DNA of 63,500 nt, counting the filler, from Ministeria vibrans ATCC 50519 (lineage: Eukaryota > Protista > Filasterea): the NCBI GenBank assembly GCA_943704425.1. It is 6 parts of 6 records of this genome, joined end to end, with 100 filler letters (N's around TTAATTAATTAA, not from the genome) between each part and the next. Parts side by side here need not be neighbours in the genome. Positions count along the whole stretch, not along the records: positions 15,865 to 26,250 come from CALSCP010000043.1; 5 more parts are not named here. One strand, 5' to 3'. Under the pieces are notes generated by a model. That model ran no database searches and was not told where the DNA came from. It worked only from the letters and a program-made list of their open reading frames with translations. Shown in pieces: positions 1-63,500 of this stretch (positions are counted from its first letter, which is position 1; every line of letters begins with the position of its first letter). Position numbers and translations under genes: made by a program.

Positions 1-75
1 GCACCATCCTGTGACGCATCCTTCAACCATTCTTGAAAGCCTGCCTGTAGTACGCCCAGGGCGCGCTCTATACCA

Positions 76-633
76 CTAACCCCAGATGCAGTGCACGCAA
101 ACATGTGGTCCTTCGTCGCCACATTCAGGACACAACGCTGAGTCCCGTAGCTTCCGCTCCTTTTGCACCGCAGCGCATGGCAATCGACCACAGCATAGAC
201 GCACAAGAAAACGACGGACGTTCCACTCCACCTTACTTGTCACACTCCTGACCCACTCATGACCAGACTCCCGAACGACCTTGCCCTGGTGCACATGGCC
301 CGACATCGCACGCCACAGTCGATCACGTTGCACGTCCTTCAACAGTCGTTTTGCATTATGATCCTGCAAATCTAGACCGGCAGTAGCACCAGCCCTATCA
401 ACAGGCACCTGATTGGCCGCTCCGGCATCCGCGCGCTCCACTCGACGGTCCCGGCCATCGCAACCCAAGCGAATGCACACGCCACTGATTGGCGTCGACC
501 CCAGTAACGCACACCAGTCCCAACGCATTGCCAGCTCTGCCAAATACTCATTGTTCCCTTCCATATTGCCACGCAAACGCTCAAGACCACCGCGAGCAAT
601 CCCATCAGCACGCTCGTTCCACTCCTCCTCACG
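76..633 (-). mobile_element. Non-LTR retrotransposon ORF2 3' fragment (end of RNase H plus C-terminal zinc-binding region), 5'-truncated
   Basis: WNERADGIAR matches the RNase H C-terminal motif (G)NERADxLA. Downstream RLCCGRLP...LCPECGDEGPHVCVHC fits the zf-RVT-like CxxC..H..C tail of LINE ORF2. Confidence 0.65.
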
Positions 634-659
634 AACCCTAACCCTAACCCTAACCCTAA
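634..659 (-). repeat. Interstitial telomeric repeat (TTAGGG)4TT
   Basis: Plus strand reads AA(CCCTAA)4. Confidence 0.9.
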
Positions 660-795
660 GTCTCGCCCTCTGATCGATCTGTTCTACGTCACGTCCGTCT
701 CGCCTGGTCACGTATCAGCAACCTCCGACAACTGCTACGCCACAACGCCGACACCCAGGTCGCACCTCTCTCTGACAACGAGTGACAAGTGCCTC

Positions 796-869
796 TTACG
801 CAATAGGAATTACGCAAAAGGAATTATGCAATGAGTCTTACGCAATATTGCATAATTCGATTGCATAAG
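796..869. promoter_or_regulatory. Cluster of six TTAYGCAA motifs (4 forward, 2 reverse)
   Basis: cttacgcaat, attacgcaaa, attatgcaat, cttacgcaat, attgcataat, attgcataag within 75 bp. The repeat is seen directly; its function is inferred. Confidence 0.5.
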
Positions 870-1120
870 ACTTTTCCTATTTAAACTCACTCTCTCCTCT
901 CATTTTGTCAGTTTTGTTTCCTCTTTCCACCATCACATATTCCTGAAGAAGTGTATTGAATACACGAAACGTTGAATCTCTGTGCTGGAACGCCCAAGGA
1001 TATCAAAACTCGACGAAACTTTCGCTTTTTCATTTTTTGAAATTTTCCCAATAGGGTCAAGTAGCACTTTTGGCCCTTTTGCCGTCTTAGACACCCTTCC
1101 AACAGGCTTCATTCTATTAT

Positions 1121-1305
1121 CCTAACCCTAAGAACACCCGCTTTTCCAGTCCGTCGCGCTTGATGAGGGCATGCTCCTGCTCGCTCGTAGAGCATGTGCG
1201 AAGCATAAGCACGAGCGGCACTCGCGTCTTGATGCCCTCGCCGCGCGGCAAATCAACTCCACTTAGCGCTTCTAGCGCCGAAGTTTTGTCGTGGCTCTGA
1301 TTTGG
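1121..1305 (-). pseudogene. Dynamin/Mx-family GTPase fragment (G1-G2 region) ending in TTAGGGTTAGG
   Basis: [35 protein letters not shown] aligns by eye with the dynamin/Mx signature QSSGKSSVLEALSGVxLPRGSGIVTRCPLVL. The P-loop G is replaced by D and the fragment is truncated at both ends. Confidence 0.85.
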
Positions 1306-2769
1306 CATTTTTGGCAGTGGTGGAGTGGGGTGGGGTGGGTGTGTTTGAGTAATTGGAATTGGCGCCAAGGGTTGGGGTTTGCTTTGTTGTTGGGACTCTG
1401 TAGATCGCGCCGCAGCTCCACCAAGTTGACGTCAGGTGCAAAGTCATATTCGAGTCCCATGTCAACCGCTGAGAGAGCGAGCCGACAGTGTTCAGGAAGG
1501 TCAGGCGGAAGAGTGTACTTGGAGTTTTGTGGCCGCTCAAACGACTCTGAGAAGTGAACATTGGCAGCAGACGCATCGGGAACGCGAAAAGGAGCGACCG
1601 AGAGGAAGAAATTGGGATGGTAGTGAGCAACCAACACGAACAGCTGAGGAGTGCGGAGAGTTTCCGAGGTGTAGAGGGCGTAGGTGATGGCGCACTGTGA
1701 GTCCTTGTAAGTCCAGGTGGGCACAGGGGCTTGTCGCCACAAGTTCGCGAGTTTGAGGTGGGAGGGGAGAGAGTCTGCGGGAACCCCGGAATGGACGACA
1801 ATAGCCGCGAATCGGTTGCCGCTGCTCAGTTGAAACACAAGCTGCATTCCGATGGTAGGATCGGGTGTTGGCTTGAAGAAGAGGTACTCGCCGGAGTTTG
1901 GTGCGCCCCAAGCGTCAAGGCGAGACAGACAACAGCCGACTTTGCTCATGTCAAAGCCCAACGGGCCGTTCTCGCAGAGGTGCGTCATCGTTCGTTGGGC
2001 GCCAGTGATCAGTGCATTGACGGCAGCCCATCCGATGTCGGAATCGAACGAGGAGGCGCTGAGCAACACTTCTCGCATTTTGTGAGACACACGTCGGGAT
2101 GTTGGAGCATGTGCGCGAGGTACGGAGTAGTCGAGTAGGTATTTGTTGAGGGTCACATCACCGCTGCAAATGACCTTGAAAATGTGCTCGAGGATGCGTG
2201 TGCAGTTGACGAGCGACGCATCTTCACCGTGAACGGCTGTCTGTGTGGTCTCGAGGAGACGCGTGCAGTCACCATTCGCGACGATCCCACTCCAGAGATT
2301 GAAGTAGTCGGTGCTAGTACGTGGGTAGGCCTCGGGCTCAAGAGAGAATACGTGTCGATTGGCACAATACCTGTAAACGCGTTCGGTGGCGGTGTCAGGC
2401 TCCGCAGTACTTGGTGGCTCGGTAATGAGAATCATAGAGGCGTCGCACGCATTCGCAAGGTTCGTCTGATGCCGCGTCTTATCGCTGATGGTTGTGCCTG
2501 TGCACGTCTTGAGCGCCATGAACATTAATGCATTGACAATAGCGATGGGGTGCACGAGATCGGGACGCTGAAAACTGATCGCCGTCGAGTCTGCCTCCTC
2601 GCGCAAGTCGTGTATGTCGCTCCAAGTCGCACCAACCGCAGACAATGACGCGCTGAGTATTGGCAAGGTTGAGGTGAGCGCTCTCATCTCATACGGATCG
2701 ATCACAAGCACTCGCGAATGAAAGATGCTGTCCAGCTCGTCAAACAGTGTAGGGGTTCTTCCTCCTCTC
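1272..2769 (-). CDS. Hypothetical protein (~480-500 aa open frame, probably a large exon)
   Basis: Long ORF with globular-like composition. The frame stays open up to a possible acceptor (aaatag) near 2770. No family recognised. Confidence 0.5.
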
Positions 2770-2932
2770 CTATTTTTATTAACTTTTTAATAATAATTTT
2801 ATTGTAAATTTTAGAGTCTTTATGATATGGAGTAGATAGTGAGATGTGAATATGAGAAGATAAGAGAAGGTTGTTTCAGTCGACAAGGATTGTCGACAGA
2901 CCCCAACGGCAATAGATTTCGATTTGGGAGGG

Positions 2933-5900
2933 TCAGTCACAAACCTCTAGCGCAATTGGTTCCGTTGGGGGTCTGTGGGTAAGATCCGTAGCGCTGATAT
3001 TAAACTCTGTGACAAGGTGTGGGACTTTGTCAAAGTAGGTTGCAGAAGGATAGAACCAGCCTGACACAGACGGATCTTCGGCTGACGAGAGATTTTTGAA
3101 GTCCGAATGTGTCATTGACCTTTGCAGTCCGACGACGAAGACTTGAAGTTGATTATTCGTGACAGACACGCGAAGGAAGTGCTTAAAGTTCTCTAACGAG
3201 TAAAGAGAAAACAGATCGCTCAAGAACGGTGCATCACTCAGCCGAAAAGTAACGAGGTGGAGAATACTCAGAAGATTGCAAAATCCATAAAAGAGCGCCT
3301 GAGAGAGAAGAAAGCGGGATATCCAATGAAGGTACCGAAAGTGTTCCGTTGAAGGCATCGTTTCCTTGACAAAATCTCGCAACCACACAATAAAGTACAG
3401 TAGGTGTGAGAGTAGAATTAGCAACGTTGTGTAGAGGAACACAATATCCACCAATTCAGAAGCTACCAATCCAACATGAGCCGAATCGAAATGATAAAGA
3501 GAAAATGAGGCAGGATCGGTGAAATAGGTGTTCACCAGAGAAGCCGCTTGAACAGCGATATTAAAATTGTCTGAATAGGATATAGTAGAATAGAGAGCGG
3601 ATATGATACGTACCAGAAAAAAAAGTCTGGCCATGTTTACGTTTGGGGAATGACGGTCGCCTTTGAAGATATCGAGAGTCAGGTAGACTATCAAAGCGAC
3701 GGGTATAACGGGGTGATGGCGAAATTTATTTTCAAGATATTTCATGGGTGACCAACGCGAAGGCAATATAAACGCCATTGTGCGCTTGAACACGAGGATC
3801 AAGGACTGAAACAAAGAATACAATGTCAATACTCGTGACGTTGACATCGTCGCGGCGACAACAAGAGTTTTCATCACATGCGATCGCTCCCATGACGCCG
3901 CGACCCATAAATTGTTGGAAACCTCAGACGAAATCGCCAGAGTGAAACAGGTAAAGACAACAAACTCAATCCCTACCAGAAAACTGAGAACGGAGTTCGG
4001 TTCCTGAAATAAACAAAATTTTAGTAACAAAAGGCGCGAGACACGTATACGGTAGATGGGTCTCAGTCTTACCAAAAAGGACAGGATATGGTGGAAAAGA
4101 TTTAACTTGTGGCACTCTGGAAGGAAGAAAACCAACCAATACACTGCCAGAGGAGCGAAGAGCGGAAGGAGATCTGTGTCGCCCGTATTAACAACAAATG
4201 CGGAGGGAAGAAGATAAAAAACAACAAAGCGTAGCAGATGATTAAGCGAATCATCCACAAAACCCTAGAATTTATCAAACTTTGGCGTATGGAAATCCCA
4301 ATGAGCAGGACACACAAAAGACTGACAGCCACATTACTCGAACGCGTATTGATCAAGTCGCATAAAATCTGCGGCATATCATGATAGAAACAGGGATACG
4401 TGCCACCCATAGGAAATTCAACGCCTGACGGGATCCCCACCAGACTGTACATCCACGATGCTTGTCGGATGTGATAGCTTGCCTGGTAAGGGTCACTTTC
4501 AGGACTGATTCGCTTAAATGCGACAGCGGAAAGATTTCCCATTTGAAGATAGAGTCTTTTAGGGACGTGTGAAGTGGGGTGCAAGAATGCGCCACCCCCA
4601 CCAGAAATTATCAAATGGGGAAAGCGCGTATGCAATTCACGATGATTGGAGGATGCGGAAGGAGCCCAATGAGCAAAATAATGCATATCGCCAGCTATAA
4701 TCGCCCTGAGACGACCAAAGAGAGCGTCCAAGATATTTTGGAGCAAAGGACCAGGGTACGGCTTCGAGTTGAGCCAGAAAGGCTGGTGGATTATGAGAAC
4801 TGCGGAATGGAAAGATTCCTGTTTCAAGAGTTTTAATATCGCGTTATACTGAGTGGCGTCAATATCACGATCGGAAGCTCCTACGTTGTGTTGGTCATTG
4901 ACGGAAAGGAAAAGCCAATGATTTTCAACAAAGTGAAAGTATGTTTTCTTCTGCCGAATACGCCAGGGGGAAAATTCATGAATGACTTCGGGCACTAAAA
5001 TACCCCGTTGAAACACATTTCCGCCATCCAATGCGTCGTGGTTGCCATAAGTTGCCCACAAAAGTGGTCTCCGATTGTTCTCTGAAACCGTCTTTAACGG
5101 GGGAGATTTGGACTTGGACAATTTCTCCCTAAAGAGAGTCGGTGATATTGATCCAGACCTTGACACTTGCGTGATAAAATGAAGCGCATACGTCCATATA
5201 CGACCTTGAGCAAACCAGTCCACCATTGGCATCCTATATGAAGGTGTCTTCAGTTTTTCAATCACTTCCCTATGTTGATCCAACGCAGTTTGTCGGCAAT
5301 CAGGATCACCAAACGAGAAACCTCCAATCGACTTCCTGAGTTTTTGACACTGTGAGTTTTCAGCATTAGGATTCTTGGCTGTTGATTTTTGTGGCTCAAA
5401 AGCACCAGCCCCGAAAAAGGGCATCACAAAGCGCTTTTGCCAGACTTCCCAAGTTGGTTCTGGATAGACGAGGTCGCCTCCGATGATTAGATGATTAGCG
5501 CGTGCAATTTTACGACCGTGCATTCGTGGAGCAGACAGGTTGAGATTGGGTTGCCCAACAGTTCCGAACACAGCAAAAGTGGAGGCCGTGCCATCACCAG
5601 TGTCAGCCAGAAAATCTACAATAACGGGTGTTTCCACTGACGAAGTAGCATTTCTGTTTTGGTGCTTCGACGAAGAATTGTTCGCGAAGAGGAACTTGTC
5701 CGAATGTCGCGGTTCTATAGGAAACGCCCCCAGCATGCAATCTCTCATGCGGGCAGTACGGTGCTGCAACAAAATAATAAAGAAAAGTAAAAGAGGGTGA
5801 TGAGCTTATGAATGTCATTATTAGTAAATGATATGTAAATGTGTAGACGTGAATTAAAAAAAAATTTCCCCTTTCCTTACCAACATGTCGTCCTTAAAAT

Positions 5901-6429
5901 TGATGGAATAAGGTCCAAAGCGTGGAGAAAGGGTCGTAATTGATTCAAGCCAAGTATTAAGCGGGAGATTTGTTGAGTTCGCATTAATGAGCGGACAAAA
6001 TCTTGGATGTCGTCCCCTCTCTACTGTCCAGGTCGAAGACGGGTCAAAACAATTTGATGTGTACAATGCAGCAAAAGTGACGAATGAAACGGCGCCAAAA
6101 ACTAAAGCCCCACGACAAATGGCCTTAAAATTGCGACTCAGGCAAGTCACAAACTTGTCGACATAAAGAGCAAACGATTGGGAGATGAAACTGAAAAGAC
6201 ATGCAGACAAAACCGAAGCTACAGACACATCCTGGAAGTCATACGAAAGTAGAAGCCGGTAGAACAAAAAACTAGACTCGAATAAAATCAGAGACGAGTC
6301 TGTCGCCATGGATCCACCAGTAGACACAACATCAAGACTGTCTGTGGCGGCCGAAGATGAGGCAGTGGAGGCAGTCGCTGCAGTAGGGAATTGCTTTCTT
6401 TGTTTGCCCTTTGACTTGCCTCGACCCAT
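2933..6429 (-). CDS. Membrane-associated calcineurin-like metallophosphoesterase (spliced; ORFs 5854-6429, 4102-5772, 2933-4258)
   Basis: Motifs DFLADTGDG, IIGGDLVYP, GNHD, IIHQPFW, IAGDMHYF, SGGGGAFLHPT. GT-AG intron at ~5764-5880 and an acceptor ttctag at ~4266. Hydrophobic N- and C-terminal segments. Confidence 0.8.
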
Positions 6430-6955
6430 ACCTACGAAGAATAGGTGAGAGGGCTTTAGCCAGCGAGTTTATACGTCGTGCCCACGAGGGGAAAAGTCTC
6501 AGGAAATGGACTTCTTTTGAAATCGCACAAAAAAGAAATGCTATAAGGCACGCTCTATTTCACCCGTATTCCGCCCCTTTGTGAACCATCATGCGTTATG
6601 AACGCATACGGCAAATTACACGGTAACCCCAACGCTAGATATTATTACAAACGAACATTGCTAAAAACGAAATAAGCGAGAACACGCGGACAGAGAAAAC
6701 GCGCAAGCCTACGCGGATACCCTCGTCCGTGGCATATATCAGAGGTCACTGTCGACTCGTCTGGCGAGAGGAGAGTGCAGAACAAAGGCGAAAAGGTTGG
6801 TCGACCAGGAACATATCGAAAACAGGGCGTTTCCATGCGAAAATTGAGAAAGGCATGAAGAACTCATTCAACGGCGGGATGGATTAGATGTTATATCACT
6901 ACACACGTGTTACCTGGGAGAGACGTTGAAAAAATATTGGTCGACGCCAGGGTTG

Positions 6956-7104
6956 ACTGTGCGCTCATAAACGCGCCTGAAAAAATAAATTCCAAAGATT
7001 TTCAGCAACTTGGGCTCAATCGTGTGTATAGGTCATAAGAGCGCCCTGGCACGAGTTTCAGCGAAACATATATTTTTCCTAACTGTAAAGTTGGTGTTCG
7101 GACT
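6956..7104 (+). repeat. Left TIR (~150 bp)
   Basis: Reverse complement of 12105-12260 with several substitutions and one 7-nt indel. ORFs 7010(+) and 12181(-) share the peptide SALARVSAKHIFFLTVKLVFGL for this reason. Confidence 0.95.
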
Positions 7105-8015
7105 TAGAATTTTTTTTTGCTCTTTTCAGATTCGCTTTTTTTGGCTGCTGAAGCTGGGAACTTTCTGCTCGTACACGGGTTGTGAGGTATGTTGTCAGTG
7201 CTGTGTGCAATTACCTGCTTTACTTACTCGATTGGAGCAAGTTGCGGCGCAAGTCATTCCGAGTTTGTGTCATTCAACTCGAAAATATGCGTCGCAGCGC
7301 ATACACACTGTCTCCGCGAGTTCGAGGCGTGCTAATGCCTTTTTCTAAGGCTAGCGGAAGGCGAGGTTACGAGCTCAACGTACGCTAACTGGATAGAATT
7401 AAGGATCGAGGTACTGTTTACTATGGTCCACATACATGATGACTGTGTGGCCACTGCTGTAGATGGGTCCTGAGCGGTGCGCAGCCCATGGCACTGTGAC
7501 AAGTCATAGAAGAGCTGGAGACGATGTGTTAAGTGCACGGCTGCCGTGGCCAGAGACTGTTATGTCATGGTGTTGTCATGCCGTCGTCCCTTGCCAGTAG
7601 CCTGATGTCCTTCCGTCTTGCTTGAACGTCCCATACTTGCATAGGCGGTCTCGCAACTGTGTGTCGACTAAGCTGGCGGTACTGACACTCTTGCCATTGC
7701 GACACACGCAATTCCACCTGGCCGGTTATGGTACAGCTGTACCTCCGTCAATCCTCAAGTGTAAAGAAGTGAAAAAATTGTATGTCTTAATACTATAATT
7801 GTATTACATGCAATCAGACACTCGGCGTGCCCTTGGCCAAGCAAGCCCGATCTCGGCGACTTTGAGCATCTCTGGCAACGGCGTCAGGATCACGGCTTTG
7901 AAACGGAGGAAGGGGAATGAGGTCATCGTCGGCATAGTCTGCGGCACTCTCCACCACAGGTCGGGGACGCGGGGGAGCTATTGTTGTTTGCGAATATCAG
8001 TATTAATACGAACAA

Positions 8016-11000
8016 CTAAGTGGTTGAATAAACAGGCCTAAGCGTACCATCAAACACTCTTCGTGCGCGTTGCATAGCTTCCAAGGCATTGAGCTTCTCC
8101 TCCAAAAGAGCAATCGTCGCGTCTCGGCGCTCGTTGAACCGCCGAGCAATTTCGGTTGCCAACTCAGAACCAAGAGTTGAGCCACGCAGGCTCTGCAGCT
8201 TCTTCTTCGTCTTCATGTACTCCTCCGTCGCGGCCTTGTACGTCGCCAGGCGCTCCCAGGAAATAGTTTTCTTCTTCAAGTCATGTTCCATGTCAACGAG
8301 TGCGTAAAACCCATTCTTAAACTGCTTCACAATGCTGTTCAATTCCATCCATTCCTTGAAGTACGTTGTCTACGTATACACACAATTATAAATAATGATC
8401 ATTTTATTGTAGAAAAATGTCACCTACCTCTGAAGATCCCTGCTTCATTCTTTGAAAGGTTGCGTCTGATTCCTCTTGTTGCTCCGCAAAAAACACAGAG
8501 AGCGCATCGGGCTTAGCTCGTCAGTCGTGTAATACGACGCGTAGTAAGCAAGCGTGGCCGAGCCACTGTCTTCCAACTCGCAAACGGCCTCGAACATGTC
8601 CTTGCACACCACCAAATGCGACGAAGCCACGCGACAAGTGCATGCCAAAAAACCCCCACTCGTGCCTACTTGTCAGCCACCAGCTTCTTCGTCTTCTTGA
8701 GCACTTCTACTCGCCCGAGTCGGCGTGCAACAGATTGCGACAAGTGCCACTAAGGAAGAATATAATTATTATACTTATTGCGCAGAAAAAGTATATATAT
8801 ACACGAAAATAATACATGGCTCATTAAATAGAATACCAAGACATGCGCATGAAAATGTTGTCATGTTAGAAATACCTTGCACAGAAGAGGACGAGTGTTC
8901 GAGGGACCCCATACTTGCATGATGGCACAAAGCTCGGTGTCACATTGGTCCGTCATAGTGTAGTGTGGAGCAAAGTTGGGTACCCCCGCAAAACGCTTCA
9001 TCAGCCACCGCAATGCCTCGAGAATGTCGACGTACATTTCCGCAAATTCATGGGAGACATACGCTCGTGCAGCGCAGCGATACTGCATGTGGGCATCGCG
9101 GACCACGAATGCAATGCAAATGTTGAAGTTGTCGCACCGAGTGATATTGTGTGTAGCATCAAACACAAGGAGCTTCTCGTGGCCGTAGTCACGGAGGTCA
9201 CTGAGCGAGTTTGAATCAGCAATAAGCAGGCAGTGGTGGTGCTCCGTCACGACTTCACGGAACGTGGGATTCCGTGCAGCTGTCGAAGTACTACCGTGAG
9301 CACCCTGTGGGTTGGCAGCAACAACAACAACAGCAGCAGCAGCAGCGCAGTCTCTGCGACACGAGCCCGAGCTTCACGCTCAGCTCTCTGGTAGGCCATA
9401 ACCTTCTACGTACGGACAAGATCAATCCAAAACAAGAAGATAAGAGCTAGGACGGATAAAGTTATTTGGTTCCTACCAGGGCAGTCTCGTAGTCCATGTG
9501 CAGCATTTGCGTCCGCCCCATTGCCGACGACTGTGACTGGGTCGTCTCGCCGTCTGAGCCCTCGTCGACATTGTGTTCAAACTCGATCGTCCGACCAAAT
9601 TTAAAACGACCGGAATCATCATAGTCGCCGTCGTCATCGTCGTCGTTATCGAAGTGTGATGCAGAATTGACAAACACGCCACGATGAAATCCCTTACGAG
9701 GTCGTCCAGATAGATTCCGTGACGATGACTTGTTTTTAGACTTGAGAAGTCTCTTTGATTGTGTTTCAGCAGAACCATTAGGGTGGTAGTCGATGTCGAT
9801 ACGGACGACATAAAAATCGGGCTCCTTGACCGTGGGAAAGGTGGCTGTGAAGGAGGCAGGGGTGGCGGATGGTGTTGTTGTTGTTGTTGTTGTCGATACT
9901 GCGGAAATATCAACGTCGCCGTCAAAGACGGAAGTCATGGTGACGGTCGAGCTGGAGGTCGGCGGCGGGACTGGACAAGGGGGGTGGCGCTGTGGCTTGC
10001 TGCTGATATCATGATCCGGCGGATATGCAATGGCAGAGAACTGGTACAAGCGCGCCTGGTGAAACTGCTGGCTCGCCAAAGGAGGAAGAAAGACCGGAGT
10101 CTCTTCACAGCGGAGCCCTACGCGTGATTTGAAAAAGGCAATGCATTGGTCCAGCTCGCTACTGACATCCTCACACTCGCGAGTGTGGTCTTGGTACGGT
10201 CGAGACGAACCAGCCTGCCCGGGGGCCGTGCGTAAACCTCGCCGTGCATTTCGAACCACCCTCGCACTGATGCTCTTCGCCGATATGGATGCAACACGAG
10301 CTTGATGCACTTCCACTGCTGCAGCGAGAGCATCAAGTGCAACGCTCTCACGGAGGTGGCCACCTTGAGATGCTTGATCTGCACCATTTGGAGGTGTAGT
10401 TGATGTTGAAATCGTGGTCCTCGTGCGCGTGCCAGATGCACTGTCGACGTCGTCTCCCCCAGCAAAACTTGCCGTCTGACCAGAAGCGTTGGCGCCGGCC
10501 ATGGTCAACGGTGTTGCAGTGGCGCCGCCCAGTCGGCCAAGCCCAAGCTCGCGCACGCCAACGCGGTACATCGTGGCTACTTTTGCCGCCTGGCCACCAA
10601 ACTGAACTCCCAAGCGAGCGCGGTCGCGCGCATGACGAGTTGCTCGAGTGCGCACCCCAAATTTGTTCACATGCTGCACCGTGTGAGATAGTCGTTGTGG
10701 CACCGGTGGATGTGTCAAAGAGGCAGTCGGCAACCTCTCTGGCTCCTCGTGCTGAGCTGGTTGTGCCGCGACTAATGGAGGTGATACGTCTACGTGTGTA
10801 TCAACAATATGGCTGTCTGTGCCAAAGTGAGTGCTGCGAACAATGATAAAGCATGTGCACGACTCCTCCCAAAAACTGCCGACCAAACCAGTGTACATGC
10901 CAATTGCACCAGAGCAGGCACCGGAACCGTGACCTTGATCGTTTTGCTCGTTCAACGCTGACAACGTTCGTTTCCGCACGAGGTCCTTTGCGCGCAAACG

Positions 11001-11825
11001 ACTGCTGGCCGTGGCGTCGGCCTGAGCGGACTTTACATTCTGCGGCACGTCATCGTGTGTTGAAGATGGTCGACGTCTCTTTGCCAACGATGAGCGCGCC
11101 CGGTCCGTGCTGAGATCCTTTTCGCCGAGACGGCACACGAGTCGGAGGTGGCGCACAGAATTGTTGCTGTGCTTTAGCCGCTTGCCACCAAGTCGCAACA
11201 CGTACACAGCGTCCAAGACACCCTTCAAGAGCACCAGGGCAGGCGCGGAGACAACAAACGCCGTGCTGACAGCCGCCGTAGCAATTTCGTTCACTGCGGT
11301 CTCCGCCAAATGCCATTGTGGTGTTGAAGTCGGAGAATGTCTCTGTCACAACTGATCGCGTCCGCATCGTGTCCGGCTCCTGTTCAGCATGAGCACGAGC
11401 AGACGCTGCAAATAATTGCTGGTTGGCAGCGTATTGCTCGAGATCGGTGAGCCGACGAGCAGTGACAAACTGCTTCCTCACGTTTTCAGGGACCGCAGCG
11501 GGTGCGGCGCAGCCACCGTCGCTTGCACTTGTTGGCGTAACAGGTGTCAACATTGCACGAAGAAACTCGCGAACATCGGGATCGAGACAGCCATTGAGTG
11601 GGTCGGCACAAGGTGAGTCGATGTTGACGGTTCGGGGGCGCCCACGTCCTCGTTTCGGGGTCGACTCTGGCTGCTTTTCGGCGAGCTTTGTCTCCTTAAT
11701 CGGCTCGCGTTCATCCTCGCCACTTGACTCGTCGCTTGAGACAACCCTGCGTCGCTTCGTTCTTCGCTTGCGACGGTGGCTCTCGAACCCAAAGTAAAAT
11801 CGTCAAAACCCTCAAAATTGTCCAT
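8016..11825 (-). pseudogene. Spliced, frameshifted MULE transposase with SWIM finger and long low-complexity N-terminus
   Basis: LVFDATHN...YTMTD (first two catalytic Asp). LLCK|WH is joined across an intron at ~8751-8876 (CxxH motif). ACTCRVASSHLVVCKD is SWIM-like with H>D. An intron at ~9406-9476 links ORF 9462-11309 to the transposase exon, followed by a frameshift near 9345. Confidence 0.8.
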
Positions 11826-12104
11826 CTCCGGCTACAAAAGAGCTGTACCTGCAAGGGACCGTTGATTGTTGATATTGGAAGATGCAGATTCAGAGACATT
11901 GAGAGTAGACGTTGCAGTTTAAGCGGAGCGGGGGATAAAGATGACAAATATCTCAACTTCGGTACCAGATTTACGGAAATACCGTAGCACAAGGTCAAGA
12001 AAAGGGCTGTCGATGCCGCAACGGGTCCAATACGAAGAGTGCGCGACTGACGCAAGGAGCGAAGAGAGAAAACACGTATGAGAAAAAATGAAGAAAAATA
12101 CACT

Positions 12105-12260
12105 AGTCCGAACACCAACTTAACAGTTAGGAAAAATATATGTTTCGCTGAAACTCGCGCCAGGGCGCTCTCAAGTCCCATGACCTATGCACACGATTGA
12201 GCCCAAGTTGCTGATTTTTTCCGGAATTAATTTTTTCAGGCGCGTTTATGAGCGCACTGT
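12105..12260 (-). repeat. Right TIR (~155 bp)
   Basis: agtccgaacaccaact...tttatgagcgcactgt is the inverted copy of 6956-7104. Confidence 0.95.
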
Positions 12261-12334
12261 TTTCAGATATTCAGATTTAATCAGAATTTTTATCTTCAAC
12301 TACCTGAACTTCTGTTCCGTTTCTCGTTATCGAT

Positions 12335-13220
12335 ATGAGTGTGCTTGGGGATCATTGCTACTTCTTAAAGCATTCTACGGCGCAGCGAAGCAAAACTCGT
12401 CGTCTTGACGTGGTCGAGTTGGAAACTCTTTTGCATGTTCCACCTCTGTCACGTTCAAAAAGGTGGCGTTTCGATGTAGCAGAGTGGACTACGGCCATGG
12501 TACTTGGGGCAGAGTCTGAAGCTCTTGGTGAGAATGGCGACATCTCTTTTTTCTACCTGACGTCTATAAATAGATCAATGTTGGCAATGCTTACTCGATG
12601 CAGTGAAGAACGACAGGCACATTGGAGCGATACTCAAGCGTATTCTGGATGATGAGCAGCGACGCAATCGATTCGTCGATGTGTACGCGACACTTCCACC
12701 TTTTCGAGCTCTCTCTCCCGTCCATGTTCTTCAGAAAGGCAGTGTCGGCGTCTCGTTCTCTGGGGATGCATCTGAAGTGCGCTTCACTACGTGCACCGAG
12801 ATTTCCGATCGGGATAGGAGGAATTTTGAAAGGTTGTGGCCAGACGTTTTGTTGGGCGAGACAAACGAGCACACTCAGGCCTGGAAACCGATTGCGCCGC
12901 TTACCCCGTACCAAGTGGACGTCTTACAGACAGTAGAGAAGGATATGAGGCAAAAGGAACACGTAAGTTTTTTTTTCTTCTCTTGTTTTTTTTTCAACCC
13001 ACGATATATTAATATTTTTTTTTCTTTCCGACAGGATGAGGTCGAGGCCGATATTGATCGCACACTTCAGCGCGATTTTATTCCTTGTTCCTACACTTCC
13101 CAACCCACCCGGCCTCCCAATTGCCAGTACGATGTTGCTCCTGAGACTTCAACGAATAATTTGAAATCAAACCCCTTTCCTTTGCACTTGCCTGCCCGGG
13201 CGCAAAGCAAACTCTTTTAG
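12335..13220 (+). CDS. Hypothetical protein, 3 exons (~255 aa)
   Basis: GT-AG introns at ~12528-12573 and ~12963-13035 join the ORFs in frame. No family recognised. Confidence 0.55.
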
Positions 13221-13782
13221 CGTTTCTCATTTCTGTGTCTGTATCTGTATCATAAAACAACAACTGGGATGTATTCATCAAAGAATTCTTTTTCTTATTA
13301 TTTTTATGTCCAACATTTCCATCTGCGAGAGACATCAGACGAGAGCGTGGTATATGTACACTAAGGTCACTAACAGTCTGTCTCCAGATTTGACGCACTA
13401 AACTACCGTTATTTCAATTCCAAGTCTCCCTGAGACTTTCCGTTGCGATTAATGGTCGGTCACAGAACGAACTAACGAGTTTTCGCGTATTTTATTGTAA
13501 GAAGAATACCCCCAAACCACAACAAGCTTGTCAACTCTTCCGTTACAATCAGTTTAACTCACTTTGATTGTTGGTTTTTTCATCAATTCTAAATTCATCT
13601 TCATTTGAAACAAAATCACAGTCATTGTTCCTCTTCTCGTCCATTTTTTCTCATCACTCAATTCTCTCTTTTCAGTTCTTTTTTTGCCTACTTTTTCTCT
13701 CTCTTTTTGTTTGTTTTTCTCTTCTCTCTCTAATTTCACTCTTCCTCTCTCACTCTCACTCTCTCTTGGATTCATGCGCCTC

Positions 13783-15764
13783 TCAAATCACAAAGTCTGC
13801 CGCGCCGTAGATGTCATCCCCATCGTCAGCTGTGCCAAGCACCATGCCGGGCGCAGTGTTGTTTGTGTTCGTATACATGAAGTCCTCGTCGTCGTCGCCT
13901 CCGCCATCAAAGAAGTCGTCATTCTCGTCCTCCGTGACACCACCAAGAACCATGGTCGGCGGTGCCACCCTGGTGCTTTGAGCCAGCGAGTTGATGATCG
14001 ACTCACGACGCTGCGCAAGAGCCGCATCCGAAGTCTGCAATGGGGCAGCCGCACTGGACGTCAGCTCGTCCGATTCGGCCGTCGTCGCGTCCGACAGCAA
14101 AAGAATCGGGTTGATCCAGAAAGAATCGCGCGATGACTGCGATGCCATGCGCGCCGTGCTCGCCGTAGTGGCGTCAAGTCTGGCCATGTCGTCGGTCGAC
14201 GACTCGCCCGCAGCAGAGTAGTTCCAGTTGCCCGCGTTCGCGTAGATGTCGTCCTTCTCATCATCGTCACCCGCAACCTCCAGACCGTGTTCCTGCAGCA
14301 TATACATTGTGAAAGGTCCATTGCGTCCACCCACATTGGCTGCTCCTGTGCGAACGCTCGAGCGCGACGTCACCTGGTTCACCTTGATGACATCCTTGCG
14401 GTGGTACACCTGCTCCTTGCCACGGCGACGCACCACCACGATCAGCAGCACAATGAGAATCACGGCAAGCACAGCCACAACAGCTCCAATGCCCATAGTC
14501 ACCGGCGAGACGCTTGACGCGCCGGTCGACACAGGTGCCACCTGACGGTATGCAGTCGTGTGGTTGGCTGAGCATGCCGCAGCGTCCTCGTCCCACGACA
14601 TGCCCTCCGAAGCCCACTGGCTCAGATCTTCGTCCCAGTACTCGCATGTGCCACCGTCAATCGCGTCACAGCTCTCGCCAAACGGAATCGAAATCTTGAC
14701 CGTGTCCGCGTCGGCCAAACCCGAAATGGGCTCGGGCTCGCTCGAGCCAGTCTCCTTGTTGAATACGGAGAAGTCCACCAGTTGCGAGACTGTACAGCTC
14801 GTCGACTCGGCCCATTCACCCTCACCCGACAGCGGATCCACACCGCTGTTCACAGTCATCGACGCAATAAAGACGTGATCGCCCAGCTGGTCCTTGAGCG
14901 CCGCTGCATCAAAGGCAACCTCGGGACAAACCGTGAAGCCGGGACGGCACGTTGCAGTAATCAGCACAGAGCTCTGACTCGACGTGTCAAACGCAATGAT
15001 GTACACCTCAATGCCGCGGTTCTCCGTGCCAAACATGATCGGGTCACCTCCAACGGCAGCCGCAGGTCCGACTGCGGCAATCAGGGCATTCAGTGTCGAC
15101 GTCAGCTGTGTACCACCAATGTTCATCTCCTGCAAACCCTGCAGCGCCGATCCAGCAGCCGTGAGCGACAGCGCATCGTCTCCAACAATACCGCCCGCCG
15201 CAACGACGGCAGAGCGTGCGTCGAGGTACTTCTGAACCATCGACAGAATCATACCTGAGAGAGCCGTTACTCCGTCCTCAACCGAACCGTCCGTCTTGGC
15301 AATGTCTACCTCCCGAAGACAGTACGAGAAGATGCTCATGTCACCAATGACAGTTATCACAGCCTCAACCTGCGCCTTCGTACCCGCCAAGCAGGTGGCG
15401 CTCGTCTGGAACTTGGTCACTGCGTCCTCAAATAGCGCATTGAGTGAGTCATCACAGGAAAGTTCACCAGTACTTTTCAGCGACTGGATCATTCCACTCA
15501 AAAGCGTAATGTAACCAGTCGGGTCACCGCACGGATCCACTGTCTCACTTGTGAGCTCGCCAGTCCAGAACTGCACGATGCCCTCTGGCGACGCACCCAC
15601 AAGTCCAGTAGGCATCGAGAGTGTCACCTCTGTTGTAGCCTCAGCAAAAGCACTTGACTCGTCAATGACCCTCACCACAAGCACAAGAGTGGTCTCGTCG
15701 TTCGCCGGAATAGGCAGCATTGTCTTGAACGAGTTGGTGTCTTGTGGTCCCGAAATAGGCACAA
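13783..15764 (-). CDS. REJ/GAIN-GPS single-pass membrane protein (polycystin-1-like ectodomain), 5' end lost in gap
   Basis: REJ-like LP....LVLVVRVIDESSA; GPS motif CEYWD...WASEG...CSANHTTAY; one TM helix followed by RRR; acidic cytoplasmic tail. Confidence 0.75.
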
Positions 15765-15863
15765 NNNNNNNNNNNNNNNNNNNNNNNNNNNNNNNNNNNN
15801 NNNNNNNNTTAATTAATTAANNNNNNNNNNNNNNNNNNNNNNNNNNNNNNNNNNNNNNNNNNN
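15765..15863. other. Assembly linker N-TTAATTAATTAA-N (also at ~26251-26350, 35936-36035, 54531-54630, 57787-57885)
   Basis: Identical six-frame stop 12-mer centred in ~100-nt N runs. Confidence 0.95.
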
Positions 15864-15904
15864 NTTTTTTTTCTCTCTCTCTCTCTGTCTCATTCTTGCA
15901 CATA

Positions 15905-16139
15905 CCGCTGCTTTTGTAAGGGCCTTCTGAGCCTTGAGAAGGAACTTGAGGGTCTTGTCCTGCTTCTGCTGGGCCTTGAGCAGCTGCTTGTCGGTCAGGG
16001 GCGTTCCGTCGTCCGCCGTGCGTGCCACTGCGCCCATGACGATCGTCCCGTCCTCGCCGATCCGCGCCGACTCCTTGGCTAGCAGTTCCTCAAATGCCTG
16101 CTGCGGCGTGGGTCCTGTTGAGGCTCCAGCGTCAGACAT
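15905..16139 (-). CDS. First exon of an unidentified gene (remainder lost in gap)
   Basis: MSDAGAST...QKALTKAA followed by donor GTATGT; GC-rich codon usage like neighbouring genes. Confidence 0.5.
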
Positions 16140-16262
16140 GCTTGAATTTCTCACTTGGAATACTAAAAATGACCTTTTTTCATTTAATCATTTAATACAA
16201 TCATACGACATACTAGTACATCAATCAATTCAAACACAATAAAATTTTCGACGCGAAACAGC

Positions 16263-19200
16263 TCAACTGACACCACTCGAATCAAGGCCAAGATCAATTT
16301 CAACATTGCCAATGGTGCTGCGATCGGGCGCATACGGCTTGAGCACACCCTTGTTGAGGTGCTTGGCCGTCGCTATGTGCCGCGACCACCAAAACTCAGG
16401 CACCTGACACTGACACGCGTCGCAATAGCGCTGCTTGCGTCCCTGCTGCACGGCTGTCGTGGCCGTCGTCGCTGGTCCTTTGGCAATGCTTTCCGGCGAC
16501 CCTTTCGCGCTGTGCTGCTGTGCGAGCAGTTGACCTCGACGTGTCACGGCTCGCGCACTCGGACCAGGTGGACCATAGCGTTGACGTAGGTACATGAAGA
16601 GCGCCCCAAGAGCAAGACTAATAGGAAAGCCGCCAAGTAATAGGTAATTGGTAGTGCTTTCGGAGGCGGGAAAGACGGTGGCGGCAAGTAGTGCCACGAG
16701 ATTCGTGTACACAACGGCCATGAGCATTGCAGCGCGACCAATGTTGACGCGACGGTCGTAGTAGGCAGGATCGACGAGGGAGGCGACGAGCATGAAAACG
16801 GTGACAACAAACAACACGGCTGTGATAGTTTCGCTCGAGATGCGTCCTGTGCCCAGCACGGTGATGGCCACAAGTGCGAGGCGAGCCAAGAGCTGCAGCT
16901 GATTTCCAGTGGTACCAGGACGCGAGAAGAGCCCGCGATGGCGCAGGTCGGGCGCATCAAAAGACCAACGGAACCAAAAAAAGACCGCAACGCGACTGAG
17001 TTGATTGGAGACACGTACGAGACGGAGAGTGAGCACAAGGAAAAGAAGCAGGGCAAGGGCAGCGATGGTGCAGTAGGCAATGTGGTGGTGGGCCCAGCAA
17101 GGGAGCAGGGCAGAAGGGGCGGTGGAGGGATCAAGGCAGTCGCCAAAGACAGCAAGGAGAACGCGGCAGACGGGAATGAAGAAGGCAGATGTGAGGAAAA
17201 AGAGGTAGACGGAAATGAGGGCGTAGAGAGCGCCGCGCACAGACCAGATGTCGTGAGCGTCGAAGACGACGAGGTGAGCGGCGAGAAAGGAGGCAAGGGC
17301 AAGCACGACGGCAGCAACGACGCCCCAGAGCACAGCGTACGGCAGCGAGAAAAACTGCAGCGACGGAAGGATGTTGCGTAGAAAATTGTCGACGTGAAAA
17401 AGAGGGCCAATGACAAAGGGAAAAGAGAGGAGCTGGAGGAAGTCAAACAGGAGGACGGCAAGCGAGGCAAGGGCCATCAATGGTGGCATGCGTAATTCGT
17501 CGAAAACGGCGCGCCGTGTGCCATACACCTGCTTGAGGCGTCCTTTGCGAGCGTCCCATTGGCAAAGCATGCCGTCACGACTGGCCGACAAAAAGCGCCG
17601 AGGAGCGTTGGCCGTGGAGGGTGAGGAGGAAGAGACGGAGGCAATGCAGTTGATGTAGTCTCCGTGTGCGTCGTATTCCCATGCGAGCTCACCCGAGTCT
17701 ACTCGGTGGCACAGCACAGTGGCCGCCTTGCCGCCTGATAAGAGAAACTCGTCACGTGAGTCCACTGCCAACGCACGCACTGTCGACGCGTGCCCGCCAA
17801 ACGACCGTTCCAAAGTGCCCGTCTCCAGGTTGAACATGCGCACAAGGCCGTCACGCGACGCACTGAAGATGCGCTGGGAGTGCTGCGACACAGAGAGTGC
17901 GTTGACGGCGTCCGAGTGGCCCTCGAGAACATGCAAGAGGGCGCCGGTGCGGGCGCACCAGCAGCGCATACCACCCTCGGCGTCGGCGGTGACACAGGCG
18001 ACAGCGAGCGGAGCGGCCACGACAAAGTTGACGGACGCCGTGTGGGCGGCGGGGCAGTTGAAGACGGGCGGAAGAGGAGGCGCGAGGGACTGGTCGACGC
18101 ACCAAAAGAGCACACGGCCGTCCACCGCACCCGCAAACATTCCAAAGAGCGTCACCTGACCGGAGCCGGATGGATCCAGTATGGGCACAGCACACACATT
18201 GTTGATGCCCACCTTAGGGGCACTACTGGGGGTGCTCTTATTGTCGTGTCCGTCGTCGTCGCGCGTACATGTATCAAAGGTCGCGAGTGGATCGAGCGAG
18301 TCGGAAGCAACGTCAATGGCTGTGATCAATCCATCCATAGTCGACGCAAGCACAACGGTACTGGCGAGCACGGAGAGAGCGCTGACTTGGCCGCCCAACT
18401 CGAGGGTACGCACCGGACACGGCTCGCAACCGCGAAGGTCGAGAAACGCCTGCAGGTCCCACAGCTTGACTGTCTTGTCGGAGGACGCCGAGAGCACTGC
18501 AAGTTGCGGCGTGTGAATAATGTGGGCGGACATGACTTGTCGGGTGTGGCCACGCAAGACAGCAATGCAGTTTGCGCTGCGCAACGACCAGATTCGGATG
18601 GTATGGTCGCGTGAGCATGACACGACAAGATCGTCGTCGGCGCTCGCCGAGACTGACCAGACCGTGTCGGTGTGTGCCCAAGCGTCGCGTCGCGGCAAGT
18701 ACTCGGAGGCGTCGCTGGTCTTTTTCATTTCTTCGATGGTGTCGCGAAAGCGGGAGGGACAGCAGCACAACCAGGAGGCGCGCGAGTTGACGGTGTCGTG
18801 CGCTGGGGCCATAGCGGTCTCTAGGGCGACGCGAAACACGTCGGAGACACCCTGACCGCGTAATGCGGAGCAGGACACGTAGCGAACGCCGTGCTGCGCG
18901 GCAAGCCGCTCCGTCTCGGCAGGGTGCACGGCGTGGTCCAGGTCCGCCTTCAAGCCCACCAGGATCCACCGTGAGTTGGGCGCATGGTACGCGATCTCAG
19001 GCAGCCACTTCTCGACGGTGTTTTGAAAGCTTGTGCGACTGTTGAGGGCGAAGCACACGAGGAAGACGTCTGTTTGGGGGTAGGAGAGCGGACGCAACCT
19101 GCAAGACCAAAGTTCAGTGCACCGTCACCTCATCTTGACCGATCTCGCACCTATCGTAATCCTCTTGGCCTGCCGTGTCCCACAGTCCAACGTTGTATGG

Positions 19201-19347
19201 TTTGGCGTCGTGCATGACGTTCGCCGAGTAGTTGTCGAAGACGGTGGGCACGTACTCGCCGGGAAAGGCGTTGGTCGTGTACATGATGAGCAAGCAGGTC
19301 TTCCCCACTGCCCCGTCGCCCACCGCGACGACCTTGACTGACTGCAT
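16263..19347 (-). CDS. Rac/Rho GTPase - WD40 repeats - multi-pass membrane domain - zinc finger fusion protein (~1010 aa, one intron)
   Basis: [30 protein letters not shown]|[12 protein letters not shown] across an intron at ~19099-19150. Multiple GH...WD repeats, about 8 hydrophobic helices and YCDAC...HIATAKH follow in one open frame. Confidence 0.9.
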
Positions 19348-19561
19348 CGCGCCTTATGCTGCAGTACACAACCGGTGGGGCCGTCGTGAAATTTATATGA
19401 GTTTGCAATGTAAGTTTATTGTAGATTGTAAAACTCTTTGTCTTTGAATTTTGTTTGAATCTGAGGTGAAAGTAAAGATTTGATTTTGTGTCGACGTTCT
19501 CATAAGTTATCAGACATAAGTTAATAAGTTTCTTTCTTGTCATTGGTTGGCCTTCGTCAAG

Positions 19562-22217
19562 ATGGATCCGTTTGAGTGCGCTCGCACCGCAGACAACATG
19601 CAACTGATCCGATGGATCGACAAACTGTCTGGCAGCGTCAACGCAGGCGACCTCCACGGCCACACCGTGCTGCATTGGGTAGGCGTGTGTGCGTGTGTAT
19701 GTGTGTACTGACGCGTGTGCGGTGCGTGCGTGCAGGCGGCCAAGGCAGGGCACGCCAGCACTGTTGACGTCTTACTCTCGCGCGGCGCCATGCCGAACAA
19801 GCGCAACGGCGGAGGCGACACTCCCCTCCACAATGCCGTGACCCACAACAAACTCAGTGTTGTCGACAAGGTGCATGGGAATTCATTCGCCCAACACACA
19901 AAGTTCACCTTTCCTCTGTTTCTCTGTGTTTAGCTGATCTTGGCACACGCCGATGTAAACGCAGCCAACGAGCACGGGAACACGCCGTTGCACTATGCAT
20001 TGTTTTGGCGATACACGGATGTGGTTGACAGACTGATCAAAGGAGGCGCACACGTAAGACAAAGACACACACGCAACGCTATACGAACGCAGTATAATCC
20101 ATACATATATGCAGACACTCACACAACGATATATATATGCACACACGCAACACTGTATATACTATACAGACACACATAACACTATACACACACAGACACA
20201 CACACACGCACACACACACACACACAGAGAGAGAGACACTTTGTTGTTAACGCTTGAATCTGTAGCCGTTGATTTCAAATAAGTATGGGAGAACACCACT
20301 GGATGGGGTGAACGAAGCGGAAAAGGCGCGTATTTTGAAGTTGGCGGAAGCGAAGAAGGGCCGACCGATGAAAAAGAAGTCGTATGTGACGCTCAAGGTG
20401 GAGGAGGATGAGCGAGCGTCGCTCACTCTCGCGCCGGATCTGTCGACGCCCATTGTGGTAAGTGTCAGTGGGTTCCAGACGAAGTAGTGATGTCATATTG
20501 CGCGATGTCCTTGTCTTTTTACATATGGTAGGTACCGTTCAATTTTTTGACGATGGGGGGACTGAGCGAGACCATCAGCGATGGGGAGGTGTTTGATGCA
20601 GTGTGGAGTGGAAAGGGGGCGTGGACGGGTGCTAAGGTGAAGTTGTGTGGATGTTGGTGGTGGCAGCGGTAGTGATGATGAGACTGAGTGCTGATGTGCG
20701 CTGTGGCGTGTAGGTGTCGGTGAAGCAGTTTCTCAAGGTGGACTGGAGCGGGGATGAGGTGGCGCGCTTCACCGAGTATGCGACAGAGCTGCGGGCGACA
20801 GTTAAATGCGACTACATCCGGACAATCCTGGCCATCAGCAACAGTGTCCCTCATCTATGCGTCATTTCCAACCGCAGTGATCAAAACCTGCGCACGGCCC
20901 TGCGCGATCCTACCCGTCTTCTCGACGAGAAGAGCCAGGTATAAGAAAGAGAGAAGAAGAGACGGACCGTGACCGCGGGACGGACAGAGAGATGTACCTT
21001 GCCTTTTTTTTTGTCTTGCTTGTTTATATATCTTGTATCTTGTGATTAATTTGGTGTCTTTGCTCTTTTTATTTGCCTCTTCTTTCGTCTGCCTTTATTT
21101 TGGTTTATCCCTTTTCATTTTGATGTTTGACTCTGGCCTTCCCATTTACTCACTACATATCTGCTCCTTCTCTTTTTGTGTGTTTGTGCGGTACCTCAGT
21201 TGCGCTATGCGATTCACGTCGCGCGGGGCATCACGTGGCTGCATGAGCTGTCTCGCTCTCTCTCGCCTCTCCTCCACATTTCGACCCTCACGATTAAGGT
21301 CGGACAAGGGGACCGTCCTCAGATCTCCGCCGATTCTTTTCAATACCCGCATGAGTTTGGCAAGTTTGATCGTGTTTTTCATCCTGAGTTTGCTGCTCCT
21401 GAAGGTACACCCATTTGTTTTTTGTCGAGTATTATGCTTCTGTTCATCGTATTTTATTATTTGTATCACATCATTCATGACGCCCAACTTTTGTTGAAAA
21501 TATGTTTTTTTTTTCTTCGAGTGTACTTTATCATTAATTTTTATTCTTTCTTCCTCTGTCGCTATCACCTTTTTTTCTATTATCACTTTGTTCTTTCTCC
21601 CTCCCTCTTCTCTCTCTCTCTATTTCTTTGTTTCTCTTTGTCTGTCCCTCTGTCTATCTGTTTGTCTTATCTTTTTTATGTGTACGTGCTCGGTTTATCA
21701 CACTTTTTTTTTGTGTTTAGTGCTGATGAACAAGGAAGGATCGTATCCAGCGAAACCCGTCGACGTGTTTTCGTTTGCAATGGTATTCCTTGAGATTGTG
21801 ACGCGCAAGGCGCCGTGGGAGGCACCCTTCACGCCCTTGAGCCTTGGCATGGCCATTGCCATGGACGACGCTCGCCCGCCCATTCCCGACTACATTCGCA
21901 AACCCTTCCGTCAACTCGTGGCTGTCACGTGGGTTCGTGACTCCCGCAAGCGCCCCCCCATGGTCCGCGTTCTCGCGACCCTCGAGAAGATGCGCAAGGT
22001 CATGTTCAAGGACCCAACGACCGATAGTCCCAACGCCAGTGCTGCGTCTGTCGCCGTGTCCATGCCCAGTGCATCTCCTGCCGCCTCCCGCCCCAATCTC
22101 GCCAAGGATGCCACTCAAAACAGTTTTGCTTCGCTCAGTCTCGATCCCGAACTCGACGTTGATTTTGATGCTGCCGACGACGAAGAACTCTCCGACTTTC
22201 GTGCACAGTTTGAGTGA
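19562..22217 (+). CDS. ILK: Integrin-linked kinase-like protein (ankyrin repeats plus pseudokinase), multi-exon
   Basis: NAGDLHGHTVLHW, GDTPLH, ADVNAANEHGNTPLHYALFW and ISNKYG parallel animal ILK. The kinase-fold part lacks HRD and DFG but keeps APE and DVFSFA. Confidence 0.85.
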
Positions 22218-22348
22218 AAAGACAAGCAATTAATAATTAATGTCGAAAAAGGACACAAAAAGAACATTTGTGATGAAAGTGACCAACAAAGATATACTAA
22301 TACGAAAGTAAACTCATAAAATTAATTACAAGAAAATAAATCGAAAAT

Positions 22349-22464
22349 ATAATAATAATAATACTAATAATAATACTAATACTAATAATAATAATAATAC
22401 AATAATAATAATAATACAATAATGATAATAATAATAATTATTATTATTATTATTATTATTATTA
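22349..22464. repeat. (TAA)n/(TTA)n microsatellite in inverted arrangement
   Basis: A degenerate AAT run switches to an ATT run at ~22437. Confidence 0.9.
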
Positions 22465-22493
22465 AATGGGTTGTATTCTTCTTCTTCTTATTA

Positions 22494-22822
22494 AAGGACG
22501 GCGAGCTCGTGAAGGCAGCGGAGAGTCTGTCCACAAACGAGTGGCGAGCGCGTCTCCAAGACACGCCCAGCCTCAGCGGACCTACGAGCGCGTCGCCACT
22601 CAAAGACAGGAGGTACAACCCACTGAGCACATCCAAGTACCTGAGCAAGATGCCGAAGAGATCGGGGCAAGTGCTGCTACTGCTGCGCTGCAACGCACTC
22701 ATCACGGGCACCACCTGCATCAGCTGGGGCATGGCGGGCCCAGCCTTTGCGCGCTTCAACATCCCCGCCGGCGCGTCGGTCGACACGTTCCGGTGTCGGG
22801 CGTGCGCAGCCATCCCACAGCC

Positions 22823-22862
<40 letters not shown>

Positions 22863-23613
22863 CTGCAACAACCACCGCTGGAGAGCCCGGAACACTTCCT
22901 GCTCCACTGTGCTCACCCAGCGGTGTACCGACACCGACACGACTCACTGGTCGGCAAGACCCTTGCCGAGGCATTGCGCGCGACCAATGACACGCACTAT
23001 GAAGCACTTCATCCCCTGGGGGAGATGTACAAATGCTTCATCGTCGCCGTCAACGCCACCCATTGACTCACCCTTCCGAACCCCTCGTCCCNNNNNNCGA
23101 CACGCACTATGAAGCACTTCATCCCCTGGGGGAGATGTACAAATGCTTCATCGTCGCCGTCAACGCCACCCATTGACTCACCCTTCCGAACCCCTCGTCC
23201 CCCCACCCACCCATCCATATATCTATCCTCATAATCTAACACACAGTCACGACAACAAGCACACCAGCCGCCCTACAGCCGACCCGCCCCGCCTGTGTAC
23301 CACGGGAGCGCCCCGCAGCCACCTGGACTTGCCGCCGCCGACCACCGATCCGATTGCCTCAACCACGACTTCGACTTTACACTCCTTGCCGACAGACACC
23401 TTCATGGTGTCAGAGCCCTAAGCCTCCTCTGGGGGTATGGCGTACCATTGCGATTGCCTCACTGGATAGCGTCGACACAGCACTATGACCTGCCACTGTT
23501 CTCCCATGTTACCTCTAGAGTTTCGGTCGAGTTTGCAAGGCGGTCTGGCTGTGTCTTCGCGTGGTGACTGTATCATTAATAAATGGGTTGTATTCTTCTT
23601 CTTCTTCTTCTTC
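22494..23613 (+). mobile_element. 5'-truncated non-LTR retrotransposon (ORF2 C-terminus plus 3' UTR, (TTC)n tail)
   Basis: LLLLRC...CRAC...ESPEHFLLHC is the LINE ORF2 C-terminal zinc-knuckle. The element ends in AATAAA-TGGGTTGTA(TTC)n and is embedded in (TTA)n. Confidence 0.7.
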
Positions 23614-23707
23614 TTATTATTATTAATTTCTTATTATGAGAGAACAATAACAATTGTGATTACTCCAATACTCCTCCACTTACATGACAATAATTTTACT
23701 TTAATCG

Positions 23708-24688
23708 ATGTCTCTTCGCGCCGCTGCCATTGCCTTGGTGGCCGCGCTGCATTTCACAATGGCAGAACCTCAATTGGCAACGCTTGGGTATCTTCCCGAG
23801 TGGCGCTACGGGGGCGTCGACTTCGAGGAGCTGTGCGAGAATCTGTCGCACTTGATATTCTTTTCAATCGAAATGGACGAAACGGGCGCGTTGACTGCGA
23901 TGGATCGCTTCCCCAACGAGGCCCAATTAGACAGGGCGCGTGCTGCTGCGTCGCGCACCGGAACAAAGCTTTTGGTTTCGTTTGGGGGCAACTCACGCAC
24001 CGGCGGATTCCCAGCCATGGCGGCGCACAGGGACACACGGCGCACCTTCATTCACAACTGCATCGGGCTCCTTTCGCGCCACCAGCTGCACGGCATTGAC
24101 TTGAACTGGGAGTACCCGCGCACCGAGGCCGACTGGCGCAACCTGGTGCTGCTGCTGGTGGAGCTTCGCGAGGCGTTGGACGCACTAGGCGCTGCTGTGC
24201 TCACCATGGCGTATTACCCCGATCGTCGTCAGGAGGCGATTTTGGCTCAGAGCGCTGCGTTTGCCAGTGTTGATTATGTGATGAGCATGTGCTATGACCA
24301 GCGTGGCCAACACTCCACCTGGGAGTTTGCTGTGCGGGCGGTACAGCAGGCGCGTGACGCTGGCATTCCCGACTCAAAACATGCCCTGGGTGTGCCATTC
24401 TACGCACGAAATGTGCGCACGGGTGATTGGAAGACATACGAAGAGATTGTCAAGGAGCTAGGTGGGGATGTGGCAGTGCGCACCAGCGACGACACGTACG
24501 GGGAGTTCTTTTTCAATGGCGTCGATATGATCCGACGCAAGACGCAACTGGCACTTGACTCCTCGCTAGGCGGGCTGATGATCTGGGAAGTGGGTCAGGA
24601 CACACACCCTCGCACTAGCTCCGTGTCACTGTTGCGCGCCATACAGACTGTTCTTCACGCTGGCGTCGGCTCAAAGGACGATTTATGA
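23708..24688 (+). CDS. Secreted glycoside hydrolase family 18 (chitinase-like), intronless
   Basis: Signal peptide; GYLPEW, LLVSFGG, HGIDLNWEYP, MCYD, LGVPFYAR, LGGLMIWEVGQD. Confidence 0.9.
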   Translation: MSLRAAAIALVAALHFTMAEPQLATLGYLPEWRYGGVDFEELCENLSHLIFFSIEMDETGALTAMDRFPNEAQLDRARAAASRTGTKLLVSFGGNSRTGGFPAMAAHRDTRRTFIHNCIGLLSRHQLHGIDLNWEYPRTEADWRNLVLLLVELREALDALGAAVLTMAYYPDRRQEAILAQSAAFASVDYVMSMCYDQRGQHSTWEFAVRAVQQARDAGIPDSKHALGVPFYARNVRTGDWKTYEEIVKELGGDVAVRTSDDTYGEFFFNGVDMIRRKTQLALDSSLGGLMIWEVGQDTHPRTSSVSLLRAIQTVLHAGVGSKDDL

Positions 24689-24852
24689 TGACGATGGGTT
24701 TTAATAATTCTATACTAATCTTAATAATTATTAATAATAATTATTATTATTTTAATAATTATTATTATTGTCAATAGTATTATTGGTAGCATGTGTGTCT
24801 ATATTAATAATTATTATTGTAATTACACTTCTATTATACATGGGTCCGAATC

Positions 24853-26046
24853 TCACATCCCTGGTTTAAAGTATATGTCAATGTTTTTGCGGTCAGAATA
24901 CATCTGAGCAGATGCAATAGCACGGCAGAGAAGCGTCCAAGAGCGACTGGGAAGAGCCGCACACAAAGGCGCCACTGCTGTTGGATAGTATTTGCTAGAG
25001 CGGAACATCCATCCATCGACTGCGGCGTACACGGCGACCGGATCGTGAGTGAGGCGGCGGACTGCGTCAAACCACTCGACGAAGGCATGCGGGTCGAGAC
25101 GCATCGTGAGCGACACCCGCTGAGTGTTGGTGGCACCAAGCAGTGCACCAAGACCGTAGAGACAGCCATAGCGCTGGTGGGGCTGTGTAAGAGTGATACA
25201 CAGATAGGACGAACGCGAATAGTGGCCATTGGGTGTGAGGCACACGCTCGCAGGGCAGTCGCGAGCAAACCGCCATGCGTACTGAAAACACGCCGCTGGA
25301 ATAACACTCTCAAGACACGGCTGCCATTGCGTGGTGGGTCCTGCCTGGTAGTTCGTTGCCGAGAGCAAATGCTGCATGTAGACACCGCCCGCACAATAAA
25401 ACTGTTTGTGTCGATTTCCCATTCGCCAGCAGGCGATCAGTGCATCGTCGGATGTCATCGAAAGCATAGTATAGATATGTCCGACAGCATGGGCACACTC
25501 GGTGATAGAGAAAATCGTTGAGGCGACGCGACAGATCGCTTCAATGGGGGTGTCGAAGGCAGCGAGCTGAGTGCCGTTGAGCCGTTGCAACGCGTTCACT
25601 TCATTGACCGCCATGTGAACGACAATGCCGTCGTAGGTCAACAGCAGACCCTCGACAATGCCGTGAAAGCAGCCGGCTCCACACAGCGTGCCGCAAGTGA
25701 CGATGAGCGCGGCAGCCTCGTCGCTCACCGTCGTCGTCGAAGGGAACGGAGGATCCCTTAAAAGACGGGTTGCGGCGACGCCAACAACGTGCGATGCGGC
25801 ATGGCAAGACGTCGGCTTGGTATCCAGCGACACTATTACGTTGTGGAGGCTGTATTCTTGCAGGTAGGGCATCATTTCGTCCACCTAAAGTACAAGCGTC
25901 ATACCAATTCATCATTGGTGACACAATCAGTGTTTCTTTCGTGCCGTCATATGAGCCACATTTTCAGGACTTAGGCTATCCAACGGTGGAAGTTGATCGC
26001 TTAGAGCGCTGCCAACTAGCAGGAGTAGCAGCGAGGTAACAAGCAT
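24853..26046 (-). CDS. Secreted Cys/His-repeat protein of unknown function (5' structure unresolved)
   Basis: Repeats CHAASHVVG, CGAGCFHGIVE, CAHAVGH, CAGGVYM, GCLYGLG. An upstream signal-peptide-like MLVTSLLLLLVGSALS lies in a different frame. Confidence 0.65.
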
Positions 26047-26419
26047 GAAAGTGATGAAACATTTGATTCGATAATTGATTTAAATGATTACTGACCATAA
26101 GGAATGATATAAAAGTGCACTGGTAAGTACATTCCTACGTGTCTGCCTGACGCTGCGGTCGCTTCTTGGATCCTTGAAAGAGGCGTTGATTGAGCATGTC
26201 CCATTCCGGATTGATCACGACGGCATCAATGGTCAGCGCCTGAGTGGGCCNNNNNNNNNNNNNNNNNNNNNNNNNNNNNNNNNNNNNNNNNNNNTTAATT
26301 AATTAANNNNNNNNNNNNNNNNNNNNNNNNNNNNNNNNNNNNNNNNNNNNCTCTCTCTCTATCACTTTGTTTCTTTCTCCTCTATCTCTCTCTGTGTTTC
26401 ACATTCAATGTGCTAGCAC

Positions 26420-26910
26420 CTGTAATGTGAAGTGCGGGTCGGAGTCTGCGGTGATCTCGCCGAAGATGAAGCGGGCAAACGAGAGGTCAGAGTGCAAGGA
26501 AACGTGCGGCTTGAGAATGTCTACCACCAAGTTGACACCCGCTGTGTCGCCTTGCCTGAAGAAGTATCAGAGAACGGTGATTGACGTGAGAGAGGTCAAA
26601 ACAGCACACTGATCAACTCAATGTACTTGTGGAAGGCATTGATGATCTGGGAGAGGGAGCCTTCAGGGGCCACGGACAGCCTGCCCAAGAAGGGCACGAC
26701 GTCGCGCAGGGGGGACAGGTCGTTGTCGGTGCGCGCCTTGGCACACGCCCTGTCGACGATGCGCTCGAGCGTCCTGGCCGGCATGACGACGGAGGGGTCG
26801 CTGAGCAGCAGGCTCTCGAGGCGCATGATGCTGGCTTTCACATTGCTCTTGGTGATCGTGGATGTCAGCGTCTGGATTTCCTTCAGCGTGTACTTGGTGA
26901 GTGGCTGCAA
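26420..26910 (-). CDS. Unidentified helical protein fragment (spliced, runs into gap; 26137-26250 may be its last exon)
   Basis: GC-rich codon usage and splice-like boundaries. No family recognised. Confidence 0.45.
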
Positions 26911-27315
26911 CGCCCAAGAGACAACGTGTCAGCGCAAGCGATCAGAAAAAAAAAAAAAAAACGACAACCACGCGCCAATGCTGCGCCCACACACCACTCT
27001 TTCATGCGGATCAGTCGTACAGAGGCATCCGGCGCCGATGCAAGGCTGTGGCGAGCGCGACAAGCCACCGGTCGCAGTGCGTGAAGGGTTGCCAGACTTT
27101 TCCACTCCACTCGCAACGCGACACCACGAGAAAGTCGCCACAAAGCGATCATCCCAGCTTCACGCGTTTCTACTCTAAACGATACACGGAATGCACTACA
27201 AAATAAATACTAATCATATGATTTTATTCTTAGACTAGTTGAGTCGAATAATCGTCAATAATTTAATCTGTTTAAATTTTAATCACTTTTATATATCAAC
27301 AGTATCCCATCCCTG

Positions 27316-27392
27316 ATGTCTCGTGGTGGTGGTCGAGTTGCATCGCACTCGCGGAGTGCTACAGACAGTGAAGATCTCAAAGCGTACGTTTT

Positions 27393-27429
<37 letters not shown>

Positions 27430-29302
27430 AAAGAGAAAAAAACGAAAAGGGAAAAAGGAAAAACGAGTGCGGTGGCAAGAGACAGTGAGAATGCGAGGGG
27501 AATGTGGTCGAGACGGGTAGCGGGGTGGATGGAGGCGGCCGGGGCAGCCGGCGTGCGCTCGTACGCACCCTGGGACACTGCGCAGGCGCTCCTTTGCGCT
27601 GTGGGTCGATCACGAATGTTCGTCCGCTTTGCAAGTTTGACTCTCGATCGGACGCCCCGCTTTTCGCGCGCTCAACAGACCCCACTGACCGTCTTGCCCC
27701 CCTGGGCATGCGTAGTTTCCCGGCAGAGCACCGAGAGAAGATTACACATGTGCGCGATGTGATGCCTGGCTTCGAACTCGAAAAGATCTATGCGACGCTG
27801 AAGGAGTACGGCATGGACACCGACGCAGCCGTACTGGCACTTGTTAGCTCAGGGTACGACCCCTCCCTTGCCTATTCTCCCCTTCTCTCTCCCTCTTTTT
27901 TTTTTTACTTCCTTTTTTTTTTTTTTTTTTCTTCTGTTCGTCCGACCATTTGGCGTTCTCTCTTGGTGTATTCGACTTGCTTCTCTGCTTAACGGACCCC
28001 ATTGTGAATGTGCAGTGAAAGTACCGCGTGGGTTTCGAACGACAAGAAGGCGCGCAAACAGCAACAACAACAACAACAACAACAACAACAGACGGGTCGT
28101 TACCGCGACGACAGGTACAGCAACCGCCAAGATCGGGCGACTGGACCGCCTCGCAGCCGTTCCGATGGACCTCACGGTGCTGCTCAGGGTTCGAGAGGCC
28201 CGCGCGGTGCTCCCGGTTCGGCAGGAGCCTCCTCCTCGCAAGTGGCGCGCAAAAATGTCGCACCGTCGTCTGTCTCGTCGTCTGCACCGCCTGCTGCTGG
28301 CAAGCCTTCGACGGCGGCCGTTGTCTCTGTTGTCTCTGTTGCTGGCGCAACACCCGCTGCTAATGCAGCGGCGCCTGCAGACGACACAGACGACATGCCT
28401 GCGTTGCTGGCGACCAAGGCGAATGGCGTGAACGCCTCGACGTCCGTTGGTAATGCCCCTCCCGTCTCCAAGGTGCGCGCTGGGTTCTCATACGCCTCGA
28501 TGGCCGTCAAGTCACTGCAGCCTGCGCCTGTCGCTCCCAAGCCCGTCGCCGCACCGGTCACTGTAAAGCTCGTGCCGCAGCCGACTCCCGCCGAGTCTGC
28601 TCCCAACACTTCGGTAGTCTCGTCAACAGCCGCTGCAGGCAACGCACCTGCAACAACAGACGCAGCTGGCGCGACCGAGGTTAAGGGTCGCCAACCGCGA
28701 AAGGGACGTCAGCCCAAGTCTGCTGGAGCAGCAACAGCAACGACAGCATCTGCAACGGCAGTCGCCGGAAACGCCTCCACTGCCACGGCTGAGTCGGCCG
28801 GCAACGCAAATGCGGCCGTAACCGACTCCGCTGCCGCAGTGAAAGAAGCAACACCTATTGAGAGTGGTGCTCATGCTCAGCCTGCACAACGCCCCGTCGC
28901 CAAGTCGTCCGAGTCGGTCATCATGCCTCAGGGAGCTGGTGTTCACGACATCACCTTCCAGTTTGGACACATTGGCTTTGGCTTTGGCGGTATCAGCGCC
29001 CCATCTACTGCCATTGCGCCCGCCGCACCCGTCGCCGCTCAGCAGCAGCAGCAACAGCAGCAGCAACAGCAAACGTCTGTTGCCCCGTCTGCTGCGCCTG
29101 CTCAGACTGCGCCCGTCTCGTCGCAGGCACGCGCTCCCGGCCACCAAGATAGCCAACAGCAGCCTTTGGTGTCTTCGTCGACACTGCCCGAGAGCCTCCA
29201 TCTGTCCAATACACCCGGCGCACTCAGCGCACCCGGCGGCAACCGTCAGCAACAACAACAACAGCAGCAGCAGCAGCAACAACAACAACAGCAGCAGCAG
29301 GT

Positions 29303-29335
<33 letters not shown>

Positions 29336-30001
29336 TCAGGCTCAGCAGTCTGCTCCCCAACAGGCGCAGCAACCTCAGCAACAGCAGTCTCAGCAGGTGC
29401 AACAGCAACAGCAACAACATCACCACCAGCAACAGCAACCGCCGCAGCAGCAACAACACCAGCAGATTCCCCCGCAGCAGCAATACTCGAGCTACCAGGC
29501 GGGTGGCGGTGGCGGTGGCGGTGGCGTCTACCAGGGATACAACAGCAACGGGCGATTTGGCGGCAGCTCGGGTGGTGGACCCCAGTCGCGTCGCAAGGAC
29601 CGCAAGGGACGTGGTGGCCACCAGGATGGCTATGGCCACAGCCAAAGCATGCACATGCCTCAGGGCAGCGACATTAGCTACGGCCCGTCGGGCGGCTACT
29701 TTGCCAACCACCCGAGTGGCGCCGACATGAGCCACGTCGATCCGCTCGCCTTCCAGAACTACATGCCGGGCCCCAACTCGTTTGGCATGCAACACATGTA
29801 CATGTACGACGATAGCATGCGTGCCAACATGCCGCCTTTCTATGACCCTATGCAGTATGGTGGCCCACCCCATCAGCAGCAGGCTCATCAACAGCAACAG
29901 CAGCAGCAGGCACACCATGCCCCGCAACACCAGGCGCAACATCAGCAGCACCAGCAGCAGCAGCATCAACAGCAAGCGCAGCAACAGCAAGCGCAGCAAC
30001 C

Positions 30002-30032
<31 letters not shown>

Positions 30033-30908
30033 TTGCCTTCGGGTCTGTCCACCGGTCTTCCAACTGACACATCGTCGTCGTCACCCTCGACCTTGTCGGC
30101 TGCTCCCGGCGCTGTCGGTGCTGGCAGCGGAAATGCCGCGACCACTGACGCCTCGTCGTCGTCGTCGCCCTACGACGTGAGCCTTCAGCGCTCCATGCAG
30201 TCTCAACAAGCGTCATCGACGTCTCTGCCGCAAGGCCAGCAGTACCTGCAACAGCAACAGCAGCAGCATCAGCAGCAACCCCAACCCCAGCAACAGCAGC
30301 AACAACATGCGTACGGTGGTGTGCCCAGCTATGGCTACCCTGCCGGCTACGGCTACTACGGTGGCCAGTACTTCCCGCAAGCCAACATGAACTACCTCCC
30401 TGCGCCCAGCTACTTGCCCCCACCTGCCTCCAAGCCGACCAGCAGCGGCTACAGCAACAAGGGCGCCGTGACAAGCGCCGGCTATGTTGGCCAGTCGAGC
30501 TTTGGCGCGGCAGGATCGCCGTCGACCAACGCGACGGCCGCGTCGGGCTTCCCTGGCGCCGCCCCGGCCTCGTACGCCACGTCGGATGCACCGGCAACGT
30601 CGACGTCGACAGGAGCGACGACCGCCAGTGACGCCCAGGCAGCCGGACAGTTCTCCAGCTCGCCCCGCGATTTCCCAGCTTCGTACGGCCTCACGTCGTC
30701 CGCTTTTGGCGGTGCCTCGACAGGCGCCGGCAGCGCAGGCGCATCTGGAGCCAATGCCACCGGCGGCAGCGGCAGCGCCACCAGCGCCACTGCCAACCCC
30801 GTTGCCGGTGACTTCAGCGCCTCTCCCTACGCCTCCTACGCCTACTCTGCGTCTGCTGGCGGTGGCGCCTCTGCTTCCGCTGCTCCCGGTCACCGTTTAC
30901 TCCAATAA
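27316..30908 (+). CDS. UBAP2/UBAP2L/Lingerer (Def1-like) protein: UBA/CUE-like domain plus Q/S/A/G/Y-rich disordered region
   Basis: EKITHVRDVMPG...IYATLKEYGMDTDAAVLAL is UBA/CUE-like. VIMP...ITFQFGHIGFG resembles the conserved UBAP2 motif. Long polyQ and Tyr-rich tracts; introns at ~27384-27520 and ~27854-28015. Confidence 0.65.
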
Positions 30909-30993
30909 ACGAAAATACTCAACTCTTTAAAAACGGTTACTCTTTTTTTATGTCAGTCACAATACTTTTCTCATTCTTATGTGATCGATCAGG

Positions 30994-32932
<1,939 letters not shown>

Positions 32933-33239
32933 CCCTAAATCTATGGACAATTTATTATGAGAAGTAACAAAAAGTAGAAAAAATGATTAACAATGATTAA
33001 CATCAATTGAGTTTACGCAAGACTAAACATCGTGCGCCATTAGTTGACGCAAACATTCTTGATTGCGTCTCGCCCTTATTGTCCAATTCTTGGCAACTTA
33101 AAACGACAAGTAAGCTTGGAACCAAGTGTGAAAGGCAACATAAAGTAGAATATTGTAATAATGATAATGATCTGTACGTAATAGTTCTCTCTCTCTCTCC
33201 CTCTCTGTATATATATATATATATATTATATCTTTCTGC

Positions 33240-35935
33240 TCAAACAATGCTCTCAATGACGCTCTTGCAAATGTCCGTCAGCGATAGACCGTCGCAAATA
33301 AACAGTCCTAGTTTGAGCAGGAGGTTCGCAATGGTCTGCAAAATGCTGCTCAGGTCGACGCTTAGATCAAACTTGACTGCGTTGCCAAAGATAACGGCGT
33401 CCATCTTGACACCAATGGTGCCGCGCAACTGGCCGGGGTACAGCTCAAAGTTGACCTGGAGCAAGCGCAAATCAAACGCCTGCATAAACAGACCGACAAG
33501 ACCGTCGATCATAGACAGGCCCAGATTGCCAACACCTCGAGCGAGTCCCACGGCGGCGTCGCACAGGAAGAAGCGCGCCTCGCGATGCAACGCCATCTGC
33601 GTCTGCGGAATATACTCGTGTGCATCAGGATTGGCCACCACTAGCACATCCGCAATCGACTCGGGTGCGTACTCGACGACACGACGCTCGCGCGCGCGTG
33701 GCTTCGCCTTGGCACAGTGACCATAGGCATCATGAAGGCGGCTGTGCCACGCACACTCGCCCGAAAGACAGTCGCGGTCCTCAAGACAACCCTTGCCCGC
33801 CGGCACCTCACCAATGGCCCACCAGCAGCGTCCGTCAGTGCCGTTGCGCGGATCCACAGGTGATGCACACTCGTACTTCCACTCACCATCCTCAATGAAC
33901 CACTTCTCAGTGTCGTGCGCGTCAAACAGACTGGTCATCGACGCCGACACGCTACGCAGTCGTGTTAGCTGTGCGTACAGCTGCTCGTCTTCCGCCTCAA
34001 AGCGCGGCGGCACCAACGGCACCCAGCGTCGTCGCTCTTCCTCCTCCTCCTCCGCGTCGACCAGGCCACGTCGCTTCACAAGCAACGCCTCCTCGTCAAT
34101 GGTCTGCGTCTCCCACTCGTACTCAATCGACTCTTCCTCCACCGCCTCCATCGGCTGACGCACCTGCTGGAAGCGCTCCTCGGCAAGCGCAGACTCGCGC
34201 GCAAACTCCACCTCAAACGGATCAATCTCGTCGTGAGCTGTGCGTCTGCGCATCTGTCGCTCCGCCATGCGCTCGCCAACCTCCACATCGCGCGAGCGCG
34301 CCTCCTCCATCTCCTCCCCTTNNNNNNNNNNNNNNNNNNNNNNNNNNNNNNNNNNNNNNNNNNNNNNNNNNNNNNNNNNNNNNNNNNNNNNNNNNNNNNN
34401 NNNNNNNNNNNNNNNNNNNNNNNNNNNNNNNNNNNNNNNNNNNNNNNNNNNNNNNNNNNNNNNNNNNNNNNNNNNNNNNNNNNNNNNNNNNNNNNNNNNN
34501 NNNNNNNNNNNNNNNNNNNNNNNNNNNNNNNNNNNNNNNNNNNNNNNNNNNNNNNNNNNNNNNNNNNNNNNNNNNNNNNNNNNNNNNNNNNNNNNNNNNN
34601 NNNNNNNNNNNNNNNNNNNNNNNNNNNNNNNNNNNNNNNNNNNNNNNNNNNNNNNNNNNNNNNNNNNNNNNNNNNNNNNNNNNNNNNNNNNNNNNNNNNN
34701 NNNNNNNNNNNNNNNNNNNNNNNNNNNNNNNNNNNNNNNNNNNNNNNNNNNNNNNNNNNNNNNNNNNNNNNNNNNNNNNNNNNNNNNNNNNNNNNNNNNN
34801 NNCACCTCAAACGGATCAATCTCGTCGTGAGCTGTGCGTCTGCGCATCTGTCGCTCCGCCATGCGCTCGCCAACCTCCACATCGCGCGAGCGCGCCTCCT
34901 CCATCTCCTCCCCTTCTTCCGCTTCGATACTAAACTCGGGCTCGGTCACTTCCATCTCCTCTGACACCATTTCTTCCATGTCGTCGTCGTCGTTGTCGTC
35001 GCGACGCGCCACCTGCAAGTGGTGAACAAAGCGGTCGGGGAACGCACTGCTCGGCACTGCCGTCTTTCCGCCATACAGCATGGGCATATCGCTGGCGTCC
35101 GCCGAGCCCATACCATACAGCGTCACAACATCGCGGGTCGACCACAGTGCAATGGTTACCAGATGCGCCTGCCCGATGGCCTGCGCCTTGTGCGCATTGA
35201 ACACGGCCGCCGTCGCTGTGCATTGCAGCTGCACAACGGCGCGACCCGTCGACACAAAACCGGCCTCTTCGCATCGGATCGAAGGGTTCGCTGTCGTGTG
35301 ACGCTGCTCCAATGCACTCTCGTAGGTGGCCCACGCAACGCGCGACGACGTCGACGTCGCGTCCAAAAGAGGCACACCCATCAACACCTCGCCCGTAATC
35401 ATGTCGGCAGCGCAATTCTCGCAGGCCACAAAGAGCACGAAGCGGTCGTCGGCGGCCGGTGTCTTCGTGAAGCCATTGAACTGGAGCACGACCGAGGTCG
35501 CGCTCGTCGCCCTCCAGCTGACATTGTTCATCTCCACGCGCACGGGCACAAACACCTCGCCCACCGCCGAGTAAGTCCAGCCGGCGGAGACACTCGCGTC
35601 AAACTCAGCGCCCGCTGCAAACACATGCTTCTCCATCTTGTACTGGGGTGACGGAATGCACGTTGCCAGACCCGTCGAGCTTGCCAAACATCGCTGCAGC
35701 GACTCGTCCTCAAAACCGCGCGAGCCACGTACGCACTGGCCAAACTTAGCCGGGTTGCACTGTGAGCCCACAGGCAAATCGCCCTCACCGCTGTAGGGAC
35801 ACTCGTTCTTGATGAGCTTCAGGAATGGCTCATTGCACGCAAATTCACATTTGTTGTTGACACAAAGGGCGTGGCCACGCGGTGCCGGCAGACAGTGCGA
35901 CGTTTCCGTGCACTTCATGCCCTGTGGGATGTCCC
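33240..35935 (-). CDS. Large extracellular-type protein with Cys-rich modules and acidic linker; 5' end lost in gap
   Basis: Long open frame on both sides of an internal N gap; several Cys clusters (CTETSHC, GKGCLEDRDCLSGEC). Confidence 0.6.
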
Positions 35936-36035
35936 NNNNNNNNNNNNNNNNNNNNNNNNNNNNNNNNNNNNNNNNNNNNTTAATTAATTAANNNNNNNNN
36001 NNNNNNNNNNNNNNNNNNNNNNNNNNNNNNNNNNN

Positions 36036-36089
<54 letters not shown>

Positions 36090-36162
36090 ACTCTCTCATT
36101 GCTTATTGTCTGACTGTCTCACTGTCACTCTCTCATTGTCAGTGGCTGCACCGCGCCTTACA

Positions 36163-36356
36163 TAAGGATGAACCTTGAGTTTCCTCGTGAGGGAGTGCTG
36201 CTCGGTCATGATGGCGCCCAGGCCAAACTCCACCAGGTAGACGGCGGGGAAGAGGCGCTGGAGTTCAGCGGGCGACGGCAGCGCAGACGCCATCTCGTCC
36301 ACGGCCGTCCGCACGTGGACGCGGTAGTTGGTGCATGGACACGCGAGTAGGACCAT
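36163..36356 (-). CDS. First exon of an uncharacterised protein with an N-terminal CxC motif
   Basis: MVLLACPCTNYRVHV..., then donor GTAAGG; the rest is lost in the gap. Confidence 0.45.
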
Positions 36357-36772
36357 TCGCGAAGTGAGGGGGGCAGCGACGGGGCGACCGTGACGGAGAG
36401 AGAGAGACAAGAAAATTGAATATTGAATATTCTATTGGAAAATGATCAGTTCTTCTATCGCACTTATCCTTATCTTTAGGGCGCTGTGTTGCGACATTGA
36501 GGATGTATTAAGCGGCGTATTCCAGCTTGCACAATACCATGCATCATCCTTAATGCCTGATGCCTTCCCGACCAGCGTCTTCTCGTGTGTGCTTGACATT
36601 TACATTAAATAAAAAAAATCAACCCGCCAAAAAATCAAAAAAAATATATATATTTTTTTTTTGCCTTCTGTGTCTCAGTCTCTGTCTCAACGACGCAGAG
36701 TCGTGAGGTTACAACCAGTGCAGTAATATTATATATCTATATCTATATACAATATATATATTACTCAGTGCT

Positions 36773-38338
36773 ATGTCAGTGCTCTTCGGCGACAGCGATG
36801 AGGCTCGCAGAGTCATTGCCGAGCTGAGCGCCGAGAGCCACAGTGGCGTCGCCAGGCAACCAGATCCACCGTCAGCTGTCCTCGCCGCGCGCGACACGAC
36901 CACCGCCGCCACCATACCAGATCAATCGGTGCCAGACATGGGTGGCGAGCGCTCATCGCGAGATCCATCCGCCGCCAGCTATTCGGGACGACGACGAATC
37001 TCGTTGAATTCGTCAAATCACACGACGCCTGACAGCCCCGCGCCAATTACCCTCACCTCAAAAGTCCACCGAACCCACGACGTGAGCCCCTTGCAACCCC
37101 GCAAGCGTAGCATTGACTCCAACGCCGACTCGCTCGACGGCGATACATCAAATGCGTCGCTGACCCTCATGATCAACAGTCCAAAAATGCTTGTGTACTC
37201 TCCGCCATTGCTCCCAATTCGTTCCACCGGCGACATCTTCGACATTGCCGATCAAGCTCCATCGTCATCGCCCACATGCGACTCTCCCATCGCCAGGGTC
37301 ACCTTTGCCGAGGGCACTCGCTTTATCCCCGCACATCGACCTTGGTCCGACCGCCTTCCCCACCTGCCCGTACGCTCCTCCCAAACCACCCAAAAGGCTT
37401 CTTACCGTGCTCTCCATGTAAAACAACGACACCTCCAACAAAAACAACATCAAAATCATCATCATCATCAACAACAACAGCATCATCAACAACAACAACA
37501 ACAACCAAATCGCGATCCAGACACATTTGATTGCGACGATCCCGTCGGATTTGCCGTCGACGGCCTGCTCTCGTCCAACCGCAAAACATCGTGGGACCTC
37601 CGCTCGGTGGTAGACCGTCGTCTCTTGTCCGATGCGTGGAAACAAGTAGATGTGCTGCTCCGGCAACCGTTAGGCGAGCGCACGCTGCCCTTGTCGAGCC
37701 CTCGTCTGGTCACCCTTGTGTCACAAGGACGCGCTCCGTTACAGCCCTTGGCCGAATGGCTCGCCCAGCAAGCAACTCTCACCGAGAGCATGACACACCG
37801 CGAAGAGGAGCATGCGCGTCGTCTCGAGACCCTCGAACTGCTCGCCATTGTCGAAGAACAAGAGGCCCAACACCAACACCTTCTTCTAGACGCTCCATCA
37901 ATCTCTACTCCATCACGTGCACCTCCAGTCAAACCTTCCCGTGAATCGCCCAGTCGCATCCCCAAACCTACTCCCCGACTCATCCGTCCTCTCACCCTCG
38001 ACGAGCTTGCCTCCCCCGCCCGCTCCAACCTCCTCCTCGCCACACCCACCTCCCGTCGCACCACCCCTCCCACATCTGCCTCACCTTCTGCATCCTCAGC
38101 GCACGATCCTCCTCCTCCTAGTCCACGCCGTCCCTCGTTCAAACCCCACAAGGGCCCTCTTCCGTCCCTCCCTCTCGCTCGAACCTCCTCTGGTCGTCCC
38201 TCTAATATGGGCTCCCTCCAACACACTCAACAGCGCGACAAGGCCCTGAAACGAAAGGAATACGCTGAGCAAGTCCGTCGCCAATTTAAAGCGCAACAAC
38301 TCCAAAAGCATTCCGCAAAGCCCCTCACAACTGTCTAA
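36773..38338 (+). CDS. Intronless, mostly disordered S/P-rich protein with short coiled-coils
   Basis: 521-aa ATG-initiated ORF. C-terminal KALKRKEYAEQVR weakly recalls the ciliary protein JHY. Confidence 0.6.
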   Translation: MSVLFGDSDEARRVIAELSAESHSGVARQPDPPSAVLAARDTTTAATIPDQSVPDMGGERSSRDPSAASYSGRRRISLNSSNHTTPDSPAPITLTSKVHRTHDVSPLQPRKRSIDSNADSLDGDTSNASLTLMINSPKMLVYSPPLLPIRSTGDIFDIADQAPSSSPTCDSPIARVTFAEGTRFIPAHRPWSDRLPHLPVRSSQTTQKASYRALHVKQRHLQQKQHQNHHHHQQQQHHQQQQQQPNRDPDTFDCDDPVGFAVDGLLSSNRKTSWDLRSVVDRRLLSDAWKQVDVLLRQPLGERTLPLSSPRLVTLVSQGRAPLQPLAEWLAQQATLTESMTHREEEHARRLETLELLAIVEEQEAQHQHLLLDAPSISTPSRAPPVKPSRESPSRIPKPTPRLIRPLTLDELASPARSNLLLATPTSRRTTPPTSASPSASSAHDPPPPSPRRPSFKPHKGPLPSLPLARTSSGRPSNMGSLQHTQQRDKALKRKEYAEQVRRQFKAQQLQKHSAKPLTTV

Positions 38339-38663
38339 TAGTCAACAAAACAAAAGTATAAGAAAAGAAAGAGAGAATCGAGAGTTGTACTCAATAAACT
38401 GTAAAACAAAATTCTTCATAGTCCTCACATTTATCACAAGCTGCAATAGCAGCACAAGCAGCACCAGCACAAGCAGCAGAGGTCGCAGATCAACAGATTC
38501 CATTCCAGTGCAAACGTTTTGATCCGTCACAGATGACAGAACTCCCTTGGAAGAGGTTTCGATTTTAACTAGAGGATCGTTTCGTTGAGAACACTTCTGA
38601 GTTCACATTCACTTTTCACAAATTCCGACTTCGTCATTCAATTTGTCCATCCATCCCATACGG

Positions 38664-40598
38664 ATGGATCGGTTTGGCAACTTCCACAGTAGCGACGGCT
38701 CGGGCGGCGCCTCGTCGTCGGCGGTGATGTCACCCCCACCGTCCAAGAAAAAGGCCAGAGTGCCTTTACGAAAACGCGCCCAGTCCCTCGTCGTGCGCAT
38801 GATCCCGCGCCCAAGCAACTCCTCCAGCTCCACCTCGTCGACGCACTCGAGCGGTGGCGCCGACCAGACTGACCGCCACGGCATGTTCCACTCGGCTGGA
38901 AGCGCCGCGTCGTCCACTCCGTCGAAAATGAAGTCGCCCTCCGCCCACGCCAAATGGATGCAAAGCCGCATCGACAGCGAGAAGCTCGACCAGGAAGGCC
39001 TTGCTCTCTTGGCCGAAATGGACTTTTCAAAGGTACGCAGCGCCCTCCCTGCGCCCCTTGTCCTCTCTTTTCCTTCGTCGTGTCTTGCGCCCTTCAACCA
39101 CCGTCACATAAAAAAAAAAAAACTCCTCTCTCGAAGCAACATGGCAAGACGAGAAACAGGGGTTGGGAGAGGGAGAGTGTGTACAAATGGAAAAAAAAAA
39201 AAAAAACTCCTCTCTCGAAGCAACATGCGCCTTGCTACGTCCCTTCCACGCCCTGCTTTGGTTCGAACCTTCTCTCCTTACACTTGGCCTCTCTCTCTCG
39301 TTGCTCACAACGTCCTCTGCATCGCCTCATTCCTCTTCTTTTTTTTTTCTTTCTTCCATTTGTACACACTCTCCCTCTCCCAACCCCTGTTTCTCGTCTT
39401 GCCTTGACCACATTTGTGTCAGCTTTGCTATACACCCCCTTCTCTTGACCTACCACCTCCTACGGGTTTGCGGTTCTCCCAATATGTCCATTGAATTTCC
39501 CTCTCCGTCGTCTCCTCTCTCCCCCACTCTGCGTCGCCCCTGCTCACCTCCACCACATGAGAATACCTCTTGTTTGACATGGTGTGTCGCACGCTCGCTC
39601 CCTCTCAGCGTCTCCCTTGTCTTTTCTTTGGCTAAACATTCTTTCATTGTTCGACGTCATCCTGCCCATTGAATTCCCCTCTCCCCACAAAACGACTTCT
39701 CGTCACGCCCCCGTCTTCCCTCTCGCCTTAGTGGGCATTTTCCACCTCTTTCCCATTCTCGTGGCCTTCTCCTCGCCTTGCCACATCGCCTCCGCGTTTT
39801 TCTCTCTCCAGGTTGTTGACACAATTCGCCCTTTCACAGGTCGGAGAACATTTCAGCAAGTGTCTCGACGACAGCGGCAAGCCCATCAAGCAAGGGACGG
39901 TACACTCGGTGGCCATACGCACCATGCGTGCACAGGAACCTCGATGGGGCGGTGGCACGTCGTCGTCGGCGACCTCGAGCACCGACTGCAAGTACAAGCA
40001 CCCACGGCTGTTTGTCTTCAGCGAGTTTATCCTCGTGACGCAACAGGTGCGTCCGAGTGGCAAGGGTCGCTTCGAAGTACTCGTTCCCCCAACTGTCATT
40101 CGCTCCATTGTCGTCATGCCCGTCTCCTCGTCGTCGCGTGCCCCTGAACGCAAATTCGAAGTGCTCTTTGGTGACTTTGAATTGCTCTTCAAGTGCAATA
40201 CCCCCGAAGAGGCCGAGTCGTGGGTGACCGCCATCGAGGGTGCCTTTGAGTGGCAGCAGCAGGCTATTTGGTGGACCATGGAGGCGCCGTCGAAACGCCC
40301 CGCCGAAATGCGCGTTTCCAAAACTGTCTTCCCGCGCACCAAAGTCGCCGAAGACGACGAAGACGACACAGCGCTGATGGACGATGACACTGTCAACTCG
40401 TGGAACCAATTCATCCTCGACTCCGAAACCGACTCGCGAACCCCCTCCATGCCGGCCACACCCTCAATGGACTCACCCGGTCGCTTTGTACTCCCTCCCG
40501 AGGGTCATGAGTACGACCCATCCGCGGAGAAGCAACAGCGACACCTCCAACAGAAGTCCCTCTCGTCCCTCGCCACCTCAGGAGGTACCAGAAAGAAC

Positions 40599-40631
<33 letters not shown>

Positions 40632-43600
40632 CACCGATATGGAGAGGGAATATGTTTTAAAATTCCTACTTTTCGTAGACTTGCTATGTGTCAGTGACAC
40701 TCGCTCTGACATTATCAGCTTTGGCACGGAAGAGTTGATGGGTCGCTCCGATTCTGAAGATGACGACAATGACAAGGAGCACAACACCAACAACAGCACC
40801 AGCAATCGTCGTGATCGTAGTGGCAGTTGCAACCACAGCGGTGAGTCGTTGTCGTCCGCCAGACGTACCATAACTGGCTCTGCTTCTGAGGCGACCCTCA
40901 CTTCCACCTCGTCAACCAACAATGTCACTCCGTCCGCCACGTCGATCAGCGCTACTGAAGGCCCTGATACTGAAACGTCATCTGGTCGGAACCCCTCTGC
41001 ACCCAGCGCCCTCATTGTACCCCCTGAAAAGGTCCTCTCCCCTTTCTCGTCTACGTCATCGTCAGCCGTCTCATCACCGAAACGCGCCTTCTCTCCGGAA
41101 CTCACCGTCACCTCTCTTGTCACGCTCCAGTCGCTTTCGTCACCGTCTCTCAGTGCGAGTGTCTTGGGCCATCGCCACAGCCCTTCCTCCCCCGCTTCCG
41201 CACCCAACCCCACCTCGAGCATCACCCTTGCCGACCCCAGCTCGCACTCGCTTCTCAGTACTCCCATTTCCTCTCTGGTTCGCTCCACCGACGACATTTG
41301 TTCGTCGTTTGATTCCATTGACTCGGCCGTGGTTCTCTCGCCTTGCGAAGATCCCACCCAAACAACCTCAACCATTGCCAAGTCCGCCACCATTGCAGCC
41401 ACAGCAGCAGCCGTCGCCAGCGCAGCTGTGCCACGGAACACCAGCCTTCTCTCTTGCGAACGATCACCCGCCTCCACGTCGGACCCGACCCTCTCTTCCA
41501 CCTCCTCACCCGTCTCACCAGGCAGACACTCGCCCGCCTCAGCATCCCCCTCACCCTTGTCACCCACTCGACAGCGCGCTTTGCCCTCCCTTTCCTCCAG
41601 CCCCTCCGTTACGACCAGTGCCAAACTATCATCGTCACCATCTCTCTCTTCGTCGGCCTCCAGCTCACATCCTCGCCCACCGCAAGTCGTTGCTGCCGCC
41701 GAATTTTCACCCCCGAGCACCACCGCGATAACGTCGCGCTCCACTTCGACTCTCCTCGTCTCGTCCCAGCAACCATCGCCCAAGGACCCTCGACTGCTCG
41801 TCCCAAGAACGTCGCGCATGCGATCCATTTCAAATCCTGTGCACCCCATCGCCACCCTCATCCCTTCCCCTCATCCAACACGTCGCATTGGAATCCCCTC
41901 CGATGCTCCCCCACCTACCGACACCACCGTCGACATTCTCGCACCTCTGCGTCGCGCTCCTCACTCGCGTCCAGTCTCGCCAGGCATTGCTCAACAAACG
42001 CGTCCCATCTCGTACGGCGGTACCCCCCAGGCACACAGCGTTACTAGCTACCGCCGTCTATCGACGGGCCTGCGTGACGGCCAGGATGCCCCTGTTGTCA
42101 GCCCCATTGTGGCCGGTCTTCTTGCGCGACCCGCCAAACTCTCGTCCAAAGAGGGCGAAAAGAGCGAACGCCCCGTCGAGGATTCGGAACGTTTTCCCGA
42201 TCGTCAGGCTGACTCCAAGGCAGGCACGGCTGACGAAGGCGAAGGCACCACCACCATGTATGTGTCGGAGAAGGGCCAGGATGTGCTCATTGTACAGAAA
42301 CATCCCAGTGCCAAGACGGTCAAGGTGATGGCGGGCACACGTGAAAAGCTCATTGAGATGACTGCAAGCGAAGAGACAATGGAAGACGACTTTGTCGAGA
42401 CCATGCTCCTCACGTATCCCACCTTCATCAGCGGGCCCATGTTCATGGACATGCTTGTGGGTCGCTTTGGCATTGTGCCCAAGCGCGTCACAGACACCGA
42501 GGACGCCGCCTACTACCGCGCCTGGAAGCGTCCCATCCAGCGCAAGGTCATTCGCATCATCAGCCGTTGGATCATCGACTACTGGAGTGATTTTGCCCAC
42601 AGCGAGCTCCTCTCCTCGCGCCTTGCAAACTTTGTCAACGAACTCCGCGAGTCTGGCTACATCATTGCCTACGAGCTCTTCAAGAGTCGCATCGAGCACA
42701 GCAAAAACCTTTTCCGTCGGCAACAAGTAGGAGTACTTTTTTTTTTTTTTTTTTTTACATCTAGTAATGACTTTTTTCTTGTGTAGTTGGGCGCTTCGAC
42801 TCTGGGCGCACCTGACATGGTGGTCACGATGTCTGGCACTGTGTCGATGGTCTCTCAGCGCGATCCCAAGACCATTGCCGAGGCACTCACCGAGTACAAC
42901 TGGCACTACTTTAGTCAGGTGTCACCTCGCGAGTTCCTTGCCAAGATTTGGTCCAACGCCTTCCCAACGTAAGAAGCCATATTATTATTAGTAATTTTTA
43001 TCATTATTATTATCATTCTGAATCGTATCCCTATCTCTTTGTTGTTTATTTTATTTTTTTGTTGTTGTTTATTTTTGTCTCACTCTTTTTTTCTCACTCT
43101 TTTTGTAGTGATGCAGAGGAGGCGTCGTCGGCTGACGGAAGCCATATTGCAGGGGCCAAGAACAAGTCGTCGTCGTCGTCAGCGGCGGCCAATACAGCTG
43201 CTGCTGCAGACGCACGAGGTGTACACAAGTTAGAAGCGTTTATGCAGCGGTTCGATGGAGAGAGTTCATGGGTGGCGCGTGAAGTGTGCATGCAACAGGG
43301 CGACCGTGACCGTGCCGACATGATTGTCCGTTTCCTCTCCATTGCCAAGCATCTCATTGCCCTCAATAACTTCTATTCGTCTTTTGCCGTCGTCGTTGGC
43401 CTCAAAATGACCCCTGTGCGTCGCATGTCTGCCTGGTCGTTTGTCCCTGAGAAATGGTACATTATAGAACACGCATGTAATGTGGCTCATTGTATGTCAT
43501 TTTCATAGGATGCGCGCCAAAGCCAAACTGGAGAGCCTCATGTCCCCTGTTGGCAACATGCGAGCGTACCGAAAGGCGATGGAGAGTCGTTCCAACGAAG

Positions 43601-43710
43601 CAGTACGCATTCTCTCTCTATCACTTGTTTCTTTCTCTTCTATCACTTTGTCTCTCTCTCTACCACTTTGTCTCTTTCTCTCTCACACTCTATTTTTTTT
43701 CTTTTTTGCT

Positions 43711-43801
<91 letters not shown>

Positions 43802-44350
43802 GTTTGTAGTGTGTTCCGTTTTTGCCTCTGTACTTGAAACAACTGAGGTTCATTCAAGACGGAAACCAAAGCAAGATTGATTCGCACATGCTCAACTTTG
43901 ACAAACTGCGCATGATCAACAACACAGTGGTAAGAAAATATTGCGAAACGATTATCTGGTGTGTCTCTCTCTTTCTGTTCGTCTTGCCTGTGTTTGTGTT
44001 TCATAATCTGTTTTGCTGTTTCTCTCTTTCTCCCTCCTCTCCCTCTTCACTTTTTTTTCAATTTTCTACTTTTCATTGTGTAACTGTCTCATTTTTGCGC
44101 TCCTCCCTCTACAACCGTTACCTCTGTTATTCTACACTCTCTCATTTTCTCCCTTGTGTGCCCTTAGCGTGTGCTGATGCGCTGCCAACGCCAAGCGTAC
44201 AAACTTCGCCGCCGTCAAGACCTCTACGTATACCTCAAGCAATGCGAACTGACGGCTGTGTGTGACATGGACGCGCTTCAAGAGATTGCCGATCGCAACA
44301 CCAACTCAACCGACGTCACCAAATCTGCAGTCGTCGTCACGCGTCTCTAG
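38664..44350 (+). CDS. RasGEF (PH-like domain, Ser-rich linker, REM and CDC25 domains), multi-exon
   Basis: PH: RLFVFSEFILV...FKCNTPEEAESWVTAI. REM: VMAGTREKLIE...FVETMLLTYPTF...RWIIDYWSDF. CDC25: IAEALT, SWVAREV, LNNFYSSFAVVVGL, VPFLPLYLKQLRFIQDGN, LNFDKLR. Confidence 0.9.
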
Positions 44351-44499
44351 CCTCTTCTCTTTTTCTTAGTTTTTGTTTCTCTTGCACTCGCACAACTTTT
44401 TTGTACAGTCTTCCCTTTCTGCTCATCTTCACTCTTTGTTCTTCTTTTTTTTTTTGTTTTCCGTGTAAGAATATAATCAAAAAAAAACAAAACGACATT

Positions 44500-46819
44500 T
44501 TATTGCATATCCATATCCATGTCAGCAGAGGCCATGTGGTCGACAACGACAGCAGCGCCATAGAGGCCCGTTGGGGGCTCGACGACGCCCGGCGGAGGCG
44601 CAGAGTAGCCGCCGTCGTCGCCATACGCCCTGTTCTCTGTGACACCCAGATGGTGCTCTGCATCGTCTGCGTCGGGCGCCATGCTGTCGTCAATGGTCAT
44701 GTCCTCGAGCAGTTCGTCGAGCCCGACTGCGTCGGGGCATTCGGAGTAAGCGTCGCTCTGGTCGTCGTTGATATCTGCGCCATCCACTGCCATGGCATCG
44801 CCCGCGTTCGTTGCTGCTGCAACTGCCGAGTCGTTCTTGTAGAGGTTCATGTGGGCACGGAAGTCACGATCCCGCTCAACCTCATCGAGGAACTGCTCGT
44901 AGTCGCGTTCGGCGCGCTCTTCGTCGCGCTTGCGCAGCGTGTCGTCCTTCTCCTTGTTCATCTGCTTGAGGTGCCAGGCGCGCTTACGGTTCGTCTTGAA
45001 CTCGCGCTGGTACATCTTGCGCACAATGACAACGTCGGGCAGCGACGCACTGTCCAGGTCGTTGCCGTGCTCGTCATTGATCTGCAGCGTCGTCATGTCG
45101 TACCCGAGCGCATAGTCACCGCACTTGAACAGCGCACCCAAGTGCGTGCGCGCAAAGAAAGTCGTGTCGTTGACACCAAAATCACGCATCCGCGCCACCT
45201 CAATGTCTGCCAAGTGGTACTTCCCGTGGGCAGCGCCTTGCACCGGCTGCACCTCCAACACCACATATTGCACCAGCTGCGAAGAGCGTCCCATGGCGAC
45301 AAAGGGCGCACGCCAGTAGGCAGTGGCATTCACTTCCGCATGCTGCAGAGACAGCGGGTCCACCAGCCGCAAACACGTCGTCACCCGCGAGCACAGCACC
45401 AGCGGACTGATGTTCCCCATGGACCGCGCCAATTTGGGCGGAAGGCAGATCAGGTCGTCCTATCGGACAAATAAATAAAAAAAAGTGACACGCACAACAA
45501 AACACACATCAACCATCAACATTGCGACTCTTTCAAAATTGTGATTATTACTTTGCAAATGGGAGAGATCTCGACAAAGTAGGAGCGCTTGTAGTTGTAC
45601 ACGTTGGTGTGTGTATCGTGGGAGATGAGGCGCTGGGAGGTCTTGAGGCGAGTGGGCACAACGCTACTGAGAAAGTCACACAGTTTGACTGCGTCTGCCT
45701 TGGCGCTAAAGTAGAAATCAAGTCCGTCGGGACTCTCTTTGATGTTGACGGAGCGCGAGTGTGCGTTGTGCTTCAGCATAAGCTGCTCAAGGTAGTAGAA
45801 CGTCTTCTTGTGTTCCACCTAAATCAACCAAAGCAAAACGACGGGGGGGGGGAAGTGTGTGTAAGTTATATTTATTTTGTCGGCTTTTTTCTACCTTTTG
45901 GCGCAACTGAACGCACGCATTCCAATGATCGTTCGCCCATCGTCGCTCGCACGTGTCGCACTGTTGATTGTTCACAATGTACTCCACAATAAAAATCTGT
46001 TGCAGCACTGTGTTGGCAAAGACCTATCGACAAAGCGAAGACAGACAAGGAAGGTTTAGCGAGAGGCGTGACACACAGTTTGAACACTGACCTCCTTTTG
46101 GATGGTCAGCTTCACTTTGATGCGCCTCGAATGGGGCTCGGTCCAGGCAAACGCAGCGTCCACCAGTCGTACTGAAGAAAAAAGAAAAAAAGTGCCGTGT
46201 TGGATCAGCGACGAGAGAGTGCACTCTATTGTGTACCTTTGGACAGACCACGCAGTTTCCTCAGACACAATTGAAGAAGTTCGCGACTTTCCAGACCAGC
46301 AATGACCCAGATGTTGGGCGGCTGCAGGTACCGCTCGCATGTTCGACAGAAGTAGATGACGAGTTGCTTGGGAATTCCGTCTGTAATGTCAACCTGAACG
46401 AGTGGAGAAGAATGAGAAGGATTCGCTCAGTCTCTCTTCTCCTCTCTCTCTCTGTCTCTCTCTGTCTCTTTCTCTCTCGCAAGCACAGGTTGGAGATGGT
46501 CGTCAAGAGGGGCCTGTCCTTCGCCGAGGCGTGGTGGGGCGTGGGGAGCGAAGGCGCCGCAATACAACGCAGACGGAGTGCATTGCGCAAAAGTCCAACA
46601 AAAATATCCACGTGCAACGACACCACGGCAAGCCACTCGCTCGCACTGTCGGGCAACCCGTGTGGGTGCCGCCAGCGCCTCCAGTGGGGCCACGACCGGC
46701 GTGCGTACCTCATTGCGAATGCAGTCCACACACATGTTGGAGGGATTCGGCGCAATGGCAACGCCACAGCCGCAGCACAGAATGAGCGCCGACGACGTCG
46801 GCTCGGCAATGTACTGCAT
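44500..46819 (-). CDS. NMD3: 60S ribosomal export protein NMD3, multi-exon
   Basis: ILCCGCG..NPSNMCVDC, AAFAWTEPHSRRIKVKLTIQKEV, CDTC, VQLRQK, HKKTFYYLEQL, THLG, PDVVIVRK. Confidence 0.95.
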
Positions 46820-46961
46820 GTTGGAGGGGCACGCGCGCAAGAGAGAGAAAGAAGTGACGAATGAATAATGATCAATGAATTTAGAGACTGAGTCACTGAG
46901 AGACTGAACTGACTCACTCAGTCAAATTCCAAAATGGTGATCAAACTTTTTCCTTAGCGCT

Positions 46962-48086
<1,125 letters not shown>

Positions 48087-48261
48087 GAGATAGTGGAAAG
48101 AGAGAGAATGTGTGTGGACTCTTCTTTGTAATAAAAAAAATGAAAAAATGAAGTGAATCGAATTGTGCCTATTTTCAGTACGCATTTTTGAACTGTATTC
48201 GAAAGCACACACACACACACACACACACAAAGAAAAAAGATAGACAAAAGAAACACACTAC

Positions 48262-49617
48262 TTAGAAGCCTGGAGGACACTCGACATAAGTCGACGGGAA
48301 GATGCCTGTCTGGTTGTAGATCGAGCCCTCAATCCAGTTCTCATCGAGACGAGACAGCAGAGTGATCTGATCGCCCTCACGGAAGTTGAGCTCACCGTCA
48401 TTCTCCGCCTCAAAGTCGTAAATGGCCGTCGCAGTCATTGCACCGCCATCCGCGCTATCCGCTGCACCACCACCTGCATTGTAGTCAGAGTCATCATAGT
48501 GCTGCGACCCATGCAGGTCATCATCATCATCGTCGTCATAGCGCTGGCTCAGATCACCCCCACCCGTCACAGCGGGTGCCCGCGCAAACGTCTTGCCCGG
48601 ACGCGCCTGCGCATCCTGGACCATGTCGCGCAGAGAGTCGTTGAGCCCTTGCAGGATCGACACAGCGTTCTCGTGGAATGCCAGCTGCGCCTGTACCATC
48701 GAGTACAGCTGCGACACCTGCTCGCCGTCGTTCTCCAGAATGGTCGCCATCCCGTTCCATGCCATCTCCTTGGACTCTTCAAACTTGGTCTCCGCCACAC
48801 GTGCCTCGTCCTCCAGCTTGGGGTCGGGGCTCTTCATCTACAAGTATGAGCGACAGTGAGTATGCGACTTAGTGGGTGAAAAATCAAGGTGGGTCAAAGT
48901 GAGTGAGAGTAAGAAAATGCGGACCAGTGTGAATCAGAGTGTGAGTGTGAGTGGGTGTGGTGAGGCAGAGTTAAGCAATATGAGAGCGTGTTTATAGTGT
49001 GCTGAACAAATTCTGTTACCTGCTTGCGTCGCTTGAAGTCGTAGTCCAGACGACGACTCTCCATCTTCTTGCGGTGGTACGCCACGTCCTTGACATCTTT
49101 CTTAACAAACTCCTCCAGCGGTCTCAGAAAGTTCGCCTGTGTCTCTGCATCCAAAGAGTCACGCGCCTCTGCAATCTGTTTCTCACTCTAACCACACACC
49201 CACACAAAACGAGTCAGAACTTCACTTTTCTCTCCTTTTCCGCTTTGTACCTCTCCGACCATGACAAGGGCATTTCCAAAGTTGGAGTCCTCGCCAATGA
49301 GCACGCCATACTTGCACATGGTGTCGCCCAGTTCGCCTTCGGGATGCGGGATCTTACGGTCCACCTTGCCCATCTTCTCCTTCATTGCAAACTTGGTGCG
49401 TGTGTTCGGGTTGGGGATCAGCACCACCTCGACTGCCTTGCACACGTGCTCAATGCCCTTGGTGGTGGCATCCATGCGCTAGAGATGCACAAACTCGAGT
49501 CAGAGAGACACGACGTTTGACATATCAAATTAAACACGCACAGAGATGCACAACACATACACACACACGCAAACGTACATACACACAGAGAGACAGACAG
49601 GCAGACAGACACCCCCG

Positions 49618-49657
<40 letters not shown>

Positions 49658-49837
49658 GACAGACAGACATGTCACAATGCACTGTGCAGTGACCAATTGA
49701 GACACAGTCTCACTCCTGCCCAACTCAGTTCGACTCACCTTGCACAAATCAACGTACTCCTGCTCGAGCACCGTCTTCTCCGCACCCATGACCTTCTCAG
49801 CGGTCGCCTGGCGCATTTTGTTCAGAAACTTTGACAT
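48262..49837 (-). CDS. Endophilin-A-like N-BAR plus SH3 protein, multi-exon
   Basis: EKVMGAEKTVLE, LIPNPNTR, HPEGELG, HRKKMESRRLDYD, FEESKE; SH3 AIYDFEAENDGELNFREGD...GIFPSTYV. Confidence 0.9.
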
Positions 49838-50316
49838 TGTTAAGTGTTTTCTGCACAAAAAAAAAAAATACCACCACACACAAAAGTCGAATGAGAAACG
49901 CGTCCGGGTCGCAAGCCAAGGAGTAGCAAGCAACAAGGCCAATAGGAGGAGGATGCGCCAAGCAGCTGGGGCCGTCCAACAGCCACAGACGCAAAGGTGA
50001 AGAAAAAAAATCAAAATCGCAGTCAGAAAGGAACAGAATGGCCAAGTGCCAACCCAACGCAGTCATCGCCATGCAGGGCCATGCAACGGGGGCGCCTCCA
50101 GTCGAGCAAGCGGGACGACAAACGCCCGTCAAGTTCGTTTTGAATATTATTCCCTTTTTTTCATTCTGCCCCCTTGCGTTCCCTGCTCTTCCTACCAGAC
50201 ACGAGCTTTAGTAGAGCTAAGGGCGCGTCCTTCAACTAAGCGTAAGGGATCGGAAAATCAAACAAAAATAATGAAATTATTGAAATTTTTCTATGATTTG
50301 ATAAATTTGTTATCAT

Positions 50317-53300
50317 TCATTTTTTTGTATCAGACGACTGTTGTGACGATCCGCGATCAAGACCATGACGGACATGCGCAACATGATCCACAATGACAGC
50401 GTCAACACCCAGCCGGCTTTGAAGATCCACATTGCCCACAGTGTTGTTCATGTTTCCATAGGTGAGCAGTAACAGTCCGCTCTAAGTCACACAATTGGAG
50501 GAAACGAATCAGACACACAAAGTGGGGCTATGGCGATTTACCTGTTTCATTTCACGAATCAGTTGAGGACACTCAAGAAAGGGATCTGCGCGACTGACGA
50601 CGCCCAACAAATCCCACTGTGTGGCAAAGGAAACGGCTCCCTACCCCAAACAAAAGAGAGGGAAAGTAAGACAAAAGAGAAAAGTGAAACAGAATCACAT
50701 CATTTCATACCTTGAGTGACATGATTCGCACATCACTGTGCATATTATCGGCAATACCCGCCGTAGTAAGGAAGAAGACAGGGTAGTTGGGCTGCTTGGC
50801 AGAAAGCGAAAGACACACGTCGGGGTTGAAACTGCTGAAGATGACATTGCGGGTGCCAGAGTGCTCATAGACCACCTTGGAGAAAGAGTGAAAGAGTGAG
50901 TACATGCGTAAGTAAGCGAAAAGAGAAAAAGTGAATGGATGAAAGAGTGAAAGAGTGAGTGAGTGGGTAAATAAGTGAGTGAGTGAGTGAGTGGGTAAAT
51001 AAGTGAGTGAGTGAGTGAATGAATGAGTAAGTTGTGACAAAAAAAAACGATCAATTTGTGATGTTTTGTTTCTTTTTTCCTTTTTCTGCACCTTGAGAAC
51101 TGCGTCAATGCGCTCGTTGAGCTTGCTTCCGCCCAGAGGCAGATTGTCTTCGAGTGCTTCTGACTCGGTGGGATACTTGACTTCAATGTTGAAGCCGACG
51201 GAGACGGGCACTTTGGCAAAAGCATCCTTGAGCGTCGCAAACTGATCGGTAACGACGGTGGAAACCTTGGCAAGGGACGCACTTGGTTGCTGAGCGGCCG
51301 TGGTGGACGATGAGGAGCACATGTCAAGCGGGATGTCGCTTGTGCTGGATGAGCGATGGCGTGTGGAGCTGCTTGACGAGGCAGTAGTGCTCGACGGTCG
51401 TGCCCTGCCTCTGCTACTCTTACTACCGCTCGAAGCCGCTGTGCTGCTACTGTTGCTTGTGCTGCGCTTGTGAAGATGAAGGAACTCGGCAAGGGAAAGA
51501 CGCTCGACGGGGACGGAGAAGCCCGTGTCGTGCACTATGAAGTCGTGATAGATGACGGGGGTGCCGTCGCTCGTCCACTGGACGTCAAACTCAATGTAGG
51601 CGGCGCCCAAACTGGCAGCGGTGACAAAGCTCAGAATGGTGTTCTCCTGGACATGGCTGCGGTGGAAGCCCGAGTCGACGGCGGCGTTGTTGTGGGCGCC
51701 TGCACCACGGTGGCCAATAAGCTGCATGTGCTTCATGGTGCGCCAGTAGGTGCGCATGCCAATGTCCATAGCGGGATGGGCAAAAGGCGTGATGCGGACG
51801 GAGCGCAGGCGTACCTCACCGGCCGGTTCGTGAGTGCGCTGGTCCACCAGTACCGCTGTGTACGTATCGATGCCGCTCTTGAGGATGCGTGCAGGAAGAA
51901 CCGCGGCAAGACGACCCGTGGGACTCTCGACGGTCAGATGCAGCACAACCGTGTCAATGGACTTGGCAATGAAGGAGCACGACTCGACAGCGGCAGGCGC
52001 CAACGGCAAGTTCATGCTAAACTCGCTGGCCGAGTTGACATTGTCGACTTGGCAGTGCCGTCCAAAGATGACGAGACGCAGTCCGTCGAGTGCCATGGAC
52101 ATGGCGTCGCGTCCGTACAGCTCCACGCCGACCACAGAGAGCACCAGCTTCTCGCGGTCCACCAGAAACCGATGGCCGTAGATGCGCCGCCAGGCATCGC
52201 GCGCGTCCGTCTCAGCATGCTCCAGGACTGCCGACGCCATGGGCTTGTGCTTGGTGTACTGCACCAGGTTGCTCATTTCCACTGCTATCCCGTCGGTGCA
52301 ACACATTGGGTCGGTGGCCGCCAGCAGCGACACTATGGGCCGCAGACCGCGCCACACGGCGTGCGTGTACGGACTCCACGACTGCGCGTCCACCACACGC
52401 ACCGACGCCTGAGACTCAAGCAAGACACGCACACACTCAATGTGGTTGTTCATCACGGCCGAGAACAGCGCTGTCTGGTGTCGCTCGGGCGTCACCCGCG
52501 CCACATTGGCACCGCGGTCCACCAGTAGCTGCACACACTCCGCATGGCCATACTCACTCGCAATGTGCAGCGGCACCTCGGTCGCAGTCGCCCCGCCACC
52601 GTCCACGAGCGACGCGAGCGAGAATCCCGGCACGGCCGTCTGAACCTCTTGGCAGAAGGCCGTGTCGGCACAGAGCAACGCCACACTCGACAATATCAAG
52701 TCGACTTCACGCGCACTGCCACTCATACACGCACTACAGAGCGCGCGCGACAGGTCAATGACGAGCGGCGGCGCATGGCGCAGCAGCAGCGCAAGCACGT
52801 CCGCATTGCCACTCGCAACGGCACATGGCACCGCAGAGTCTCCATCGGCGTTGCGCGCGGCAAGATTGACGCCAGAGGCATCCACAAGGACACGCAAACA
52901 GGCGAGAGAGCCGCTGCGCGCGGCACTGTGCACCACAGACGACTCGTCGGCGTCGCGCGCATTCAGGTCTGCTCCATGCTCACTCAGCAGTTTGAGGATG
53001 GCAACGTGACCCTGGTTGGCAGCCACGGCAGCAGCGGGACGCCGATGCACCGCAGTAGTTGCGTCTGGGGAACAACCAAGCTGGTCGAGGCACAAGCGAG
53101 CACACGCGGTGGCGTTGCACGAGCAGGCGTGCACAAGCACCGACGCCAGCTCGCCTTTGTTGAGGTCGCCGGCCTGCACCGCCTCGCCAAAGGCCGCAGC
53201 GTCATCGCGTCCAATTGTCTCCAGTAGCGAACTGGTGACGGTAAAGGAACCGGTACGTCGGTGTCTGTGCTTGTGCGTAGCGTGATGAGAGTGTTCAGAC

Positions 53301-54490
53301 GATCGCATAGGCAACGGTGGCGACAACGATATCGACGACGACGACGCAGAGGCTGGATGTGCGTGGTGCTGGCGACCCGGAGATCGCCCGTGAACGTAGC
53401 CGCGAATGCTGCTGGTGCTTTGTCGACGCTCCTTGGCAGTGCTGGTGGAAGAAGACATGCCTGAAAGCGAGCGTGTCACGCTCAAAGCCGACGCAGCAGC
53501 TCTCGAAGCCAACGCACTGTCGTTGTCGCCGCCATCGTCGTCGTCATCGTCGCCCACCTTTGCCTCCATCTCCTCGATCAGCTCGGCAACAGTTTCAATT
53601 AGCGTCTGCACCGACGAGGTTGACGCAATATTGTACAGCGACACTTTGGTCCGGACGTACTCGACTTCGAGCTACAAGGCCGCCAAAAGTCAGAGAAGCA
53701 CTTGCGCTGATGATCAGCCCTTACCAGAGGCAATCCAACATCCCGTCGGCTTGTCTTCTTGTCAAACTTCTTGGCAATCTTGGCGCAGGCCGTGGCGTCT
53801 AGGAGAGGTGTGTCAGCGGGCGTGGGAGCGAAGGAAAAACAACGAAACAAAAAAAATTATCCTTACTCATGATCGCAAAACGTTTGAGGTTCTGCAGGGA
53901 AGCAAGCAGCTCGCGAGAGTCGGCGATGAAGCCAAGGGTGCGTCCTGTGTCGCCCCGGACGTCTGCTCGCTGTGCCAACGTCGCCAGCGCCGACACTCTT
54001 CTGGCGTAATCAGCGAGTTTCCCATCGAAAAAGTTGGCCTGACACCATCAACAATTAGTAAGTTCAGTCAGAGACGGTTGAAACGTTCCCTGTGCTGGAT
54101 TTTTCTGCCACCCACACAACACTGTGCCCGGCAGCCACCCTGCTGCCACATGGCTTCAAGAGGGGCCGCACAATCACACGTGTGTGTGTGTGTGTGTGTG
54201 TGTTTGTGAAAAAATGGGTGAGAGCTCGTTGGCACGTCTTCTTGTCCTTGTCTCACCGCTTTAGCAAGTTCAGCGTCACAATGAAAGAAAAAAACCGCCA
54301 TTCCATCTTCGGGAGTCGCTGCTGAGGCCACGATGCCATTTAGAACTCTCTTTAGACGCTTGTAGTCGACGTAGAAGCTGAAAGAGGCGATGGGTCAACG
54401 AATGACAAAAACGCCCCATTGAGTCCCATCAACGGCGTACCGAGACCACTTCGGAATCTGGCTACGAACAAGCTCTTTTCCAAACTTCAT
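50317..54490 (-). CDS. GDE1: SPX - ankyrin - glycerophosphodiester phosphodiesterase (Gde1-like), multi-exon
   Basis: MKFGK...YVDYKRLK (SPX); ankyrin repeats; IGHRGAG, ENTILSF, YIEFDVQ, GFNIEVKYP, IFSSFNPD, GVDAVIVD. Confidence 0.9.
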
Positions 54491-55000
54491 GACACGCGGT
54501 CGCCGCACGTGGGGGGGGGGGGGGGGGGGGNNNNNNNNNNNNNNNNNNNNNNNNNNNNNNNNNNNNNNNNNNNNTTAATTAATTAANNNNNNNNNNNNNN
54601 NNNNNNNNNNNNNNNNNNNNNNNNNNNNNNTTTTTTTTTTTTTTTTTTTTTTGAATGTTTCTCGTTTTCACAGGAAACGACGTGCCTCTGCAAGAGCGGG
54701 GTGGGAGCCCACAAGCCGCAGCACAGACTGGAGGGTGACGGGCGTCGATGCCGCTGCCAGGCTCTCCGCGAGCCGATTGACACATCGCTCAAAGAGAACT
54801 ACGCAAAAGACGGAGAAGGAGGGGTCAGCGGGCCACAAGAGGGCCGTGGGAGGAGGGGGGTGGTGCTCCGCTCGCATACCTGAGTGTCTCAAGAGAGGCA
54901 TGTCGCAAAATAGTGTAAAATTTGATAAAAATTAAAATTATTTTGTTGATTAATATAATTCATTCAATGTCTGTCTACTATACATTTACATCTACTCGCT

Positions 55001-56790
55001 CTACATTCGGTTGTGGGGCTTCCATGAAGCGAGAGACGCGAGCTCAAACGAAGAGCAAGTGGCGGAAACTTGTGTGAGAGCAAAATCAAAGTCGGAGGGT
55101 GTTGGACCGCTCAGAGTGGGGTCGCGATGGAGAGCATGGAGAGCAGCACGACGACACACATTGGAAAGGTCCGCGCCCGTGAAGTGCCGCGTGGCTTGTG
55201 CAAGCCGCAGTGCGGATTCGCTTGGATGGGCGCAGTAGCGGCGGAGCTATGAAAAACACACAGACAAGAGGGTGAGCACAACAAGGAATGGGCTAAAACG
55301 CGAGAGACGGACCTCCTTGTCAAGGATGGAAACACGGTCCGCTTCATCCGGCGGGGGCACAAAGAGCGTTTCTTCTAGTCGTCCTGCTCGTAGCAACGCC
55401 GAATCCAGTAAGTCGGGTCGATTCGTTGCGGCCTAAACACCAATTTTAATGTACTCTTATGTGACACCGGCACACAAAGAACTCACCAACACAACTACAT
55501 TGGAAGGAGTATTGTCAAGCTCCAACATCAGCTGCGAAATCAACTTGCGCTCCACATTGCTTCCTGTGTCGTCCTCTCGTCTCCCAAACAGTGCCTAAGT
55601 TGAAATTTTGATGTGTCGCAGACGAGAACACATATAGAGAGTGAAAGAGGGGGAACAAGGAAACAGGTGAGAAAGGAGGGAAAACGAACCAATTGGTGAG
55701 AAGGAAAACGAACAAAAGAGAGGAGGGAAAAGAGAATAAAGTGAGAACCCCCAAAATTGATAAAGAGAGAGGTCTCACCTGAATTTCGTCAAAGAAGAGC
55801 ACTGTTGGAGCATGGTCACGAGCACGGCGGAAGAGAGCGCGCAGAAGACGCTCACTTTCGCCCAACTGCGCACGCACTAGATCAACAGCACTGGTTGACA
55901 CAAAGTGCGCATGAGAGGCCTCAGCGGCTGCGCGTGCCAAAAGCGTCTTGCCCGTCCCCGGTGGTCCATACAGCAGAATGCCGCGTGGTGGACGCACTCC
56001 AAGGCGCTCAAATAGCCCCTGCTTGTCGTACACCCACATGACTGCCTCCTCCAGACAGGCCTTGGCCTCGTCTAGGCCCCCGACACGCGCCCATCCCCGC
56101 TCGCCCGCCACCCCACCACAGCCAACTCCCCTGCGATGCTCCTGTGCCCGCATTGCCTCCACTGCGTCCGTTGCTGTCTCGCCATCCTTTACACGCGCAC
56201 ACAGCCCCGAAATCTCGCACACTACTCTGGAAAAAATTAGTCAACTGACACCTATGTGTGTGGTATACCCTTTAGTCCTTCCGTGAGCTTGACAAGCTCA
56301 CTGTCAGCCTCACTTGCAAGTCCATACTCAAGCAATGCCTTGCGTTCCGCTCCACTCAGAGAGCCCACCTCAATCGTGTCTCTACACAACCCAAACAACA
56401 GCAAACTCAACAATTTTGTGCTCTCAGAACCGATAGTCAAAGCGACTCCTACTGAATGAGTTTGCGCACACGACTGTGCAAGTGATTGGGATTGGCAAGC
56501 GCACACACCACCAGTACAGGCGTGCCCTTCAACGCTTGCACATGCGCCTCAAACGACGCCAGCAGCGCAGCATCCACTTCATCGTCATCACATTCTGTCG
56601 TATGAGAGAGGAAAATAGAAAAAAGAAGACAAACAAATGAGTGAGACTCAGACATCTACATGATGAGTGTGCTTTTGGCTACGTGGAAAGAGTATGTGTG
56701 CGTCATCAATGAAGACAACGGAGGGCGCGCGGGTCTGTGCGCGCACAAAGACCTAAGGGACAGTTGTGTGTGTGAGAGAGAGTGTGTGTG

Positions 56791-56836
<46 letters not shown>

Positions 56837-57539
56837 TATATAATATATATATTGTGTGTGAGTGAATGTCTGCTAACTTGGTTGAGACCGCGGAAGGCAA
56901 GGGACGGGTGCTGAGCATAGAGATGACATGCACGAACTTGTTCAGTGTGAACAGAGTCTACTCGCCCAACTGCACTTAGTCCACTCACTGTTTTACCTAC
57001 AAAACAGACCACAGTAAGCGAAAAGAAAAAGCTGATGAGGGAAGGAGCCGAGAAAAAACAATAAATACCTGAGCCCACGGGACCCACAAGAAGTACAACG
57101 TTGGGAACAACAGAATGCGCGGGAGTGCGCGTCGTGCGCTCAACACAGAGCCGCGCGAGTCGGTGGAGCCGTTGAAAAGACGCTGGAAGCGGTAAAGGGG
57201 GTGACGGAACGGGTGTGGGTGTCGCTGTAACTGCACATCGGGTACTTGTGCCGTCAACAATGGTCCACGAGTCACTGAATTGAAAAGAGAAAGCGGAGAG
57301 AAGAAGATAAGAGTCGTTTGTAGACTGGAACGTACGTGGGAAGAACCGAGAGCGTAAATGGTCGCCAGGTACCGTTGGCGAGAGGCAAACAGACAGTCTC
57401 CCCACCACTATAAAATACATTGCACCGCAAAGAAACCCGATGAGAACAGTTCAGGCGTTTTCAAAAACGAGTGCGTACAAGACGGGTCGCCCACGCAAAG
57501 CAAGGCGCACAATGGCATCGGGACACCACAGAGACTCAT
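55001..57539 (-). CDS. CDC48/AFG2-family double AAA+ ATPase with degenerate first domain, multi-exon
   Basis: D2: [45 protein letters not shown]1: GPVGS|GKT with Walker B VFIDDA. Confidence 0.8.
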
Positions 57540-57641
57540 CTTTCTCCTACACTCAAGTCAATCAGTCAGTCAAGATAGGCTCTCTTTCTCAAACACACAC
57601 ATACACACACATATATATATATATATAATATATATATATAT

Positions 57642-57786
<145 letters not shown>

Positions 57787-57931
57787 NNNNNNNNNNNNNN
57801 NNNNNNNNNNNNNNNNNNNNNNNNNNNNNNTTAATTAATTAANNNNNNNNNNNNNNNNNNNNNNNNNNNNNNNNNNNNNNNNNNNNGGGGGGGGAGGGGG
57901 TCTTTAATGGACCAATATCCCCAATGCATAC

Positions 57932-59492
57932 CTGTTCAGCTACAAAGAACGTCTTTGATCCGTTGGGGTGGAGGAAGTAGCAGCGAAAGACCTCGCCAAT
58001 GATGGGGTTGTAAGGCTTCTTGACGCCCTTGGGAGTGTTGTAGAAACCACTGAGGTACCACTTGACAATGCCCGTCATACGGTCCGCAGGCGACTCCTTC
58101 TTGATGACGTCGGCAAGCACGTCGACGTGGAAGTAGTAGTCGGAGAGACGATCGAGCAGCGAGCGCGGCTCGAGAATAAATGTGGGCAAGGCAACGCGCG
58201 TGAGGTCCATACCTGGACGCACTTGACGCAACAGCGGCATAATGATGGACTTGTTTCCATCGTCCCACGTATCCACCTGACCCCCCTCGCCCTTGAGAAC
58301 GTTCACTTTATCCGTGAGCTTCTCGTACTCGGTTGCTTCGGTCTCCTCGGTGTCACTGAAGTCGTCGTCGTCATCGCTTGGTGCCACCGAACGGTCGGGC
58401 ACCAAGCAGGCCGACGACGAATGGCCCTTGTCCGTGGACGCGTCAGACGCGGACAAATGCGTGTCCGTCGAGGGCATCGACAATGTGGACGAGCCGGCGC
58501 GTGCCTGGATCATTTGATCGCGCGGGTGTGCGTGTTGCAGGTCAGAACGAGCTGCGCGCTCGATGCCATCGATCCAACGACGGCCCTCCTCTTCGGTAGG
58601 GCATCGCAAAATGATGGCGTCTGTGTTGATGGGCAGCCAACCGCTCGGCAAAGGCTCGCCCTTGGGACCACGGCTCATGAAGATGGAATGATGCAGCGGA
58701 TGGTACACCTTGAAACAGAAGCCCTGTTTCTTGGAGGGTCGTTCAATGACCTCGCAACCACTTAGGAGCACGCTGCTTGCCCACTCGCGCCCAGTGCTGT
58801 CCTTGAAGCACACAAGAACGCCGGGACGCAGCTCGACGTACTGCTTGCGCCAGATCTTCATTGAGCCTCGCACCTTGAGGAATCTGAACAAGCCAGGGTT
58901 AAAAAAATCATAGAGAATGAGAGAGAGAGAGAAGCAAAGTGATAAAGAGGAAAAGACAGAGAGAAAGAGATACAAACAAAGAGAGAGAAACAAAGAGAGG
59001 GGAAGGGAAGAATAAACAAAGACGTGACAAAGACAAAAGAAGAAACAAAGTGAAAAGAGAGAACGGAAGGAGAAAGAAAACAAAGCGATTCAGACAAAGG
59101 GAGAAGATAATAGTACGATATATGGGCGCGGTCATGGACCATGCATACCCTGTCACAATGGTGGCGCCGCGGTCGGTAAGATCGCCGATGAGCTGTTCTT
59201 GGCGAATGGCCTGCTCCTTTTTGTACACTTGTCGACGGATCTTAAGGCCATCTTCGGGCTTGTTGAGGCGCGTGAGTTGAGCCTTGAGCTCGTCTCGTTC
59301 GTTCTCAAGCTGCTCCACCTTGACGGTGCGGTGCGTGGGCGTCTGGATGCCCGAGAGCGCGTCGTCCGCCGCCGGCGCAGTCGAAGGCCGCTTTGCCAGC
59401 GAGACGCCCGCCGGAGCTGCCAGCGTGGGGCCGCCACTCGACGACGACGAAGCAAGAGCTGCCTCGTGCTCGGCAGCGTCGCCATTCTGCAT
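57932..59492 (-). CDS. Oxysterol-binding protein-related protein, ORP5/ORP8 type (PH plus ORD); 3' part lost in gap
   Basis: LKVRGSMK.W, ERPSKKQGFCFK, QVRPGMDLTRVALPTFILEPRS, VKWYLSGFY, KKPYNPIIGEVFRC, FVAEQV. Confidence 0.9.
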
Positions 59493-60241
59493 GCGACAAG
59501 CGGATGGGGTTAGAGAGCGCAAAAGTATTATAGTAAGAATGACAAAAGGACAAACGTAATGAAAAGAAGCAAAATGCACTGTTGTAAGACCGGTGTGTCT
59601 ATGCCACGCGAAGCTAGAGCATTCAAAAATACCGACGAGACATGCTGAAAGCAGCGAGAGGCATAGCAAGCGGTTTTCATGGGAAATTTCGTTGTCAGTT
59701 CAATCGCTGTTTAGACCAAAAAAAAGAAGAAGAAAAAAAAGAACAACGCAAAAGTACAATTTGGGAGAGTGCAGAAGCGCCTGGACCAATGTTCCTTCGG
59801 AGATGGTCAAGGCTTGATAGAGGGGAAGGGGCGGGAGGAGGCGAGAGAACGCGAGAGAGAGAACGAGAGAGGGAAGACCCCAAAATGAGAGCGCCCGGCA
59901 AATGCGGCAAAGGATGCGTCCTGCTGCGTACTCGAGAAGGTTCTGTCATAGTAGACTGGACTATTACAGGAAAGGAAACGACGAATAAAAAATGTGTAAA
60001 TTTAAAAATTAAAATTTTCAAGTTGAGTTTCGTTATTGCCGTCGATCGAAATACTCCGTCTCTGTAGCCCGTATAGCAGTGAATGTGACTGAAATTTTCT
60101 GTGCTGCTTAATGCTTATGAACACAGCGTCGGTGTTTTGTTTGAGGTGCTGCACGTCACCACTGGGTGTAGTACCCAGCAGTCGTGTGGGGACCGGGGGG
60201 CTGCGTTTACAGGTAATTATATACTTTTTATATATTTTCAG

Positions 60242-61979
60242 TTAGCACCAAGCGTCGGGCAACCTTGGACATTTGGGACCAAATGATGAAAAAAATCCGT
60301 CAAAGCGAGAGGGTGAATAGGCGTCAAAAGGGACGGAAGGTGGAGCGGGCTCGCCAGCGATCAGACGCGCTAAAAGATCTGCGGCACCGCATGCCTGAGT
60401 CCACCCTTTCGAACCATGACCTACAGCAGAAGGAGGGGGAGGGAGTCGTTAAGTTTACGGGTAATTTCGTAGTAAGTTCTACATCGTTGTATACCGGCAT
60501 TGATGAACAGGTTCGAGAAGCGCGGCGCAAGTCCGACAATAGGAACGTCGTCTGGAGCGATAGGACGAAGACAGGCTCGTACCGTCGCTTTACTCGTCTC
60601 CAACGTATCCCCCGGGAGAAACGTACACGCAGCATCCTACACAGCACAACGCCACACACTGTTAAAAAAAANNNNNNNNNNNNNNNNNNNNNNNNNNNNN
60701 NNNNNNNNNNNNNNNNNNNNNNNNNNNNNNNNNNNNNNNNNNNNNNNNNNNNNNNNNNNNNNNNNNNNNNNNNNNNNNNNNNNNNNNNNNNNNNNNNNNN
60801 NNNNNNNNNNNNNNNNNNNNNNNNNNNNNNNNNNNNNNNNNNNNNNNNNNNNNNNNNNAAAAAAAAAAACAGATAGACGTACAAGGAATCGTTGGGCGCG
60901 ATCGGGGTCCACCGTCAAATCTGCGAATAGTTTCATAAATTCTCATTTCAGTTGGCGTGATGTGCCATACCGTAACCAGTAAATTCGACGCAGCCGGAGA
61001 CGCGCAATTCGTCCTCGAGTGTTGAAATAAAGAATTTTCCGGCGTCACTGCCAAGGTTGGTTTGCAGACGGACGGGCGCCTGAGGCAGAGCAATAACCAT
61101 GCCGCGCACTGGAAAGACTGGAACAAGAACACCCAAGGGCGCCATCAACGACGGAGTACTGCAACCACTCGCAACCACAACCACGTCTGCCTTGTACTCG
61201 CGACCGTCCGTGGTACGAACCGAATTGATTCGAGTGGGGTCGCGCGAATCGACGCAGAGTCGCTCCACACGCGTGTTGTACAAGAACGTAGCGCCCAACT
61301 GAGTGCAGAGGCGGGCAAGTCCTTGCGTGAACATCAGACAATCTCCATTCGTATCGATGGACGAAAACACCCCACCGACAAACGGGGCGCGGACAGTGGC
61401 GAGTGCTGGCTCAACGGCAATACACTCAGAGGGCGTCAGCGACCGTGCCGATTCGTCTGCCTTCGCGGACGCCTTCAAGAGTGTTTCATCGCTGGAAAAG
61501 ATCTGCAGGGTGCCGCGAGCAGTCTGCCGCATGCCCAAGACGGTGGGGTGGTCGTCCAGAAGGCGCGACATGACCGCGAGAGAATGCCGCCCAATAGCGC
61601 CCACGGCTATTCGGTTGCGCGCCGCTGCGCCCTCCGTACAGTTTCGCAAGAAATGAAAGCCCCAGCGGAGAAAAAAGGGGTCGCGCAGGACACTGGGGTT
61701 GATGATGACGGGCGAAAAGGTATCGGGAGTGGAGGAGCGGCCGCGCTTGAAAATGGACGAGAGCAAAGACGTGGCGGTGCCTGGCGACGCCCACGGCATC
61801 GTCAGCGATGGACATAGCAGCGCTCCATTCATACGGCTCGTCACAAGGCCTGCTTCGCTCTCCGATTCGAGAATGGTCACTTGGTAGCCGCGCATCAACA
61901 AAGCGTGCGCCGAAGAAACGCCAACAACCCCAGCACCGATCACCAATGCGGTCCGTTGTGGCGTGTCTTGACTCGTCAT
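60242..61979 (-). CDS. FAD-dependent D-amino acid dehydrogenase/oxidase (DadA-like), spliced at the 3' end
   Basis: VIGAGVVG, TSRMNG, PWASPG, GDC.MF, VFPVRG. Downstream exons give ACLRPIAPDDVPIVG...NLFINAG|HGSKGWT. Confidence 0.88.
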
Positions 61980-62219
61980 TTCAAGAAAATTGAGAGATGA
62001 AAGTATTTTGACTTTTGATCAAGCATTCAACGTATTGGTATGGAATTTACATGAATTCTTCAAAGAATAAGACAACACCAAATTTACAGTAACTACTTAC
62101 GACCTAGAACACTTGAGTAGAACAACAATTAACAATACATAATACATATTTTTTGATTGGTGCAGCCTTGGCGAGGTGATTGCTCAGACTTGCGAGAGGC
62201 GACGGCAATCGGCGTAAGG

Positions 62220-63448
62220 ATGCAGCGGTCGTTTCGAGTGCCCAAACTGGACATTCCCAATCGAGCGGGCCACGAACAACTGGCCAGCCTGCATAGCGGC
62301 GTGTCTGCCGCGGTGCACGCCGTGTCGAGCCAGCACCGCAACGCCGACACGACGCCCGCCGACGACGCCAGCCCCGTCGTTGCAGGTGTGTGTGTGCAAA
62401 GGCGTTTTTGCATTTCGTTTGAACCGTTGCATGTCTGACTTTAGACCACCACAGACCCAGAGGGCGTCCCAGTCACCCCGAAATTATACCATGTACAGAT
62501 GTATTGCGAGTGAGATGACTGATGCACCGAATGACGTTGCGCTTCGCTTTGCAGTGGATCAACTGAGACGACGTGAAGCGGACGGTTGCGCACACACTGA
62601 AACGGATACGCGAAGCGACGGACCGTCGAGCGAAACTGCGCCCGACACCGCTGATCTTGACGATGAGGATGGAGGGTGAGAGCCACGTCCACATCGAGAA
62701 ATTGAGCTGATTTGTCCGCAATATATAGCTACTGTGAAGACATGCCCAACACTAGTCCCATTCCGGCAGCGTCTCCACGACAACCCGGCCCGGCCACTGC
62801 CGAGCCGGCTACAACCTCAACTGTGTCTCCCCGTGCGACGGATCTTGCGCCCCGTCGAAGCGGAGGGGACGCGACGCTGCCTGGCAACTATCTCATGCAG
62901 GACATTCAAATGCTTGGCGTAGTCGGTAGAGGTTCGGGGGGCGCAGTGCATCGGGTGCTTCACGTTCCTAGCGCGCGTATCTTGGCGATGAAGGTAAGGA
63001 GCATGATGGCACGTGGTTAAGATGGCGGTTGGCTTCCGAAATCTGATAGTACAATTTGGTCTGTTTTTCTTCAGGTGATTCCGTTGGATGCGAACGAGAA
63101 GCAACAGCGCCAACTCATGGTGGAGCTTCGTTCGCTGTACGAAGCCAAGTGTCGATATATTGTAAAGTATTACGGAGCCTTCTTTCGCGAGAGCTCTGTT
63201 GCCATCTTGATGGAGTATATGAACGCAGGCTCACTGGCAGACGTGGTGAACACCAACCGGACGGGTCTGCCTGAAACTCTGCTCTCGGCCATTGCCCTGC
63301 AGGTGAGCAGATTCTCTCCATCCCTACCTCTCCGCATTCTCATTGTCATTAAATGCACCAGGTTCTTGAGGGTCTCCACTACTTACACAAGGAGCGCCAT
63401 GTCATCCACCGAGATATTAAACCCGGAAACGTGCTCATCAATCGAAAG
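62220..63448 (+). CDS. MAP kinase kinase (STE7/MEK family), multi-exon, runs off the window
   Basis: [19 protein letters not shown]...[39 protein letters not shown]. Confidence 0.92.
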
Positions 63449-63460
63449 TACGTCGACACA

Positions 63461-63500
<40 letters not shown>

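Follow-up and report, generated by a model that had tools for sequence, protein, structure and literature searches.

Rho GTPases are small proteins with a lipid anchor; GEFs, GAPs and RhoGDI control their cycling between cytosol and membrane. The window analysed here, a 63,500-nucleotide stretch of joined genome parts from the filasterean Ministeria vibrans ATCC 50519, carries on its minus strand (16263-19347) a gene with a predicted product of about 1010 aa, in which a Rac-like G domain seems to be only the beginning. Does a single transcript really join this G domain to a propeller, a polytopic membrane domain and a zinc finger, and what kind of GTPase would such a chain make? The gene is built as follows.

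19348..19374, minus strand: 5' UTR, by the reach of the RNA contigs (to 19374 in run X6 and to 19372 in run X7)
19151..19347, minus strand: coding part of exon 1, G-domain residues 1-65 plus 2 nt of codon 66, with the ATG at 19347
19099..19150, minus strand: intron of 52 nt, GT..AG, within codon 66, from the sequence and the RNA contigs
16263..19098, minus strand: coding part of exon 2, 944 codons plus a TGA stop (16263-16265)
16162..16262, minus strand: 3' UTR, by the reach of the RNA contigs (which start at 16162 and 16164)

Assembled RNA contigs from two runs (X6 and X7; 3161 and 3157 nt) span 16162-19374 with 0 mismatches, cover the whole ORF and omit nothing except the 52-nt intron. They are assemblies, neither raw nor long reads, and the RNA label of the runs is a guess; however, both contigs lack exactly a GT..AG intron and thus derive from RNA. 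Their ends lie 27 nt and 101 nt beyond the ends of the ORF, the neighbouring genes lie on contigs of their own, and no spliced leader was found in the transcript contigs, a point against a euglenozoan source. A DNA contig from another study (15900-20169) retains the intron and is collinear with the window, the single difference falling outside the gene. The earlier note had read one frame after a short intron, and had named a continuous transcript and a possible misassembly among the matters to check; the frame stands, and both checks come out in its favour. An open frame of 944 codons with homology over its entire length is no chance ORF, and this is a genuine, expressed gene with one spliced transcript. 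Hence an artefact, whether misassembly, read-through over neighbouring genes or a decaying pseudogene, retains next to no probability: besides the spliced contigs and the independent DNA, it is contradicted by the same domain order in three other eukaryotes and by catalytic motifs and family-invariant residues that are all intact. A GH18 gene adjoins the locus; its best database identities are to an environmental protein (46%) and to Flectonema neradi (48%), followed by Diplonema papillatum (43%).

We then took the protein apart, with analyses run exon by exon. Beyond exon 1, its features run in this order.

18798..19097, minus strand: C-terminal part of the G domain (Pfam Ras positions 64-159; alignment to Cdc42 67-182)
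18756..18773, minus strand: WLCCCP, a Cys cluster immediately following the G domain, at the usual place of the CaaX tail
17523..18662, minus strand: seven-bladed WD40 beta-propeller (Pfam, structure model, Foldseek)
18213..18401, minus strand: about 60 aa inserted between blades 2 and 3, of low confidence and probably disordered (pLDDT <50, model residues 134-196)
16575..17477, minus strand: eight-helix membrane domain, predicted N-in/C-in (hydropathy scan, AlphaFold model)
17412-17477, minus strand: TM1
17265-17339, minus strand: TM2
17133-17240, minus strand: TM3, kinked
17082..17138, minus strand: predicted extracytosolic loop 3-4, with a conserved Cys pair (97% and 100% of members), Trp and His (89%)
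17013-17090, minus strand: TM4
16911..17012, minus strand: predicted cytosolic loop 4-5, with conserved Trp (83%), Asp (100%) and Ser (97%), and 5 Arg
16851-16910, minus strand: TM5
16773-16835, minus strand: TM6
16677-16754, minus strand: TM7
16575-16655, minus strand: TM8
16353..16433, minus strand: C2H2-type zinc finger, Cx2Cx11Hx5H, ligand span 16359-16424 (regex match)

The Pfam Ras profile is divided between the exons: exon 1 covers its positions 1-62 (E 7e-21), the first 94 aa of exon 2 cover 64-159 (E 8e-17), and together they complete one G domain. Exon 1 carries the P-loop GDGAVGKT, a switch I with the equivalent of Thr35, and DTAGQ, and its 65 residues align throughout with residues 1-65 of human Rac1 (E 6e-35), at an identity of about 85% as counted from the alignment. 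The best PDB matches of the G domain are Rac1 (E 6e-35) and Cdc42 (E 1.5e-23). LKAD stands at the position of Rac1 115-118 as G4 and CSAL serves as G5; the nucleotide-binding motifs G1-G5 of the Rho family, Rac/Cdc42 branch, are thus complete, and switches I and II are almost the same as in Rac1. Judged by its motifs, the domain is equipped for GTP binding and hydrolysis, in agreement with the Rac-like domain with intact P-loop and switches that had been proposed from the DNA. The protein has P-loop, DTAGQ and switch I in common with canonical Rac1 and Cdc42, and likewise the conserved Lys and Asp in G4 and SAL in G5; it differs from them in being about 1010 rather than about 190 aa long, in having lost the Rho insert and the CaaX box, and in being joined to a propeller and a polytopic domain. 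The Rho insert helix (about 14 aa between G4 and G5) appears as a gap in the alignment to Cdc42, a deletion that the earlier note had missed and that recurs in three homologues described below (P0008, P0002 and L001). No CaaX box is present, as the G domain runs into WLCCCP and about 830 further residues, to a C-terminal end of ...SSGVS. The Cys cluster is a possible S-acylation site, and Cys-rich linkers occupy the equivalent place in the homologues from Pelomyxa (CCLC) and L001 (CCSWCCRCCRCCC).

The WD40 repeats noticed earlier are unambiguous (Pfam WD40, E 5e-29, 100 bits against a cut-off of 27) and form a complete propeller: the model (m25d1824a381d, pTM 0.72) has 28 strands in seven blades, and Foldseek aligns it with seven-bladed WD40 proteins at E of about 1e-19 and TM-scores up to 0.80. 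The insertion between blades 2 and 3 is missing in homologues, where the alignment has gaps. By contrast, the suggestion of a 'G-beta-like' scaffold finds no support: the WD40_Gbeta model (PF25391) reaches 51 bits against a cut-off of 150, and the top Foldseek rows do not include G-beta; the best-matching structures are WDR61, LIS1, WDR5 and UAF1. The propeller is a generic seven-bladed WD40 domain.

Eight hydrophobic helices appear both in the hydropathy scan and in the AlphaFold model (pLDDT 85), bearing out the estimate of about eight, and the FDFLQL and C...PCW..HH motifs singled out with them are among the conserved positions of the family. The near-invariant positions of the domain, all kept here, comprise a Pro, two Cys, His, Arg, Asp, Ser and Asn, and the invariant Arg lies at the end of TM4, just ahead of cytosolic loop 4-5. 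Lys and Arg are absent from proposed outside loops 3-4 and 7-8 and occur once each in 1-2 and 5-6, against five in loop 4-5 and four in each of the N- and C-terminal flanks. This distribution of charge fits an N-in/C-in topology, which would put GTPase, propeller and finger together on the cytosolic side.

What is this membrane domain? Pfam has no family for it; Foldseek of the eight-helix model against the PDB returned nothing better than E 0.12; the best hits of VIA-align wide (Z 8.3) were spectrin-type three-helix bundles, a generic match; and a profile of alignment A1 against PDB sequences gave noise only, with SLC19A1 at E 0.018. A GPCR was considered and rejected, given eight helices, a cytosolic N-terminus and Foldseek GPCR rows at E 0.1-1 with TM-scores of at most 0.2. 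A protein-language-model search pointed weakly to clusters (scores 0.79-0.91), a quarter of which carry PF06011, the TRP-like channel family. This candidate was likewise set aside, as HMMER produced no PF06011 match in 36 and 23 members (E <=1 and <=10) among the 25 commonest families listed. The eight-helix domain is new, with neither a Pfam family nor a relative among solved structures.

The C-terminal finger claimed in the earlier note is also upheld, by its Cx2Cx11Hx5H ligands and by a predicted beta-beta-alpha fold (pLDDT about 78-80; strands at model residues 350-353 and 358-361, helix at 362-369). The last 125 aa matched no zinc-finger or other family in Pfam, even at E 10. The ligands are kept in five homologues, and the finger is conserved in Rac-headed homologues only.

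To which proteins, then, is this chain related? Word-indexed homologue searches are nearly blind for the TM domain (0 matches with the TM region, and two environmental proteins with the TM-only alignment A4), and a search for related loci with the M. vibrans protein found no relative in metagenome contigs. The TM domain has 41 library matches. Ras, WD40 and TM domains follow one another in the same order in Pelomyxa schiedti (P0008) and in transcripts of Diphylleia rotans (P0002/P0046), and in an environmental contig (L001/P0005) a Ras ORF lies directly upstream of a WD40-TM-finger ORF. These share with the M. vibrans protein the collinear four-domain order and the conserved TM positions. The Pelomyxa protein (KAH3745933.1), with Ras, WD40, 8TM and zinc finger, even has the same length of 1010 aa. 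The Pelomyxa and Diphylleia homologues have the TM-domain motifs in common with ours at an overall identity of 29-32%. Unlike ours, their G domains have NKLD as G4 and lack one residue ahead of the conserved KW. They stand in the databases as uncharacterised entries rather than as a described family. Taken together, the sequences define a small, conserved eukaryotic family with a predicted Rac/Cdc42-type G domain, Cys-rich linker, seven-bladed WD40 propeller, eight-helix membrane domain and C2H2 finger. The full architecture occurs in Amoebozoa, CRuMs and the marine source organism, and the TM domain also in Holozoa, Rhizaria and dinoflagellate-like sequences; a new membrane domain spread over such distant protist lineages offers a new testable element in the evolution of small-GTPase signalling.

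The Rac head is not a fixed part of these proteins. It is absent from the WD40 and 8TM core in P0012, P0013, P0037 and P0041, and other heads occur: a Diphylleia paralogue (P0013/P0049) carries RCC1 repeats in the order RCC1-WD40-TM, and P0037 has additional propellers. In the TM-domain tree the Rac-headed members fall neither clearly together nor clearly apart. The M. vibrans G domain scores 120.8 and 86 bits against human Rac1/Cdc42, and 100-113 and 49-67 bits against the G domains of other fused members; it thus scores higher against the human proteins, and one common origin for the Rac heads is therefore not proven.

Fusions of Rho-related G domains to other modules in large proteins are known from Miro and RhoBTB, and Miro is anchored by a C-terminal TM segment (PMC13393502). 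Unlike these, our protein has no EF hands, second GTPase domain or BTB, and in place of a tail anchor it has eight TM helices. Roco/LRRK proteins (ROC-COR-kinase-WD40) resemble it in combining a Ras-superfamily G domain with a WD40 propeller in one chain, and the Pfam Roc model also matches exon 1; yet our protein lacks COR and kinase domains, its G domain is Rac/Cdc42-like rather than ROC, and it is membrane-integral. EF-hand, second-GTPase, BTB and COR families are absent from the exon 1 matches and from the best 25 of 38 exon 2 Pfam matches, all 25 of which are Ras or WD40/propeller models. Two further proteins also hold a propeller at a membrane. Sec12 is a membrane-held propeller that acts as the GEF for the small GTPase Sar1, with one TM helix and no GTPase of its own, and SCAP combines eight TM helices with a WD40 domain, although its TM domain comes first and is sterol-sensing; no sterol-sensing domain was detected in our protein. 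Literature searches found no paper describing a Rac-WD40-8TM-zinc finger family, which apparently is so far undescribed, in line with the earlier note's view that the architecture matches no familiar fusion.

How might such a protein work? The reading we prefer, which we hold tentatively and rate a little short of an even chance, is that of a Rho-type switch residing permanently in the membrane and coupled to the 8-TM domain. The G domain would be a switch unable to leave its membrane, and with no prenyl group for RhoGDI to extract, it would signal at a fixed site; a switch welded to a polytopic domain would be another way to localise Rho signalling, independent of RhoGDI. The 8-TM domain would act as the input, a sensor with its conserved cytosolic face and the propeller as readout, and the G domain as the output. 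This direction of coupling is argued from domain shuffling only, because the WD40 and 8TM core is constant while the head varies, and the Rac domain and the RCC1-like (GEF-type) repeats are both output modules of GTPase signalling. 'Sensor' is a guess for a TM domain without a known fold relative, and 'receptor-like' may plausibly describe the whole.

In the opposite arrangement the core would be the working part, a channel, a transporter or a membrane enzyme, perhaps of an endomembrane, with the fused Rac domain as its regulator: the nucleotide state of Rac would be the input and the TM domain the output. A core found without a Rac head can work alone, and its conserved residues, with Arg, Asp, Ser and Asn on the predicted cytosolic face and the His and Cys pair opposite, could form a gate or active site; the language-model lead to PF06011 clusters points the same way. 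We nonetheless consider this arrangement unlikely, since HMMER found neither PF06011 nor another TM family in any member, among the families listed, no channel or transporter fold was matched, and the RCC1-like head of the paralogue suits an output module better than a pore regulator.

Alternatively, the TM domain might do nothing except replace a lost prenyl anchor, leaving an otherwise ordinary Rac to act on actin at one membrane, a further instance of tinkering with how small GTPases attach to membranes. The missing CaaX box, with a Cys cluster and TM segments in its stead, and switches nearly identical to those of Rac1 agree with this, and changes in the mode of membrane attachment are documented within the Rho family (PMC13393502). 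A single helix would suffice for an anchor, however, whereas here eight helices keep invariant Cys, His, Arg, Asp, Ser and Asn across supergroups, occur also with non-GTPase heads, and are conserved together with the propeller and finger, making a mere anchor improbable.

A bolder form of the membrane-resident switch would make these proteins an ancient class of surface or endomembrane receptors, possibly older than the split of Amorphea, CRuMs and SAR, in which one polypeptide unites an 8-TM sensor with a propeller scaffold and a Rho-type G protein of its own. The zinc finger, which accompanies the Rac head only, would then be an intramolecular partner of the switch. We regard this as rather a long shot; if true, the chain would be the functional counterpart of a GPCR and its G protein combined, with paralogues bearing a GEF-like RCC1 head.

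The Pelomyxa homologue, which the earlier note had missed, was already in GenBank under the name 'Rac1 protein'; with the sole named homologue so labelled, such fusions are invisible to standard annotation.

The Rac-fusion gene, on the minus strand, encodes a multidomain membrane-integral Rho-family GTPase. We confined the analysis to the piece at 15865-26250 and studied the spliced model exon by exon, deriving full-length numbering from it (exon-2 residue n is residue n+66; total about 1010 aa). Exon 1 opens with an ATG at 19347 and holds 65 codons followed by two bases, AG, at 19152-19151; after a 52-nt GT...AG intron (19150-19099), the Arg codon AGG is completed across the splice by a lone G at 19098. 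Exon 2 is a 944-codon open frame running from 19097 to a TGA at 16263-16265 on the minus strand, and it begins with an internal TTG codon (Leu), shown as M in the ORF listing. The 16 residues spanning the exon junction read as a canonical Rho switch II.

Transcript evidence came from assembled contigs, which are neither raw nor long reads. Sequencing runs X6 and X7, from the same study and labelled as a different organism, each yielded one contig for the gene (3161 and 3157 nt), with 0 mismatches to the window, aligning to 16162-19096 and 19149-19374 (or 19372). Both omit 52 nt whose ends are GT..AG on the gene's strand and therefore derive from spliced RNA; they reach from 27 nt upstream of the ATG to about 101 nt downstream of the stop. 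The genes on either side lie on separate contigs with listed mean depths 10-20x higher. Run X20, from another study, contributed a 213-nt contig from inside the TM region that shows no difference from the window, and a spliced contig of a gene neighbouring the Rac fusion. An unspliced contig from a separate 2022 study (X2, run kind unrecorded) spans 15900-20169, keeps the intron and differs from the window once, at 19714, outside the gene. The earlier note had considered that transcripts might end after the GTPase or that 18600-18800 might be misassembled; the X6 and X7 contigs run through the whole ORF, and they and the X2 contig are collinear with the window across that interval. It is scarcely credible that the gene is an artefact, and the fused Rac, WD40, membrane and zinc-finger architecture is confirmed.

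The Pfam Ras profile is split across the exons: exon 1 matches its positions 1-62, and exon 2 continues from 64 to 159. Human Rac1 1-65 aligns end to end with exon 1 (E 6e-35, about 85% identity), where GDGAVGKT, a ten-residue switch motif and DTAGQ are intact; exon-2 residues 1-101 align with Cdc42/Rac 67-182, with LKAD at the Rac1 TKLD position and CSAL present. By these intact motifs and alignments, the G domain is Rac/Cdc42-derived and probably catalytically competent. However, it has neither the insert nor the prenylation box, both classical Rho hallmarks: a gap of ~14 residues falls exactly at the Rho insert position in the alignment to Cdc42/Rac, and no CaaX box follows the G domain, where WLCCCP stands instead. 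A survey of microsporidian small GTPases from 2026 (PMC13393502) treats prenylation as ancestral for Rho proteins, describes replacement of the CaaX box in microsporidia by Cys residues predicted to be palmitoylated, and gives Miro as the known TM-anchored relative; against this background, the Rac-fusion protein would represent one more change of attachment mode.

On the propeller, the Pfam WD40 model scored 100 bits on exon 2. Modelled with AlphaFold (pLDDT 68.8, pTM 0.72), exon-2 residues 100-540 form 28 strands in seven blades, and blades 2 and 3 are separated by a low-confidence insertion of ~60 residues. The earlier note's interpretation is supported in part; its description of the propeller as G-beta-like found no support: the G-beta-specific Pfam model fell far under its cut-off, and the Foldseek matches were generic seven-blade WD40 proteins (among them WDR61, LIS1, WDR5 and UAF1, E about 1e-19).

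Exon-2 residues 540-944 had no Pfam match even at E 10. With a 36-sequence alignment, AlphaFold gave a confident model of the membrane part (pLDDT 85.2, pTM 0.80), in which eight long helices are followed by a cytosolic one, after which the Cx2Cx11Hx5H motif forms a beta-hairpin and a helix. Lys and Arg number five in loop 4-5, four in each of the N- and C-terminal flanks, and zero in loops 3-4 and 7-8, and the predicted topology that fits is N-in/C-in. This would place the GTPase, propeller and finger in the cytosol and leave the conserved loop 3-4 Cys pair on the outer side, where the two could form a disulfide. The 8-TM domain is undescribed; no fold relative emerged from Foldseek (best E 0.12) or from VIA-align across 48,161 chains (best Z 8.3, to generic helical bundles), and a profile search of PDB sequences found no relative.

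A complete HMMER search with the TM part as query, over 1.84 billion cluster representatives, returned 41 proteins at E 1e-3 or better, none of them close (the top match is about 30% identical). Pfam scans and source look-ups gave these architectures:

Pelomyxa schiedti KAH3745933.1 (P0008), "Rac1 protein", 1010 aa: Ras 5-162, WD40 192-519, TM domain 531-922
Diphylleia rotans transcripts P0002/P0046: Ras 5-161, WD40 204-527, TM 551-859
Diphylleia rotans paralogue P0013/P0049: RCC1 repeats (PF00415, E about 1e-59), then WD40, then 8TM, with neither Rac head nor zinc finger
P0012: WD40 and TM
P0037: two propeller regions and TM
L001, an environmental contig: Ras ORF directly upstream of a WD40-TM-finger ORF

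The L001 Ras ORF lacks the Rho insert and is followed by a Cys-rich stretch, and the contig is the fourth instance of the Rac-WD40-TM-finger order. Further TM-domain fragments or matches came from Syssomonas multiformis, a cercozoan MAG, Symbiodinium sp. KB8 and many marine or environmental contigs. The family to which the gene belongs is small and scattered widely among protists. Full-text literature searches turned up no account of a Rho-WD40-TM family, an absence that is not proof since most subscription literature lay outside their scope.

Homologues are collinear from the G domain through the finger in a full-length alignment. Across 36 members, the TM3 Pro, the Arg at the TM4 end and the loop 4-5 Asp are 100% conserved, the Cys pair 97% and 100%, the loop 4-5 Ser 97%, the Asn at the TM7 start 93% and a His 89%; the window protein retains every near-invariant position. 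The zinc finger is limited to Rac-headed members (the window protein, P0008, P0046/P0003, P0005 and the fragment P0001). In a maximum-likelihood tree, the TM domains split into two clades (support 95/96), and all Rac-headed members fall within one, inside which there is no resolution.

We compared the window G domain (18798-19347) with those of P0002, P0008 and L001:1207-1653. Its match to human Rac1/Cdc42 (120.8 bits with exon 1 and 86 with the exon-2 part) outscores its matches to the other fused G domains (100-113 and 49-67 bits). At G4 the fused homologues have NKLD or MKSD, and ahead of a conserved KW they are one residue shorter; the window protein shares neither feature. The missing Rho insert is common to all. 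The window lineage could have retained a more ancestral head, or evolved more slowly; alternatively, a canonical Rac could have renewed the head, by gene conversion or by re-capture.

Across members the WD40 and 8TM core is constant and the head varies; the heads are output modules of GTPase signalling, in the form of a GTPase or of RCC1-like repeats of the GEF type. For these reasons we favour, tentatively, a reading in which the 8-TM core acts as a sensor that signals to the GTPase-signalling head. A channel, transporter or enzyme gated by the GTPase is a less probable arrangement. The G domain would be held by the TM domain, perhaps also via S-acylation of the Cys cluster, leaving the switch permanently membrane-resident, so that RhoGDI-type extraction could not apply; that anchoring is the membrane domain's only role seems improbable. 

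Downstream of the Rac fusion, the 3' part of another minus-strand gene (15865-16154), cut by the piece edge and with no Pfam match, is covered by a 3421-nt RNA contig of high listed depth. A divergent plus-strand neighbour (19535-20053 and beyond) starts about 160 nt from the Rac-fusion transcript's 5' end; RNA contigs, at 10-20x the Rac-fusion gene's listed depth, place introns at 19678-19734 (57 nt) and 19869-19931 (63 nt, GT..AG) and run beyond 20053 into an exon past 20300. A plus-strand ORF at 21588-22217, which may be a late exon of this neighbour, contains the C-terminal lobe of a protein kinase of the Tyr/Ser-Thr type (PF07714 positions 185-257, E 4e-4, under cut-off). Intergenic or uncertain sequence includes an AT-rich trinucleotide repeat reading as poly-Ile (22422-22470) and a CAG/CAA-type repeat reading as poly-Gln (about 22850-22900), and a 6-N scaffold gap occupies 23092-23097. 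A 343-aa minus-strand ORF at 24853-25884 has no Pfam match. The same DNA is present in algae and seawater metagenomes, with small shares in runs labelled as other organisms. Its source is probably a marine protist associated with algal cultures. A GH18 (chitinase-like; PF00704, E 3e-36) ORF at 23708-24688 on the plus strand is complete, encodes 326 aa and is hydrophobic at its N-terminus, its best relatives being from Flectonema neradi (48% identity), an environmental protein (46%) and then Diplonema papillatum (43%).
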